Positions 1-64,000 of a stretch of 64,000 nt of DNA are shown here, piece after piece. Source of the stretch: Armatimonadota bacterium (lineage in GTDB: Bacteria; Armatimonadota; HRBIN16); assembly GCA_963677485.1 (NCBI GenBank), contig OY781964.1:4160001-4224000 (forward strand), written 5' to 3'. The notes beneath the pieces are model-generated. The model worked only from the letters and a program-made list of their open reading frames with translations. It did not search any database and was not told where the DNA came from. Position 1 is the first letter of the stretch; the number at the start of each line of letters is the position of its first letter. The translations under genes and the position numbers were made by a program.

Positions 1-235
1 GCCATCGGAACAAAATATCCCGAACTTCATCAGGGATTTCGATATACCGTTCGGTAGAGGCTTCCTGTTCAATGAGGTTCATTGGGAAGATGGCTTCCAT
101 CTCCTCTGGCTTGATCGGTTCTTTGGTGCCAGGGTTCAGTGGCGGGGCCATCGGTTCCTTGAAATCGGCTGCAATATTATACCAATGGGTTGGCATTTGT
201 CGGGCTGTAAGGTCAAAACGGCTGTCGTTACTCAA
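1..235 (-). CDS. trpB2: TrpB-like PLP-dependent enzyme (TrpB2), 5' part; runs off the window
   Basis: Not in the ORF track. Manual translation from TTG at 235 gives MSNDSRFDLTARQMPTHWYNIAADFKEPMAPPLNPGTKEP...IFPMNLIEQEASTERYIEIPDEVRD, the typical TrpB2 N-terminus (P.WYNI.AD, PPL.PGT, FP..LIEQE). GGAGG RBS at 243-247 on the minus strand. Confidence 0.85.
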   Translation of the reverse strand, partial: MSNDSRFDLTARQMPTHWYNIAADFKEPMAPPLNPGTKEPIKPEEMEAIFPMNLIEQEASTERYIEIPDEVRDILFRW

Positions 236-275
236 TGTATACCCTCCGGGTGATATGTATGTTTGATTCCTGAAA

Positions 276-1859
276 TTAGTTTACACTACCTGCGTTTGTT
301 TTACCTGCGCTGATCGCCTCGCGCAGAGCGTCGCTGAGACTGGTCTCGCCGTTCGTTCGTTGAGCGGTGTCATTGTTGGTGATGGCATCGACTAACGTCG
401 CAAGACCATTCTTCAGCAGTACACAACTCAGCTTAAAGCCTTCATGTGTTGTGATCTGCGGAGGCGTTGGTAGTAAACCTGCTACGTAGCTGTTCAAACT
501 ATTCGCTTCATTGCTGCGGGCCTGCAGCGCATTATATTGTTGTTCACGCGTGATCTTCTTATCAATCTGCGATTTGAGAGCTTCAGTGCTGAGCCTGTGT
601 ATCCGTTCGATGGCTGGGTATAGGTCTTCGCTCAGGCTTCCGAATACTTTGGAGCGCAAGGTTTCATCATCAACGGGGACCAATGTGTAGACCTTACTAA
701 CCATCTCGGCTGCTTCAGCGAACTGACTTTTCAGGGCGTAGAGATGAGCCAGCTTGAGGAAGGGCTCATACTGTTTGTCTGAATGGGCACAAGCCTGTTT
801 CAACAGCGTCTCAGCTTCGTTGATCCGACCGTTATTCCACAGCACATCAACCAGTCGTAGAGTGATTTGCACGTTGGAAGGGTCTTTTTCCAGCATCGAG
901 CGGAACAACCGTTCCGCTTCCTCGGGCTGGTCTGCAGAGACATAGGCATCTGCTAAGGGCCCGGCTAGCTCTGGAACTGCTCCGATGAGCAGGGTGGCAC
1001 GTTTGGCCTCGTTGAGCGCCTGGACATCCATTTTGAGTGCCAACAGTGCTTGAATCAGCTTTGCCCGTGGTGCAGGGTTCAGCGGTTCCAGGCTTATCGA
1101 CTGTCTATACTTATCAACAGCGATGGCGGTATCACCCGTCGACATCGCACGGTCGGCCGCTTCCATACTTTGCTTGGCCAGACCAGCGTTGTCCGGGGTC
1201 GCAAATACGGTGGTTTCCTGCACAGCCGGATGAACGTCATCCTGTGTGGTTTCAATCATCGCCATGTTGCTGAGTGGTTCCGCTATTAACTTAGCCACCA
1301 GAGTTGATGCCGCTGTCTTTGCGGAGCTGGGCCTGTCCAGTTCTTGTGTCTTACCTGAATAGACCATCGGTGAGTCAAACTTGGTTTGCCAGCTTAGGTT
1401 GCTCGTGGCTGAGCGCCACGTGGCAGTCAGCCTGATCACCGCGGCCTTGGTATACTTGGTGGGTAGGTTGTTCTTCTTAGGCACGCTTTTAGGAGGTGCC
1501 GGCAGCTTGACGGTGTCCTCAACAAATTGTGCTGAGACTTCCAGTGAGGCTTGAGCTCCCAGCGCTGCAGAGATGGCGTTTTGTTGTGAGGCGTTTGGTT
1601 TTGGGCCTGGAAGGTTCTTATCAATCGCACCTTCCACCACTAAACGCTGCACAAACGGCTCTGAAGGTGAATAGATGAGTGTCTCAGCACGCTTAGTCTG
1701 GTCAAGCATTTCGCTTAATGATGCTGCGATAGGGAATGCTGATTCCACAGCGTCAATTTGGTATATCACGACCAACGGCCGCTTTGCTGGGGCTTGAGCG
1801 TAGATGGCTGAACTGGCCAGCCCGACGAGTAGACATGAGAGCACAATTAGTCGCCGCAT
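276..1859 (-). CDS. Secreted tetratricopeptide repeat protein
   Basis: Signal peptide MRRLIVLSCLLVGLASSAIYA; central TPR-like helices (A...Y..AI.L.P, AE.LFR.ML..DP.N). Confidence 0.7.
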   Translation of the reverse strand: MRRLIVLSCLLVGLASSAIYAQAPAKRPLVVIYQIDAVESAFPIAASLSEMLDQTKRAETLIYSPSEPFVQRLVVEGAIDKNLPGPKPNASQQNAISAALGAQASLEVSAQFVEDTVKLPAPPKSVPKKNNLPTKYTKAAVIRLTATWRSATSNLSWQTKFDSPMVYSGKTQELDRPSSAKTAASTLVAKLIAEPLSNMAMIETTQDDVHPAVQETTVFATPDNAGLAKQSMEAADRAMSTGDTAIAVDKYRQSISLEPLNPAPRAKLIQALLALKMDVQALNEAKRATLLIGAVPELAGPLADAYVSADQPEEAERLFRSMLEKDPSNVQITLRLVDVLWNNGRINEAETLLKQACAHSDKQYEPFLKLAHLYALKSQFAEAAEMVSKVYTLVPVDDETLRSKVFGSLSEDLYPAIERIHRLSTEALKSQIDKKITREQQYNALQARSNEANSLNSYVAGLLPTPPQITTHEGFKLSCVLLKNGLATLVDAITNNDTAQRTNGETSLSDALREAISAGKTNAGSVN

Positions 1860-3172
1860 GCTTTTAACCCCTGTTCTGCGTTTTCTTTATCGCGTGTTGC
1901 TTGTGGCACATTAACACCGCGGGAGATGGCATCATTGGCCTTCTTTAAGGCGTCATGGTATGCCTTGCGGGCGTCTTGTATGTTATTCAGCCGTCTCTGG
2001 TTTTGTGCGATACTATTGCTTATACTTGCCGAATTGGCACCATAGTTTTGCGCGGCCGTATAGCTTTCAATGGCTCCGCGGTAGTCGCCTTTGGAAGATT
2101 TCTCGGCGGCAATCCGAAGCAACATGTCAGCCTCATTGGTGCCCGACTGGGTTGGTTTTGGACGGACGACGCTTCCGCTGTTGACCGTGATCTCGTAGAT
2201 ACCGGTCGGTGCAGTGTTGTCTGGCGCCGTTCTCGTCGGGGCTTTAGGTTCTGGTTTATCAGCCGCCGGTTGAGATGGTGTGGCAGTTGGTGTCGTTCGT
2301 TCGGTGGTAAGGCCAGAGATAGGGGGCAAAGCTGGGATGGAGGCTAATCCGCCACCCGAGCCTGAGTTGCCTGATGGCCGTGTCTGGTAATTCTGCGGCT
2401 GGGGAGCTGCCATGATTGGGTTGGTTTGCTGAGGCACTTGCGGGTTGTTGCCTCCAGCGATATACGGTTGGATGGCACCCCCGTTATTTTGCGTCAGGGG
2501 ATTACCGCCGTTGTCAGGCTGAGCCTGCGGAATGGCTATACCATTGGTCGGTGCAGGAACCAGGTTGCTTGATGCGTCACCTGTGCCAGTAGGCCGAATC
2601 TCCGAGTGGCTGCCCGGTCGATTATTCAATGCGACAGCACCCAGCACGAACACTGCTATGGCGGAAGCAGCAGCAAGAAGTAACGGATTCACAGGCTTCC
2701 GGCTAGATATCTGCATCGGTCGTGATGAAGCAAGTCCGGCGGTGGTTCCATTGATACCAATAGAGTGCTGCAGCTCTTCGAGCTTGATCTGATCGGCAAT
2801 GCTTCCGGGATTGTGTTGAACCACTATTCTAAGCTGTTCGATAGCCTGTGCGGTCTTGCCTAGTCTTTCATACACAATGGCCATCATCGAGTGGGCACTG
2901 GTGTTCGTCTTGTCGACCTCAATGATCGCCTCGCATATCATCAGAGCTTCTTGATATCGCCCTTCCGACTGGCAGCGCATGGCGTCATGCAGCAACTGAT
3001 CTATACGGAACTCTACACCTGTGGCATGACCCTCTGCCTGACCATCGGCACCTGTAACAGCGTTTATCAGCTCCTCTTGAATGGCGTTGCTGCCATGGGA
3101 TAGCCGCTGTCCACAACGCTTGCAGAAACGGTTCCCTTCAGTGGTCTCCAGTCCACAGTCTGGACAGAACAT
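1847..3172 (-). CDS. Zinc-ribbon / TPR membrane protein with Pro/Gln/Thr-rich linker
   Basis: N-terminal CPDCG...FCKRCG double zinc ribbon, TPR, one TM segment (LLLAAASAIAVFVLGAVAL), low-complexity linker, C-terminal TPR; overlaps the next gene. Confidence 0.7.
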   Translation of the reverse strand: MFCPDCGLETTEGNRFCKRCGQRLSHGSNAIQEELINAVTGADGQAEGHATGVEFRIDQLLHDAMRCQSEGRYQEALMICEAIIEVDKTNTSAHSMMAIVYERLGKTAQAIEQLRIVVQHNPGSIADQIKLEELQHSIGINGTTAGLASSRPMQISSRKPVNPLLLAAASAIAVFVLGAVALNNRPGSHSEIRPTGTGDASSNLVPAPTNGIAIPQAQPDNGGNPLTQNNGGAIQPYIAGGNNPQVPQQTNPIMAAPQPQNYQTRPSGNSGSGGGLASIPALPPISGLTTERTTPTATPSQPAADKPEPKAPTRTAPDNTAPTGIYEITVNSGSVVRPKPTQSGTNEADMLLRIAAEKSSKGDYRGAIESYTAAQNYGANSASISNSIAQNQRRLNNIQDARKAYHDALKKANDAISRGVNVPQATRDKENAEQGLKACGD

Positions 3173-3186
3173 TGAATATGCCTCCT

Positions 3187-4230
3187 CTAAAAAAGCCTCT
3201 GGTCGCTACCGGGGGGTAACGCAACGTTCAAGTGCTCAAAAGCGCGCTGAGTGGCCGTCCGCCCTCGCGGCGTACGGTTGAGCATCCCGATTTGAATGAG
3301 GTAAGGTTCGTATACATCCTCGATTGTGTCACGCTCTTCGTTCAGGGCTGCCGCCAGCGTATCAATGCCGACAGGACCGCCTCCGAACTTCTCCACTAAC
3401 AGGGAGAGGAACCGGCGGTCGAACTCATCAAGCCCAAGGCTGTCGACGCTAAGCTGCTGTAACGCGTAGTCAGCCAGTGCCCGGGAGATAGTCCCGTTGT
3501 TTTGCACCTGGGCAAAGTCGCGTACTCGGCGCAGCAGCCGGTTGGCGATGCGGGGCGTTCCGCGGCTTCGGAGCGCGATCTCGGCGGAGCCCTCCTCATC
3601 AATGGGCACACCCAGGATATCAGCACTGCGGCCAATGATCACACGCAGCTCATCCGCATTGTAGAACTGGAAGTAGTTGATGATACCAAACCTCGCCCGA
3701 AGGGGGGAGGTCAACAGGCCCGCTCTGGTTGTGGCTCCCACAAGAGTGAAGCGCGGCAGATCGATCTTGATCGTGCGCGCCGCTGGCCCCTTGCCGATGA
3801 TGAGATCTAACTGATAGTCTTCCATCGCCGGGTAGAGAATCTCCTCAACCGGACGGCTAAGGCGGTGAATCTCATCTATAAACAACAGGGAGTTAGGTTC
3901 CAAGTTGGTAAGAATAGCAGCCAGATCACCAGGCCGTTCGATGGCAGGCCCAGAGGTGCTGCGAATGGTTGTGTTCATCTCATGCGCGATGATATTGGCT
4001 AAAGTGGTTTTTCCAAGTCCTGGTGGGCCATACAACAAGGCGTGGTCAAGTGGTTCATTACGACCCTGGGCAGCCTGAATAAAGATTTTTAAGTTTTCCT
4101 TGAGCTGATTTTGCCCAATGAACTCCCTCAGCCGTTTCGGGCGGAGGCTTAACTCTTCTTCAGCTTCTCGTGTTGTCTGCTCAGGAGAGACGATCCTATC
4201 GAACTCGACGCCGGTAAAATCCGACACCAA
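3187..4230 (-). CDS. ruvB: Holliday junction branch migration helicase RuvB
   Basis: [51 protein letters not shown]...RTPRGR. Confidence 0.98.
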
Positions 4231-4274
4231 ACTACCTCTTTACTCGCGTGGGGCGCATTTTGAACTGCTCCAGC

Positions 4275-4889
4275 TTATGACTGGCTAGATGTTAGTAACT
4301 GTAGCGCCAGTTTGATGATGCCGCCTGCATCTTGTGGGGGCACTTCCGTGGCTAGTGCGTGCTCGACAGCGGCTCTAGCATCCTGCCGATGGTATCCCAA
4401 GCCGACGAGTGCAGTGATGGCATCGTCCGATGGAGCCACAACCATACGGCCATGAGATTGTTTATCGAAGCGGGAGACAAGGCTCATCTCAATGGCACGC
4501 TCTTTGAGGTCGATGACGATACGCTGAGCTGTCTTCGCTCCAATCCCTGGTGCCTTCATGATCGCTCGGGTATCATCACCCGCGATGAGGTGAACCAGGC
4601 TCTCTGCTCCAAACGTGCTTAACAGGTTCAGTGCTGCGCGTGGTCCTACACCGCTGACTGTCAGAAGCAGTTCAAACAGTTTGCGTTCGGTATCGTCGCT
4701 AAACCCATATAGAGTCAACTCGTCCTCACGAACGTGCAAGTGGGTGACAAACATCACTTCGTCACCTACAGGCGGCAACACGGTGAGCGCAGATTCTGGC
4801 AACAACATCCTGTAGCCAACTCCATTGACGTCAACTACAGCAGAAATGTTATCCGAGCTGATCAGCTCACCGCGTATACGTGCGATCAT
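4275..4889 (-). CDS. ruvA: Holliday junction branch migration protein RuvA
   Basis: VNGVGY, THLHVRED..LYGF, VSGVGP.AL, PGIGAKTAQRI, ALVGLGY. Confidence 0.97.
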   Translation of the reverse strand: MIARIRGELISSDNISAVVDVNGVGYRMLLPESALTVLPPVGDEVMFVTHLHVREDELTLYGFSDDTERKLFELLLTVSGVGPRAALNLLSTFGAESLVHLIAGDDTRAIMKAPGIGAKTAQRIVIDLKERAIEMSLVSRFDKQSHGRMVVAPSDDAITALVGLGYHRQDARAAVEHALATEVPPQDAGGIIKLALQLLTSSQS

Positions 4890-4893
4890 CTAG

Positions 4894-5763
4894 CTACTCT
4901 ATGACCTTGCGCAGCGAATATTCTACGATGCCCGTGGCGCCAGCCCGTTTGAGGGCCGGGATCATATCGCGGGCGACCTTCTGGTCTAGAATGGTCTCAA
5001 CTGCAACCCAGCTCTTGTCCGATAGGGGACTGATCGTCGGATTTTTCAGTGCGGGAAGAATCTTCAACACATCTTCGATGGTAGATACAGGCACGTTCAT
5101 CTTCAAACCGACGAGGTTCGCTGCGTTCAGCGATGCCTGAAGCAGCATGGCCAGGTTCTCGCATTTTTCGCGCTTCCATGGGTCAGCGTATGCTTGCTTG
5201 TTCATCACCAGGCGTGGGGTTGATACGATGAGCGTATCTATGATCTGAAGGTTGTGAGCCCTTAGGCTGCTGCCTGTTTCGGTGTTCACCACTATAGCAT
5301 CTACCAGCGTGGGTACCTTCATTTCACAGGCTCCCCAGCTAAACTCAACTTCTGCGTGAACGCCATGAGACTCAAGGTAACGCTCGGTCAATCTTACGTA
5401 TTCGGTGGCGATGCGTTTGCCTTCCAGGTCTTGCACTTTGGTGATCTGGCTGTCGTTGTGTACCGACAATACGACGCGCACCGGGTTGCGAGTCACTTTA
5501 CTGTAGGTGAGTTCGCATATTTCGATGACGTCCACAGCGTTGTCTTCGATCCAGTCTTTCCCGCTGAGTCCGCAATCAATCACACCCATTTCAACATAGC
5601 GAGGGATTTCCTGGGGGCGGATCAGGCGGGGATTGATCTCTTTATCGTCGATCTCAGGTTCGTAAGATCGTGGTGAGACACGAAAATCATATCCGGCTCT
5701 TTTGAATAAGTCGAATGTCGCATCTTGTAAGCTGCCTTTTGGCAGACCTATTTTTAGAATCAC
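4894..5763 (-). CDS. hisG: ATP phosphoribosyltransferase, long form with C-terminal regulatory domain
   Basis: LKIGLPKGSL, RPQEIP.YV..G..D.G..G.D, RIATEY, ETGSSLRAH.L, LPALKNPTISPL. Start moved to GTG 5763 (AAAGGTG RBS); the track start at 5835 lies next to a terminator. Confidence 0.95.
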   Translation of the reverse strand: MILKIGLPKGSLQDATFDLFKRAGYDFRVSPRSYEPEIDDKEINPRLIRPQEIPRYVEMGVIDCGLSGKDWIEDNAVDVIEICELTYSKVTRNPVRVVLSVHNDSQITKVQDLEGKRIATEYVRLTERYLESHGVHAEVEFSWGACEMKVPTLVDAIVVNTETGSSLRAHNLQIIDTLIVSTPRLVMNKQAYADPWKREKCENLAMLLQASLNAANLVGLKMNVPVSTIEDVLKILPALKNPTISPLSDKSWVAVETILDQKVARDMIPALKRAGATGIVEYSLRKVIE

Positions 5764-5835
5764 AGTTATATAACACCTTTCGGTTGAATGTGCAGGTTCA
5801 CATATACCATTGTACCAACTTGATATAAGTAGCAC

Positions 5836-5870
5836 AAAAAAGCTCTGCCCAACCTATTGATGGGCAGAGC
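5836..5870 (-). terminator. Intrinsic terminator of the 5890-6573 gene
   Basis: Stem GCTCTGCCC/GGGCAGAGC followed by a T6 tract on the minus strand. Confidence 0.75.
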
Positions 5871-5889
5871 GAAACCTTCAGGTGAACTA

Positions 5890-6573
5890 CTAATAATCGC
5901 TGACTGACGACTCCGGGTCTGTTCCAAAGCCTTCGTTTGTGCGGCCTTTCGGGCGGACCTGGTTTGATCTAGTGCTGAAGCCTGTGGTCCGGCTGTTCTG
6001 AATTCTTGTGGGAGCGATCTGGTTCTTTTGCTGCTGAGCCAGTTTGCGACGCTCCTGCTCTGTGAGTGTGCCAGCACCTGTCCATGTTCCTGTCTGCGCG
6101 GTCCCAGATGGTGTCGCAGAACCGGGGCGCACGATGCCAGGCTGCCTGACGGCTGAGTTCACTCCGGCGGGGCCCAGCTTACTGTTGGCTCCAGCTTTAC
6201 CCACGGTACCGGTGGCCCCGTTCATCATACCGCCTGGGCTAAGAGGTTTACCCATCTGAGGTGGGGTGATTGATGTGCTGGGCGATGAACCGCCGGATCC
6301 GCTGGACATCGCGACGAAGATGATGATGGCAATTATAGCCACCACGATCACTCCGATCAGTACAGGAACCGGCACACTGTTAAGCGCACTTGGCGCAGCA
6401 GGCTCTGCCTTTTTGCTCCCACCGCTGCTAGGTGCGGGACGTTTGCCACCTCTTTTTTTGTGTTGATCCTCAAATTGTTTAAGGTCTTCTTGAATAGAGT
6501 TCCAATCCATCTGAGCATCTGCATTTGCTGCATCTGTCTGAGGGGTGGTGCTGCCTGTTTTGTTATCTGCCAT
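5890..6573 (-). CDS. Hypothetical single-pass membrane protein, low complexity
   Basis: ATG start, one hydrophobic segment (VLIGVIVVAIIAIIIFVAM), Gly/Ser/Pro-rich, followed by a terminator. Confidence 0.6.
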   Translation of the reverse strand: MADNKTGSTTPQTDAANADAQMDWNSIQEDLKQFEDQHKKRGGKRPAPSSGGSKKAEPAAPSALNSVPVPVLIGVIVVAIIAIIIFVAMSSGSGGSSPSTSITPPQMGKPLSPGGMMNGATGTVGKAGANSKLGPAGVNSAVRQPGIVRPGSATPSGTAQTGTWTGAGTLTEQERRKLAQQQKNQIAPTRIQNSRTTGFSTRSNQVRPKGRTNEGFGTDPESSVSDY

Positions 6574-6770
6574 GATATCCCTGCCTTCAAGAAATCTTTT
6601 ACTCTCAGAGAGAGTGCGCGTGAGCGGTGCGGTTACCTATCTTATGGTATGGGAAATGATGCTTGGGATGCAAGCTGATTTGCCCAGCTCACCACCATAA
6701 TAGGTGATCGCACACATCTTTCTGTACGATATTAGACTAAAACAGCGTTCTGCTCGTTACATTCGGACAT

Positions 6771-7496
6771 CTACATGCGTATCCAAAAATGCTGGCCATT
6801 TGCACTGGCCGGGCATTTGCCGCCGGTGCTGGCATCTGGCACAGTGTCGGTGTGGGCCCAATTCATGCCGGCCCCACAGTTACTGCACCGGTAGAATCCT
6901 GCATATCCGGTTTGAGCATTGGGTGTGTTTGTCTTGTTTTGGGCTTGTAGTTGGTCAATGATCAAACGCTGAGCAGCGATGAGCTGTCGTTGGTCTTCAA
7001 GCTGTTGGCGATATAACGCTAGTTGGTTTTCGTAGTTGTCCCGCATCGTCAGCATCTGCATCCGAAGGTTGGTGTCCTCACCATCGCTTGGTTCATCCAA
7101 TGTATCGCGTTTGTTGAACGAGCGTACATCCGGTGCCGTAGATGTATGGGCACTGCCGTTTGTCGTTGGCCCAGAGGTGTTCGCTGGTGAAGATAGGCCG
7201 CTTGACCCGTATTCGGGTGTTGAAGTGATGTTACCTGATTGGCCGGTATCCGTGGAATATGCATTGGAGTATGCGTTCGATGATGACTTCAGCTTTGCTT
7301 GTCTGTCGTTAGCTGCCCAGATCAAAATCGCTGCGACCAGAATCAACGCGACCATTAATGATGCTACAAAAATCCGCATTTGTCGGAGTTTGCTTTTTTT
7401 TGCATTCACGCCGCCCGCTCGGGGTTCAATCGGCCACAGGTCTTGATCGCTCACGGTGTGCCATCCCTTCGAAGTGCGCCACGGATTGGTTGCCAT
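6771..7496 (-). CDS. Hypothetical membrane protein with coiled coil and C-terminal Cys/His (putative Zn) motif
   Basis: TM segment IFVASLMVALILVAAILIWA, Gln/Leu heptads, C-terminal CSNCG...CPASANGQHFW. Confidence 0.55.
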   Translation of the reverse strand: MATNPWRTSKGWHTVSDQDLWPIEPRAGGVNAKKSKLRQMRIFVASLMVALILVAAILIWAANDRQAKLKSSSNAYSNAYSTDTGQSGNITSTPEYGSSGLSSPANTSGPTTNGSAHTSTAPDVRSFNKRDTLDEPSDGEDTNLRMQMLTMRDNYENQLALYRQQLEDQRQLIAAQRLIIDQLQAQNKTNTPNAQTGYAGFYRCSNCGAGMNWAHTDTVPDASTGGKCPASANGQHFWIRM

Positions 7497-7611
7497 ATTC
7501 TATATCTATTATACTTCAGGCTGCTGAAGCCTGAAGTACCGGATCACACGCATATGATCTCATGGTTTTGAAGTACAATCAGTGCGTATACAACAAAATG
7601 AGGTGCTTGTG

Positions 7612-10239
7612 ATGCACATAAAGATCGCCGCGATGATCAGCATAATAGCCTGTTTGGCGACCCCAGCATTCTCGCAAAAGCTGCTCATGTACACTGCGCG
7701 TGAAGCGCAGGAGGTGCGTGTGTTATCCGATCGGTACATCTGTGTGGTTTGGGACAGCACGGACGCAGTGCAAGCACAACGCCAAAGGTTGTATGGCGGC
7801 CTGTCCGAATACACTGATGCTACTTATTGGAAGCGTATCATGCTGTTGAAGTTCCAAACCATGGCCATATGGAAGCAAACCCGGCCGACGATGTTGAAGC
7901 AGCTTGTAGACCCTGCCAGTTGGTTGGTGAACGGCAAGAGGCCTGAGGGTTGCAGCCTTTGGACACAGAGCGTGGATGCCTACCCCGACCCGCTGAAAGG
8001 TGCCAAGAGCCTGCCGCTGCCACGGATGGTGGAGTATGTATACCTGAGGCTGCCTGAGCTTCGGGGGCAGACCCACCTCGATATCACGGCACCTAACAAG
8101 CAACGACTGAGTGCCGACATCGGCACGCTTCAGAGCAGCTGCTGGAGTATTAAGGTTAACCAGGTGGGGTATCTGCCCGATGCGCAGAAGCTGGCTTACT
8201 TCGGCATGTGGCTGGGTGAAGGCGGAGCGATGCCGGTGGACCATCTGGTTGGCAAGCCATTTGAGATTGTGTCGGAAAAGAGCCATCAGCCGGTCTACCG
8301 CGGCATCATCGCGCTGCGGGCTCGGAATGTGGATGTGAAGCGAGGTGGTCAGCCGCTCACGGGTGAGGATCTGTGTGTGCTGGATTTCAGCAAGCTCATT
8401 CAGCCGGGGGAGTACGCTGTGTTCATTCCTGGGGTGGGCAAGAGCTGGCCATTTCGCATCGGTAATGATGTGTATGGCCTGCCGTTTTACACCAGCATGC
8501 GGGGACTGTACCATCAACGCTGCGGGGTGGCATTGGACCCACAGTTCACCCAGTGGAGCCGTAAGGCTTGCCATACCGAGACATATCAAGCAAAGTTCAT
8601 TCCCGAAGGCAACCGCTACTATGAGAACCCCAACGGGGTGACCGTTGACGGGAAACTCTATGGGTTCACAGACGAGCAGGGCAAGGCTGTGGCGGTCAAC
8701 CCGTTTACGATGGTCTACAGCACCGCCACCGATAAGTTGGTGCCTGGTTTGAAGGGTGGATGGCATGATGCTGCCGACTTCGACCGTCGCTTCTGGCACT
8801 ACGAGGCGGTATGGGATCTTTGCGGAGCTTATGAGATGTATCCCAGGAAGTTCCGCGACGGGCAGTTGCAGATACCTGAGTCGGAGAATGGCATTCCTGA
8901 CATTTTAGATGAGGCGATGGTCGGTATCGATGTCTGGGCGAAAACGCAGACCCCTGAGGGTGGGGTCGCTGGCTGGATTGAGCAGACCTCGCATCCCCTG
9001 AATACGGGCACCGCGGATATAGACAAAGGCCGGTTCTATTGTGCGATGCCAGACCGCGCCAGCAGCTACGCCTTCGCGGCGGCGGCCTCTCAGATGAGTC
9101 GGCTGCTGATGCCGTTTGATGCGAAGAAGGCCAAACTGTATCTACAGCAGGCCAGGAAGGCTTACACTTGGGCGAGTGATGATGACAACCGTATCACTAT
9201 GCAGTTCAAGGTGCCGGAAGGTTCCCGGCAGCCAAACCTGACAGGAAAGACGATCAAGTTCGAAGAACCCGCGAAAATCCAGGGTATGGGGCCGATATTC
9301 CGGCTGATGGCCTCGCTGCAGTTAGCCGCCACGACAGGGGAGGGCAGTTACCTGCAACGGTTCCGGGACGAGGGGGGAGCTCAGCAGATGGTGCAGTGGC
9401 TGCCCGATGAGATACCCCACTTCGCCTTTGTCACTGCCCTCTGCAGCGACCTACTCACATCAGCAGAGAAGCAGTTGATACAGACCGCCGTGTTGAAGGA
9501 AGCCGATTTGTTTGTGGAGGGCAGCCGCAGCCTGCCGTATCACAACCTGTGGAGGCCGATCGACCACCCGTATTTCCAGAACATGGGCTGGGGTATGGGC
9601 TCATCGGCTTACAGAGCTAGACTTCAGATACTGGCTTACCGAGTGACCGGGCAGCCGAAATACCGCGAAGCCGCCCTGAATGGTGCGAACTGGGAGCTGG
9701 GGGCCAATGAGCTGGGCCGGAGTCTGGAGACCGGGCTGGGCAGCGTGTTTCCGGTGGTGCTGCAGCATATCGACAGTGAGTGCGACGGGATTGATGAACC
9801 TGTGCCAGGGATATCGCCATTTACGCTGACTTACGGCATGAGTGCCAGCTCGTGGTGGTACCAATATAGCTTGATGGAGAAGGCACATCCCGATTCCACT
9901 ACGTTCTATGATGAAACCCCGATGGTGGTGCTGCCGGCGCTCAGCGCGAAGACAGACATCAACAAACGCCTGGCGGCCTTGCCGCGTGTCGGCAACTGGA
10001 TGTGGGATGCTGTGGCATTGGTGCGTCCGCTGATTGAGCCGATGTATCCCATCATGCGGCGGATGTTCATCCATCCCAGCCTCGAACCTGCCCAGAACGA
10101 ATTCACCTCGTGGGAGAGCATCGCTCCGCACGCCGCTGTGTATGGCTGCTTGATGCAGGACGGATGGCTTCCCGCGAAGGAGCTGAGCACGCGCAAACCA
10201 CGCACCAAAGCGCAGATGGTGTATTACCCGCAGCCGTAG
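7612..10239 (+). CDS. Secreted glycoside hydrolase family 9 with Ig-like (CelD_N) domain
   Basis: IKVNQVGYLPDAQK, GKSWPFRIG, LYHQRCG, GGWHDAADFD, NGIPDILDE, QNEFT; signal peptide. Start adjusted from 7582. Confidence 0.85.
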   Translation: MHIKIAAMISIIACLATPAFSQKLLMYTAREAQEVRVLSDRYICVVWDSTDAVQAQRQRLYGGLSEYTDATYWKRIMLLKFQTMAIWKQTRPTMLKQLVDPASWLVNGKRPEGCSLWTQSVDAYPDPLKGAKSLPLPRMVEYVYLRLPELRGQTHLDITAPNKQRLSADIGTLQSSCWSIKVNQVGYLPDAQKLAYFGMWLGEGGAMPVDHLVGKPFEIVSEKSHQPVYRGIIALRARNVDVKRGGQPLTGEDLCVLDFSKLIQPGEYAVFIPGVGKSWPFRIGNDVYGLPFYTSMRGLYHQRCGVALDPQFTQWSRKACHTETYQAKFIPEGNRYYENPNGVTVDGKLYGFTDEQGKAVAVNPFTMVYSTATDKLVPGLKGGWHDAADFDRRFWHYEAVWDLCGAYEMYPRKFRDGQLQIPESENGIPDILDEAMVGIDVWAKTQTPEGGVAGWIEQTSHPLNTGTADIDKGRFYCAMPDRASSYAFAAAASQMSRLLMPFDAKKAKLYLQQARKAYTWASDDDNRITMQFKVPEGSRQPNLTGKTIKFEEPAKIQGMGPIFRLMASLQLAATTGEGSYLQRFRDEGGAQQMVQWLPDEIPHFAFVTALCSDLLTSAEKQLIQTAVLKEADLFVEGSRSLPYHNLWRPIDHPYFQNMGWGMGSSAYRARLQILAYRVTGQPKYREAALNGANWELGANELGRSLETGLGSVFPVVLQHIDSECDGIDEPVPGISPFTLTYGMSASSWWYQYSLMEKAHPDSTTFYDETPMVVLPALSAKTDINKRLAALPRVGNWMWDAVALVRPLIEPMYPIMRRMFIHPSLEPAQNEFTSWESIAPHAAVYGCLMQDGWLPAKELSTRKPRTKAQMVYYPQP

Positions 10240-10277
10240 AATTGACCAGATGATTCGAGATAAATAAGGGGTTCCCA

Positions 10278-12914
10278 ATGAGCGAGATTGATAACGTACA
10301 GAACCTGTATTCGCATCGAGAGGAGCATGAAGCCTCCTCTTCAACCAGTTTTTCGGAGCTGGCCAGGGAGTTACGCGAATACGACGGTATCGTGGTCGGA
10401 GTGCTATGTGACCCGGTCTATGCAGACCATGAGACCCCATCGGAGCTTCGGTTCGAGCACATCGCCGCGAGTTGGGGGAGTTATCCGGGAGTGCGTGTGG
10501 TTGCGCTGGACGCGAACCAAATCCGTTCATACGAAATACTGTTCAATGGGAAGATGGATATCCTGGTGTTCCCATATGGCGGGGTCTACCCGATGGATGC
10601 TTTTGGGCTCTATTCTGGACTGACGTTCCAGCAGTATCTCAAACGGGGTGGTGCGGTGTTGACCACCGGCGGGATACCCTTCTCAAAGCAGGCGAGTCCG
10701 TTCGGACAGTTCATCGACACCAGTAGCACACAAGCGAAGCAAGACGTCTTCGATAAATGGATCGCGAAATTCGGTGTTAAGTATTACGAGCCACGAGTGG
10801 CTCCAATGCAAGAGCGGGTTGACAGTACATTCCTACCGGGAATGCCTGCAGCAAATGCCTGGGAGCCAGCACGTTCGGGATTGGTGGTAGTCAACAGCTC
10901 GCATGACCCAGAACCAAAACCTCCACACGGCAATGTGTTCCCGGAACGGTATCCAGCCCGGCAGATCATCCCGTTGATGACCGGCTTTGACTCTTTCGGT
11001 CAGCAGGTCTGCACCTCTGCGATCCTCTCGCAGGATTTCGAGGATGGCAGCAGGCGCATCCATTTCACCCACGAGTCCGATGCCCATCCGCTGTCGCCGG
11101 ACAGCCCGCATTTTGACGCCCTCATGCGCGATCTGTTCAGGTTGTTAGCCAACCGCATTGTGGTGCGTGAGATCGAAACGGAGTATGCATGCTACCATCC
11201 GGGTGAGGCGGTGCGGATTCGTGCAGAGCTGGTCGGCTTCGAGCCGCACCCGGTCGAGGTACGGTTGAGCGTCAAGCTGCTTGATTCAACAGGCCATATG
11301 GTCATGCAGTGGAGTGAAGATGCGGTCATTCCGCTGGCTGACGTTCTCAACCTGGAGTGGGTATGGCAGCCTGAAGGGTTCGCAGATGACGAATACACAG
11401 TGCAGATCGATGTGATTCGCGATGGCCAGAGTGTGTCGCGGGCAAGCAATGGTTTTGTGGTCAGGAACGAAGAAGTGGTCAGCAAGGGCCCCGCGATCGG
11501 CATCTCAAAAGGGTATTTCACGATCAATGGGCGTGGAGCCTTTATCACTGGCACCAACTACTACGAATCGACCCGCGGCGAGGCGATGTGGTACCGCCCT
11601 GATGTGGCGCGGTTGATACATGACCATCGCTCAATGCACGCCTGCGGTGTGAACATGATCCGGCCTCATTACCACCATCTGAAGTGGTTCAAGGACTATT
11701 TGCTGCATCACCACGGACGGCTTTTCTCGTTCTACAAGTCGTTGGAGAGCCTGGAGAACGCCATGCCCGATGAGCGGGTGTGGCGTATCTGGGAGCTGTT
11801 CATCGGCCTTGGGCAGAAATACGGCATCGTGTATAACGGTGACCTATTTACCCTGGTGCCGGAGGAACTGGGCGACCCGAGGGGCTGGTTCGGCACCACT
11901 GAGGCGGTTTATGACCATGCCAAGCGTCCCGCCCAGAATCAGTTCCTGCTGGAGCTGGATCGTCGCTTCCGCAATGTACCAGGCATCAGCTGGGACCTGT
12001 TCAACGAGCCATACCAGGTGACCGATGAAGCGGTGGCCGACTGGGCTGAGTTTCTGGGGAGTGCGTTACACAACGACGGCTCATCGCGACTGTTGACCGT
12101 CGGCGGTCCGATGCATCTGCCGGCTGGGGTCGACTACGACTGTCCGCATGGCGGGATATCAGACGACTTCAAGCCGCCATCGGAGCGGCCCGTTCTGCTG
12201 CAGGAAGCGCATTTCGACAGGCCAGAGCAGTTGTCTGACGAACTGGCTCAAGCGGAGGCGTTTCGGCGGATGGTGGTGAGTTGCGTGCGGAATGGCGTGG
12301 CGGGCTGGTGCCCGTGGTCATGGACACGCCAGATGCGGTTGTGGCAGGACGTCTACCAGCACCACCACAGCTTCCCGATGGAGAAGTGGGATGACCGGCT
12401 GGGGATGCACACCCATGAGGATGGCACCCTGAAACCAGCCGGGCAGGTATTTAAAGACATCGCGATGCTGATGAGATCGGTGGAGCCGCAGAGGTATGAC
12501 GGGGATACGCTGACAGTCGTGACCTCACGCGGAACTCTGCGTGCTCGTTTGGACAAGGATACCTGCCAACCGAGCCAGCAGATCATACATTCCCATGGCG
12601 ATCAGTGCCTGGGCGGTATGGCGATGGGTGCGCTCACCCATGCAGGGCGGAACTGGCTGACCGGGCCTGATTCATCGTATTTGTATGCCTTCACGAATAC
12701 CGGCGATCTGACAAGCAGCGAGGAGCTGTTCATCAAAAGCGAACAGCCGGGTACGATCTGCTTCGACCGCCCCGGCTGTGTTTCTATTGATTTGGTCGAC
12801 CTCGCCCCTGATGCAAGACAACTGACCGTGGTTTCCTTGCAGACAAAGGCTCAGGCGACCGTGATCAACGTCTCGCCTGAAATGACTCGCTACTGGCTGC
12901 GGTTGCGGTTTTGA
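10278..12914 (+). CDS. Putative clan GH-A glycoside hydrolase (GH5/GH2/GH42-like) with N-terminal GATase-like and Ig-like domains
   Basis: G.NYY, GVNMIR, WDLFNEP (acid/base), VLLQE (nucleophile), GWCPW, DGTLKPAG; N-terminal YLKRGGAVLTTGG. Confidence 0.6.
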   Translation: MSEIDNVQNLYSHREEHEASSSTSFSELARELREYDGIVVGVLCDPVYADHETPSELRFEHIAASWGSYPGVRVVALDANQIRSYEILFNGKMDILVFPYGGVYPMDAFGLYSGLTFQQYLKRGGAVLTTGGIPFSKQASPFGQFIDTSSTQAKQDVFDKWIAKFGVKYYEPRVAPMQERVDSTFLPGMPAANAWEPARSGLVVVNSSHDPEPKPPHGNVFPERYPARQIIPLMTGFDSFGQQVCTSAILSQDFEDGSRRIHFTHESDAHPLSPDSPHFDALMRDLFRLLANRIVVREIETEYACYHPGEAVRIRAELVGFEPHPVEVRLSVKLLDSTGHMVMQWSEDAVIPLADVLNLEWVWQPEGFADDEYTVQIDVIRDGQSVSRASNGFVVRNEEVVSKGPAIGISKGYFTINGRGAFITGTNYYESTRGEAMWYRPDVARLIHDHRSMHACGVNMIRPHYHHLKWFKDYLLHHHGRLFSFYKSLESLENAMPDERVWRIWELFIGLGQKYGIVYNGDLFTLVPEELGDPRGWFGTTEAVYDHAKRPAQNQFLLELDRRFRNVPGISWDLFNEPYQVTDEAVADWAEFLGSALHNDGSSRLLTVGGPMHLPAGVDYDCPHGGISDDFKPPSERPVLLQEAHFDRPEQLSDELAQAEAFRRMVVSCVRNGVAGWCPWSWTRQMRLWQDVYQHHHSFPMEKWDDRLGMHTHEDGTLKPAGQVFKDIAMLMRSVEPQRYDGDTLTVVTSRGTLRARLDKDTCQPSQQIIHSHGDQCLGGMAMGALTHAGRNWLTGPDSSYLYAFTNTGDLTSSEELFIKSEQPGTICFDRPGCVSIDLVDLAPDARQLTVVSLQTKAQATVINVSPEMTRYWLRLRF

Positions 12915-12954
12915 TAGTGACCACACCCTAAGCATCGCAGGCAGTAAGGCTGTT

Positions 12955-13563
12955 TTAGCTGGTGGAACTTGACTTTCGGCCGAGTGCCAAATAAAACTCG
13001 GGTTCGTCCGTGACCGCAATGTCGCTAAATCCAGCCTGTGTGAGCATCGTACGAATGGTGTCTGCATCCGGAACCTGGTCCTCGGCGACTACTGGACCAG
13101 CTTCGCGATGCACCTTGTTGACAGCCTCCCGGCCGGTGGGGTGTGAGATCACAATCAGACCACCCGGTTTCAGCATAACGAGTATGCGTGATAGTACCTT
13201 GGGCTTGTCGCAGAAGTGAGGGAAAACCGCGTTGCAGATCACTCTATCGTAATACACCTCACCACAATCATATTCCTCAATGTCTGCAAGTAGCAGTTGG
13301 ACATTCCCAGGAAGCCCCTTGGATTGGGCGACTCGGAGCATGCCGGGCGAGATATCTATGGCGATGATGCTTCCTTCGCCGTTCATGGACTGAAGCAGGC
13401 ACGGTATCATCACACCAGTCCCAGTCCCCACATCAAGGATGGTCATTCCGGGTGTGATGCCGGCTTCGGCCACGACACGCGCCAATAACTGGCAGATGTC
13501 ATCTCGCTCCATGCTATCCCATCTATCGGCATAAGAATCGAAAAATTCAACTTGATTGTTCAT
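12955..13563 (-). CDS. Class I SAM-dependent methyltransferase
   Basis: ILDVGTGTG, AIDISPGML, LKPGG; overlaps the end of the permease gene. Confidence 0.9.
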   Translation of the reverse strand: MNNQVEFFDSYADRWDSMERDDICQLLARVVAEAGITPGMTILDVGTGTGVMIPCLLQSMNGEGSIIAIDISPGMLRVAQSKGLPGNVQLLLADIEEYDCGEVYYDRVICNAVFPHFCDKPKVLSRILVMLKPGGLIVISHPTGREAVNKVHREAGPVVAEDQVPDADTIRTMLTQAGFSDIAVTDEPEFYLALGRKSSSTS

Positions 13564-14395
13564 GATGTACCTTTGTTGGCTGTTGTTTGGTTGTGCGTCT
13601 TTTAGGCGAAAAGGTGTTCGCTATAATGAAGAGAACACAAGACACGAGGATGATGAGGGCTCCTGTGGGCAGGTTGAAGTGCCAGGAGAGCGCCAGCCCT
13701 ATCCAACCCGAGGCGACCCCAAACACCGCTGCGATGATAAACATCTTCCTTAGGCTGTAGGTTAGCTGGTAGGCCGCTGCGGCAGGGTTGACGATCAGGC
13801 TGAACACCAGCAACCCGCCGATGGCATTCAGGGACGCTGTCGTGGTCAGTCCGCTCAGAATCAAAATGCCGTAGAAGATACCGGTTGCCGGTAACCCTAA
13901 AGACTTCGCCAAATCCCTGTTGAAGATGACGGTTTGAATCTCTTTGAAGAACAGAAATATGACCAGTCCAGCTCCCATGGCGATCGCCGCGAGCAGATAG
14001 AGGTTGGCAGTATTGACGGTGAGCACACTGCCCCAAAGCAGACTCAGCGCCTCCGTTTTGGGCCCTGGTATCAGCGAGAGCAGCAGGAATGATACCCCCA
14101 TGGCCGATGAAAAGACGATGCCGATGGCTGTGTCAGGCGAAAAATCACCGCGATCCGCTAACGGCCCAAGAGCGCCCGCAGCGACCAGACTCATCAAAAT
14201 GGCACACCACATCGGGTTCACACCCAGAACCAGCCCCAGCAGAGCCCCGGCAAATGCCGCATGGCTCATGCACACACCCAGGAATGAAATCCGCATGGTG
14301 ACAACCATGACACCGATCAACGAGCACGCGATACCCGCACAAAGCGTGGCCAGCAGTGCTCGCTGCAGGAATGGGTCTTGAAGGATGTCAAACAT
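13547..14395 (-). CDS. Metal (Zn/Mn) ABC transporter permease, ZnuB-like
   Basis: FLQRALLA, MSHAAFAG, DTAIGIVFS, LLWGSVL, GGLLVFSLIVNPAAAA, PTGALII. Start adjusted to 14395. Confidence 0.92.
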   Translation of the reverse strand: MFDILQDPFLQRALLATLCAGIACSLIGVMVVTMRISFLGVCMSHAAFAGALLGLVLGVNPMWCAILMSLVAAGALGPLADRGDFSPDTAIGIVFSSAMGVSFLLLSLIPGPKTEALSLLWGSVLTVNTANLYLLAAIAMGAGLVIFLFFKEIQTVIFNRDLAKSLGLPATGIFYGILILSGLTTTASLNAIGGLLVFSLIVNPAAAAYQLTYSLRKMFIIAAVFGVASGWIGLALSWHFNLPTGALIILVSCVLFIIANTFSPKRRTTKQQPTKVHHEQSS

Positions 14396-15089
14396 CAGCA
14401 AACACCCCAGACGACACGACATCGGTCACACGCCCGCTCTTCATCATCACGATCGTCTCGCAGATGCCGGAAAGCATATCGGCGTCATGTGACACCACAA
14501 TGGTCGTCAGACCCATCTCGGAATGCACTGTCCTGACGATCTCCCTTACTCTTTGCTGTGACTCGGTGTCCAGAAATGTGGTGGGTTCATCAAGCAGCAG
14601 TAGCTCTAGCTCTTGAGCGAGGGCTCGGGCGAGGTGGATACGCTGCTGCTCACCACCCGACAACTGCCCAAATGGCCGTTCCGCAAGGTGTTGAGCATCG
14701 ACGCGGCGCAGTGCCTCATCGACCTTCTCTATGTCCATAGGTTTCGGACGATGGAATAGCCCCAGCCTTCCATATCTGCCCATCATCACCACCTCACCGG
14801 CGGAGACGGGCATGCGAGGGTCGACATTAGACGTCTGAAATACACAAGCCGTCCGACGGCGGATATCTCTGTAGTTAGGCACCACAAGCTCAAGCCCCAG
14901 GATGCTGGCTGTCCCTGAACTGATCGTCAACAGTCCTTGAATCACCCGAAGAATGGTGGTTTTCCCAGAACCGTTTGGTCCCGAGATACCCACAATGCTA
15001 CCCGTAGGGATATCAAGAGTGATGTTTCTGAGGATGATGTGATCTTGATAGCCCGCATCAACTCCATTTAGTTTCACAGAACAGCTCAA
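14388..15089 (-). CDS. Metal ABC transporter ATP-binding protein, ZnuC-like
   Basis: GPNGSGKTT, LSGGEQQR, LLLDEP, VSHD, VVMMGRYG. Confidence 0.92.
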   Translation of the reverse strand: MSCSVKLNGVDAGYQDHIILRNITLDIPTGSIVGISGPNGSGKTTILRVIQGLLTISSGTASILGLELVVPNYRDIRRRTACVFQTSNVDPRMPVSAGEVVMMGRYGRLGLFHRPKPMDIEKVDEALRRVDAQHLAERPFGQLSGGEQQRIHLARALAQELELLLLDEPTTFLDTESQQRVREIVRTVHSEMGLTTIVVSHDADMLSGICETIVMMKSGRVTDVVSSGVFADV

Positions 15090-15222
15090 CCTGCGTTACC
15101 TCCAATAAAAGGTCGATCTATCTTTCGGCGGGCGGATATCTGACTTGGCGGTTCCGTCACCATCCAAATGGTATCGGCTGGAACGATCATGAGCTTTAAC
15201 CTGATGGCTGTAGGCTGTGGCA

Positions 15223-16083
15223 TCATTTGCGGGATATGCCTTTAATTACCCGCGACACGTTGTCTGTGAGACATTCGCTCCATTTGCTGGTGCCCGAATA
15301 CCCGCCTGGGAAATTGGATAACGCAACCTGCGCGGCACCAATGTCCTTAGCGATCTCTTTGCCTGCAGTGGGACTGCTTTGCAGATTGTCGATGCACAAC
15401 TTGACGTGGTTTTTTCGGCCGATCTTAGTGAGCTGATGTAACAGGGCGGGTGTGAACTCCTCGGCCCTGGCATAGGTGCCCACCACGACGCAGCCCATCC
15501 ACATGGCGAACTCCACCTGTTGGTCTGAGCAGAGTATCCGGTTTCCCGGTACACCCGATTTCTTCAGCCTGGCCTTCAATACCGTGCTTAAAGCCTGATA
15601 TTTCCGACTCTGGCTGGCAAATGATTTGCGATAATCGGCAGCATGCGATGGATCCATGGCACAGAGTTCGTTGGTGACCAGTTTCAATGCGCCGATATAG
15701 ACAGTAGGGATCATCCAGTTTCCGGATGTCTTGATGGCGACGAGTTTGGGTTTGCGGGAACCAAGCGAACTCATGATTTTCGGCACAAACTCCTCATACC
15801 CATGCGTAAACACCGCTTTTGATGTAGAAAGGGTGTGCAAGTCTCTTGGCGAGATATCAAAATGTCCAGGGCAACTGCCTGGCGCGACCAGGGTGGTCAC
15901 CTTGACATGGGAGCCGCCCACATCCTGCACTGCACACTGCAACAGCGAAGTGGTGGTGACTATTGGCATGGGTGCTGTCGATGTGCGGGCATAGAGCGCT
16001 GTTGTCATCATCAACAACAGCACGATAACCGCAATCCCTCTCGTTGTTTTTGAGTCGATTAGGTTCAACTTCTCGTGATTCAA
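15223..16083 (-). CDS. Metal ABC transporter substrate-binding protein, ZnuA-like (non-lipoprotein)
   Basis: IVTTTSLL...VGG..V.V..LV.PGSCPGHFDISP, DPSHAADY; signal peptide. Confidence 0.85.
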   Translation of the reverse strand: MNHEKLNLIDSKTTRGIAVIVLLLMMTTALYARTSTAPMPIVTTTSLLQCAVQDVGGSHVKVTTLVAPGSCPGHFDISPRDLHTLSTSKAVFTHGYEEFVPKIMSSLGSRKPKLVAIKTSGNWMIPTVYIGALKLVTNELCAMDPSHAADYRKSFASQSRKYQALSTVLKARLKKSGVPGNRILCSDQQVEFAMWMGCVVVGTYARAEEFTPALLHQLTKIGRKNHVKLCIDNLQSSPTAGKEIAKDIGAAQVALSNFPGGYSGTSKWSECLTDNVSRVIKGISRK

Positions 16084-16151
16084 TTCGCGTAATCCCTTCA
16101 GAATCAGATTGGCCTGTGACTGTTGCAGTCAGTGACTGTCACAGACAGTGT

Positions 16152-16754
16152 TTACGGTGAAGACTTCCCGTCGTGAATTCGCACGATAATGCCATTTGGA
16201 TCGTACGGGTACCAGTGGTTTTTGGCCATGGGGAGCATCCATTGGTCAGCCGTGAATACATCAACCTGTTTACCTGGCCCCTGGCTCCATGCTACCCACT
16301 TTACAGGGCTTGTCAGCGGGTCAAAAAAGAGCTGCATCTCTTTGGTGCTTTCTGGGTAGTCCTCTGGCGCCCATAAGCCAAGGTAGGTCTTGACCCCGTT
16401 TGACCAGCCCAGGCCTGGGGCTGAGTATTTATATGCGTGACCAGGGCTGAACGGGTCGGCAAACTTCTTGATGGATATATACCCTGAGGAATGAAGCTCG
16501 GGGGGAAGCTCATTGAAATCCTCCAGTTTATCGGACATCCCATGGCAAAACGTGCGTGCCATGGGAAATGCTTCGTAGTCGTCATAATACATCTGCAGCG
16601 CGAAGCCGATTTGCCGAAGGTCACTGTGCACACGGGTGATGAGGGCCTTCTGCTTTGCTGCCGCGAAAACGGGGAATAGCAGTGCTGCCAGTATAGCTAT
16701 GATGGCGATGACTACCAATAGCTCGATAATTGTGAAGGCCCTGCATCTCATCAT
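16152..16754 (-). CDS. Prepilin-type N-terminal cleavage/methylation protein (DUF1559 / T2SS pseudopilin-like)
   Basis: RAFTIIELLVVIAIIAILAALLFPVFAAAK...SDLRQIG.ALQMY..DY, DPF, W..WS.GP, YDPNG. Confidence 0.88.
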   Translation of the reverse strand: MMRCRAFTIIELLVVIAIIAILAALLFPVFAAAKQKALITRVHSDLRQIGFALQMYYDDYEAFPMARTFCHGMSDKLEDFNELPPELHSSGYISIKKFADPFSPGHAYKYSAPGLGWSNGVKTYLGLWAPEDYPESTKEMQLFFDPLTSPVKWVAWSQGPGKQVDVFTADQWMLPMAKNHWYPYDPNGIIVRIHDGKSSP

Positions 16755-16757
16755 ATT

Positions 16758-18203
16758 CTACAGATCCGCCTGTGCTCCGAAGTTGGTGTCCAGCACAACA
16801 TAGTCGAACAGGTTGACCATTCCATCACCGTTGACGTCACTGTTCACATCGCTATGCCCGAAATTGATATCTAGTTGGACATAGTCGAAGAGGTTGATCT
16901 GTCCGTTGCCATCAGCGTCACCCGGTACCAGCGTGATGGTCAGGTTCTGAGAGCCGCCAGCGGGGGTGATCTGAAGGGTTCGCTTCAGGAATGGGCGAGC
17001 GGTGAGCTCTACCTTCAATTCAGCCTGCGGAACTGTGCCGAGAGGTATGGCACCATCGGACAGGCTGACTGCGGTGTAGTTATCAAACAACCCATCAGGC
17101 CCGCTGAGTGTTACATTGAAGCTGCGATCCGCTTTTGAACCTAACCAGCTACTTATGGAAGGGTCAAGCACCAGGGAGGTCAGCGGGTTTGGCTGCTGCA
17201 CCACGTTGGCACTCAGTTTGCTGTCAGTGACGGTTCCCATAACCCCAAGATAGCTGCCCACTGCAGGACGGCGGTCGGACAGCACTTCCAGCTCGCCAGA
17301 GGCGTCAACAAGAACAAAACCGGTGGCTGTGGTCCTTGCGACCCTCTTATTGACGATACATACTGGCGATTGGCTGGAGTTGGCGGCTTCCTGGCAGGTG
17401 TCGAGTGACTCTGCGACAAAGGAGGGTGATTTCACCCACAATCGGTAGGTGTCAATGAACGGAGACTGCAGGTCCTCCTGGTCGAAAATGGCCGCGACTG
17501 CGAATTTGGAATAACTGGGTGCTGTTGTTCCGAAGGCTCCCTGGGAGGCCAGATATAGATTGATCTCGCCCGTTGCGTCCTTGACAGGGATGGTGCCATC
17601 TGGCTTCCATGTGATTGATCCACCCTGAGGCGGGTTAAATTCGAGGCCGTGAAGCATGACCCATCGTCCTTGATATCGCTCGCCTCCGGTGGCGCGTGTG
17701 ACATCGAAGCTGTTGCATGATCCCACGCTGGGGATCAACTGGGCGTCAGGCATGCCTGGGTGGTCGACAATTTGAACTGTAAATCTCATCACAGGGGCCG
17801 AGGAGTGGCGGTCGTTGATAAGCACTTTTCCGCGGTTGTCCGCCAGAAAACCGGTGATGCGAAGACGGTCACCTGCAGCAAACGGAATGTATTCGGCAGG
17901 ACGCCACAGATTGCCGTAATAGAATTTGCCGGACCATGCCTGGATTCCGCCTTTATCTGAGGTGGTGTCCTGGAGGAAGGCCGTATACATTACACTGGGG
18001 TCGAGTAGTTCGTTCCATCCGGCCAACGCGACGCCTTCTACGGTGACACGGTTGGATTCCACGGGGTCGGCATTGACTAGAGCATACGCGCCAGTGCCAT
18101 CAGCCTTTGGTGCCTGTGTGTCCCATATAGGAGCATTGGCCATAGCGTGGACAGAGATCACTGCCAGTAAGGAAGTGAAGACGGGTGATACCAATCGATT
18201 CAT
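16758..18203 (-). CDS. Secreted protein with OB-fold-like segments and C-terminal dockerin-like double EF-hand tail
   Basis: Signal peptide; FLQD...GGI, GDRLRITG, GERYQGRWV.L; tail GDADGNGQINLFDY..LD.NFG...DVNGDGMVNLFDY..LD.NFG. Start at 18203 (AAGGGGG RBS). Confidence 0.75.
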   Translation of the reverse strand: MNRLVSPVFTSLLAVISVHAMANAPIWDTQAPKADGTGAYALVNADPVESNRVTVEGVALAGWNELLDPSVMYTAFLQDTTSDKGGIQAWSGKFYYGNLWRPAEYIPFAAGDRLRITGFLADNRGKVLINDRHSSAPVMRFTVQIVDHPGMPDAQLIPSVGSCNSFDVTRATGGERYQGRWVMLHGLEFNPPQGGSITWKPDGTIPVKDATGEINLYLASQGAFGTTAPSYSKFAVAAIFDQEDLQSPFIDTYRLWVKSPSFVAESLDTCQEAANSSQSPVCIVNKRVARTTATGFVLVDASGELEVLSDRRPAVGSYLGVMGTVTDSKLSANVVQQPNPLTSLVLDPSISSWLGSKADRSFNVTLSGPDGLFDNYTAVSLSDGAIPLGTVPQAELKVELTARPFLKRTLQITPAGGSQNLTITLVPGDADGNGQINLFDYVQLDINFGHSDVNSDVNGDGMVNLFDYVVLDTNFGAQADL

Positions 18204-18307
18204 CAGGTCCCCCTTGAGTAACAATTTCAATATCCGCAATATGAGCGGTAGTTAATCTAATTTAGTTGTGTGTATGAGATGCTGATCTTCTGCACCCTTA
18301 CCTATAG

Positions 18308-18360
18308 TCGCAGCTCTTACGTGCCACGATCTACTATATCGTAGCACGTTAGAGCCGCGA
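18308..18360 (-). promoter_or_regulatory. Long imperfect hairpin upstream of the dockerin-pilin-Znu operon
   Basis: 23-bp arms; on the minus strand two of the three mismatches are G-U wobbles. Confidence 0.5.
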
Positions 18361-18536
18361 TGACAATGTGGCTTATGGTAAAGAGGTATCACTCTTTGGG
18401 GATATTGTGATGACGGCCGAGTTGCACATGAGGATGAAGGGGCTGGCTGATCTGTAACATCGCACCTAGATTAGACGCAATGTATCATGCCATGGCGCAC
18501 CTGTGGTGATGTGCCATGGCATTGCGGTTTTGACGA

Positions 18537-20492
18537 TCAGCTCTGGAACACCTTGCTGATAGCCAGCGCCGCCGGTTTCGGTCGGCACTCGTAGTCGATC
18601 ACCGAGGTGTTGGCCGCGCAGGGGAAACAGTCGTGGCCCATCCAGATGATCACGCCGCCGCATTTCGGGAACCTGCTCTTGCAGGCCTTCACGGCGATCT
18701 CCAGGGCCTGGCTTTGCCTCTGCTGACTCCACTGCACGTATTCGGCGGGGGAGATGGGCTCACAGCCGTTGTCTTTCACCACGTTGTCGTAGTCAATCCA
18801 CCAGCAGATCGGCCGCCGCCACAATGGGTTGCTGGTGTTGACGGGCATGATCTCGCACTCACCGCGGTAACGCTCTAGGATGTCGAGGGAGCTGGCTCCG
18901 GAGCAACCCGTCTCTGAACGGAACAGCGCATCGTCCTTGGCCCAGTAGTCTGCCCACTCGGCCAGGGACTCATCGGCCATGCCGAAGCCGCCTGGCTTCC
19001 ATGGGCCATGGACATCCCAGTTCACCCCCTGACCGAACTCTGACTTATCCGCGGTGGACCTTGGACCGCTGCCAGAAGCCACCACGAACCTCCGTGACCT
19101 GTCCTTCTGCTTGCACACCTTGGCCAGTGCTTTGATCATGGGGTGCTCAACGGTGACGGGCACGTTGTTGCTGTCGTAGAGCTCATTCCCACCGCTCCAG
19201 ATCACAAGGGAGGCGTGGTGGCCTCGGCGTGCGATATATGATTTGGCTACCTTCACCATCTCGCTGATGAACTGCTCGTCCTCTGGTGGGTAATTGTCGA
19301 TGCCTGACGAGGAGAGCGGGAACTCCTGCCAGACCATGATCCCCAGCTCATCGCAGATATCGTAGAAGCACTCTTTTTCCAGCACCCCGCCGCCCCACAC
19401 GCGCAGCAGGTTGAAACCCAGCTCCTTGTATAAATCCAGATGCTGCCGATATTGCTCCTCGGTGACATCCGCGAAGTTGGGTCTGATGGGAACCCAGTTG
19501 GCTCCCTGTATGAATACTGAATATTCGTTGCACTTCAACAGCCATGGGTCTGCTTGTCGTGGCGCACCTTCACAAGGCCTCCAGTGGATTTCGCGTATGG
19601 CCACCCTCTTGATCAGCTCATCGACGACGTCACCATCGTCATCAAGCAGAGATAACCGCGCGTGATATAACGGCTGTTCGCCATACTGATGTGGGTACCA
19701 ACGCTCAAGACCATTAAGGTAGGTCATGTAGATTACAAAGTCGTCTAGCCAATCTGCGGACACCTCTTGGCTATAAAGAACGCAGCCATTTTGTTCTACT
19801 GATACTCGCAACGAATAGTCGTCCGGACACTTCGCTTTGCCTCTGACTGTAAGGCATTGGCCGTCATCTTCGCTGTAAAACGCCTCAAAAGAAGCCTTGG
19901 ATATCTCTACTCCATCGGTTTCCACGAATTCAATGGTGTCCCATACGCCTGTTTGGACCAGACGAACCGTCCAGTCCCAGGTGTAGTTGAACCGCACCTT
20001 CCAATCGGTCATCTTAGAGGTGTATCCGAACTGACCCAGCCATCGGGGAGGGCAATCGAACACAATCTGTAGGATGTTACCTTTCGGCTGCATCTCGCAG
20101 GACAGATCGATGACATGAGGGATGTGAGAACCGTTGAAGGATTTAACCTCCACGCCATTCAGCAGCACCCAGCCCGAACCATCGAGCCCCTGGCAGTCCA
20201 ACCGGTACTTCAGCTTTTTGGCCAGCCATTCATCTGGGATGGTCGCCTGATACACCCAGTGCAGGTTCTCCACCCATTGGCATGCGCGGTAGTTGAGCCC
20301 GACATTCCAGTCGGGCAGCAGGCCAGCCTGCAGCAGAGCCATTTGCACAGAGCCTGGCACTTTGGCGGGGATCGCTGTGATCTCTGCCGACTGTGATGTA
20401 TTGGCCTCGATGGGGTTGCCCAGCTTCCATAGATAGGGCAGCCAGCCAGTAAGGCTCCAGTCGAGTTGAGACAGATTGTATGCAGTTTTCAT
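18537..20492 (-). CDS. Glycoside hydrolase family 2, beta-mannosidase-like
   Basis: IPAKVPGSV, GLD, WDW, TGVWD, F.QGANWVP, NLLRVWGGG, DELGIMVWQEF, HASLVIWSGGNE, F.SE.G. Confidence 0.9.
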   Translation of the reverse strand: MKTAYNLSQLDWSLTGWLPYLWKLGNPIEANTSQSAEITAIPAKVPGSVQMALLQAGLLPDWNVGLNYRACQWVENLHWVYQATIPDEWLAKKLKYRLDCQGLDGSGWVLLNGVEVKSFNGSHIPHVIDLSCEMQPKGNILQIVFDCPPRWLGQFGYTSKMTDWKVRFNYTWDWTVRLVQTGVWDTIEFVETDGVEISKASFEAFYSEDDGQCLTVRGKAKCPDDYSLRVSVEQNGCVLYSQEVSADWLDDFVIYMTYLNGLERWYPHQYGEQPLYHARLSLLDDDGDVVDELIKRVAIREIHWRPCEGAPRQADPWLLKCNEYSVFIQGANWVPIRPNFADVTEEQYRQHLDLYKELGFNLLRVWGGGVLEKECFYDICDELGIMVWQEFPLSSSGIDNYPPEDEQFISEMVKVAKSYIARRGHHASLVIWSGGNELYDSNNVPVTVEHPMIKALAKVCKQKDRSRRFVVASGSGPRSTADKSEFGQGVNWDVHGPWKPGGFGMADESLAEWADYWAKDDALFRSETGCSGASSLDILERYRGECEIMPVNTSNPLWRRPICWWIDYDNVVKDNGCEPISPAEYVQWSQQRQSQALEIAVKACKSRFPKCGGVIIWMGHDCFPCAANTSVIDYECRPKPAALAISKVFQS

Positions 20493-20522
20493 GAGTTCTC
20501 CTGTATTTATATCGGCTGCTTA

Positions 20523-20650
20523 TGTCCGGGGCGGTCTGTCAGTACGCTTGCGATGACTGCTGTTTATAGACCGCGCCGGTCTTGTTCCCGATACCAGTCT
20601 TTGGTGGCTGTCCGCCAGACCGGCGCGGTTAGGGAAAACCGCCCCGGACA
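20523..20650. repeat. REPIN-like inverted pair of palindromic REP units (GTCC type)
   Basis: TGTCCGGGGCGGT...ACCGCCCCGGACA outer inverted repeat, with inner ACCGCGCCGGTCT/AGACCGGCGCGGT. Confidence 0.6.
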
Positions 20651-20864
20651 TTGGCCACGCTTGCTGAAAACAAAATGCGAAAAGGACTTAGCCCATCTGA
20701 GTTACATTTAGGTAACGCACATTGGACCTGTCAATCTGCATGATCCTGTCGAGAGTGTAACACCGCAAGCCATAGGACGTCAACAAGCAGCCGAAAGAAG
20801 GTATTTGCCACATACTGCGGCGAATATATCCAATGGAAGTCACTTGCTTTGGGAGGGTTTCTGA

Positions 20865-23474
20865 GTGAAATTTGTTATTGTCTGTCTGGTTGTGATCATC
20901 TCCACCGTGAGTTGTTTTGCTGCTCAGCCTGTGATGAAGAGCCTTGTTATGTTCGAAGGTAAAGGAAGCAATCTGCTGCTGAATGGCAGCCTGACCGAGA
21001 TCGAAGGTCAACGCTTTCGAAACTGGGCTCCGTATTACGATGGCTACACCCTCGCCAGGGGAGCTGGCAGAGACAGCTCGGATGCACTCATGTGCGAATC
21101 CGATGGCACCACCGGCAGGATGGGTGCTTTGCAGACGGTCGTTCTGAACCAAAAGCAAGCCTACCCGATCGGTGTTTCGTGCTGGAGCAAGAGCGAGGGC
21201 GTGGACGGTATTCCGGGTGGTGACTATTCCATATACCTGGACCTGCAATACACCGATGGCACTCCGATCTGGGGCCAACTGCGTGCCTTCCCAACCGACA
21301 CTAATGGCTGGAACAACCATAAGTTTGTGATCTACACCACTAAGCCGATCAAGTCGATAGCGGTGTTCTGCCTGTTTCGCAACCGTAAGGGCAGGGTGTG
21401 GTTTGACGACGCACGGGTGGAGCAACTGCGATCTACCGCCAGTGTGAGCATGCTTCAGGGCCAACCAGTGCAGTTGATGAAACAACCACGCTCCAAGAAT
21501 CCAGGATTGGTGGTTTCTGCAAAGAATGGCTTGAGTTTGGGGCTTGATGGTGCTGCCGTCTCATCTGTGAAGTTCAACGGCCGGCAGTTGGGCTGCGACG
21601 CGCCTTCAGGGTTCATGGTCAGGGATATGAAGCAGGGGTCCGACTACTATGGCTTCTCAGCCGCTGTTAAAGATGGTACTCTGAAAGCCTCGTGTGCAGA
21701 GCTGGGTGTCAACCTGCAGGCGGTATTCAAACCAGAGGCCGACTGCATCAGGGTAACCGGACGTATCACGGACATCACCCGAAAAGAACGGGCCTTGAAC
21801 ATGATGTTCGCGCTGCCTATTGATGCGCCGGGCTGGAGCTGGGGCGACGATGTCCGCCGCAGCCGAGTCATACAGATGCGGGATACGAAGAACGCCGGTG
21901 CGGAGTACATCAACGCCGTCAGCATTCCGTGCGGCTCTACCACCACCGCATCTCTCTACCCGGTGGCGGCTATCTCGGGGAAACGGGATGGGCTGTGCAT
22001 CGGAATCGACATGGGCAAGATCGCGGTTTACCGGGTGTTCTACAACTCCTCCACCCGCCAACTGGCGATATCGTATGATTTCGGTCTGGTGCCCGATTCG
22101 GTGAAGCATCCGGGTTCCGCGGAGTTTTCGTTCGTGATCTACCGGTTTGATCCTGAATGGGGTTTCCGCCAGGCCTGGGCCGATTATGCGCGAATATTTC
22201 CCGACTACTTTAAAGTGCGGTCTCCTAAGCACGGTATATGGATGCCGTTCGGCGATATCAGCCGGATTCAAGGCTGGCAGGATTTCGGGTTCAAATACCA
22301 TGAGGGCATTGAGAATGTGCCTTTTGACGTCGCCAATGAGCTGCTGGCGTTCCGCTATTCGGAGCCGACCACATGGTGGATGCCGATGCCTAAGGGTGGG
22401 GCACGCACAGAGGAGGCGGTGCTAGCGGAGCGTGACAAACTCGCCAGCACGAATCTGATGGCGAATGCGGTGATCAATTCGGGCATGGTCGATGTGCAGG
22501 GCAAGCCGTGCTACCTGGTGCAGGATGCCCCCTGGTGTGACGGAGCGGTGTGGAACATGAGCGTCAACCCCTACCTGCCTAAAAAGCCGAACGGTGCCTC
22601 GGTCATTTGGAACGATGAGGTGCGTGCTGCCGATTATGGAAGTAGTACGAAGCCTGTGCGTGCCGGTGAGTATCTAGATTCGCTGGAAGGCTACATCACC
22701 GCCGACCTGAACTACCGAAAAGATCATTACCGATACTCCTCAGTGCCTCTCTGCTTCGATGACAACAACAATATCGTGATGTTCAACGGGCCAGCCATAT
22801 ACGAGTTCGTCAAGTGGATATCTGAGGATGTCCACAGCATGGGCAAGCTGATGTTCGCGAATGGTGTGCCGTATAGATTTACCTACCTCTGCCCCTGGCT
22901 GGATGTGATGGGCACAGAGACCAACTGGCTGCCGGGCGATGTGTTCACACCAGACGCCGATGAAACAATGATCATGCGCCGTTCGATGGTTTACGGCAAG
23001 CCGTATCTGCTGCTGATGAACACTCGCTTTGACGCGTTCGGGGTGGACATGGTGGAACGCTATTTCAAACGCAGTGCGTTCTACGGAATACTGCCCGGCA
23101 TGTTCAGCCACAACGCCGCCAATGAGGCCTATTTCGACACCCCGAAATGGTATAACCGCGACCGTGCGTTGTTTAAACGCTACATCCCGCTGATCACGCG
23201 CCTCTCGGAAAGCGGTTGGCAGCCTGTCAGCTACGCACAAAGCTCCAACAAGACGATATATGTGGAGCGATATGGTAAAAACTTCATCACATTACTGAAC
23301 GACAGCAAGGAACCACAGACCGCAACCATACGCCTAGATACCGCGAAACTGGGCGTGAAGCCGGATTTCACGGCCATCGAGCGGTTTTCTGGCAAGAGTA
23401 TCAAGGTCACAAAGTCCGCGTTTACAGTCGCTTTGCCCGCAGGTGATGTGATGATGGTCGATCTGGCACCGTAA
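20865..23474 (+). CDS. Secreted putative glycoside hydrolase with N-terminal CBM4/9-like domain
   Basis: Signal peptide; NLLLNGS.E...VWFDD CBM signature; catalytic-looking GEYLDSLEG, DVMGTE; C-terminal beta domain. Confidence 0.6.
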   Translation: MKFVIVCLVVIISTVSCFAAQPVMKSLVMFEGKGSNLLLNGSLTEIEGQRFRNWAPYYDGYTLARGAGRDSSDALMCESDGTTGRMGALQTVVLNQKQAYPIGVSCWSKSEGVDGIPGGDYSIYLDLQYTDGTPIWGQLRAFPTDTNGWNNHKFVIYTTKPIKSIAVFCLFRNRKGRVWFDDARVEQLRSTASVSMLQGQPVQLMKQPRSKNPGLVVSAKNGLSLGLDGAAVSSVKFNGRQLGCDAPSGFMVRDMKQGSDYYGFSAAVKDGTLKASCAELGVNLQAVFKPEADCIRVTGRITDITRKERALNMMFALPIDAPGWSWGDDVRRSRVIQMRDTKNAGAEYINAVSIPCGSTTTASLYPVAAISGKRDGLCIGIDMGKIAVYRVFYNSSTRQLAISYDFGLVPDSVKHPGSAEFSFVIYRFDPEWGFRQAWADYARIFPDYFKVRSPKHGIWMPFGDISRIQGWQDFGFKYHEGIENVPFDVANELLAFRYSEPTTWWMPMPKGGARTEEAVLAERDKLASTNLMANAVINSGMVDVQGKPCYLVQDAPWCDGAVWNMSVNPYLPKKPNGASVIWNDEVRAADYGSSTKPVRAGEYLDSLEGYITADLNYRKDHYRYSSVPLCFDDNNNIVMFNGPAIYEFVKWISEDVHSMGKLMFANGVPYRFTYLCPWLDVMGTETNWLPGDVFTPDADETMIMRRSMVYGKPYLLLMNTRFDAFGVDMVERYFKRSAFYGILPGMFSHNAANEAYFDTPKWYNRDRALFKRYIPLITRLSESGWQPVSYAQSSNKTIYVERYGKNFITLLNDSKEPQTATIRLDTAKLGVKPDFTAIERFSGKSIKVTKSAFTVALPAGDVMMVDLAP

Positions 23475-23524
23475 CAGCATTTGACCCAGCAAAAACAATC
23501 ACTAACATATGAAGGGAACCTGAT

Positions 23525-24589
23525 ATGGTTAATGTAGGAATCATAGGCTGCGGAGGGATATCGCATTTCCACTATGAGGGTTATGAACGTGCTGGAGCAC
23601 GCATTACCCACATATGCGATTTGCGCAGGGAGGCCGCACAGCCGGTCGGCGACCGATATGGGGCGGCAGTGAGCACCGATTACCATGAGCTCATCAATGA
23701 CCCGCAAGTCGATCTCATCAGCGTCCTGACCATCGCCTCCGCACACAAGGAGATATGCCTGGCGGCCATTGCCGCTGGCAAAGGGGTAGTGTGCGAAAAA
23801 ACACTCTCCGATAATCCCGCCGATTCATCCGAAATCGCCAGAGCGGCAGATAGTGCCGGCAACTTCTTCAGCACCGCCTATATGAAACGGCATTTCTCGG
23901 CCGCCAAACAGGCGAAGTGGCTTCTAGAAGATATGGGTGAGGTCATCAGCGTTTATGTTCGTTCCTATCAGCCTTGGGATATCTGGACGACCCCATTATA
24001 TGACGGGTTGACCGATCATCCTTCTGCATATGTCCGAAACTACGGGGGCGGGATGCTGGTGATGGCTGGTAGCCATATGCTGGATCTAGTTCACTGGCTT
24101 CTTGGCCGTCCCGTGCAGGTGGTTGGTGATATGAACATCCGGGCAGGGATGGATGTGGAACGCCAGGCTAACGCCATGCTTTGGCTGCAGAACGGCGGAA
24201 TTGTGCATTTTGAGGCACTGGGGCATCCGTATACTACCGTCGGCTACGAACGAAACGGCTGGGATGAGCGGATTGAGATCAACACCGTGAAGGGCCGGCT
24301 TGAGCTGTATACTGTCACCTGGAACCACCCAGAGCGCAACGGTGCACTGCTCGTGCATCTCGATAATACCACTGGCCGGTCCATTGAGTACCGCTATCCA
24401 GCGGAAAACCCGTTTGATCTGGAGATGGCGGAGATAGTTCGCCGGTTCTCAGCCGGTGAACCAGGGGTGCCGTCTGCCTGGGATGGGTATGTGGTCGATG
24501 AGCTCATCGCCCATATCACTCAAAGTGCCCGCACTCGAACGGTGCTGCCGGTTGTTTACCGCGACCTTGCCGATACAGAGTCATCATAA
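23525..24589 (+). CDS. Gfo/Idh/MocA family oxidoreductase
   Basis: VGIIGCGGI, AGKGVVCEK, GGGML...GSHMLDL. Confidence 0.92.
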   Translation: MVNVGIIGCGGISHFHYEGYERAGARITHICDLRREAAQPVGDRYGAAVSTDYHELINDPQVDLISVLTIASAHKEICLAAIAAGKGVVCEKTLSDNPADSSEIARAADSAGNFFSTAYMKRHFSAAKQAKWLLEDMGEVISVYVRSYQPWDIWTTPLYDGLTDHPSAYVRNYGGGMLVMAGSHMLDLVHWLLGRPVQVVGDMNIRAGMDVERQANAMLWLQNGGIVHFEALGHPYTTVGYERNGWDERIEINTVKGRLELYTVTWNHPERNGALLVHLDNTTGRSIEYRYPAENPFDLEMAEIVRRFSAGEPGVPSAWDGYVVDELIAHITQSARTRTVLPVVYRDLADTESS

Positions 24590-24649
24590 GTCGACATCAT
24601 ACATTAAATCTGGAGGAAATCATCTATCATGAACCCGCAACCATTATTA

Positions 24650-26305
24650 ATATCTTACCAACCATATTTTGAACACGGTGTATAGAATATTCTGATATTA
24701 CGCACCACACAAAGCGTTAGGCACAACGATCTGGCGAATAGCAAGTGCTGCCATGATGATACGCTTGCCAAGTGCAGTGAGGTAGTATTTGTAGCGTTTA
24801 CCGCATTTTTTAACGAGCCGGAATACTCGGCATCGCTTGATGAAGTATGATATCTGAGAGCTGGACATCTGCGGTAAGGCTTTTTGAAGCATACGGTTTG
24901 TGATCCCGCTGATGCATCCCTCTCCGCGAGCAAGTGCAATGAGACATTCCAAATCCTTCTTGAGGAAAAGGTTGAATCCTCGATACGAGCGATGATCACG
25001 GGTGGTCGAGGTCGCGATTTTGATGATCTGATGTTCACCATCGCTGTTGTCATCAAGGGCGGAAAGAAAGTCAAGATATCTGTTGTTTGCAGATAATAAC
25101 AGTTCCCTCAATGGAGGAAGGCTGTAGATGGTCTTTTGCATAGGGGCGTATTTAATCTCAGTCGTCCCATCATGATGTTCTACCTCACGGTAGTGTTTAA
25201 ATTCAGAGACGTCATTCACAGTCGTCTCGATACGCAAGATTATCCCTTGCTTGTCATACATTTTGATAGAAGCCCATCCCATGTAGTGTTTGATGCGCGT
25301 GCCTTGTATGCGGCGATCGAACTTGTAGTCAGTGCCGATCTCAGCGAGTGTTCGCCCATCAAGTTTCTTACCAAGAAACATCGCGATAGACTCTGGCGTT
25401 ACCGTATGTATCGCTGTTTTGACTAGATTATCGTAGATGGCTTTGAGGTCTTCGGCGCGTTTGAACACGATGTCTGTAGCATATTCCACCTGCATTAGCG
25501 ACCAATGATATGAATTGTCAGCAAGCCGTATCACGGGGCAATACATTCTGGCAAATGCATCCAGCGCATGGTGCAGCTTATCAGCAGGAAAAGCGTCTGC
25601 CAGCCTCTGAGCACAGCTAAAGTCGTCGATTTTTACAAAGGCGTTGTCCAGTGGAGTGAAAACTACTCCCTCGGATTGAAGGCAATGCGCGAGATAATTG
25701 TGTCCATTACAATAGAATTGCAGACGGAAGGGCACCCAGGTCGGAACTCGTAGATAGCACAGTCCAAACTCTGCATCGATGAAATAGAAGTAGTAATGAA
25801 GACACTTGGTCTCCTTGATATTCAGCCGGGTTTTGTGGGTAATCTTGTCGTGCCACGGGGTGTATGCAGGACATTTTTCCAACACTGAGAATATGTGGAC
25901 GAGACCGGGGTGACACCCTCGACTACTAATGATCTCTTTGATGCGGTCTTCTTTTCGAAATGAAGAGGCACGGCGTATATACTCAATTTCAATGCTGTTG
26001 GTAACGGCAAGGCGTTCCGCATTGGCTTTGATCTCATCTCGTAGAGGTTCGGCAAATTCCTTAGGAAAGTCAAATAGCCTGATGTTGCGTTGATGAAGAT
26101 AGATGCCCATTCCGTCGCTATGACACCAGCCTGGGATTGTACCGGTGATAACTATGCGGTCGAAGCATGAATATACCCCAGCTATCTGCTTTGCATAGCG
26201 TTCTTGAAGTGATGTCATTCTGGGCAACCTCACGAAAGGGTGTTTGAATGTATATTACGTGGCGAATGCAATCATTCCTTTTTTGGTTGCGGCTAAGCCG
26301 CCTTA
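24650..26305 (-). mobile_element. 1656-bp insertion element with putative Rep_trans-like (rolling-circle) transposase
   Basis: Boundaries defined by the split SDR frame, with TTA at both junctions; visibly AT-richer than the flanks; terminal hairpin GCGGC-TAA-GCCGC at 26289-26301; single ORF. Confidence 0.85.
24698..26233 (-). CDS. Putative transposase/replication initiator with Rep_trans-like motifs and C-terminal winged helix
   Basis: QVEYATDIVF (cf. R.D.A.D), SIKMYDK...LRIETT (cf. Y.K...R.E), C-terminal ISYFIKRCRVFRLVKK.GKRYKYYLTALG (wHTH). Fills the insertion; probable start is ATG 26218. Confidence 0.65.
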   Translation of the reverse strand: MRLPRMTSLQERYAKQIAGVYSCFDRIVITGTIPGWCHSDGMGIYLHQRNIRLFDFPKEFAEPLRDEIKANAERLAVTNSIEIEYIRRASSFRKEDRIKEIISSRGCHPGLVHIFSVLEKCPAYTPWHDKITHKTRLNIKETKCLHYYFYFIDAEFGLCYLRVPTWVPFRLQFYCNGHNYLAHCLQSEGVVFTPLDNAFVKIDDFSCAQRLADAFPADKLHHALDAFARMYCPVIRLADNSYHWSLMQVEYATDIVFKRAEDLKAIYDNLVKTAIHTVTPESIAMFLGKKLDGRTLAEIGTDYKFDRRIQGTRIKHYMGWASIKMYDKQGIILRIETTVNDVSEFKHYREVEHHDGTTEIKYAPMQKTIYSLPPLRELLLSANNRYLDFLSALDDNSDGEHQIIKIATSTTRDHRSYRGFNLFLKKDLECLIALARGEGCISGITNRMLQKALPQMSSSQISYFIKRCRVFRLVKKCGKRYKYYLTALGKRIIMAALAIRQIVVPNALCGA

Positions 26306-27051
26306 GGTAAAACGGCGGTCGTCACCGGGTCAGCCCGGGGTATCGGCTACGGCATCGCGCTCAGGCTAGCCAAGGAAGGGGCGAACGTGGTCATCGCGGA
26401 CATTAATGCGGACCATGCGGCCGAATCGGCCCGCCAAATCGCTACCGAGACAGGCCGAAAGGCAATCGCCATCGCTTGCGATGTGACCGATCAGCAATCT
26501 GTGGTCACCATGATCACCAAAGCTGTGTCCGAACTGGGCAGCCTGGACATCATGGTCGCGAATGCGGGCGTCTGCCCGTTTGTGGAAATCATGGAGATGG
26601 ATGTCGAAACTTGGAAGAAGACGATTTACATCAACCTGACTGGCGCGTTCATCACCGCTCAGGCTGGCGCGAAGCAGATGGTGGCCCAGGGCAAAGGCGG
26701 TCGAATCATCTTCATCTCTTCGCTGGCTACCATAAGGGCTTCCAGTGCTCAGGCGGACTATGCGGCGTCGAAGTCGGGTGTGAAGATGCTGATGGCTACA
26801 ATGGCAACAGCGTTAGGCAAACAGGGCATCACCGTCAACGCCATCGCACCGGGTGTCATCTATACCGAAATGGGCGCGTTCCACTGGGATGTACCGGAAC
26901 ACAGGGCGGCCTTCGCGATAGAAAACCCGATCCCGCGGCTTGGGATGCCTTCGGACATCGCGAATGCGGCGGTGTTCCTGGCTCTGGACGAATCGGAATA
27001 CATCACCGGCAGCACCATCCGCGTGGACGGCGGCAGGGAGGCGATAGGGTA

Positions 27052-28095
27052 ATGAGAGCGAACCGTTCAGCATATGTGAAGTCACCGTGGCAATTTGAGC
27101 TGCGTGAGATGCCTGTGGGAAGTCCTGGCGTGGGCCAGATAGTGGTGCAGATCAAGGCCTGCGGTATCTGCGGCACCGATCTGCATACCGCAGACCGTAC
27201 CGCGTTGGACTGGCAAGCGTTCGGGCACGAGATGGCCGGTGTGGTGGTCGAAGTGGGCGAGGGCGTGAGCCGCTTTACGCTTGGCGACCGTGTGGCTCTC
27301 AACACAGCCGCTCCGTGCGGGAAGTGTCCGATCTGTCTACCCCAGCCCTACGGTAAAGGAAAACCGGAGCTTTGCCGAACACCCGTCTCGTATTGGGGCG
27401 GTCCGCAGATGGGTTTCGGCGAATATATCATCGCACCACATGAGAGTGCCGTTCTGATTCCCGATTCAATGCCATTCGACGTCGCCAGCATGGTGGAGCC
27501 GATGGGGGTCTCCATTGACATCGTGGAGACCGCGGATGTAGGCTGCGGCGACAATGTGCTGATCATTGGGGCCGGTCCGCTGGGGCTTGGTGCTATCACC
27601 GTGGCTAAGAACGCCGGAGCCCACTACATTGCCGTGGCCGCCAGATCGACATACACTGCTCGGGTCGAAGCCGCCCGCGCACTGGGAGCCGATGAGATCA
27701 TCGAGATCGACAAAACCCCGATCACTCAGGTGGATTTCGGGCCAAATCAGCCTGATAAGATCCTGGTCACCTCTCCGCCGCAGAGCATCTTGGATGCCAT
27801 CGCCATCGCCCCGTTTGGTGCGACCATTGCCTATATCGGGATTGCCTCAGGCCCGGGAGCCGTCATCTCATTTGATGCGGATGACTTCCACTACAGACGT
27901 CTCAGCCTCAAAGCGTCGTTCGCCTCGCCGGATATCCAATCGGCCAAGAGCTTGCGTATTTTGCAGGCTTACCCTGAGCTGGGACGTGAGCTGATATCGC
28001 ACCGCTTCAAGTTGGATGAGCTGGAGGCGATGATGAACCTGGCCCACACCGACAGGGGGCGGACGGTTAAGAAGATGGTGATGGTGAACGAATAG
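27052..28095 (+). CDS. Zinc-binding alcohol dehydrogenase family (sugar/polyol dehydrogenase)
   Basis: ACGICGTDLH, GHEMAG.V..VG..V, CGKCPIC...C, GAGPLG; TAATG coupling with the SDR stop codon. Confidence 0.92.
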   Translation: MRANRSAYVKSPWQFELREMPVGSPGVGQIVVQIKACGICGTDLHTADRTALDWQAFGHEMAGVVVEVGEGVSRFTLGDRVALNTAAPCGKCPICLPQPYGKGKPELCRTPVSYWGGPQMGFGEYIIAPHESAVLIPDSMPFDVASMVEPMGVSIDIVETADVGCGDNVLIIGAGPLGLGAITVAKNAGAHYIAVAARSTYTARVEAARALGADEIIEIDKTPITQVDFGPNQPDKILVTSPPQSILDAIAIAPFGATIAYIGIASGPGAVISFDADDFHYRRLSLKASFASPDIQSAKSLRILQAYPELGRELISHRFKLDELEAMMNLAHTDRGRTVKKMVMVNE

Positions 28096-28103
28096 GGCGC
28101 TTT

Positions 28104-28839
28104 GTGGCCTGCGATATACGCCGTCAGTCCCGTGTCGACGGGTTCCATCGCCCCAGGGGGCTCCATCACCCGTCGCTGATTAGGTGGCTGCCCGCGTCGC
28201 TTCGCTCCTGCGGGCGCTGGCGGAGGGTTCCCTGCGCCCGCTTGCGGGCTGAGACTGGGTAGACGCGCGGTGAGGGAACCCCGTTTTGGGACGCCAGTCC
28301 CGTGGGGTGACTAAACCCGCGGCAGCGTGGCTGGTAGCCTGCGATACACGCCGCCGGCATTTGTCGACGGGTTCCATCGCCCCAGGGGGCTTCATCACCC
28401 GTCGCTGATCAGATGGCTGCCTGCGTCGCTTCGCTCCAGCGGGCGCTGGCGGATGGCAAGTTGCGCCCGCTTGCGGGCTGCGAATGCCTAGACGCGCGGT
28501 GAGGGAACCCCGTTAGGGACGCCAGTCCCGTGGGGGTGACTAAACCCGCGGCAGCATGGCTGGTAGCCTGCGATCTACGCCGCCGGCATTTGTCGACGGG
28601 TTCCATCGCCCCAGGGGGGCTCCATCACCCGTCGCTGATCAGATGGCTGCCCGCGTCGCTTCGCTCCAGCGGGCGCAGGCGGATGGCCACCTGCGCCCGC
28701 TTGCGGGCTGAGACTGGGTAGACGCGCGGTGAGGGAACCCCGTTAGGGACGCCAGTCCCGTGGGGTGACTAAACCCGCGGTAGCGTGGCTGGTGGCCTTC
28801 GATCTACGCCGCCGGCCCCGTGTCGACGGATTCCATCGC
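28104..28839. repeat. Tandem array of ~3.2 copies of a ~229-bp GC-rich multi-hairpin unit
   Basis: GTCGACGG anchor at 28134, 28363, 28592 and 28822 (periods 229, 229, 230); copies are near identical apart from loop regions. Confidence 0.95.
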
Positions 28840-28887
28840 TCATTCCGTTGTGTTAGGTGACTACATACAGTTACTGCCATACAGCAG

Positions 28888-28924
28888 AAAAACAAAACGC
28901 CCTGCCGTTGTGACGGCAGGGCGT
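28888..28924 (-). terminator. Intrinsic terminator
   Basis: 12-bp stem ACGCCCTGCCGT/ACGGCAGGGCGT followed by TTTGTTTTT on the minus strand, just after the 28943 stop. Confidence 0.8.
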
Positions 28925-28942
28925 GAGATTTCAGATCGATGC

Positions 28943-30706
28943 TTAGCGAACGGTGTTCGCGCCTGTCTGGCTGCTGCTCAGTTTGATCTGGGCATCCAGC
29001 GATTCGTCCATGTAATCCAAGGCCATGTAGGTATAACCCAGGTTGATGAATGGCCGGTTGTTGATCAGCATCTTCATCCCGTTGACTTCAACCATGTTGG
29101 CACCGGGCATGAACACTACGGAGTGCTTGCGGTCGTTGCTCACGGCGCAGACGGTGTTCTCTTTGGAGTACCACCACACCTTGCCATAACCATCGGCCTC
29201 AAAGGCGGCTCGGAAGGGCACATAGGCGGTTCCGTTGATCATCTTGACCATCACGTCAAAGGTGTCGTTGGACGCGGTGCTGTCCTCGCTGGTGTTGCGG
29301 GCGACTTGCATCGTCCTGACATGACTGCCCTTGGACACTTTGATGAATGACTTGGCTTCGGCAACCTTCACTTCGGCTTTTGGAGCGGTCTGCGCTTTTG
29401 CCACGACTGCCACCGGCTTGACGGCTACTGCTACGGGCTTGGGGGCAACCACAGCCGGCTTGGCTTCGACAACCTTAGCGACCACTGCCACCGGTTTGGC
29501 TACCACAGTCTGTGAGGTAGGCATACTGGGTGATGTGGAACGCACTGCGCCTTGTGCAGAGGCTTTGTCTGCCAACAGGCCAGGCACATTCAAAGCGCTT
29601 CCGGGCAATGCTGCGGTCATCAAACCATCAGACATCTGCTTGACTGCGGGTTTGACCTTCACAACTGCGGGTGCGACGACATTGACTGCCTTTTCAACAG
29701 CCGTAGCCACTGCAATCGCTTGTGATGGCTTTACCGAGTCAGGGGCGCTCATGCGTACTTGACCATCATAGCTGGTGCCCATGCTTAGCAGGCCGATACT
29801 GGGGTTGTTACTCACCGATATCGAAGGTATGCTGCTTGATCCGGGCTTGGGTGCAGCCACAGCCGACTTGATCACCGGTGCGGGTGATGCAGGGCGAATG
29901 ACTACGTTGGTGGGCATGATGCTGTTGAGAACACCCTCAGAACCGACTGGTGCAGGAAGGAAGCCCATCACGCTGGGTTCAGTTCCGGTGACCGGCGGGG
30001 TAGAGAGCATCGCACTGGAGGTAGACAGAAAGTCGTTGGTCATGGTGAAACCACCAGGGTTGTTCACCATCACGGTAATGGGGGCAGCCTTGTATACGTT
30101 CTGGCTGCTATCGACCAGCATCGCCTCAACCATATGTGAGCCGTTGCTGACGGTCGCTGTATCCCATGTGAACACATAGGGCGGCACATTCTTCAAGCTA
30201 CGGAACTTTTGGTCGATGTAGATGCTAACGTAGGGGTTTTTGACACCATCATTTACAGCCACATTGACTTCGACCTTACCTTGAACGTCTCCGTTTTGAG
30301 TGGGAGAGACGATGCGAATAGGCAATCCTACCACGCTGTCTCGATCCACAACTAAAAGCAGCTTGGAGGTGGTCAGGCGGCCATCAAGCTGGATGACGCG
30401 TATTTCTGCAGAGTGACGTCCTGGATTCAGATAGACGGGGTCAACCACGAAAGAGGCGACTCCTTTATCAACCGGCGTTTCTAAAACACGCTGAGCAAAC
30501 AGCTTACCTGCGATCCACAGTTCCACTCGTGAGACTGCGATGCCAGAATATTTCACAGATAGCTCAGACGCAGTAATGACTGGGCCAGAAAAGTCTTCGG
30601 CGTTGATGATTTTCATTTCCAGCGGATCTGCGGTGGCTGGTGTCATTAAGCAGGCACCGGTAGCCGCAATCAAACCGGCTGTCATGAGATACGATGCAAT
30701 CTTCAT
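28943..30706 (-). CDS. Secreted surface protein: Ig-like (Big_7) domains, Ala/Val/Lys/Pro-rich linker, copper amine oxidase N-terminal-like domain
   Basis: PPYVFTWDTATVSNGSH.VEA (Big_7); KPVAVVAK repeats; INGTAYVPFRAAFE...V.W....V (Cu_amine_oxidN1-like). Confidence 0.7.
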   Translation of the reverse strand: MKIASYLMTAGLIAATGACLMTPATADPLEMKIINAEDFSGPVITASELSVKYSGIAVSRVELWIAGKLFAQRVLETPVDKGVASFVVDPVYLNPGRHSAEIRVIQLDGRLTTSKLLLVVDRDSVVGLPIRIVSPTQNGDVQGKVEVNVAVNDGVKNPYVSIYIDQKFRSLKNVPPYVFTWDTATVSNGSHMVEAMLVDSSQNVYKAAPITVMVNNPGGFTMTNDFLSTSSAMLSTPPVTGTEPSVMGFLPAPVGSEGVLNSIMPTNVVIRPASPAPVIKSAVAAPKPGSSSIPSISVSNNPSIGLLSMGTSYDGQVRMSAPDSVKPSQAIAVATAVEKAVNVVAPAVVKVKPAVKQMSDGLMTAALPGSALNVPGLLADKASAQGAVRSTSPSMPTSQTVVAKPVAVVAKVVEAKPAVVAPKPVAVAVKPVAVVAKAQTAPKAEVKVAEAKSFIKVSKGSHVRTMQVARNTSEDSTASNDTFDVMVKMINGTAYVPFRAAFEADGYGKVWWYSKENTVCAVSNDRKHSVVFMPGANMVEVNGMKMLINNRPFINLGYTYMALDYMDESLDAQIKLSSSQTGANTVR

Positions 30707-30982
30707 GGTTATATCCCCATTTTATAGATAGCCAAGGCGATTCACACGCCTTCTTATTATAGATGTTATCAGATTCCATGAAAGAATCCTGCATTTTACG
30801 ACATATTTGTGCAAATTCGTGCCCACGGTTATACTTGTACTTAGGGAAATTCTATTTCCAATAGATTTTACGTCAGATTCAAGCTGGTAAATCCTGCTTT
30901 TAGGGTCTGATTCCATATTCATTGCCCACCTCAAGGCGATCGCCTGCGCAGGTGTTAGGCACATAGGAGGCCAACTTTTCCG

Positions 30983-32719
30983 TTGAAAAAAGAGATTATC
31001 GTAAATGTGGGTGCGCGTGAAACCCGTTTGGCATTGCTTGAAGATGGCAAGATCATGGAGTTGCACGTCGAACGTGAAGAGCGCATCGTAGGCAGCATCT
31101 ACAAGGGGCGCGTGGCAAATGTGCTTCCGGGTATGGATGCTGCTTTCGTTGATATAGGGTTGGACCGCAACGCCTTCCTTTACGTAGGTGACATCATACC
31201 GGAAGCCAGCGATGACGGCACCGCCCCCGCGTCGGTCCGACGTGCTGTACTGCGCAACCGTAATATCAAAGACATTCTGAAGGTGGGCCAGGAGATCCTG
31301 GTTCAGGTTACCAAAGGGCCGCGTGGCACCAAAGGCTCGCGAGTCAGCACCAAAATCAGTCTGCCCGGCCGATATGTGGTCGTGACCCCCGAGGGCGAGC
31401 ACCTGGGTGTGTCGCGAAAGATATCTGACTTCAAAGAACGCGACCGTCTGAAGAGACTCGGCCGCGACATCCGCCCCCAGGGATATGGCCTTATCATCCG
31501 TACCGAAGCGGAAGATAAACCCGATGAGATGCTGGTACAGGATATCGAGTGGCTTCAAGAACAGTGGACCGCGATCGCTGACCGCGCGAGCAAGCAAAAA
31601 GCTCCTGCGTGCGTACACCGCGACTATTCGCTTCTGTATAAAGCTGTAAGAGATATGTTCGGCAGTGATGTAGACAGACTGGTAATCGATGACCCCGATG
31701 AATATCAGAATGCGGTGGAGTTGGCGACCCGTTTTGCTCCCAAACTGAAACAAGACATCGTGCTGCACGATGGCGATGTGCCGATTTTCGATGCCTTCAA
31801 GCTGGAAGATGAGATCGACCGCCTGAGCCGAAGGCAGGTCTATCTGCGTTCGGGTGGATATCTGGTCATCGATGAGACTGAAGCGTTGTGTACTATTGAC
31901 GTTAACAGCGGCAAGTTTACCAGCGGAGCCAATCTTTCTGAGACGATCCTTCGCCTCAACCTGGAGGCCGCCGATGAAGTGGCACGACAGGTTCGGCTGC
32001 GTGACTTGGGCGGGATCATCATCATCGACTTCGTGGATATGGACAGTGCCTCGCACCGTTCGCAACTGGCTCGTGTGATTGAGCGTGCCATGAAGAACGA
32101 CCGAGCGCGGGCGAAGATCAGCTCTATCAGCCAACTGGGGCTGGTTCAGATGACGCGTAAGCGCACAGGCGAATCCGTTGTCGAACAGCTTGCCGAGAAG
32201 TGTCCATACTGCGCCGGTAAAGGCCGCATTTTGGGGCATGAGACGGTCAGCCTGGACATTGAGCGCGAGCTTCAGCGGAAGTGCAAGAGCGAACATCCCG
32301 AAGCCATGCTGGTCATTTCGCATCCCAAGGTTGCTGAAATGCTGATCGGGCCAGAAGGCGAAAACATTGAGGATCTGGAGCGGCTGCTTCATTGCGCCAT
32401 CTATGTGCGCGCTGATCTGAACATGCATAGTGAAAAATACGACATCCAATGCGGAACAATGGCTGACTACGACCGTGCCTGGCTTGGCTATCGCCGCGGT
32501 CAGATTGTAGAAGCTGATGTGTACGAATCCGCACTTCAGAGCGGTGATGATGTGAGCCTTGTGGGCTGGAGCGAAGGATACCTTCTGGAGATATCCGAAG
32601 GACAGTGTGCCGCAGGCCAACGAGTTCGGACCCGCCTGAGCGAAGTGCGTCGCTCGTTCGCGATGGTGGAAGTGGTGCCATCTGCACGCCCCGCCGTAGC
32701 CCATAGGCTGCACGTGTAG
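30983..32719 (+). CDS. rng: Ribonuclease E/G family (Rne/Rng) with C-terminal TRAM-like domain
   Basis: GSIYKGRV..VLPGMDAAFVDIG, IDVNSGKF, RLRDLGGIIIIDFVDM, GLVQMTRKR, CPYC.GKG. Confidence 0.93.
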   Translation: MKKEIIVNVGARETRLALLEDGKIMELHVEREERIVGSIYKGRVANVLPGMDAAFVDIGLDRNAFLYVGDIIPEASDDGTAPASVRRAVLRNRNIKDILKVGQEILVQVTKGPRGTKGSRVSTKISLPGRYVVVTPEGEHLGVSRKISDFKERDRLKRLGRDIRPQGYGLIIRTEAEDKPDEMLVQDIEWLQEQWTAIADRASKQKAPACVHRDYSLLYKAVRDMFGSDVDRLVIDDPDEYQNAVELATRFAPKLKQDIVLHDGDVPIFDAFKLEDEIDRLSRRQVYLRSGGYLVIDETEALCTIDVNSGKFTSGANLSETILRLNLEAADEVARQVRLRDLGGIIIIDFVDMDSASHRSQLARVIERAMKNDRARAKISSISQLGLVQMTRKRTGESVVEQLAEKCPYCAGKGRILGHETVSLDIERELQRKCKSEHPEAMLVISHPKVAEMLIGPEGENIEDLERLLHCAIYVRADLNMHSEKYDIQCGTMADYDRAWLGYRRGQIVEADVYESALQSGDDVSLVGWSEGYLLEISEGQCAAGQRVRTRLSEVRRSFAMVEVVPSARPAVAHRLHV

Positions 32720-32721
32720 GG

Positions 32722-34167
32722 ATGGCTTACCGCCACTACCAAGACTTCTTAGCGGCTCTAGAAAAGGCTGGCGAACTGAAACGGGTTCGCCAGCCTGTTT
32801 CGCCTCTGCTCGAGATCACCGAAGTGGCCGACCGCGTGATGAAGAGCGGTGGACCGGCTCTTCTTTTTGAGAACCCCACCGGATACCACATGCCAGTCGC
32901 CATCAACGCCTTTGGATCACGCAAACGCATGAGCATGGCGCTGGGCGTGGCTGACTTCGATGAGATCGCTGAAGAGATCGCCATTCTGCTCAAACCTGAA
33001 ATTCCCGAAGGCATCGGCGGTGCACTGCAGTTGCTGCCGCTCGTAGCCCGTCTTAAGGACGTGCCACCTAAGAAAGTCTCCAAGGGGGCTTGCCAGGAGA
33101 TCGTGCTCCGCGGAGCGGATATCGACCTGGAGGCACTGCCTCACCTGTTATGCTGGCCAGAAGACGGCGGACGCTACATCACCCTGCCACTGGTATTCAC
33201 CCACGATCCCGTCACCGGTAAGCGCAATGTGGGTATGTATAGGGTGCAAATCTTAGACAAATCAAGTTGTGCCATGCACTGGCAGATGCACAAAACCGGT
33301 GCAGAACACGCCCGAGAAGCCAGGGCCGCCCATCAAAAAGTGCAAGTGGCAATCGCCCTCGGGGGTGATCCTGCACTGACTTATGCTGCCACCGCTCCGC
33401 TCCCACCCGGGATCGACGAAACGCTGTTTGCCGGCTTTATCCGCCACAAACCGGTGGAGCTCTGCCCCGCGGTGAGTGTGGATTTACGGGTGCCCGCCGA
33501 TGCGGAGATCGTGATCGAGGGTGCGTTGGACCCAGACGATCTTGTCACCGAAGGCCCGTTCGGAGATCATACCGGCTACTACAGCCTGGCGGACCTCTAC
33601 CCGCGGGTGACGGTGACCGCCATCACCATGCGCAAGAACGCAGTCTACCCTTGCACCATCGTGGGGCCGCCGCCGATGGAGGACACCTGGCTGGGTAAAG
33701 CCACCGAGCGCATTTTTCTACCAATGCTGAAGGTCGTGCTTCCTGAGGTGGTGGATATGAACCTACCTACCGAAGCCTGTTTCCACAACCTGGTAGTGGT
33801 GTCTATCAAGAAGAAATATCCTGGCCACGCACGTAAAGTGATGCACGCACTCTGGGGCACCGGCCAGATGATGTTTGCGAAGATGATCATTGTGACCGAC
33901 GACGATGTCGATGTGCAGAATCTGCCGGAGGTGCTCTGGCGGTTCAGTAACAACATTGACCCTGAACGCGACATGGAGATGGTCAAAGGCCCAATAGACG
34001 TACTGGACCACGCCTCGCGTCTGCCCGGGTTCGGCAGCAAGATCGGCTTTGATGCCACACGAAAGTGGCTAACTGAGGGCTTTACCAGGCCATGGCCGGA
34101 AGTCAACCGCATGAGCGAAGAGGTCAAGCAGACCATCGACCGCATCTGGGGAGAGCTTGGGCTGTAA
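32722..34167 (+). CDS. UbiD-family decarboxylase (menaquinone futalosine-pathway type, MqnL-like)
   Basis: RNVGMYR, EGPFGDHTGYY, GPPPMED.WLGKATERIFLP, LWGTGQMMFAK, D.LDHA...GSKIG.DAT.K. Confidence 0.9.
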   Translation: MAYRHYQDFLAALEKAGELKRVRQPVSPLLEITEVADRVMKSGGPALLFENPTGYHMPVAINAFGSRKRMSMALGVADFDEIAEEIAILLKPEIPEGIGGALQLLPLVARLKDVPPKKVSKGACQEIVLRGADIDLEALPHLLCWPEDGGRYITLPLVFTHDPVTGKRNVGMYRVQILDKSSCAMHWQMHKTGAEHAREARAAHQKVQVAIALGGDPALTYAATAPLPPGIDETLFAGFIRHKPVELCPAVSVDLRVPADAEIVIEGALDPDDLVTEGPFGDHTGYYSLADLYPRVTVTAITMRKNAVYPCTIVGPPPMEDTWLGKATERIFLPMLKVVLPEVVDMNLPTEACFHNLVVVSIKKKYPGHARKVMHALWGTGQMMFAKMIIVTDDDVDVQNLPEVLWRFSNNIDPERDMEMVKGPIDVLDHASRLPGFGSKIGFDATRKWLTEGFTRPWPEVNRMSEEVKQTIDRIWGELGL

Positions 34168-34335
34168 GTTCCCATCGGGCCATATGGATTATCTTTGTGG
34201 GTCACCAGTCACGCCTACACGTTGTACGGCTCCATGTTTCATAACTACCATTTGTGGCGAAGCTTGATTGGTATAATGGCGAATAGCATGGCTCACTTAG
34301 GTGAGCTGCGGTTCAAGATATAACCAAGGGAGCCG

Positions 34336-37335
34336 ATGAAAATGAATCATTTCAGTGACATCATATGCCTGTCAGATATCATCCATCTCTGTCTGTTCGC
34401 GACTGCGCTTTTGCTGTTGTGGGCAGCCTGTTCACGGCCTGCTAAAGCGAAGCTGGTAGAGGACCCCTCTGACGGCTACTCGATGCCTGCGGTGTTCAAA
34501 CCACGCGACTTCACATCGCTCTCTCGGATATTTCTACAGCCCGCTCACTCATACTGGCGCGCTGAAAACTTCAAGCTCGCCGAGTTCACGCGTGTGTCCT
34601 ATAAGGGTGATGAGTGGGTACGGTGGCATTTCATCAAGAAGGCGGTTGCGACATACATCCCGTCCATCGCCTACAGATACCCTTCACGCATCGCCACCAC
34701 TGGCTATTCGCTGCGTGTTCTGAACCGCGGGCCTCAAGCTGTTATCGTGTCGGGCTGGGGTGATAATGAGCCGAAAAACTTCATCACACTCGAACCAGGT
34801 ATGGAGAAGCTTGTTCATATCACCGGAATGACTTCGCTGGTGGCCCAGGCCACAAAGCCAGACGTGGAGTATGATCTGTATCTACGCGACCTGAGCATCT
34901 TCTATCCTGAAGCTGAGGGCATCACCACAGAGAAGTTTGAGATATCAAGGCAACTGGTGGCTGGCCGGAAGATGATCATTAAGCTGGCAGCCCAGGGTGT
35001 GTTTGACAAAAAGGTAATCGATGTTGAGGTTCGCAAAGAGCACTGGGTGGTGTGGCGTATCCGCCTCACTCCCGAGGAGCTGAGGCAACTCTCTACGCGT
35101 CAACAATGCACCATCGAACGCGAAGTACCCTGGTATCTCTCCTCTGGTAAAGTGAATGCCAGTTTGGTGGCTGATGGCCTCAGAGCTAAAGGTGTGGAGG
35201 CACAGGCTGAGGTGGTCAATCGACGGCGTGCCCAGTTACCTGTGATGGAGAGACGGCAGCTCAATGGTCGGCCAACGTTCATGCTCGATGGCAAGCCCTT
35301 CACTTGGAACGGGTATGCCACATACAATTTCTACCCGGGTGCCATCAACGAGTTTGCTGCCAATGAGGCGAATCTATTCCACATCACCTGCGCACCGGGG
35401 CGGCACTACCATAATGTGGCTGCTCCCACCTGGCTGGGCGGTAATGAGTATGACTTCGGAGAAATTGAGCAGATGGCGACCACCATACTGCAGGCGAACC
35501 CCAAAGCCAGGATCATGATGCGCCTGGCCCTGGGCCTTCCGCCGTTCTGGTATAACGAGCACAAAGATAGCCTGGTACGCACTCAATCGACTGACGGAAA
35601 AGAGGTAGTCTGGTTTGAGACCGACAGTCAGGTGGGTTCCTTAACCTCAGAAGACTGGCGGAAACAGCAGGCCATCGCACTGCGTAAACTGGTGCAGTAT
35701 CTTGCGTCGCGCCCGTGGGCTAGCCAGGTCATTGGCTTCAATATCGGTGGTGCGATGACAGAGGAGTGGTTTGCCTGGGCAACCTGTGATGAGATCATCA
35801 AACCGGTGAAATACTTCGGTGACTACAGTCACGACAACCAGCAAGCTTTCCGCAAGTGGTGTGCTGCAAAGGGCTATCCATACACACGGGTTCCTGATGC
35901 GAAGCTGCGAAATAAGTTGGGATATGATCTTTTCCCTGACGACACTAACGGCCGCTGGGTGATGGCTTATAACGCATTCATGAACGAGGTGTCAGCCGAC
36001 ACGGTGAAGTATTTCGCTGCGGTGATCAAAGAGGAGACCAAACGGCGCAGCCTGGTCGGCGTGTTCTACGGATATGTGGTTTTGCTGGCTGGTGAGGCCA
36101 GGCAGAGCGACTCCGGGCAGTTTGGGGTGCGGGAACTGCTGGAGTCTGAGGATGTCGACTACCTCGGTGGCGTGCCGCAGCACTACCTGCGGCGCTTGGT
36201 TGGTGATGGATACGCCCAGAACGCCACGGCCGTGGCCAGTGTGGTCGCACACAACAAACAATATATGGACGACAACGACTTGTTTTCCTGGCTGCATGAA
36301 GGCATATGGCACACTCCATACGATGAGAAAGACCCTCGTGGAGCGTTGATCAAGATGCATCGCCGCTGGCTGGCGACCGAAGTGATTTATGGAAATGCCT
36401 ACGAATGGTTCAGTCTGGACCCCAAGTGGCATCATGACGAAGGCGTGATGGATGAGTTTGCACTAGAAGCACGCATCCATACCGAATCCCTCAAGGAGGA
36501 CCGCACACCGATCGAAGAGGTGGCGTTCGTCATTGATGACCATACTTTCCTGTCATTGACCCCATCTGCGAGCACCCACTTCAGCAACCAGGTGTTGCTT
36601 GGTGCCGTGGGTCGGACTGGCGCGTCGATGGGCGTGTGGCTGTTATCGGACGTAGACCGCCTTCCTGAACGCATCAAATTCGTGGTGGTCGTGAACGCGA
36701 CGGCTCCACGGGCTGATGATCTGGAGAAGCTGCGTACATTGATCGCACGGGGCGGCCGCACGATCATGGTCGTTGGGTTGCCTGGGTTGATCGATGCTCA
36801 GAGCCTACGCTGGAAACCGGCTAATGTGGAGCGGTTGCTTGGCTTGCCCATCCGCCTTGACGATGAGGCCCAACCGGCTCGTGCTGGGATCATCGAGACG
36901 AACGAGTGGCTTTGCCCGATCATGGCACCGATGAATGACGCGGAACCGAAGTTGATCAGGCCACGGCCGTATCTAGCGGGAGAGGGCTTTATGCACTATG
37001 AAGATGGTAAAACCGCCGGTGTAGAGCGCGATCTGCCAACGGGCGGTAAACTCATCTGGTGCGGTGTGCCTCCGTATGCCGGCGATGAGTGGCTCCGAAA
37101 ACAGGTGATCGCAGCTGGCGTGCACTGTTATGCCCCGGCAACTTGCTCAATTCATGCCACGAAAGAGCTGGTGTCTGTGACCTCCGTATATGTTGATGAT
37201 CGCGACATCGAGCTGAAGTGGCCGGAGAATGTCATGGTCACCGATCTGTTTGATGGTTGGCACGGTGAGGGGACCACAATGAGCTGTCCGTTCACGCATG
37301 GGCAGACCCGTCTATTCAGAGTTCAGAAGAAGTAG
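34336..37335 (+). CDS. Secreted GH42/beta-galactosidase-like glycoside hydrolase
   Basis: GRPTFMLDGKP, YDF..I......ANP.A, S..W, VIG..IGG..TEEW, GDYS...AFRKW, VGVFYGY; C-terminal trimerization-like domain. Confidence 0.65.
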   Translation: MKMNHFSDIICLSDIIHLCLFATALLLLWAACSRPAKAKLVEDPSDGYSMPAVFKPRDFTSLSRIFLQPAHSYWRAENFKLAEFTRVSYKGDEWVRWHFIKKAVATYIPSIAYRYPSRIATTGYSLRVLNRGPQAVIVSGWGDNEPKNFITLEPGMEKLVHITGMTSLVAQATKPDVEYDLYLRDLSIFYPEAEGITTEKFEISRQLVAGRKMIIKLAAQGVFDKKVIDVEVRKEHWVVWRIRLTPEELRQLSTRQQCTIEREVPWYLSSGKVNASLVADGLRAKGVEAQAEVVNRRRAQLPVMERRQLNGRPTFMLDGKPFTWNGYATYNFYPGAINEFAANEANLFHITCAPGRHYHNVAAPTWLGGNEYDFGEIEQMATTILQANPKARIMMRLALGLPPFWYNEHKDSLVRTQSTDGKEVVWFETDSQVGSLTSEDWRKQQAIALRKLVQYLASRPWASQVIGFNIGGAMTEEWFAWATCDEIIKPVKYFGDYSHDNQQAFRKWCAAKGYPYTRVPDAKLRNKLGYDLFPDDTNGRWVMAYNAFMNEVSADTVKYFAAVIKEETKRRSLVGVFYGYVVLLAGEARQSDSGQFGVRELLESEDVDYLGGVPQHYLRRLVGDGYAQNATAVASVVAHNKQYMDDNDLFSWLHEGIWHTPYDEKDPRGALIKMHRRWLATEVIYGNAYEWFSLDPKWHHDEGVMDEFALEARIHTESLKEDRTPIEEVAFVIDDHTFLSLTPSASTHFSNQVLLGAVGRTGASMGVWLLSDVDRLPERIKFVVVVNATAPRADDLEKLRTLIARGGRTIMVVGLPGLIDAQSLRWKPANVERLLGLPIRLDDEAQPARAGIIETNEWLCPIMAPMNDAEPKLIRPRPYLAGEGFMHYEDGKTAGVERDLPTGGKLIWCGVPPYAGDEWLRKQVIAAGVHCYAPATCSIHATKELVSVTSVYVDDRDIELKWPENVMVTDLFDGWHGEGTTMSCPFTHGQTRLFRVQKK

Positions 37336-37477
37336 ATTTGAGCATAAACAAGAGGCGGTGATGGCACAAACTGCACCGCCTCTGTGAACTATGATGTTCT
37401 AGTGACGTCTACATATGTGGAAACAACTGTACTGGCTCGATCGCCAGTATCAAACCGCATTGACGGAGGAATATCTC

Positions 37478-38167
37478 ATGAACCGATCCTTGTTAACAGC
37501 AGCTCTGGCGGCTTTAGTTCTTGCCGCACCTGTCTTTTCGCAGACCAACACCCAACCAGCAGCGGCGCAAAGGCGTCCAGCCATGGCTGCCCGACAGCCA
37601 CAGATGCAGCTTCGTCTGCTGTCGCAGGCCTTAAGCCTCACGCCCGATCAGATCGAAAAGGTAAAGGCGCTGATGAAGGCGGAGGCACCAAAAACTCTGC
37701 GGATTCGAAATGTTTCTCAGAAAAAAATCGCGGCAATATTAACGCCAGATCAGATTAAGAAGTACGATGAGATAGTCAAACAGCGTAATGCCGCGATGCG
37801 CCCTGCTACAAATCAGGCAAACCAGAATGTGAAACCCGGAGCACCGGCTGCTGGTAATGCGCAGATGCGAAAACCAGGTCAGCGTGTTGACCAACTCCGC
37901 AGATTGGTGCAGGAGCTTGGTTTGACCACCGCTCAAACGGACCTCATCAAGCCGATTCTCAAGACGCAGGCTGCTCAACTGAAGGTTGTCCGCGACGATA
38001 CACAGAAGAAAGTCATGGCGATCTTGACCCCAGAGCAAGTAGAAAAATACAAAAGCATTCGTGATGTGCAAGCAACAACTGTTAAGACTGGTCAGGTGAA
38101 TGGTGGACAGCCCAAGGCTAAGGACGTCAAGCCTGCCAAACGGAATAAGGTCAACAGCGGATTCTAA
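37478..38167 (+). CDS. Periplasmic Spy/CpxP-like LTxxQ repeat protein
   Basis: Signal peptide; four LTPDQ/LTTAQ/LTPEQ motifs. Start adjusted to 37478 (GGAGG RBS). Confidence 0.75.
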   Translation: MNRSLLTAALAALVLAAPVFSQTNTQPAAAQRRPAMAARQPQMQLRLLSQALSLTPDQIEKVKALMKAEAPKTLRIRNVSQKKIAAILTPDQIKKYDEIVKQRNAAMRPATNQANQNVKPGAPAAGNAQMRKPGQRVDQLRRLVQELGLTTAQTDLIKPILKTQAAQLKVVRDDTQKKVMAILTPEQVEKYKSIRDVQATTVKTGQVNGGQPKAKDVKPAKRNKVNSGF

Positions 38168-38183
38168 TCGCTGACGCAACCTG

Positions 38184-38212
38184 ATGGCGGTCTGAAAAGA
38201 CCGCCATTTTTT
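38184..38212 (+). terminator. Intrinsic terminator
   Basis: ATGGCGGTCT-GAAA-AGACCGCCAT followed by a T run. Confidence 0.85.
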
Positions 38213-38284
38213 GTTTGAATCCCTTTCGGATGTGGCTGCATCTAAAGAATGTAAGTAAACACCGCATCTGCAAGGAGGCCACAA

Positions 38285-38653
38285 ATGGCACTTTTCGGTT
38301 TTGGCAAAAAGAATGATACCGCCACAGTTCCCGGTAAGGTAGGGCATGTGAATGCCGAGAACTTCGATCAGGAAGTTCTCAAGAGCGACATCCCGGTGAT
38401 TGTTGACTTCTGGGCACCCTGGTGTGGCCCATGCCGTATGCTGGCCCCTGTTCTTGAGCAGGTCGCTGAAGCCGTTGATGGCAAGGTGAAGGTTGTGAAG
38501 CTGAACACCGATGAGGAGCAGGCCATTGCGGGAAAATACGGCATCCAAGGTATCCCAACGATGATCCTGTTCAAAAACGGCGAGGCTGTATCAAGGCAGG
38601 TCGGTCTGGCACCTAAGGGCACCATCGAAAGCTGGGCTTTGAAGAACGCATAA
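38285..38653 (+). CDS. trxA: Thioredoxin
   Basis: VDFWAPWCGPCR, GIPT..FKNG. Confidence 0.95.
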   Translation: MALFGFGKKNDTATVPGKVGHVNAENFDQEVLKSDIPVIVDFWAPWCGPCRMLAPVLEQVAEAVDGKVKVVKLNTDEEQAIAGKYGIQGIPTMILFKNGEAVSRQVGLAPKGTIESWALKNA

Positions 38654-38673
38654 GCGACTGCGCCGAATAGATT

Positions 38674-38733
38674 GTTAATCGGACGGGTCAGGCGGGTCGG
38701 ACGGATATGATCCGTCCGACCCATCCGATTAAC
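38674..38733. repeat. CGGACGGAT-type palindromic repeat between convergent genes
   Basis: GGTCGGACGGAT-ATG-ATCCGTCCGACC; related copy at 59326-59350. Confidence 0.6.
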
Positions 38734-38736
38734 TGA

Positions 38737-39957
38737 CTACCAGCTTGAGTTGCGGTACTCTTCCCACACGCGGTCATATACAGCGCGTGTGATTCCGCTG
38801 ATGCGGGGCCAGTTATATAGCTCTTTAACGCGCTGTAGTGCCGTCTGAGCCCTTGATCTGTTGTAATCCGGCTCAGCTATCGCCTTGAGTATCATACGGG
38901 CCAGACTGGTGCTGTCACCGCTGAAGAAGGTGAGGCCATCCACGTTGTGGCGTATGATCTCCTTCAGTCCGCCTGTGTCACTCACGATGACTGGGGCCTG
39001 CGCCGCCATAGCCTCCAAAGCCACGATTCCAAAAGGTTCATACCGGCTGGGGAAACAGGCCACGTCGCAGCAAGCCAGCATCATGCGCTTATCGTCATCG
39101 CTGAGGTATCCCGTGAAGGTCACTGCTTCGGATACTCCCAGCCATCTTGCGAAGTCCTGAAGATTGTCCCGTTTACCCCCGCCGCCAATCACCAACCGCA
39201 CGTCTTTATACATTGTGCGCACCTGTGCCAGGGCGTCAATCAGCAGATCACCGCCTTTTTCGCGGACCATGCGACCTATGAAGAACACAATTCGCTCGTA
39301 GTCTGCGGCAAAGCGTGACCGGAATTGGGCACGCTGTTCGGCGTCTGCATTCACTGTGAAATTCGCAACATTGACACCATTTGGAATGACATCCATCTTG
39401 TCCCATGGGCATTCCAGTGCCGAAGCTATCTCATTTCGCATGAAGTCGCTGCAGCAGATCACACGCCATGATTCAAATGCGAGCTGCCACTCCACACTGG
39501 AGATATACTTTTGAATATCAGTTGATATTTTGCCGTTTCGGCCAAACTCAGTGGCATGGATGGTTGATACCATCGGCAGATGGTACTGGTGCTTCAAATG
39601 GGCAGCCGCAAAGTGCGATAACCAGTCGTGCGCATGGATGATGATGCCATCAGCGTCGCGCCATGCTCCAGATGCAGGACGCCTACCTTCAATCAATTGC
39701 TGCGCCTTCTCCAGCATGAATACATTTAGCTGCTGCACCCAATGGATAAAGTCGTTGCTGTGCTCGGGGTTATGCACACGGTGGACATGCAGCCCAGGAC
39801 GCATCTGCTCGTATGCTGGTGCTTCGCCGAACTCGGCGGTGATCACATGAACCTCAGTGCCAGCGGCGGCTAGAGCTATTGATATGTCGTGAACATGGGG
39901 GGCAATTCCACCAACAATACGTGGTGGGAACTCCCAAGATAACATGATTATTTTCAT
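38737..39957 (-). CDS. Glycosyltransferase family 4 (glycogen synthase-like)
   Basis: WEFPPRIVGGI..HV, HAHDWL, TIHATE.GRN, PSRYEPFGIVALEAMA. Confidence 0.92.
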   Translation of the reverse strand: MKIIMLSWEFPPRIVGGIAPHVHDISIALAAAGTEVHVITAEFGEAPAYEQMRPGLHVHRVHNPEHSNDFIHWVQQLNVFMLEKAQQLIEGRRPASGAWRDADGIIIHAHDWLSHFAAAHLKHQYHLPMVSTIHATEFGRNGKISTDIQKYISSVEWQLAFESWRVICCSDFMRNEIASALECPWDKMDVIPNGVNVANFTVNADAEQRAQFRSRFAADYERIVFFIGRMVREKGGDLLIDALAQVRTMYKDVRLVIGGGGKRDNLQDFARWLGVSEAVTFTGYLSDDDKRMMLACCDVACFPSRYEPFGIVALEAMAAQAPVIVSDTGGLKEIIRHNVDGLTFFSGDSTSLARMILKAIAEPDYNRSRAQTALQRVKELYNWPRISGITRAVYDRVWEEYRNSSW

Positions 39958-39983
39958 AGCCTAACCTCTTGCCTTCGTGTATA

Positions 39984-40613
39984 TCATACAGATGAGAGCC
40001 ATCGTTCACTGCCGATGGTTGAGCTCTGTCCGTGTCCGGGATAGAATATCGTAGATGGTGCGATTTTGCTCAGTAGCCTGAGACTTTTCACAATCATGCT
40101 GTCATCACCACCCGCGTAGTCCGTACGTCCCCACGTTCCAGCGAACAGGGTATCACCTGTGAACAGCCGATTTTCTGATGCACCATATACACATATACCA
40201 CCTGGCGTATGCCCGGGAGTCTGTATTATCTGTAAATCTGTGGATCCGACAGATATTATCTGTGCATCCTGCAATATGTGATCAGGCTTGAAGCTCTCCA
40301 CTTCGACACCCAGATAGCTAAACGGAATACCCTGGCTCTCAGGATCGGATGCAAACGGCCAGTCGGACTCATGCAGCCATATGTCTGCCCCGAACCGTCG
40401 TTTCAGTATCGGCACATCCATGGTATGATCGAAATGTCCATGGGTGAGTATGACGTGGCTCAGTTGGGCCTGATGTTTTTCCAGCTCGTGAGCAACATCA
40501 TCGCTGATACCGGCTGGAGCGTCGATCAGAATGGCCTCTTTCGTGGGCTCGTCAATGAGAAGATAGCAGTTGGTTTGAAGAAGGAAACTGGTGATAGTGC
40601 GAAGGGTTAACAT
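39984..40613 (-). CDS. MBL-fold metallo-hydrolase (glyoxalase II-like)
   Basis: TNCYL, LTHGHFDH, TPGHTPG, FTGDTLF...GRTD, YPGHG. Start corrected to 40613. Confidence 0.9.
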   Translation of the reverse strand: MLTLRTITSFLLQTNCYLLIDEPTKEAILIDAPAGISDDVAHELEKHQAQLSHVILTHGHFDHTMDVPILKRRFGADIWLHESDWPFASDPESQGIPFSYLGVEVESFKPDHILQDAQIISVGSTDLQIIQTPGHTPGGICVYGASENRLFTGDTLFAGTWGRTDYAGGDDSMIVKSLRLLSKIAPSTIFYPGHGQSSTIGSERWLSSV

Positions 40614-40630
40614 CCAAATCTCCGTAAAAG

Positions 40631-40660
40631 TTGCAAGGACAGGCCTTGCCGGTTTATAAT
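40631..40660 (+). promoter_or_regulatory. Sigma70-type promoter of the rpmH operon
   Basis: TTGCAA-N18-TATAAT. Confidence 0.55.
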
Positions 40661-40747
40661 ACTCCATGTGTACAGTCATCAGTAGTATACTGAATGATTG
40701 ACAGTCGATGTTAATAAATACATCCTCGTATGGAGGACACCTTACGC

Positions 40748-40918
40748 ATGAAACGTCCCTATCAGCCAAATAAGCGACACCGACGAAGATCTCATGGCTT
40801 TCGCGAGCGCATGCAGACTCTAGATGGTCGCAACTTACTGAAACGGCGCCGCCAAAAAGGCCGCGCCTCGTTGACCGTATCTGATACCTGCCGGCATTAC
40901 GGTCACGAAGCCTACTAG
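40748..40918 (+). CDS. rpmH: 50S ribosomal protein L34 with C-terminal extension
   Basis: [33 protein letters not shown]. Confidence 0.95.
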
Positions 40919-40933
40919 AATCCGAGGGCACTG

Positions 40934-41269
40934 ATGCTGCCAAGCGAAGAAAGACTTAGAAGTCGTCAGGACTTCCGCTGTTGTTATTCGTCTGGTAAGT
41001 CATTCCCTTCCCGACGGTTGGTGCTGTATGTCCTTCCTAAGGCACAGCACCGGCGGTTTGGATTCAGTGTCAGCAAAAAAGTGGGATCAGCTGTAGAGCG
41101 AAACTTCATCAAGCGGCGTCTGCGGGCGATATGCCGCAGCTTCCGAGAGAACATAGCTCAAGAGTATGACATGGTATTTATCGCTCGAAAACAGGCATTA
41201 ACGGCCAGTTATGAGCAGCTTTCCGCCGACTGTGACACGTTGTTACATCGGGCTGGAGTGATGTTGTAA
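40934..41269 (+). CDS. rnpA: Ribonuclease P protein component
   Basis: RFGFSVSKKVGSAVERNFIKRRLR. Confidence 0.95.
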   Translation: MLPSEERLRSRQDFRCCYSSGKSFPSRRLVLYVLPKAQHRRFGFSVSKKVGSAVERNFIKRRLRAICRSFRENIAQEYDMVFIARKQALTASYEQLSADCDTLLHRAGVML

Positions 41270-41539
41270 ATGAACCGCCTCGGACGTGCGAGCCAAATCC
41301 CAGCGATGAGTATCATCTGGCTTATCCGCCGGGTGTATCAGCCCCTATCACGGCGTACACCGCCGAGTTGTCGTTTTTACCCAACTTGTTCTGAATATGC
41401 CGCACAAGCATTGAGCAGGTATGGGTTATGGCGAGGTACGTTCTTGACCATATATAGAATTGTGCGATGCAACCCGTGGAACCAGGGAGGCATAGACCCC
41501 GTCCCTGAGAAACCAGATTTTGCCCGAAGTAGAAGGTAG
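41270..41539 (+). CDS. yidD: Membrane protein insertion efficiency factor YidD
   Basis: CRFYPTCSEYA..AL..YG...G......RI.RCNPW..GG.DPVP. Confidence 0.95.
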   Translation: MNRLGRASQIPAMSIIWLIRRVYQPLSRRTPPSCRFYPTCSEYAAQALSRYGLWRGTFLTIYRIVRCNPWNQGGIDPVPEKPDFARSRR

Positions 41540-41551
41540 AGGTCGCCGTCT

Positions 41552-43024
41552 TTGAGTATCCGACGTCCCCACATCCTAATTGCCTTGTTTGCCATAGTGC
41601 TGCCGTTACTGGCCGGGTGTAATCCCGCACCGGTCTCTGGCACCATGTTCAGCAAAAACATACAGCCGCTTTCTGCGCTCACACCTGAACAGCGCACTGA
41701 GATCAATAAAGATGCTGTCTCTGCTTTTTGCACATTTAAGGCTGTTGACATCGTAGATCCGCAAAGTGTGACCTTGTTGCTGAAGAACCGTTCCAATGCG
41801 GTAAGCACCTATGTGATGAGCAAGGCATTACCTGCCGATAGTGCAGTGCTGAATGCCTATAAAGCCGGCTCTGAGGTGTCACCTGGCATTCTTCAGGCTG
41901 TGCTTAATGTGCTGAACAATGTTGTTGATGATGCTTCTCTGTATGATGCACGCCGTTTCGCTGAGTTTAAGCTTCCGCAAAAACTGACCGATGCTGCCTC
42001 AGGCAAGCTGACCGGTTTGAACCTGGCGGAGTTCAATGTGACGCTACTCCAATCCGCTTACGTCAAGAGCGTAAAAATGGTGGGAGGTACTCCTGACCGT
42101 TTAGCTCAAGTTGCGACGCTCTTCCATGATGTGTCACTGATGGTGCCGCTCGATTCACCGGGCGCAAAGGCGTTTGATGATCAGGCCAAACTGGCACTAG
42201 ATAGTGCTCGAAAAGCGAAGCTGACGGACAGTGACGCCCAAAAGATTGAAGTGCTGCACCGTGAGGTGTTAGCGCGTATGGATCGGCGCAACCAGACCAA
42301 AATATCGTACAAGGTTCTAGATGCCATCGTGGCCGCGACAGGACGTAACCGAGAATTCAGTTATGCTCTGGCGATGATCCTGCTGGCTGTTTTCGTAAAG
42401 CTCATCACCAATCCGCTGCAAAAGGCCTCCATGCAGGGCATGAAAGAGATGCAGCGCATGCAGCCCGAAGTCGCGAAGCTGAAGGAACGCTTTAAGGGCG
42501 AAGAGCTGAACACCAAAATGATGGAGCTGTATAAAGAGCATAAGGTCAACCCTGCTAAGAGTTGTCTACCTATGGTCATACAGTTTCCTATCATGATCTA
42601 CATCTATAACTCCATCAGGCTTTATGAGTACCAATTCTCAAATGGTAATTTCCTGTGGATACGAGATAGCTCGCTCAGTCAGCAATATCCACATATAGTG
42701 GCCGCAAACCTTGGCATGCATGATGTCGCCTTGCTGGTTCTATACTCGATCTCCATGTTCGTCTCACAGCGACTGACACCAGTGAGTGATCCTGCGCAGG
42801 CTGCACAACAGAAGCAGACCAGCCTCATGATGACTGTGATGATCACATTCATGATGTTTAGCTGGAACTTCCCATCGGCTTTCGTTCTTTACTGGCTGAT
42901 ATTTAACGTGCTGAACATGTGGCAGCAATGGAAATTCCAAAAAGATGCCGAGTTAGAACTTGCCACAACCGGTGCTGCTGTAGTAAATGCGCGGCCCGCA
43001 CCAAAACCGCGCAAGAAGAAGTAG
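41552..43024 (+). CDS. yidC: Membrane protein insertase YidC/Oxa1 with N-terminal lipobox
   Basis: M..MQPE..KLKE.FK, MELYKEHKVNP..CLP..IQFP, F.W, FPSA..LYW..N; LLAGC lipobox. Confidence 0.92.
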   Translation: MSIRRPHILIALFAIVLPLLAGCNPAPVSGTMFSKNIQPLSALTPEQRTEINKDAVSAFCTFKAVDIVDPQSVTLLLKNRSNAVSTYVMSKALPADSAVLNAYKAGSEVSPGILQAVLNVLNNVVDDASLYDARRFAEFKLPQKLTDAASGKLTGLNLAEFNVTLLQSAYVKSVKMVGGTPDRLAQVATLFHDVSLMVPLDSPGAKAFDDQAKLALDSARKAKLTDSDAQKIEVLHREVLARMDRRNQTKISYKVLDAIVAATGRNREFSYALAMILLAVFVKLITNPLQKASMQGMKEMQRMQPEVAKLKERFKGEELNTKMMELYKEHKVNPAKSCLPMVIQFPIMIYIYNSIRLYEYQFSNGNFLWIRDSSLSQQYPHIVAANLGMHDVALLVLYSISMFVSQRLTPVSDPAQAAQQKQTSLMMTVMITFMMFSWNFPSAFVLYWLIFNVLNMWQQWKFQKDAELELATTGAAVVNARPAPKPRKKK

Positions 43025-43067
43025 ACTAGAGATAAGGCAACACAAAGCGACAAGGATGGTATAAGCA

Positions 43068-43751
43068 ATGCAGGAACCAAACAACGAAATAATGGTTGAA
43101 CTACCGGGTAAATGTATCGAGGAAGCGATCGAACTGGCTGTACAAAAGCTGGGTGTCGAGAGTGCTGAGGATCTTGATATAGAGGTAGTTCAAGAGGGTA
43201 CTGCAGGCATCTTGGGAATAGGTGCTGCACCTACCATCATTCGTGCTGTGGTCAAACCCAGTACACCGCCTGAAGAGGTTCCAGAAGACGAAACCGAGCG
43301 CACAGCAGTGGCTGTGTTAAATGGTGCGATGCGGGCTGGCAACTTGAGCGTAAAAGCGATGGTGGTCAGTCATAACGGGCGGTACCTTTACGTCGAACTG
43401 GTGGGTCGTGACGCCTGTGAGTTTGGCGGCACCCAGCTGGAAGCGCTTCAGGAGATCATGAACCTCATCCTGACCCGCAAGTATCACCTTGAAGCCAGAT
43501 GTGTGCTGGATGCCGATGGGTATCGTGAGCGACGCGCGCAGAAGCTGCATAAACTGGCTTTAGAAATTGCTGAAGAAGTGAAGCAAAATCATGGTGAAGC
43601 GGAGCTGGATCCATTGCCTCCATACGAGCGTCGCGTGGTGCATATGGCACTGAAAGAAGATCCGCAGATCGTGACCTACTCCGAAGGTGAAGGCAGCGCA
43701 CGCCATATCGTGATCGCTTATACAGAAGAACCAGTGGAGTCCGAAGACTAA
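43068..43751 (+). CDS. jag: RNA-binding protein Jag/KhpB (KH, R3H)
   Basis: G..IEEAI..A...LG, G.LG.G, LEALQ, YRERR...L, ERRVVH.AL, T.SEGEG..RHIVI. Confidence 0.9.
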   Translation: MQEPNNEIMVELPGKCIEEAIELAVQKLGVESAEDLDIEVVQEGTAGILGIGAAPTIIRAVVKPSTPPEEVPEDETERTAVAVLNGAMRAGNLSVKAMVVSHNGRYLYVELVGRDACEFGGTQLEALQEIMNLILTRKYHLEARCVLDADGYRERRAQKLHKLALEIAEEVKQNHGEAELDPLPPYERRVVHMALKEDPQIVTYSEGEGSARHIVIAYTEEPVESED

Positions 43752-44377
43752 TGTCTTTGAACATCGCAGTGATGGTGAGTGGTGAAGGCCGCGGCAGTAA
43801 TATGTGGGCCTTAGTTGAAGGGTGCCGTTCCGGTGAAATAGATGCTGTGGTCACACTGGTCATCGGTACTCGTAAGAACTCACCTGCGCTGGTTCGCGCT
43901 CAAGAAGCGGGGATTCGAACAGTCGTGGTTTCACCAGCAGGGATAGATGATGATGTCTATGCTCAAAAGCTGCTTCGTCAGCTTGCGAACGCACAGATCG
44001 ACCTGATCTGTCTGGCTGGGTATATGCGCCTGCTGCCGTCCGCGGTGCTGGAGCAGTATCACAACCGGATTACCAATATTCATCCCGCCTTATTGCCTGA
44101 CTTTGGCGGTAAAGGGATGTATGGTGAGCGTGTCCATAAGGCGGTACTGGCAAGCGGCAAGAAGCAGTCGGGATGCACCGTGCATCTTGTTGATGCTGAG
44201 TATGACAGCGGTCCTATACTACTACAGCTCATCGTTCCAGTTCTGCCAGGTGATGACTGGCACAGTCTCGCTGCGCGGGTTTTGGAGCAAGAACATATCG
44301 GCTATGTTCGTGCTGTTTCCAAGTTGGTGAACGAAATTGAAAACAACGGTGCACTGTCGCCGCAAGTTCGGAGTTGA
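43751..44377 (+). CDS. purN: Phosphoribosylglycinamide formyltransferase
   Basis: SG.GRGSN, LAGYMRLL, NIHPALLP.FGG.GMYG, SGCTVHLVD.EYD.GPI. Confidence 0.96.
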   Translation: MSLNIAVMVSGEGRGSNMWALVEGCRSGEIDAVVTLVIGTRKNSPALVRAQEAGIRTVVVSPAGIDDDVYAQKLLRQLANAQIDLICLAGYMRLLPSAVLEQYHNRITNIHPALLPDFGGKGMYGERVHKAVLASGKKQSGCTVHLVDAEYDSGPILLQLIVPVLPGDDWHSLAARVLEQEHIGYVRAVSKLVNEIENNGALSPQVRS

Positions 44378-45243
44378 ACATGGAAGTAAAATCCTACGCA
44401 AAAGTGAACCTGACACTAGATGTCGGCGATCGCAGGTATGACGGGTATCACCGTATCGAATCTGTGTTTTGCGAAATCGGCATCGCTGACCTCATCACAA
44501 TAGAACGCTCACCAAAACTAGGTATTCACCTGTCCAATAATCTGCCGTTTTTGAAGAATGACAACACCAATATCGTCTACCGTGCGGCGGAGGCCTTTCT
44601 ACAGCGTGCCAATATCATGCCCGAACTTAAGATACATCTTGAGAAGTTCATACCCGTGCAGGGTGGAATGGGCGGCGGCAGCGGAAACGCCGCCACTGTG
44701 CTACTTTCACTCAACGAGATGTATGGTCACCCATTTAGCTATGAAGCTCTGGTTGACATGAGCCTTGCACTTGGCTCGGATGTTCCGTACTTCCTGACAG
44801 GTGGTGTGACACGTGTTGCCGGTATCGGCGAGAAGATGCTCGCCTTACCTGACATCACCGGTCTTCATGTGCTCGTAGTGCATCCCGGGGTGGGGATATC
44901 GACCGCCTGGGCATATAAAGAACTCGATAAGGTGCGGCCCAGCGCTGGCGGCTCGATATCACGCACACCGATCCTTGAACAAGCGATGGTAGAAGGCGTA
45001 AACTGGTATAGTATGCTGTCAAACGACTTCGAACAGGCTGTGTTTCCCAGCTATCCGCAGATACAGGGGTTGAAGGAAAGGCTCCTGTCCAATGGTGCCG
45101 CTTGTGCCTTAATGTGCGGCAGCGGAAGTTGCGTTTTTGGTATGTTCCAGAAACGTGAAGATGCCGAACTGCTGGAACAAGCAGTTGCCAGTGTGGGTCT
45201 AAAATGCTGGTTGACGGAACCAATTCCACGGCGTGTTGTATAG
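44374..45243 (+). CDS. ispE: 4-diphosphocytidyl-2C-methyl-D-erythritol kinase
   Basis: AKVNL.LDV..RR.DGYH.IES, K.IP..GGMGGGS.NAA, LGSDVP, NDFE, MCGSGS. Confidence 0.95.
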   Translation: MNMEVKSYAKVNLTLDVGDRRYDGYHRIESVFCEIGIADLITIERSPKLGIHLSNNLPFLKNDNTNIVYRAAEAFLQRANIMPELKIHLEKFIPVQGGMGGGSGNAATVLLSLNEMYGHPFSYEALVDMSLALGSDVPYFLTGGVTRVAGIGEKMLALPDITGLHVLVVHPGVGISTAWAYKELDKVRPSAGGSISRTPILEQAMVEGVNWYSMLSNDFEQAVFPSYPQIQGLKERLLSNGAACALMCGSGSCVFGMFQKREDAELLEQAVASVGLKCWLTEPIPRRVV

Positions 45244-45319
45244 TCTTGCATCAGCCGCGTATCGTTGCGTATGACCCGGTGCCGTCAGGCCTCACAGAAT
45301 GAACTTTCTGAGGCGTCAT

Positions 45320-45349
45320 TTGACAGACGGTATCGAAATCCGGTAAAAT
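45320..45349 (+). promoter_or_regulatory. Sigma70-type promoter of infC
   Basis: TTGACA-N18-TAAAAT. Confidence 0.6.
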
Positions 45350-45397
45350 ATCATGCACCCTTATGGGTGAATCATAACAAATTTGAGGTAACCTGTC

Positions 45398-45910
45398 ATC
45401 AGAACTGATCTGCGTTTGAATGATCGTATCCGCGCTCGAGAGATTCGTGTAGTGGATGCAGAGGGCAACCAACTCGGGATAATGACACCGAACCAAGCTC
45501 TACAGATGGCGCGCGAGCGCGGTCTCGACTTGATAGAGGTCGCCCCACAAGCAGCCCCTCCAGTTTGTCGTATTATTGACTACGGTAAGTATAAATACGA
45601 ACAAGCCAAGAAGGACAAAGATGCTGCTAAGCAGAGTAAGGTTGCTGACTTGAAAGCGATTCGTGTTCGCCCGGGAACTGATGATCACGACATCGACTTC
45701 AAGATAAAAAATGCAATTAAGTTCCTTGCTGATGGTGATAAAGTTAAGGTTACAGTGATGTTTCGGAGCAGGGAAATCACCCGGCCAGAATACGGCCAAA
45801 AAGCTCTGAAACTGTTCATCGACGCCACGGCTGAGGTTGCCGTCGTCGAGCGTCCCCCCTTAATGGAGGGCCGTATGATGTCAATGGTCTTGAGCCCGAA
45901 GCCCAAGTAA
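45398..45910 (+). CDS. infC: Translation initiation factor IF-3 (non-canonical ATC start)
   Basis: N.RIRA.EIRVV, GLDL.EVAP.A.PPVCRI.DYGKYKYE, D.HD..K, GDKVKV.V.FR.RE; GAGGT RBS 8 nt before the in-frame ATC at 45398. Confidence 0.95.
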   Translation: MRTDLRLNDRIRAREIRVVDAEGNQLGIMTPNQALQMARERGLDLIEVAPQAAPPVCRIIDYGKYKYEQAKKDKDAAKQSKVADLKAIRVRPGTDDHDIDFKIKNAIKFLADGDKVKVTVMFRSREITRPEYGQKALKLFIDATAEVAVVERPPLMEGRMMSMVLSPKPK

Positions 45911-46011
45911 ACAATCTGTTTTCTGGCGTTCGGTAGGGCCGTATACTGCGTTACGATGGGGGGCCGATAAGCCCCCTGTTTTTTCGCGACTCTAGCAAAG
46001 GAGTATAGACC

Positions 46012-46212
46012 ATGGGAAATGGGAAAATGAAAACCTGTAAGACCGCTGCGAAACGCTTCAAGATCAGCGGTACCGGAAAACTGATTTGCTGTAATGCCAG
46101 CAACAGCCATATGTTTAGTGCCAAGAGCCCCGGTAGGAAGCGTCGCCTCGACGTGGACAAAGAGTGCGATCACGGCAACCGCAAGCGCATGAAACGACTA
46201 CTGGGTAGATAG
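46012..46212 (+). CDS. rpmI: 50S ribosomal protein L35
   Basis: KMKT.K.AAKRFK.SGTGK....A..SH...KS..RKRRL; lies between infC and rplT. Confidence 0.93.
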   Translation: MGNGKMKTCKTAAKRFKISGTGKLICCNASNSHMFSAKSPGRKRRLDVDKECDHGNRKRMKRLLGR

Positions 46213-46250
46213 TAACCCTCGAATTGATACCTTAAGGAGGTTAGCAAAAA

Positions 46251-46622
46251 ATGGCACGTGTAAAACGCGGAATGATGACCCATAAGCGGCATAAGAAAAT
46301 TCTTAATATGGCCGAGGGTTATTTCCTTAAGAAGCGTAACGTCTTTACCGAAGCTATTCAGCAGGTCATGAAGAGTGGGCAGTATGCCTACAACGACCGC
46401 CGCAAGAGAACTGGCCAGTTCCGCAGACTGTGGATCACCCGTATCTCTGCAGCATGTCGTGCTGAAGGCATCACCTATAGCCGCTTCATCGAAGGCCTGA
46501 CTAAGGCCGGTGTGCAAGTAGACCGCAAGATGCTGAGTAATATGGCGATCGAACAGCCACAAGATTTCAGCAAGATTGTGGAAATCGCGAAGCAGCACTG
46601 CACCCTGGTGACCGCAGGGTAA
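46251..46622 (+). CDS. rplT: 50S ribosomal protein L20
   Basis: MARVKRG...RHKKIL..A.GY, YAY.DRR....FR.LWI.RI.AA.R, YSRFI.GL, DRKML. Confidence 0.97.
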   Translation: MARVKRGMMTHKRHKKILNMAEGYFLKKRNVFTEAIQQVMKSGQYAYNDRRKRTGQFRRLWITRISAACRAEGITYSRFIEGLTKAGVQVDRKMLSNMAIEQPQDFSKIVEIAKQHCTLVTAG

Positions 46623-46624
46623 CT

Positions 46625-47614
46625 ATGAAAGAGAAGCTACAGGCTCTGGTGGAGCAGTCGATGCTTAGCATCCGCGACGCGCAAACCACACAGACGCTTG
46701 ATGCACTCGAAACGCAAGTACTAGGCCGGAAGGGAGAACTGACCGGCCTGTTGCGCATGATGGGTGGGCTATCCGCCGATGAAAAACCCGTCATGGGCCA
46801 ATTGCTGAACGAGGCAAAAGCCAGCATACAGGACGCCTTGAACCTTCGTAAAGAAGCCCTGATGATGCAGGAAAAAAGCGCAAAGCTGGAATCAGAGCAA
46901 ATCGACATTACGCTCCCATCACGCATTCAAAGAATCGGACACAAACACCCCGTTAGTTTCACTCAAGAGACCGTGAAAGACGCCCTCATAGGTTTAGGGT
47001 TTGAATTCATGGACGCCCCTGAGCTGGAAGACTACAAATACAATTTTGCAGCCCTCAACTATCCCGAGAACCATCCCGCTATGGATGAACAGATGTCGTT
47101 CTATGTCACTGACAGGCATCTGCTGCGAACACAGACCACCGCGCTTCAGGGTAGAACGCTTACTCTGAAGAAGCCGCCGTTCCGGTATGCCATCACAGGC
47201 CGCTGTTTCCGTAATGAAACGGTGGATGCCACGCACCACCACTCCTTCCATCAGATTGATGTGTACATGGTGGACAAAGGTGTGAGCATGGCGGACCTTA
47301 AGGGCACACTCGCGGCCTTTGCCAGGCGTATGTTTGGATCGGACGTTCAGGTGCGGTTCCGCCCCGACTTCTTCCCGTTTGTGGAGCCTGGAGTGGACTA
47401 CTCCATCTCCTGGAAGGGTGGATGGCTGGAACTTGGCGGTGCTGGACTGATACACCCCAACATCCTGAGAGCACATGGGCTGGATCCGAACGAGTGGAGT
47501 GGTTTCGCATTTGGCTTAGGTATCGAACGCATCCCCATGATCCAGAGGGGTGTTGATGACCTGCGGTTGTTCCTGGAGAACGACCTGCGCTTCCTCAACC
47601 AGTTCGGAGCCTAA
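46625..47614 (+). CDS. pheS: Phenylalanine-tRNA ligase alpha subunit
   Basis: NF.ALN.P..HPA, LLRTQT, DATH...FHQ, RFRP.FFPFVEP, GFAFGLGIER, F.ENDLRFL.QF. Confidence 0.97.
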   Translation: MKEKLQALVEQSMLSIRDAQTTQTLDALETQVLGRKGELTGLLRMMGGLSADEKPVMGQLLNEAKASIQDALNLRKEALMMQEKSAKLESEQIDITLPSRIQRIGHKHPVSFTQETVKDALIGLGFEFMDAPELEDYKYNFAALNYPENHPAMDEQMSFYVTDRHLLRTQTTALQGRTLTLKKPPFRYAITGRCFRNETVDATHHHSFHQIDVYMVDKGVSMADLKGTLAAFARRMFGSDVQVRFRPDFFPFVEPGVDYSISWKGGWLELGGAGLIHPNILRAHGLDPNEWSGFAFGLGIERIPMIQRGVDDLRLFLENDLRFLNQFGA

Positions 47615-47670
47615 CCCTACAATTCGTCGGACGGCATATTGTTGTATGCCGTCCCCACATGAGGTGAATC

Positions 47671-49713
47671 ATGCGACTACCTGTTGAGTGGTTGAAAGAT
47701 TACGTAGATATCGACGCCAACCCCGAGCAGATTTCCGTCACTTTGACTATGGCCGGTCTGGAAGTGGAGACCGTGGAGCAAGAGGGCGACGAAGCGGTGC
47801 TGGATATGAAGGTGACCCCGAACAGGGGTGACTGTCTGTCACTGGTCGGCTCCGCCCGCGAACTGGCCGCCAAACAAGCAACTGCGCTCAAGCATCCCAT
47901 GCCGACCGCTCAGTCGAGTGATCTGGGTGAGTTGGGCACGCGTTGTTCCGTGACCGTCGAAGCATCTGACTTATGCCCCCGGTATGCCGCCCGTATCGTA
48001 GATAACATCAAGATCGGCCAGTCACCGCTATGGATGCAGAAGCGGTTATTCGCGGCTGGTCTGCGCCCCATCAACAACGTGGTGGACGTGACTACCTATG
48101 TTCTGCTGGAGCTGGGTCAGCCGCTTCATGCGTTTGACCTGGCACTGCTGCCAAAAGGTGCCATCGTGGTGCGGCGTGCCAATGAGCAGGAAATGGTCGA
48201 AACGCTTGATGGTGGGAAACATACCCTCAGCAACGACATGCTGGTGATCTGCGACGAAACCCATCCTGTAGCAGTAGCCGGCATCATGGGCGGAGCAGAG
48301 ACCGAGGTGACCTCGGCTACAAAGTTGGTGTTGCTGGAAAGCGCGCATTTCCATCCGGCCAGCGTCCGCCTGACCAGTCAGAAGCTGGGCTTAGCCAGTG
48401 ACTCGAGTTATCGATTTGAGCGCAATGTGGATCATGATGGTGTGGTAGCTGCACTCGACCGTGCCTGTGAACTGCTGGCGCTGATGGGTGCTGGTGAGCC
48501 AGTGCCTGGTGTTCTGGACGTTGATCATCGTGATCAGGCACCCAAGGTTATTTCGATGCGCTGTGACTTCTGCCGACTTCTGCTGGGCACTGATGTCGCC
48601 GATGAAACCCAACAGGACTGCCTGCTTCGTTTGCAAATCCCTTCGGTTCTGACCGATGGTGTGATCACTTCAACCATCCCTAGCTGGCGTGCCGACCTTG
48701 AACAAGAGCATGACCTTATCGAAGAGGTAGGCCGTGTCTACGGCTATGAGAATATCGAGGAGAGCCTGCCTAAAGGGATGACTTGTCAAGGTTCGGACAG
48801 CATCCGCTCCCGACAGTGCAAGCCGATGCGTGAAGCATTACTGCGGTTTGGACTCACCGAATGTGTGTGTCACACGCTGCGTGCACCTGGTGTGCTGGAT
48901 GAGCCTGGTAAGGTGGCACCGAAGGTGCGCCAAGCGGCCAGCCCTGAGTTGAGCACCCTGCGCACCAGCTTGCTGCCAGGCTTGGTGGATGTGATCCGGC
49001 ACAACATGGCCCGTCGGCAGAACGACGCTTTCTTGTTTGAGACGGCCAGTGTGATGCATCAGATTGGTGAGTATGAGTTCGATCAGCCATATAAGCTGGC
49101 TTTTACCTGCGTTGGCCATAGTGTGCCCGCCGGTTGGAACACCAAACCTCAGTTGGCCGACTTCTACACTGCGAAGGCTGTGGTAGAGGCGTTGCTTGAG
49201 AGCGCTGGTGTGGCCAACTGGACGTTGGATACCAAAACCGACTGCCGCTTCCACCCCGGCCGTAGTGCTCGCGTGCTGGCGGATGGTGTGGTTCTGGGGC
49301 AGTTCGGTGAGCTGCATCCTGATGTGTATAGTGCGCTTGATATCAAGCGTGTGCGTATCGTGGGCGGGGAGTTTGACTTCCAGTCACTGGTGGATGCTGG
49401 TGGAGCGAAGATGACTTACAAGCCGATATCCAGGTATCCTGCGGTTTACCGTGACCTGGCCATCCTGGCGCCTACGGAAATGCAATTCCAAACTCTGCTG
49501 GAACTGACCACGCTGCAGGCAGGAGAGAATCTGGACTCCGTGTGGCTGGTGGATGTTTATCAGGGCGAACACGTGCAGCAGGGGATGCGCAGCATGACGC
49601 TGAGCTTGACCTTCCGGCGAACCGACCGCACGCTGGTGGATACCGAAGTCGATGGCTGCATCACGGCTATAGTCGACGCTTTAAGCGGTATTGGGGCCAG
49701 CCTGAGGTCTTAG
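47671..49713 (+). CDS. pheT: Phenylalanine-tRNA ligase beta subunit (short, lacking B2 OB domain)
   Basis: WL.DYV, TPNRGDCLS..G.ARE, RPINNVVD.T.Y..LE.GQP.HAFD, RFER.VD, P.WR.D...DLIEEV.R.YGY, YP.V.RDLA. Confidence 0.95.
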   Translation: MRLPVEWLKDYVDIDANPEQISVTLTMAGLEVETVEQEGDEAVLDMKVTPNRGDCLSLVGSARELAAKQATALKHPMPTAQSSDLGELGTRCSVTVEASDLCPRYAARIVDNIKIGQSPLWMQKRLFAAGLRPINNVVDVTTYVLLELGQPLHAFDLALLPKGAIVVRRANEQEMVETLDGGKHTLSNDMLVICDETHPVAVAGIMGGAETEVTSATKLVLLESAHFHPASVRLTSQKLGLASDSSYRFERNVDHDGVVAALDRACELLALMGAGEPVPGVLDVDHRDQAPKVISMRCDFCRLLLGTDVADETQQDCLLRLQIPSVLTDGVITSTIPSWRADLEQEHDLIEEVGRVYGYENIEESLPKGMTCQGSDSIRSRQCKPMREALLRFGLTECVCHTLRAPGVLDEPGKVAPKVRQAASPELSTLRTSLLPGLVDVIRHNMARRQNDAFLFETASVMHQIGEYEFDQPYKLAFTCVGHSVPAGWNTKPQLADFYTAKAVVEALLESAGVANWTLDTKTDCRFHPGRSARVLADGVVLGQFGELHPDVYSALDIKRVRIVGGEFDFQSLVDAGGAKMTYKPISRYPAVYRDLAILAPTEMQFQTLLELTTLQAGENLDSVWLVDVYQGEHVQQGMRSMTLSLTFRRTDRTLVDTEVDGCITAIVDALSGIGASLRS

Positions 49714-49782
49714 GAACCCGCGTATTTTACATAAGTAACCGCTTGAGATGGCACGGCAGCTCATACTGTAATTAATACTGTC

Positions 49783-49864
49783 GTAGGGGCGTCCCTTGTG
49801 GACGCCCTCATCGTTGGACATTCGACAGTTTTGGTTTTAGGGCGCCCACAAGGGACGCCCCTAC
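49783..49864. repeat. GTAG-family REPIN (inverted REP doublet)
   Basis: GTAGGGGCGTCCCTTGTGGACGCCCT...AGGGCGCCCACAAGGGACGCCCCTAC. Confidence 0.8.
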
Positions 49865-49949
49865 GACCAGTTACTTACAAACCTGCTGGAGCACTCTGCT
49901 TTTGCAGGCTTTTTCACTAGATATTGGACGAACCATAAGGAGAAACGGA

Positions 49950-50447
49950 ATGGCTGATACCGTTAAGGAACTCGTGTTTACCCGTGCGATCGCCGAAGCC
50001 AAAGGGTTTGGTCTGGAGGTATGCGAGCAAGACGCCAAGCGTCCATGGGGTGGATTCCTGAAATTCACTGAGGCCAGCCTTCCAGCCTTCACTGAGGCCT
50101 ACCTTCAGGGCGTAGAGGTGGACGGCGACTTCGGAAAACGCGACCCCAAGGTTCTGCTGGTGGCTCCCGGGGCCAGGCTCTCGCTGCAACTGCACCATCG
50201 CCGCAGTGAGCTCTGGAGGGTGCTGGACGGGCCTGTGACCATCGTCAGGGGCCATGATGAGGCGAACCTCTCTGAGCGCGTATATCAAAGCGGTGAAGCG
50301 ATCCACTTGTACTGCGGCGAAATCCACCGTTTGTGCGGCGGAGAGAACAACTGGGGCCGTGTGGCGGAGATATGGGAGCACAGCGATGCTTCCAACCCCA
50401 GCAACGAAGCCGACATCGTACGCCTGCAGGACGACTACGCTCGCTGA
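49950..50447 (+). CDS. Cupin-fold protein, mannose-6-phosphate isomerase type II C-terminal-like
   Basis: RPWGG, K.L.V.PG.RLSLQ.H.RR.E.W.V, HRL, E.DIVRLQDDY.R; AAGGAG RBS. Confidence 0.85.
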   Translation: MADTVKELVFTRAIAEAKGFGLEVCEQDAKRPWGGFLKFTEASLPAFTEAYLQGVEVDGDFGKRDPKVLLVAPGARLSLQLHHRRSELWRVLDGPVTIVRGHDEANLSERVYQSGEAIHLYCGEIHRLCGGENNWGRVAEIWEHSDASNPSNEADIVRLQDDYAR

Positions 50448-50469
50448 GAGTATTCCAAACACCTTACAA

Positions 50470-50508
50470 AAGCCCGTTCAGGTTTGCATCTGAGCGGGCA
50501 TTTGTTTG
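50470..50508 (+). terminator. Probable terminator
   Basis: GCCCGTTCAG/CTGAGCGGGC stem followed by ATTTGTTTG. Confidence 0.55.
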
Positions 50509-50625
50509 TGGGGTAACGGCTCAGCTGTGGATGGCTAGAATGGATATCGACCGCGCCGGTGTGGCAGATAGCCGAACCCGTCACACCTGGGCGGGCTTAT
50601 CCAACGCCCGCCGGAACGCGGATTC

Positions 50626-50650
50626 GTAGGGGCGTTTCGCGAAACGCCCT
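50626..50650 (+). repeat. Single GTAG-family REP
   Basis: GTAGGGGCGTTTCGCGAAACGCCCT. Confidence 0.7.
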
Positions 50651-50691
50651 GGGTGACTGTGCCCGTACCGGGACGCAGTCACCTAGGGCTA

Positions 50692-50995
50692 CCGAACCCG
50701 TCGCCATGTGCCTGTGGTATTGATCGCAGGTTATCAGCCACGCTGCTGCGGGTTTAGTCACCCCACGGGACTGTGTCCCTAAACGGGGTTACCTCACCGC
50801 GCGTCTAGGCATATGCAGCCCGCAAGCGGGCGCAGGTGGCCCTCAGTCCGCGCCCGCTGGAGCGAAGCGACGCGGGCAGCCATCTGATCAGCGACGGGTG
50901 ATGGAGCCCCCTGGGGCGATGGAACCCGTCGACGCGGCGCTGATCGGCTCATATCGAAGCCGATCAGCCCCTCATGCCACCGGTTTGGTCACCCA
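50692..50995 (-). repeat. Inverted copy, with degenerate flanking partial copies, of the 229-bp unit
   Basis: Reverse complement of 50722-50934 matches the 28.1-28.8 kb unit; GAACCCGTC recurs at about the unit period. Confidence 0.9.
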
Positions 50996-51045
50996 AAGAA
51001 CCTGCCCGTGCTGACACGGCAGCCCACGCTGTAACGGATACGACC

Positions 51046-51125
51046 GTAGGGCGTCCCTTGTGGGCGCCCTAATCGTTGTTCGTTCGAGAGTTCATGTATA
51101 AGGGCGCCCACAAGAGACGCCCTAC
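51046..51125. repeat. GTAG-family REPIN, homologous to 49783-49864
   Basis: GTAGGGCGTCCCTTGTGGGCGCCCT...AGGGCGCCCACAAGAGACGCCCTAC, with a related internal spacer. Confidence 0.8.
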
Positions 51126-51136
51126 GAACAGGTCGC

Positions 51137-53503
51137 CTACACCCGGTTCATACCGCTCTTCAGGGCGATGCGGCGACTGCCATTTACGTATTCGCCCGTC
51201 ACGCCATCGGGTAACTCGATCAGGGTGTTATTCACGCTGATCCAGCCGTTGGGGTGGGGGATGCGCACATCGATGTCGGAAGACACACCAGGCAGTGGCT
51301 GTATCAGCACCTTCTGGAATCCCGGCGCTGCGGGCCGGATGCCAGCGATGGTGGCTGCAATATGGTAAAGCGGATGGGCCCCCCATGCGTGGCAGTCTGA
51401 CCGGCTAGGCTCCGGTGTTTCGAAGGTGGTGCGGAAGCCGTTAGCCTTGAGTGTGTTCCACAGATCAAGCCGTTTGATGAAGGCGTCACGCGCGCCGATC
51501 TTGTGGTAGGTCTCGAACAGGTAATGGGTGTAATAGATGGTGGTACGAGCCAACACTGGTTCGTTCAGCAGGGCGTGTGCCAGCTTCGCTTCCATCTGTT
51601 CATCTAGCAAGCCGCTGAGTATGGCCAGGCACTGGCTGTGCTCGCTGTAATACTGGTGCTGCAGGTCATCCGACAGCATCTGCCGTTCCTCACTCCAGTA
51701 TGCTTTGAAGATGGCTTCCATGAGCTGTTTCGCGGCATTCTCATCGCGTTCCGCCAACAGCACATCACCCACGCTCCGCTCAATTTCGGCTTTAGCTTGT
51801 AGTGCCAGCACCATCTGAAGGTTGATGGGTGCCACCGTGCCGAAGTCGCCGGTGAAGGGCACACCGGTAATCCACAGGGGCTGGTCGACCCAGTCCACGA
51901 AGTTCCACCCCCGAGGCGCGTCGATTAAGCCGTCTTCACGTAGCAACCCACGGAAGTATTCCATGATCGCCCGCGCGCCAGGAAGCAGGCCACGCACGAA
52001 CTCCGGGTCGTTCCGCCACATCATGAAGTCATGAGCCATGCAGACCCACCAGAGCGAGAAGGGCGGAATCACCTGCGTGATTCGGCTGGGGTACCGCGAC
52101 TGGGTGAGCCCGTTGTTTCGGCGTGACTGGTCGAACGTCACCAGGGCTTTCCGGGGAAGGCGGTCATCGTGCGACAACACATGTGTGACCAGGGCTTCCA
52201 GACGGGTGTCGCCCACGTACATATACTGCTCGTAGTAGGGGCAGTCCATGTAGGTTTCGTGCATGCACATCTGCTCTGCTCTGACCATCAGCGGCACAGC
52301 GGCTTGCAGCTCTGCCATGCCTGTCTCTAGGTTGCCTTCTGGCTTGATGGGGTAACGGGTCTCTTCCAACAGCAGCTTTTCGATACACAGAGGCTCTTGT
52401 TGGGTAGTGACTGTGACCTCCACATAACGGCCGGCTTGCCACCAAAGGGGATGCAATGTCACATTTTGGCCATTACCGATATAGGTATCGCCCTCACCCA
52501 GGAAATACATGCCCTCGATCTTGTCCCTGTTCTCCTTCACGCCGCCTTCGGGTTTGTTGAACAGGGCTTCGGCAGTTTTTATGCTAACAACGGCATCTGC
52601 TCCGCCGTTTATGGTGAGCTGGGCGTAGAAGCAGGCGTAGTTGTCCAGGTCAAACAGCACAGTTTGGGTCGTATTTGCTGGGATGGTAAGCTGGCTGGTA
52701 CCGTCGCTGAGTGACTGCCAAGACTTCACCAAACTAGGGTCATTTTGTGATGCGTTTGCCGGATATGGCTTGGCAGATGTAGTCGCCAACCGCACTGTAC
52801 CCGGGGCCATATTCTGACTGAGCATGGCCGGAAGCATCGCAGGTCGAAGCAGCCAGAAGGGCTGTATCTCATTCTTCCATTCCGCGCACATCCCGGGACA
52901 TATCGTCACGGTATTGACCAGGTTGTCAGATACCCCTTGCATCCAGTTGGCTGGGAACTGCCTTGCGTCAATTTTGAACCTACAGCCGGTGACGATGGTG
53001 GGGCCGGTGGGTATCCAGTCGATGCCGTCCAGGATCGTCGCCTTCCAGTCGCCCTTGCCGGTGGATACGAGATCACCAATTGCGCCTTCTGCGGCCAGAA
53101 GGAATCCGGGGCGGATACTGCACTGCGCCCATGGGGCCAGGTTGTTCAGCCACCAGCTCAAGGCGCATATGCGGTGCTTGCCAGCGGACAGCTCTATTTC
53201 GTGGCTTTCGTAGTACCAGTTCAGTGCATCGCCGCGCTCTGGTCCCATCCCGATTCTCGCACCATCTACCGCCAGCATATAGCGATGGTCTGCGGTGACA
53301 TGCAGCTTCAATGTCTGAGCGGTGTCGAGTTCGAAGTCAAGTTGGAACAGCGCCACCGATGGCTCCACTTGCGAGCGGGTGGGGTGATCAATCCATTGGG
53401 CGGGCCAATCCCCATATGATGGCCAGCCCCAGTCCATGGGGGTCGGATCCTGGCGTCTTGCATGGTTGACGAATGGGTCATTTGTGACTTGGATACGCGA
53501 CAT
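51137..53503 (-). CDS. Alpha-L-rhamnosidase (GH78)
   Basis: VTADHRY.L.VDG, ETYMDCPYYEQ..YVGD.RLE, NFVDW, TTFE...SRSDCHAWGAHP, GIRP..PGF..V.I.P. Confidence 0.9.
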   Translation of the reverse strand: MSRIQVTNDPFVNHARRQDPTPMDWGWPSYGDWPAQWIDHPTRSQVEPSVALFQLDFELDTAQTLKLHVTADHRYMLAVDGARIGMGPERGDALNWYYESHEIELSAGKHRICALSWWLNNLAPWAQCSIRPGFLLAAEGAIGDLVSTGKGDWKATILDGIDWIPTGPTIVTGCRFKIDARQFPANWMQGVSDNLVNTVTICPGMCAEWKNEIQPFWLLRPAMLPAMLSQNMAPGTVRLATTSAKPYPANASQNDPSLVKSWQSLSDGTSQLTIPANTTQTVLFDLDNYACFYAQLTINGGADAVVSIKTAEALFNKPEGGVKENRDKIEGMYFLGEGDTYIGNGQNVTLHPLWWQAGRYVEVTVTTQQEPLCIEKLLLEETRYPIKPEGNLETGMAELQAAVPLMVRAEQMCMHETYMDCPYYEQYMYVGDTRLEALVTHVLSHDDRLPRKALVTFDQSRRNNGLTQSRYPSRITQVIPPFSLWWVCMAHDFMMWRNDPEFVRGLLPGARAIMEYFRGLLREDGLIDAPRGWNFVDWVDQPLWITGVPFTGDFGTVAPINLQMVLALQAKAEIERSVGDVLLAERDENAAKQLMEAIFKAYWSEERQMLSDDLQHQYYSEHSQCLAILSGLLDEQMEAKLAHALLNEPVLARTTIYYTHYLFETYHKIGARDAFIKRLDLWNTLKANGFRTTFETPEPSRSDCHAWGAHPLYHIAATIAGIRPAAPGFQKVLIQPLPGVSSDIDVRIPHPNGWISVNNTLIELPDGVTGEYVNGSRRIALKSGMNRV

Positions 53504-53599
53504 ATATTACCTCTGTGATCTGACAGTCATATACATTTTATCCTGCGAAGCGGAGTGTATAGTAGGGTAAATCGGGTAGATTCTAAGTAGAGGTGCATC

Positions 53600-54319
53600 A
53601 TGAAGAGGCAAATTATCATATTTGCATTGTTGTTATTGCTTTCCACTGCAATAACAGCGGAACCTGCCGCTTGGCCGAGTTTGAAGAAGCCAGAGGATAG
53701 TAAATCTGCGGCAAAGGATAAAGCCGCGACTGGTAGTATGTCGAAAAAGGACACTGCCACCACTTCCGCCAAACCCAAGAAGGCCAAAGCAGTCGTCAAA
53801 CCCACTGAAGATAATAGACGCTCTTTAGTTGATGCACCGAAGGCGAACCAGGTTAAGCCGGTTCCCGGTCAGTCGCCTGGAGTGGTCGACTTCATGCAAC
53901 CTCCCGTCTGGGCGGACCCCAACTACGGCAAGCCTGTGGAGAACACACTTCCTGGGTTTATGCAGCCTGATATACTGAACCCCAAAACCAGTGAAAGACA
54001 GTCTACCGATGCCCGGCAAAAAGCTGACACCCTGGGCAGCAGCATTTTTTTCGACAAAACTGGCCCGTCACCCGCATGGATGCTGCCGTCAACTTCGGCA
54101 AGCACAACACCCGATTACACACAGAGTCTAACTCCATCGCGGAAGCTTGATCTCGGCTGGTCTAGCCCCAAGTTGAGTGATGGCCTACCGGGTTGGCGCA
54201 TGAACACCCCCAGTCTGGACACTCCGAATATGCGCATTCTGCGCAGCCAGAACGACTACCAGCAGGGGCGTGACAGCCTGGAACAGCTTTATCAACGGTG
54301 GGCACCGGTAAAGAAATAG
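53600..54319 (+). CDS. Hypothetical secreted protein, Pro/Lys/Ser-rich
   Basis: Signal peptide, GAGGTG RBS. Confidence 0.55.
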   Translation: MKRQIIIFALLLLLSTAITAEPAAWPSLKKPEDSKSAAKDKAATGSMSKKDTATTSAKPKKAKAVVKPTEDNRRSLVDAPKANQVKPVPGQSPGVVDFMQPPVWADPNYGKPVENTLPGFMQPDILNPKTSERQSTDARQKADTLGSSIFFDKTGPSPAWMLPSTSASTTPDYTQSLTPSRKLDLGWSSPKLSDGLPGWRMNTPSLDTPNMRILRSQNDYQQGRDSLEQLYQRWAPVKK

Positions 54320-54354
54320 GCCGCCTGAGCGTGATATAATATTATAGCCAGCGC

Positions 54355-54430
54355 GCCCTTGTAGCTCAGTGGATAGAGCGCCTCCGTCCTAAGGAGGGCG
54401 TCGGGGGTTCGATTCCCTCCGAGGGCGCCA
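54355..54430 (+). tRNA. tRNA-Arg (CCT)
   Basis: Cloverleaf: GCCCTTG/CGAGGGC acceptor, GCTC/GAGC D-arm, CCTCC-GTCCTAA-GGAGG anticodon arm, GGTTCGATTCC T-loop, encoded CCA. Extended -10 TGATATAAT at 54332-54340. Confidence 0.95.
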
Positions 54431-54521
54431 TTTGATTTATGACTGTCTCACTGCACCGCATGGGGCATACGTCTCTACCGCTTCTCATCACCCCCTTAGA
54501 GCACATCACAAACAATCGCGG

Positions 54522-54550
54522 TTGATATTAGCCACCTCAAGCCGTATTAT
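54522..54550 (+). promoter_or_regulatory. Sigma70-type promoter upstream of the tryptophanase gene
   Basis: TTGATA-N17-TATTAT. Confidence 0.55.
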
Positions 54551-54714
54551 GTAATTTGGGTTATTTGGTGAGCACGTCTATTTAGACATAACACTCGCCA
54601 ATATTGCCGTCGCGGGTGGCCATGTGTTTTATCACCACGGCTGCACCCAAACACAGCTAACTGTGTGAAACCACGGCAAACTAATCACCTATACACTTTT
54701 TGGAGGACTCCTAG

Positions 54715-56160
54715 TTGAACGTCAAGCTAACATCGGGCAAGATGCTGCCCATCGAGATGCACAAGGTCCGTATCGTGCAGAAGGCCAATCTAAAGCCTAT
54801 TGATCGACGGCTGGAGGCCATCACCGAAGCAGGGCACAATACTTTCCTGCTGAACACCCGTGATATCTTTATTGATATGCTGACTGACAGCGGCACTAAC
54901 GCGATGAGCGATAACCAGTTGGCCGCCATGATGGTGGCTGACGACGCATATGCCGGTGGCGAGAGCTACTATAAGATGGGCGACGCCATCAAAGACATTC
55001 TGGGCTTTAAGAACTACGTGCCAGCTCACCAGGGACGCGCCTGCGAGCACCTTCTGGCGAAGATGTTTGTCAAACCGGGAACCGTCATCCCCATGAACTA
55101 TCACTTCACCACCACCAAAGCGCACTTCGAGATGCATGGCGGAAAAGTGCTGGAAATCTACTGTGATGACGCCCTTGAGACCTGCAGCACCAACCCATTC
55201 AAAGGCAACATGGACCTCGTAAAATTCCAGAAGGTCATTGATGACTACGGTACCGAAAAAATCCCGTTCGTGCGTATGGAAGCCACGACCAACCTGATCG
55301 GTGGACAGCCTTTCAGCTTGAATAACCTCAAAGCCGTCAGCAAAATGGCACGAGCCAACGGTATCCCTGTCATCATCGACTGCAGTCTGATCTCTGAGAA
55401 CGCCTACTTCATCAAACGACGTGAAGCCGACTACATGGATTGCACAATCGGCGAGATCGTGCTTGACATGATGGCTCAGGCTGACCTCATCTATGCATCA
55501 GGCCGCAAGAGCACCTGTGTCCGCGGTGGATTTATCGCCACGAATGACGACAGCTATTTCAACATGCTGAAAGAGCTTTTGCCGATTTACGAGGGCTTCA
55601 TCACCTACGGTGGTATGAGCTCCAAAGAGATCGAAGCGATGGCCGTGGGCCTGCGTGAGATGGTTGACATCGACGTGGCTAGCAGCTCCGCTGACCTGAT
55701 CCAATACTTCGTAGACCGCATGGTGGAATGCGGGTTGCCTGCCGTCACTCCTGCTGGCGGACTGGCCGGGCATATTGATGCGATGAAGTTCGTGGGACAT
55801 ATTCCGCAGCTTCAGTATCCCGCTGGTGCACTCGCCGCTGCGCTGTATGTGGTCTCCGGTGTTCGTTCCATGGAGCGAGGTACCATTAGCATGGAACGCG
55901 ATGAGAACGGGAACGAAGTGCCGAGTGATCTGGAACTGGTGCGTATGGCTGTACCCCGACGTGTTTATAGCATAAGCCACATGGAGTATGTGACCGACCG
56001 TTTGGCATGGCTGTGGGCGCACCGTGAGATGATCGGTGGATTGAAGTTCACTTACGAGCCGCCAATCCTGCGCTTCTTCACGGGCAAGATGGAAGCCATT
56101 GACAACTGGACTACCAAATTGGCCGATGCCTACAAGGCTGATTTCGGTTCGGAAGCCTAG
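54715..56160 (+). CDS. tnaA: Tryptophanase / tyrosine phenol-lyase family (beta-eliminating lyase)
   Basis: AG.NTFLL, IDMLTDSGT.AMS, D.AYAG, HQGR.CE, HFTTT, FKGN.D, GGQP.S, YEGF.TYGG, ERG, LELVR.A.PRRVY, LRFF. Confidence 0.85.
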   Translation: MNVKLTSGKMLPIEMHKVRIVQKANLKPIDRRLEAITEAGHNTFLLNTRDIFIDMLTDSGTNAMSDNQLAAMMVADDAYAGGESYYKMGDAIKDILGFKNYVPAHQGRACEHLLAKMFVKPGTVIPMNYHFTTTKAHFEMHGGKVLEIYCDDALETCSTNPFKGNMDLVKFQKVIDDYGTEKIPFVRMEATTNLIGGQPFSLNNLKAVSKMARANGIPVIIDCSLISENAYFIKRREADYMDCTIGEIVLDMMAQADLIYASGRKSTCVRGGFIATNDDSYFNMLKELLPIYEGFITYGGMSSKEIEAMAVGLREMVDIDVASSSADLIQYFVDRMVECGLPAVTPAGGLAGHIDAMKFVGHIPQLQYPAGALAAALYVVSGVRSMERGTISMERDENGNEVPSDLELVRMAVPRRVYSISHMEYVTDRLAWLWAHREMIGGLKFTYEPPILRFFTGKMEAIDNWTTKLADAYKADFGSEA

Positions 56161-56176
56161 TTTTCGATCGTCAATC

Positions 56177-56212
56177 ACGCCCGAGCAAGCATCCGCTAGC
56201 TCGGGCGTTTTT
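56177..56212 (+). terminator. Intrinsic terminator
   Basis: ACGCCCGAGC/GCTCGGGCGT stem followed by a T run. Confidence 0.8.
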
Positions 56213-56315
56213 ATTGGTAAACACTACCCCGTGTAGGAACTGATGCTTCTGGCGGGGTAAAATAACCAAGTGGCTCGTTGTAATCAACCGTAATTTAAAC
56301 ATGAGGGGGATCATT

Positions 56316-57722
56316 ATGCATAATCCAGAATTTGCCGCAGTGGTGATGGCTGCGGGTAAGAGTACTCGGATGAAATCACGTCTACCAAAGCCGCTGCACC
56401 AACTGTGTGGTCAGAGTTTGCTGAGTTACATTCTGGAGGCTTGCCAGTCAGCGGGTGCCAGCCGCAAGGTGGTGATTGTAGGCCATGGGGCGGAGATGGT
56501 GAAAGAGGCGATGGGTGAAGGCCTGGACTACGCCCTGCAGGCAGAGCAAAAAGGCACCGGCCACGCGGTGATGATGACCCGTGGACACCTTCTGGATTTC
56601 CATGGTGACGTGCTTGTATTGCCTGGTGATGTTCCCCTGATCACTAGCGATGTGTTGGTGAATTTTATCGAGTATCACCGGCAGTCAGGGGCGATGGCCA
56701 CACTGTTGAGTGCTGTCTTGCCGCACGATGCCGGTAGCTATGGCCGCATCCTGCGCGACGAGGCCGATCATGTGCTGGGTATTGTGGAGGCCAAAGATGC
56801 CACACCCGAGCAGATGCAGGTCAGGGAAATCAACTCCTCTATCTACGTGTTCAACGGACCGCTTCTGTATGAGGCGCTTGGCTGCCTGAAGAACGACAAC
56901 GCTCAGGGTGAATACTACCTCACCGATGTGGTCGGCTGGATGCGTGAGCAGGGCCACAAGGTAGATGCCTGGATAAGCCCGGACTGGGAAGTGATACTGG
57001 GTATGAATACCCGTGTGGAGCTGGCTGATCTGACCGCGAAACTGCAGAAGCGCATATTGAACAAGCTAATGCTGGACGGCGTAACCATTGTGGACCCGGC
57101 GAACACATACATCGACGCGAATGTGAAGATCGGTGAAGACACCATCATTCAGCCTGGCTGCCATATTCACGGTCATACGGTGATTGGTGAGCTTTGCGTG
57201 ATCGGACCGAATACTCGGCTGACGGATGCCGCAATCGCTGCCAACTGTGAAGTCGCTTTTTCGCAGATCAACGGCAGCGAACTGAAGCAGGACGTGACCG
57301 TAGGGCCGTTTGCGAATATCCGCCCCAACTGCGTGGTGGGCGCCAAGTGCAAAATCGGCGACTTTGTGGAGTTGAAGGGAACCGTGCTTGAGGACCACGT
57401 CTCAGCGGGTCACCTCAGCTATCTAGGTGATGCCGAGGTTGGCGCAGGCACCAATATCGGCGCAGGAACCATCACCTGCAACTACGATGGTGTACGTAAA
57501 CACCGCACGCGCATCGGCAAGCGGTGCTTCGTGGGCTCCCATAGCACTCTGGTAGCGCCTGTCCAATTGGGTAACGAAGTCATCACAGCCGCCGGCAGTA
57601 CGATCACGGAGGACGTGGCCGACAGCACTCTGGCCATTGGACGCTCTCGGCAGCTCAACAAAGAGGGCTGGGTGGCGCTCAACCGTGAGAAACACTTCAA
57701 AAAGGAGCCACACCAAGCGTGA
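56316..57722 (+). CDS. glmU: Bifunctional UDP-GlcNAc pyrophosphorylase / glucosamine-1-phosphate acetyltransferase
   Basis: AAGK.TRMKS..PK.LH, GTGHAV, GDVPL, YGRI, N.NAQGEYYLTD, HLSYLGDA, NIGAGTITCNYDG. Confidence 0.97.
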   Translation: MHNPEFAAVVMAAGKSTRMKSRLPKPLHQLCGQSLLSYILEACQSAGASRKVVIVGHGAEMVKEAMGEGLDYALQAEQKGTGHAVMMTRGHLLDFHGDVLVLPGDVPLITSDVLVNFIEYHRQSGAMATLLSAVLPHDAGSYGRILRDEADHVLGIVEAKDATPEQMQVREINSSIYVFNGPLLYEALGCLKNDNAQGEYYLTDVVGWMREQGHKVDAWISPDWEVILGMNTRVELADLTAKLQKRILNKLMLDGVTIVDPANTYIDANVKIGEDTIIQPGCHIHGHTVIGELCVIGPNTRLTDAAIAANCEVAFSQINGSELKQDVTVGPFANIRPNCVVGAKCKIGDFVELKGTVLEDHVSAGHLSYLGDAEVGAGTNIGAGTITCNYDGVRKHRTRIGKRCFVGSHSTLVAPVQLGNEVITAAGSTITEDVADSTLAIGRSRQLNKEGWVALNREKHFKKEPHQA

Positions 57723-58342
57723 GCTTTTTCAAACGCTTAAGAACTCAGCCTTCAGAAAAACTGCGTCCCGAGTGGGTGGTGGCTGGCCTTGGTAATCCCG
57801 GGCCTGAATACGCCCACACACGCCACAACGCCGGTTTCGATGTGATCCATCATATGGTGCGCCGATATGCTGTACAGCTAAGGCCTGGTCATGACGACGC
57901 CCGTTTGGCTTTGGCCAAAGTGGGGGATGTACCTGCACTGCTCAGCACACCCATCACATTTATGAACCGCAGCGGGGTTTCCGTCAGCAAGTCATTAACT
58001 CGGTATAAACTGGGGGCAGACAAGCTGATCGTGCTGGTGGACGATGTGGCCTTGCCGATCGGCCGGCTGCGAATCCGTCTAGAAGGCTCCGCTGGCGGGC
58101 ATAACGGCTTGAAGTCCATTATTGCCATGTTGGGAACACAAGAATTCATACGGATTCGGGTAGGAGTCGGCGACCCGGGTGGCGAAAATATGATAGACCA
58201 CGTGTTGGGTCCTTTTTCCGGATCCGAACGTCAGGCACTGATACCGGCACTACATGCCGCCGCAGATGCAGTGGAGATGATACTCACTGACGGTGTGGAT
58301 GCGGCAATGAATAAGTATAATAACAAGAGCTTTTCGCTTTAG
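57719..58342 (+). CDS. pth: Peptidyl-tRNA hydrolase
   Basis: GLGNPGPEY..TRHN.GF, TFMN.SG, GSAGGHNGLKSI, RIRVGV, VL..F. Confidence 0.96.
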   Translation: MSFFKRLRTQPSEKLRPEWVVAGLGNPGPEYAHTRHNAGFDVIHHMVRRYAVQLRPGHDDARLALAKVGDVPALLSTPITFMNRSGVSVSKSLTRYKLGADKLIVLVDDVALPIGRLRIRLEGSAGGHNGLKSIIAMLGTQEFIRIRVGVGDPGGENMIDHVLGPFSGSERQALIPALHAAADAVEMILTDGVDAAMNKYNNKSFSL

Positions 58343-58357
58343 TCTCGGAGGTACCGC

Positions 58358-59314
58358 ATGCCTATACTTACCGTGAACCCTTTGAAATGGAATGAAATGA
58401 CGAACAGCTACATCGGTAGCTCGACGGTGTCACTGCAGGCGATGGGTGTCAAAACGGACTACGCTGAAGTCGCTGCACTGTCTGGTTTCGCCTTCAAGCT
58501 GAGCTTCTACCAACCGGAGTTTTGTCCGAGCAGTGTGGATGCAACATGCGGTTTCGATTGCTCCACCGTTCTCTGGCAGAACTTCGGGTATACCAACCAG
58601 TTCCTGGGGTGTGACCTGAAAAAGCCAGAGGATATTCGACGTGTCAGAATGGTGTTGATCCGTCAGTTGCGACTGGGTCGGCCGGTACCAGCAATTGGGA
58701 TTCGGGTTGCTGATGAATGGGGCGTGATCTGCGGTGAGCAAGATAACGGTGAGAAACTCATATGCCACAGCTACTTCGACAGCACCGATGAGGCTGTGCC
58801 CGTAGACAAATTCCCATGGATCGTATCCATCGCTGATGGTGATGGCGGTAAGCTGCCAGGCGAAGCTGAATATCTAGCGGCCTTACGCAGAGTAGGGATG
58901 CTGGCGCGGCAGCCGGAGTTCATTCCGTATCACAACGGTTGGAGAGCTTATACAACCTGGATTGGTCAGCTTGAGGATGAGGGCTGGTGCAAGCGCAACC
59001 CGAAGTTCGACTATGGCTTCTGGCAGAGCATGAACGCATATTTCCTGAGTAACTTAACTGACTCGCGAAAGCAAGCCGGTGTGGCGTTGGCAAGGTGGGC
59101 AGACGTGATGCCCCTGCGGATGCGCTCGAAACTAAAGGACGCAGCCGCACAATACCAGCAGGAACACACCATACTCGCAGCGGCTTGCCTAGATGCTCCC
59201 TGGAACGGTGAATGGAACGAAATCCAGCGTCGCAAGCAAGCAAAAGCGATGCGTGCGGCTCTAGCGATTGACAAGCGGGCCGTTGGCTTCGTGGAGCGGG
59301 CCGTCGGCGGGTAG
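58358..59314 (+). CDS. Hypothetical protein (possible BtrH_N/papain-like fold)
   Basis: GGAGG RBS; SG.AF..., CPSSVDATCGFD, G.PV.A, EWG.I.G, G..AY..W, L.D.R..A..L. Confidence 0.55.
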   Translation: MPILTVNPLKWNEMTNSYIGSSTVSLQAMGVKTDYAEVAALSGFAFKLSFYQPEFCPSSVDATCGFDCSTVLWQNFGYTNQFLGCDLKKPEDIRRVRMVLIRQLRLGRPVPAIGIRVADEWGVICGEQDNGEKLICHSYFDSTDEAVPVDKFPWIVSIADGDGGKLPGEAEYLAALRRVGMLARQPEFIPYHNGWRAYTTWIGQLEDEGWCKRNPKFDYGFWQSMNAYFLSNLTDSRKQAGVALARWADVMPLRMRSKLKDAAAQYQQEHTILAAACLDAPWNGEWNEIQRRKQAKAMRAALAIDKRAVGFVERAVGG

Positions 59315-59325
59315 GATTCAAATCT

Positions 59326-59350
59326 CGGACGGATCCAACCGATCCGTCCG
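59326..59350. repeat. CGGACGGATC palindrome between convergent genes
   Basis: CGGACGGATC-CAACC-GATCCGTCCG. Confidence 0.55.
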
Positions 59351-59367
59351 GTAATTCCTGAATCTAG

Positions 59368-60141
59368 CTACGCCTTCCACTTGCGCGCGACGAAATGCAC
59401 GCGGTCGCTGCGCTTGTCCGGTGCATGCTGGCTGTAGCTGTTAAAGCTGCGCACACTGTCAAATCCGACCTGCATTAACCAGCTTTTGATGTCGGCCAAG
59501 TCATAGGCGCGTTCGTGGTGCTGCTCATTGAACTCTTCTGTAACCTCGCCTTTATCATTCCTTACGAGGAAGGTCATGTTGACCTCGCAGATATGGGTTT
59601 CGGCATTGTATGTGCCAATCCAGTTGTAGTTGAGGGTGGCCTTCTCGTCCTCGCAGTTTTGGTTGAAAAGCGATTCCGCGAATGCATACTCGGTATTGAG
59701 GTCAAATATGAAAAGGCTGCCCGGAAGCAGGTGGTCATAAACTTGTTGAAAAGCCATTTGCAAGCGTGTTTCGTCTAGAATGTAGTTCAGGCTGTCATAC
59801 AAGCAGATGCAGGTATCAAAAGAGCCTGGCACATCCAACTCGGCGGCATCTTGAACATAAAAAGGCACTGGTATATCTTTCGCCTCGGCCTTTTGGCGCG
59901 CCTGGGCGATCATGCCTTCGCTGAGGTCAACGCCAACAACCTCCAGACCCATCTCGTGGAATATCAAAGACATCGTGCCGGTGCCGCAGCAAAGGTCCAA
60001 TAGACGGTGAGGCACATGGTTGTGCCTGCTGCACAACTGCAGAATGTATCGCGACCAGAATCTGTAGGGAACAGAGCCCATGAGCTCATCGTAATATCTG
60101 GTGACGGCGGTGAATGAGGAGTTGTATTCAGTATTATTCAT
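59368..60141 (-). CDS. Class I SAM-dependent methyltransferase (YqeM-like)
   Basis: YDELM..VPY..W, LDLCCGTG, GVDLS..M, C.YDSLNY, FIFD.NT, E.H.ERAY. Confidence 0.9.
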   Translation of the reverse strand: MNNTEYNSSFTAVTRYYDELMGSVPYRFWSRYILQLCSRHNHVPHRLLDLCCGTGTMSLIFHEMGLEVVGVDLSEGMIAQARQKAEAKDIPVPFYVQDAAELDVPGSFDTCICLYDSLNYILDETRLQMAFQQVYDHLLPGSLFIFDLNTEYAFAESLFNQNCEDEKATLNYNWIGTYNAETHICEVNMTFLVRNDKGEVTEEFNEQHHERAYDLADIKSWLMQVGFDSVRSFNSYSQHAPDKRSDRVHFVARKWKA

Positions 60142-60200
60142 ACTTATATTCTACCGTCTGCAAGCTGTGGCAAAATGTAAGAAGAGGAATTTGACACGAA

Positions 60201-60980
60201 GTGACATATACAGCACCATCTTGGCTTACCGTACTCGGCAGCGGAACATCACATGGCGTGCCCATGGTGAAGTGTCAGTGCGCGGTGTGCCGATCGACGA
60301 ATCCCAGGAATTTCCGCAACCGGAGCTGCTTCTTGCTGGAGCTACCAGCGGGCAGTGCCATCATCGATACACCCCCTGAGTTCCGCATTACCTGCATCAA
60401 ACACAATGTGCAGCATGTAGATGCGGTTCTATACACACATCATCACGCCGATCATGTATGCGGGTTTGACGACGTGCGCGGTTTTACCGACCATGCACAG
60501 AACCCCTTGCCTGTCTATGCCGATGAAGCCACACTGACCAGTCTGGAGAGTATGTTCCCGTACGCCTTCAAGCCTGCTCCCGCAGGGTTATCACTACCGC
60601 GGGTTGAGTTGATCACGATTGATGGGTGCTTTGGTCTACTTGGTGAGGAGATACAGCCGATCAGGGTGCTGCACGGCAAGCTGCCTGTGATGGCCTATCG
60701 CATACGCAATGTGGCGGTTGTCACCGATGTCTCTCATATACCGGCAGATGCTGAGGAGATGCTGCAGGGTTTGGATGTGCTGTTGCTGGATGCTGTGCGG
60801 TATAAGCCGCATCCCACGCATTACCATATGGATGCGGCACTTGAGGTGGTTAAAAGATTGCGGCCCAGGCAGACCTACTTTATCCATCTGTCGCATGACT
60901 ATGACCACGATGTGGTGAATTCACAGTTACCTGACCATGTCGAATTGGCATACGACGGGTTGAAGATACCAATTCGGTAA
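60201..60980 (+). CDS. MBL-fold phosphodiesterase (PhnP/YycJ-like)
   Basis: LGSGTS.GVP...C.C..C.S, IDT.PEFR, TH.HADH..G.DD.R, TDVS.IP, HPTH, HLSH, LAYDG. Confidence 0.9.
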   Translation: MTYTAPSWLTVLGSGTSHGVPMVKCQCAVCRSTNPRNFRNRSCFLLELPAGSAIIDTPPEFRITCIKHNVQHVDAVLYTHHHADHVCGFDDVRGFTDHAQNPLPVYADEATLTSLESMFPYAFKPAPAGLSLPRVELITIDGCFGLLGEEIQPIRVLHGKLPVMAYRIRNVAVVTDVSHIPADAEEMLQGLDVLLLDAVRYKPHPTHYHMDAALEVVKRLRPRQTYFIHLSHDYDHDVVNSQLPDHVELAYDGLKIPIR

Positions 60981-60986
60981 ACCGGC

Positions 60987-61346
60987 CTACTTGATGAGCA
61001 GGTTCTTTATCCCCATGACGATGAGCAACAATCCGAATCCCCGCTTTAGCCATATTTCAGGAAGCATGACTGCGATTTTGGCTGATAGATAACTGCCAAG
61101 CACAAACCCTATGATGATGAGCCCGGCAGCAAGCACGTTAATGTTTTTGCTTCGGTAATACTCCATCACGGCGGCGATCCCGATGGGGGGCAGCATCAGT
61201 GCTAATGAGGTACCCGTGGCCATCTTCTGCGAGAACCCAAACCACGCCACGAGTGCGGGCACTATGATGATCCCGCCACCCACACCAAACGCTCCGGCCA
61301 GACCACCTGCGCATACGCCCACCAATATCAGTAATATATTAGTCAT
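60987..61346 (-). CDS. Half-size sulfite exporter TauE/SafE (TSUP) family protein
   Basis: AG.L.G.FGVGGG.IIVPAL, A.GTSLA..LPPIG, LKR.FG. Confidence 0.85.
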   Translation of the reverse strand: MTNILLILVGVCAGGLAGAFGVGGGIIIVPALVAWFGFSQKMATGTSLALMLPPIGIAAVMEYYRSKNINVLAAGLIIIGFVLGSYLSAKIAVMLPEIWLKRGFGLLLIVMGIKNLLIK

Positions 61347-61460
61347 CGAATGTCACCATCTCCTGTTTTCTCTTCTTATGTCAGAGTACACGAATGAGCT
61401 GGCAACGGCAAATCCAGTGCTGCATAGGGTACACTTGGGTAAACACAACAGGAGTTTGAT

Positions 61461-61667
61461 ATGGCACAATTCACGAATGAACAACGCGGCGCGTTTCTGC
61501 GTACCACCATCGTAATCAAGGCCGGTGAGACAGTTCGTCTATGCCGATGCTTCAAATCTGAGGATTTCCCGTTTTGCGATGGGGCGCATAAATCATGTCC
61601 TGGCACTGGCCCGGTGATCGTTCAGGCCGTCGCTGAAGATGCACCTGATGCTGAGGTTGAGGGCTAG
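61461..61667 (+). CDS. CDGSH iron-sulfur domain protein
   Basis: LCRCFKS..PFCDGAH; AGGAG RBS. Confidence 0.9.
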   Translation: MAQFTNEQRGAFLRTTIVIKAGETVRLCRCFKSEDFPFCDGAHKSCPGTGPVIVQAVAEDAPDAEVEG

Positions 61668-61799
61668 AATGTAACCCCATTTGTGGTGGCACATTGAACA
61701 GGGGTGGTATAAAACCGCCCTTTGCTTCATCTGGATTTTACGCAACAGCTATGGATCGTGAGACTGCCGTTTTGCACTACTATTAGATACACTGATAGT

Positions 61800-63269
61800 A
61801 TGATGCAAAGTAATAACGAACAGCAGGGTGCTGTCGGTTCAACTGAACAACATTCTGTTCAGATTGATACTTCATTGTACACACCAGCCACAGATATCGA
61901 TTGGCCGACCATGGCTCACGAAATTGCACAGTTACCTCCAGGCCCGATCATTGTACGCGTATATCTGCGACCTTCTGAGCAATGGATGGAACGTAATAAA
62001 TCGCAACTGGTCAAGGGTATGGCCCCGTATTCTCAGGCGGTAGTGCTGCCGTATCCCAGTATCTTTTCGGAGCGCTGGGGTGATGAGGCACTGCGTTTGA
62101 TGAAAAAGCTGGGAATCGATATTCACAACCAGAGCTGGGTATCACGGGTGTCGTGTATCTATTTGGAACAAGTGGAGTATCTGGGTGTAGGGGAATCGGA
62201 TGAAAACACCCGCTATTGGGGTGATTACAGCGATGTGGCTGAAGAAGCATTTACTGCCTGGATGTGGGAAGGAAACAAACATATTCCAGAGAGTATGGAG
62301 CTTATACCTGGTGCAGAATGGCGGGCGGCGGGTCCGGGCGAGTATTTCCCTGACGCGCCTATGGGTGCTCTGAGTGGTTTGTATGACGCATTTCTAGCTC
62401 AAGCAGCCTCGCACTGGCAAGTTCGAATGATGGACGCACTCTCTACCGCTTTGTCATCGAAGGTGCCGGTGGGTATCAGTTCAAAGGGTTGTGTAGGCAG
62501 TTCATATGATAGACACCGTCTGTGGGGTATTCATCTACTGGATACCATTACGCATGAATCCTCGGTCTGTAAAAGCGTGTTATTGCAGGATAGCCAAAGC
62601 TGGATCCCCGTAGACAGCCTTATTGCCCGGGGTCTATCAGTGGTTGGAACGCAGCCGGAAGCCAATCCTCAAGTAGCCTTTTTACTTCATGAAACCAGCA
62701 CTTGCTGGACAGGATATGGTGCTCAGTTCCCCTCGCAGATACTGAAGATGCGCTCACTCTTGCGCGAGATGAAGCTGGCCGTTTGGGATGGATTGGTGTC
62801 TGATTTGCAGAAGCTTCCATCTACGGTGAAGTTAGTGGTCATCGCGAATGCTTGTGCGTTAAGCGATGCCGAGATGACTGCCCTTCAGGCTTTCATTCGC
62901 AAGGGGCAGCGTCATTTTGTGCTTGTCGGTGCGATAGGGTTAATTAACCCGGACACCGGACAATGGGATGTGGGCCGTATGCAGTCTGTGACCGGTATTC
63001 CGTTCAGTCTGCAATTTACCAAAGGCAGCAGCCGGTGTATATGGGCTGATAACAAACCGTTTGGTGATGGCGAGGTGGTACCGCGGTTTGTTTCTAGGTC
63101 GGCATCTCTCATAAAGTTTGAAGATGGTGGAAACGCGAGCGGGCAAAGGTGGCTTCCATCGGGTAAACTGAATTGGTGTGCTTGCGCCCCTTTGCATATT
63201 CCTTTATGGCGGGACTGGCTTACGGAGGCTCAGGTAACACTTGCGGATGCTATTTCTGCGGAGGTGTAA
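61800..63269 (+). CDS. Hypothetical protein, degenerate GH42-like paralog
   Basis: Shares WGDYS...AF..W, VAF, D...LP...K.VV..NA and GKL.WC..P with 34336-37335. Confidence 0.5.
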   Translation: MMQSNNEQQGAVGSTEQHSVQIDTSLYTPATDIDWPTMAHEIAQLPPGPIIVRVYLRPSEQWMERNKSQLVKGMAPYSQAVVLPYPSIFSERWGDEALRLMKKLGIDIHNQSWVSRVSCIYLEQVEYLGVGESDENTRYWGDYSDVAEEAFTAWMWEGNKHIPESMELIPGAEWRAAGPGEYFPDAPMGALSGLYDAFLAQAASHWQVRMMDALSTALSSKVPVGISSKGCVGSSYDRHRLWGIHLLDTITHESSVCKSVLLQDSQSWIPVDSLIARGLSVVGTQPEANPQVAFLLHETSTCWTGYGAQFPSQILKMRSLLREMKLAVWDGLVSDLQKLPSTVKLVVIANACALSDAEMTALQAFIRKGQRHFVLVGAIGLINPDTGQWDVGRMQSVTGIPFSLQFTKGSSRCIWADNKPFGDGEVVPRFVSRSASLIKFEDGGNASGQRWLPSGKLNWCACAPLHIPLWRDWLTEAQVTLADAISAEV

Positions 63270-63272
63270 CCA

Positions 63273-63473
63273 GTGACTGTAACCGTGACCTGCCAAGGTA
63301 ACTCTGTATGGGTTGCGGAGTGCGCTGAGGTACCCGGCTGCTACAGCCATGGGCAAACCCGCGAAGAAGCTCTGTTCAATATCATGACTGCTTTACCTGT
63401 ATTCATGGCTGAGTTTGACCCATATGATGAGATGGATGTTTTGGATGTGGGGGCCGCTTGGGCAGAAGCCTGA
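63273..63473 (+). CDS. HicB-family antitoxin-like protein (orphan)
   Basis: WVAEC.EVPGC.S.G.T.EEAL.NI..A. Confidence 0.8.
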   Translation: MTVTVTCQGNSVWVAECAEVPGCYSHGQTREEALFNIMTALPVFMAEFDPYDEMDVLDVGAAWAEA

Positions 63474-63549
63474 CGGTCACTGATCGATTATCTGAGATCA
63501 GCCTGTATGCAACAGGGGTCTCATCACAACTAGCCCAAATGGTAGAGTA

Positions 63550-64000
63550 TTGATACAAAAGAACACAAACCCTACGATAGACTGGATTTACGAAGCCCTC
63601 GTCTTCTTTGGCGATGCTGGCTCTTTGGTCATGCAAACATGCCTGGCCCTGATAAAGGGCAAGGTGGAATGGGCCAACGTATTCCGGCAGATGGTGTTAA
63701 TTGGCGTTCAAGCCCTGCCGATGGCCATCATCGCAAGCTGCTTCATGTCTGGAGTCATCACACTATACATCACACCCCTCATGATGCAGTACGGGGTGGC
63801 TTCACTGGTGGGCGGCAGCGTGACTCTGGCAGTCACTCGAGAGATTGGCCCCATTGTCACAGGCGTGGTCGTGGCGGCTAGAAGTGCATCAGCGATTGCC
63901 GCAGAGATCGGCTCTATGAAAGTGACCGAACAAATCGATGCATTGAGAGCTTTATCGGTTCCTCCTGTGCAGTATTTAGTGGCTCCTCGAATCATCGCCA
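63550..64000 (+). CDS. mlaE: MlaE-family ABC permease, runs off the window
   Basis: Not in the ORF track. Manual translation gives QM..IGV..LP, REIGPIVTGVVVAARSASAIAAEIGSMKVTEQIDALRAL...PV.YLV.PR. Confidence 0.92.
   Translation, partial: MIQKNTNPTIDWIYEALVFFGDAGSLVMQTCLALIKGKVEWANVFRQMVLIGVQALPMAIIASCFMSGVITLYITPLMMQYGVASLVGGSVTLAVTREIGPIVTGVVVAARSASAIAAEIGSMKVTEQIDALRALSVPPVQYLVAPRIIA

Follow-up and report, generated by a model that had tools for sequence, protein, structure and literature searches.

A BIME-2/REPIN-like 229-bp repeat unit in Armatimonadota and its probable link to a Y1 transposase of subclass 1.2

Introduction

The canonical GTAG REP is an imperfect palindrome of about 20-60 bp, intergenic and present in many copies, which carries a GT[AG]G foot and is paired with a class-2 enzyme, TnpA-REP or RAYT, bearing the motif Y-x-x-x-NP. 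For Escherichia coli, the account of BIME-2 elements and atypical BIMEs (Ton-Hoang 2012, PMC3333891) gives alternating inverted palindromes separated by two linkers, tandem copies that are well conserved within each locus, a copy number that varies at one and the same site, and arrays on the flanks of a single Y1 gene. REPIN clusters of Pseudomonas are described as tandem doublets with flanks, reaching four units plus one extra REP and more than 700 bp, with clusters adjoining the transposase gene (Bertels and Rainey 2011, PMC3116915), and a later review restricts REPINs to the RAYTs of Groups 2 and 3 (10.1101/2021.07.10.451892). A further arrangement is that of the TIRtrons, in which the inverted repeats at the TIRYT genes can form dispersed families, Acidobacteria included (Di Nocera 2013, PMC3733652); the 26 described TIRYTs were placed by Quentin in subclasses 2.1, 2.2 and 2.5 (PMC6006769).

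Within class 1, subclass 1.2 is reported from about 4% of species, is described as neither insertion sequences nor REP-associated, and is presented with its substrate unreported; Table 1 of that article enters it as 'REP: no' (Quentin 2018, PMC6006769). For the IS200 Group 3 proteins, abundant flanking 16-mers and no duplicates are given (Bertels 2017, PMC5581495). From these descriptions we infer that Group 3 and subclass 1.2 may be the same proteins. Here we describe a 229-bp unit found as a tandem array in a 64-kb stretch of Armatimonadota DNA, hereafter the window, and compare it with these systems.

Results

A tandem array of a multi-hairpin unit

Tandem Repeats Finder located the sole tandem array of the window at 28107-28839, with a period of 229, 3.2 copies and 90% matches, confirming the head-to-tail arrangement proposed in the first-pass annotation. 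The array occupies the gap from the stop codon of a zinc-dehydrogenase gene to the terminator of the convergent gene 28943-30706. Every stem named in that annotation could be found in the sequence, and its view that the unit holds no conserved reading frame is borne out by the longest stop-free runs, which are of 110 codons in one frame and at most 80 in the other five, none of them conserved. The copies diverge from each other by 5-9%, and the clustering of these differences, also noticed earlier, is accounted for chiefly by three short hot spots and by a linker of about 40 nt. An assembly artefact is hardly credible, given this divergence and the presence of similar arrays in an independent assembly. 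Nor does the array look like a CRISPR, since its conserved core is of 195 nt and its linkers are mutually related; the window has 83 ORFs of at least 120 aa, and a scan of 29 of its proteins revealed no Cas family.

Each unit consists, in this order, of a left palindrome, the hairpins B1 and B2, a right palindrome and a variable linker D. The features of the array, together with the second locus and the IS-like gene discussed below, are as follows.

24698..26233, minus strand: IS-like gene of 511 aa, not part of the element, with a predicted TBP/Rep_trans-like N-terminal fold and a predicted winged-helix C-terminus
28104..28135, plus strand: leading partial linker D, beginning 9 nt past the upstream zinc-dehydrogenase stop codon
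28136..28179, minus strand: left palindrome of unit 1 (REP-like), with a 5' TCAG foot, an 8-bp stem, a symmetric internal loop and a C/G-run cap
28190..28215, unstranded: central hairpin B1 of unit 1, with a 6-bp stem, the sole helix with repeated compensatory change
28236..28249, unstranded: central hairpin B2 of unit 1, with a 6-bp stem and a TT loop
28259..28321, plus strand: right palindrome of unit 1, inverted paralogue of the left one, with an (N)TAG foot and an optional inner hairpin
28322..28364, plus strand: linker D between units 1 and 2, an imperfect hairpin, highly variable among loci
28365..28550, unstranded: core of unit 2 (left palindrome 28365-28408, minus; B1 28419-28444; B2 28465-28478; right palindrome 28488-28550, plus)
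28551..28593, plus strand: linker D between units 2 and 3
28594..28779, unstranded: core of unit 3 (left palindrome 28594-28638, minus; B1 28649-28674; B2 28695-28708; right palindrome 28718-28779, plus)
28780..28839, plus strand: terminal linker D with a truncated left palindrome; this is the '0.2' copy and forms a direct terminal redundancy
28897..28924, minus strand: intrinsic-terminator-like hairpin of gene 28943-30706, a host feature that bounds the array and is kept at the orthologous site
50682-50994, minus strand: second locus, one full unit with partial units on both sides, amid other repeats (left palindrome 50888-50931, right palindrome 50747-50808, perfect-hairpin linker D 50939-50968)

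The two palindromes measure 44 nt (left) and 63 nt (right). In a global alignment of the minus-strand left arm with a natural short form of the plus-strand right arm, none of 3000 shuffles scored as high (29 of 3000 with the full form); in the direct orientation 1264 of 3000 did so. This identifies the arms as inverted paralogues. A local alignment of the arms was not significant (186 of 2000 shuffles), because the inner hairpin of the right arm interrupts the likeness; this hairpin is absent from five copies, and there the arms are nearly colinear.

The properties of the unit were scored on 49 aligned cores: of 68 starts, 56 reach the right end, 51 are of canonical length and two chimeras were left out. 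The foot of the left arm reads TCAG in 43 of the 48 scored, TTAG in four and CCAG in one, while in the right arm the TAG is conserved and GTAG occurs in just 2 of 49. Cores are followed by a linker and a partial left arm in 35 of 49 cases (control 3.8%) and preceded by a linker in 37 of 49 (control 3.2%); loci thus usually start with the linker and end with the linker plus a truncated left arm, giving arrays of n+0.2 copies. The ends of the unit are direct redundancies of linker and partial arm; a MITE of the Correia or ERIC type would have terminal inverted repeats and a target-site duplication. Units also recombine by module, with modules shuffled or deleted among copies and other hairpins swapped in, and a tree of the 49 cores was mostly unresolved.

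Within the window, a 17-nt core motif had seven matches at up to three mismatches, against 0.20 expected; one of them, at 41463, lies inside a reading frame and is apparently a chance match. The unit at the second locus is 83-87% identical to the array copies. GTAG-footed hairpins are found at 49749-49879, 51012-51131, 50626-50649 and 57300-57325, two of them being inverted doublets, and row 122 in supplement 2 of PMC6006769 enters a GTAG hairpin that resembles them under subclass 2.4. No enzyme for these hairpins was found in the window or in the DNA fetched from other genomes; a cupin ORF between the GTAG doublets (49902-50447) was considered and set aside as a mannose-6-phosphate-isomerase-type protein. 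Another small repeat family occurs at 20521-20659 and 50550-50564 and in eight loci of the sister genome described below, besides the orthologous one, where it is often joined to the ends of 229-bp arrays. A blastn search of plasmid and phage collections with the unit returned nothing beyond matches of 21-39 nt; two of these were inspected, one within a CDS and the other between traA and a small gene, and were treated as chance.

A dispersed family in a sister genome

An exact-pattern scan of GTDB genomes gave 65 loci, 42 of them on a single 5.32-Mb chromosome, OW818647.1. This is the genome of a sister species, about 85% identical to that of the window and probably also of Armatimonadota; one of its loci matches the window from 19.3 to 34.2 kb at 85-93%. 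Among named proteins, the best relatives of the window's IF-3 come mostly from Armatimonadota, with 59-66% identity. In 452 kb of merged sequence we counted 64 unit starts, partial and variant arms included. These form at least 45 clusters, of which 31 have one start, 11 have two, 2 have three and 1 has four. The cluster count is a lower bound, since the fetched DNA comprises at most 6 kb around a copy, or 8.5% of the chromosome, and copies without the exact pattern are seen only within that distance of a match. The clusters are mostly intergenic, 9 of 47 being flagged as overlapping an ORF by crude ORF calling. No pattern match falls in 3.52-5.32 Mb, a third of the chromosome, and the largest cluster-free gap is of 2.0 Mb.

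The orthologous site in the sister genome holds 1.2 copies, against 3.2 in the window, and the centre of its unit is replaced by a GTAG-type hairpin. Copies within one array are 93.8% alike (16 pairs) and distant copies 89.6% (956 pairs), the pairs not being independent. The number of clusters and the arrays together indicate a dispersed repeat family with local amplification; the alternative entertained in the first-pass annotation, a local duplication confined to two loci, fails.

The remaining 23 loci of the scan come from other genomes and in none of them is the 229-bp unit present. Inspected by eye, eight hold related palindromes (seven Acidobacteriaceae and one Chthoniobacteraceae) and 15 look like chance. 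The Acidobacteriaceae loci (L004, L014, L015, L039, L042, L064 and L065) contain intergenic doublets with a related cap and TAG-footed hairpins, and no Y1 gene was found in their fetched flanks.

In size, intergenic position and number of copies the palindromes agree with canonical REPs, from which they depart in the foot, which is not GT[AG]G. The architecture is that of BIME-2 and REPIN elements, with related palindromes in inverted order, linkers between them, tandem copies that resemble each other within a locus, and a number of copies that varies at orthologous sites. All the BIME-2 traits listed above for E. coli recur in the unit and its sister-genome loci, as do the tandem doublets with flanks and the clusters adjoining a transposase gene described for Pseudomonas (PMC3333891; PMC3116915). 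Relative to BIME-2 as described, the palindromes of the unit are larger, at 44 and 63 nt, and have nested caps, one linker contains a further two hairpins, a TCAG/(N)TAG foot stands in place of GTAG, and the candidate enzyme presented below is of class 1 (subclass 1.2) rather than class 2 (PMC3333891). The earlier annotation had named a known REP, BIME or MITE family as a possible outcome; the architecture is indeed of the REP/BIME kind, and we found no catalogued family that contains the unit. Motif look-ups in the supplements of PMC6006769 gave no listing of the unit's motifs, and in the literature outside subscription journals we found no description of the 229-bp family or of repeats at subclass-1.2 genes. 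Taken as a whole, this evidence makes it very probable that the 229-bp unit is a BIME/REPIN-like non-autonomous DNA repeat.

Folding and covariation of the unit

The first-pass annotation had proposed either a structured ncRNA or a non-autonomous single-stranded DNA mobile element under selection for its fold, so that a functional RNA (a multi-copy ncRNA, a ribozyme-like RNA or a viroid-like circle) has to be weighed against a DNA repeat. The many stems are in keeping with an RNA, and the whole unit folds modestly better than shuffled sequences, with z of -1.3 to -4.6 as RNA and -0.8 to -3.3 as DNA; individual copies have different best folds. The structure drawn in that annotation has no compensated pair among 37 across the 49 copies. 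Its central and long-range stems in particular show no compensatory change, which is found instead in a competing local hairpin. A long rod joining both arms, which appears in several minimum-energy folds because the arms are inverted paralogues, was rejected as it shows no compensation.

A model of local hairpins gave 14 compensated cells, with two-sided change in 3 of 42 pairs, a result that none of 500 shuffles equalled; 15 of the 42 pairs never vary, the test has little power, and the scan pattern fixes the columns of the left arm. Eleven of the 14 cells are a single C-G to T-A change, eight of these in the arrays that flank the Y1 gene, and the change represents one or two events. In five copies the right arm's inner hairpin shows a change from G-C to C-G. 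The covariation term of RNAalifold was -0.01, and linker D showed no advantage of own over cross pairings (p 0.08-0.66).

At the gathering score, the only Rfam match in the window was one tRNA, and relaxing the threshold to an E of 5 brought up nothing credible within the array. No promoter-like site was found at the array. Among co-directional gene pairs, the clusters are in sense orientation in 17 cases and antisense in 9 (p 0.17, on crude ORF calls), the remaining contexts being 16 convergent and 5 divergent; orientation relative to GC skew is likewise unbiased (27 of 47, p 0.38), and counts of G-T versus A-C single out neither strand as the folding strand. The hairpins are thus probably maintained, and none of these results favours a single RNA fold. 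Together with the shuffling and deletion of modules among copies, these results make a functional structured RNA improbable. Of the two proposals, the dedicated ncRNA is thus not upheld, and the mobile element stands in the form of a non-autonomous, hairpin-built repeat that is probably handled as single-stranded DNA.

A Y1 gene flanked by arrays

In one locus of the sister genome (L008), unit arrays lie 60 nt upstream and about 14 nt downstream of a 144-codon HUH/Y1 gene (product P0121), and a four-unit array is situated a further 4 kb or so upstream. Three tandem paralogous genes for small membrane proteins (L008 3330-5550, minus strand) separate this array from those flanking the gene. The P0121 protein, of 144 aa, matches Pfam Y1_Tnp at 2e-17 and carries DHVH (H54-V-H56), W91-Q92, Y111, Q115 and H118-H119, the last three forming the motif Y-x-x-x-Q-x-x-HH. 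By these sequence motifs, and not by the Quentin profiles, it is assigned to TnpA-Y1 subclass 1.2 (IS200-like); it shares with that subclass, as published, DHVH, WQ, Y-x-x-x-Q-x-x-HH and a length of about 148 aa, perhaps also a low copy number, and is distinguished from it by the genome-wide repeat on its flanks and by a degenerate C-terminal tail (PMC6006769). In 8 of 10 aligned proteins the distal part of this tail is conserved; P0121 and P0122 have other sequence in its place, and P0121 may be inactive.

P0121 is unlike the RAYTs of Pseudomonas, as it scores 14.4 bits on the NCBIfam RAYT model NF047646, whose cut-off is 80, and in place of the class-2 Y-x-x-x-NP it has the motif given above. 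Neither does it conform to an IS200/IS605 element of subclass 1.1: its score on the IS200 equivalog NF033573 is 47.7 bits (cut-off 55), a single copy was seen in the 452 kb fetched, its protein cluster has one member on one contig, and arrays take the place of an adjoining tnpB. The locus has the repeat-flanked Y1 gene of a REPtron, as seen in the sister genome, that of the window being covered over 64 kb. It also resembles the TIRtrons in that the Y1 gene is flanked by inverted repeats that are not GTAG; the described TIRYTs are of other subclasses (2.1, 2.2 and 2.5), and some overlap between their repeats (PMC3733652) and the unit family may exist.

Thirteen of the 42 other clusters lie within 300 kb of the Y1 gene, against 4.7 expected, and none in the 2.0-Mb arc, a crowding that is confounded with a switch in GC skew at about 2.4 Mb. 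Clustering of REPs near their tnpA is reported for Marinomonas (PMC8266576). No Y1 gene is present in the window. P0121 has its nearest relative elsewhere at 56% identity, and the source genome of the window may therefore have lost the gene; some E. coli strains are described as having lost tnpA-REP while keeping their BIMEs (PMC3333891).

From this gene context in the sister genome, we consider it likely that an enzyme of subclass 1.2 spread the unit. A different enzyme might have done so, for example a class-2 TnpA-REP serving the GTAG hairpins, with the subclass-1.2 gene merely sitting in a repeat hot spot. GTAG-footed doublets adjoin the second locus and are found inside some units, GTAG hairpins are enriched near units (10 of 32 lie within 500 bp of one, the expectation being about 14%), one resembles a hairpin entered under subclass 2.4 (PMC6006769 supplement 2, row 122), and the sequence covered is a minority of both genomes. 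We regard this explanation as unlikely, because among 3622 stop-to-stop segments of the fetched DNA and the window P0121 was the sole Y1 match and the class-2 motif did not occur, because arrays abut the subclass-1.2 gene at both ends, and because protein search alone led to a 1.2-like gene of another phylum whose flanks carry a homologous foot and stem.

Repeats at other genes of subclass 1.2

This last gene belongs to Persicobacter and is flanked at each end by a TAG-footed palindrome with homology to the left arm of the unit (1 of 3000 shuffles). In a Chthoniobacteraceae MAG, at a locus that was found through the repeat itself, related doublets lie on both sides of the gene, the similarity to the arms being weak (100 of 3000 shuffles). 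Two genes of Bernardetia are accompanied by AT-rich inverted repeats that are unrelated in sequence to the unit (L069 772-952; L070 486-582 and 1092-1164), in one case upstream only and in the other on both sides, which suggests enzyme-specific types of repeat. Flanking repeats are therefore present at all five subclass-1.2-like genes examined, P0121 included, and on both sides in four of the five; in two of the four further genes they are related in sequence to the unit. The published 'no REP' trait of the subclass does not hold for these genes. Plasmid searches yielded just three subclass-1.2-like genes.

The 511-aa gene near the array

The first-pass annotation had pointed to a gene about 1.8 kb from the array as a candidate rolling-circle enzyme, of which the unit would be the non-autonomous partner. 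The protein, of 511 aa, has at least 7998 homologues, is annotated elsewhere as a MarR regulator, and belongs to no Pfam or NCBIfam family and to unnamed Atlas clusters only. Its model has a TBP-like fold at Z 9.1, and its best Foldseek match is the rolling-circle initiator 4CIJ (probability 0.97, E 2e-3, with a TM of only 0.19/0.32). This Rep_trans-like match and the predicted winged-helix C-terminus make the earlier guess at the fold a reasonable one. As the enzyme of the unit, the gene does not stand: it is missing from the orthologous site, where the unit persists, tblastn gave zero matches in any fetched locus, and a comparison of the window with itself revealed no sequence common to gene and unit. 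A partnership between the two is thus very improbable, the weak structural match notwithstanding.

Judged by its modelled structure, the gene is possibly an undescribed mobile element of the rolling-circle type. At the orthologous site both this gene and a neighbouring oxidoreductase gene are absent. The start of the short-chain dehydrogenase at 26387-27052 (plus strand) seems displaced by the IS-like insertion when compared with its orthologue in the sister genome (L009), and a sequence resembling that start occurs near 24630.

Discussion

The explanation that accounts best for these observations, and that we hold to be probable as a whole, is a BIME-2/REPIN-like unit spread and amplified by a Y1 enzyme of subclass 1.2. 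By analogy, the unit would work like the BIME-2/REPIN cluster of a REPtron system, without being a canonical GTAG REP and with a likely enzyme that is not a RAYT.

The mechanism, namely the guide foot, the phosphotyrosine nick, strand transfer and nick-primed amplification, is carried over from work on TnpA-REP and IS608. In single-stranded DNA the palindromes of the unit would fold, and the Y1 enzyme could bind the hairpin, take the TCAG/(N)TAG foot as a guide, and nick nearby with formation of a 5'-phosphotyrosine link. Strand transfer would then allow units to be excised and reinserted at other intergenic sites, often into existing repeats. Either copying primed by the nick, or unequal exchange involving the direct repeats at the ends (the linker and the start of the left palindrome), would produce head-to-tail arrays of n+0.2 copies. 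Any role as RNA would be the passive one in 3'-UTRs that is known for REPs.

The rolling-circle-like growth of the array suggested in the first-pass annotation agrees with the published BIME model (PMC3333891). For this step, recombination or slippage by the host between the terminal direct repeats, with no transposase involved, is a serious contender, somewhat short of an even chance, and is compatible with the preferred explanation for dispersal. Of 49 cores, 35 have the terminal redundancy, and the 64 kb seen of the window's genome contain no known Y1 gene. In the array, copies 1 and 3 are 94.8% alike as against 91.2% for copies 1 and 2, a pattern more suggestive of conversion or crossing-over than of a single clean rolling-circle event. 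Against host recombination, the largest array group of the sister genome surrounds the Y1 gene, and TnpA-REP is reported to make tandem BIMEs in vitro (PMC3333891).

Taken alone, an array of this kind is an ordinary outcome of REP/BIME biology; the added value lies in the link to an enzyme. We lean towards the view that, within the IS200 class, subclass 1.2 forms a lineage of domesticated transposases that has been overlooked. It would keep its own genome-wide populations of large palindrome doublets with a TAG foot in Armatimonadota, Verrucomicrobiota and Bacteroidota, and probably also in Acidobacteriota, whose repeats were found without a subclass-1.2 gene beside them; the 229-bp unit would be its mobile, tandemly amplified substrate. 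Subclass 1.2 thereby gains a putative substrate, a sequence that may serve as the guide, and a locus of the REPtron type, and with these in hand its function becomes testable with the existing cleavage assay. If this reading of the subclass is true, it would represent a REP-type domestication separate from the RAYT clade, or an intermediate between IS200 ends and REPINs, and it would bear on the question of whether the domestication of transposases by palindromic repeats took place once or several times.
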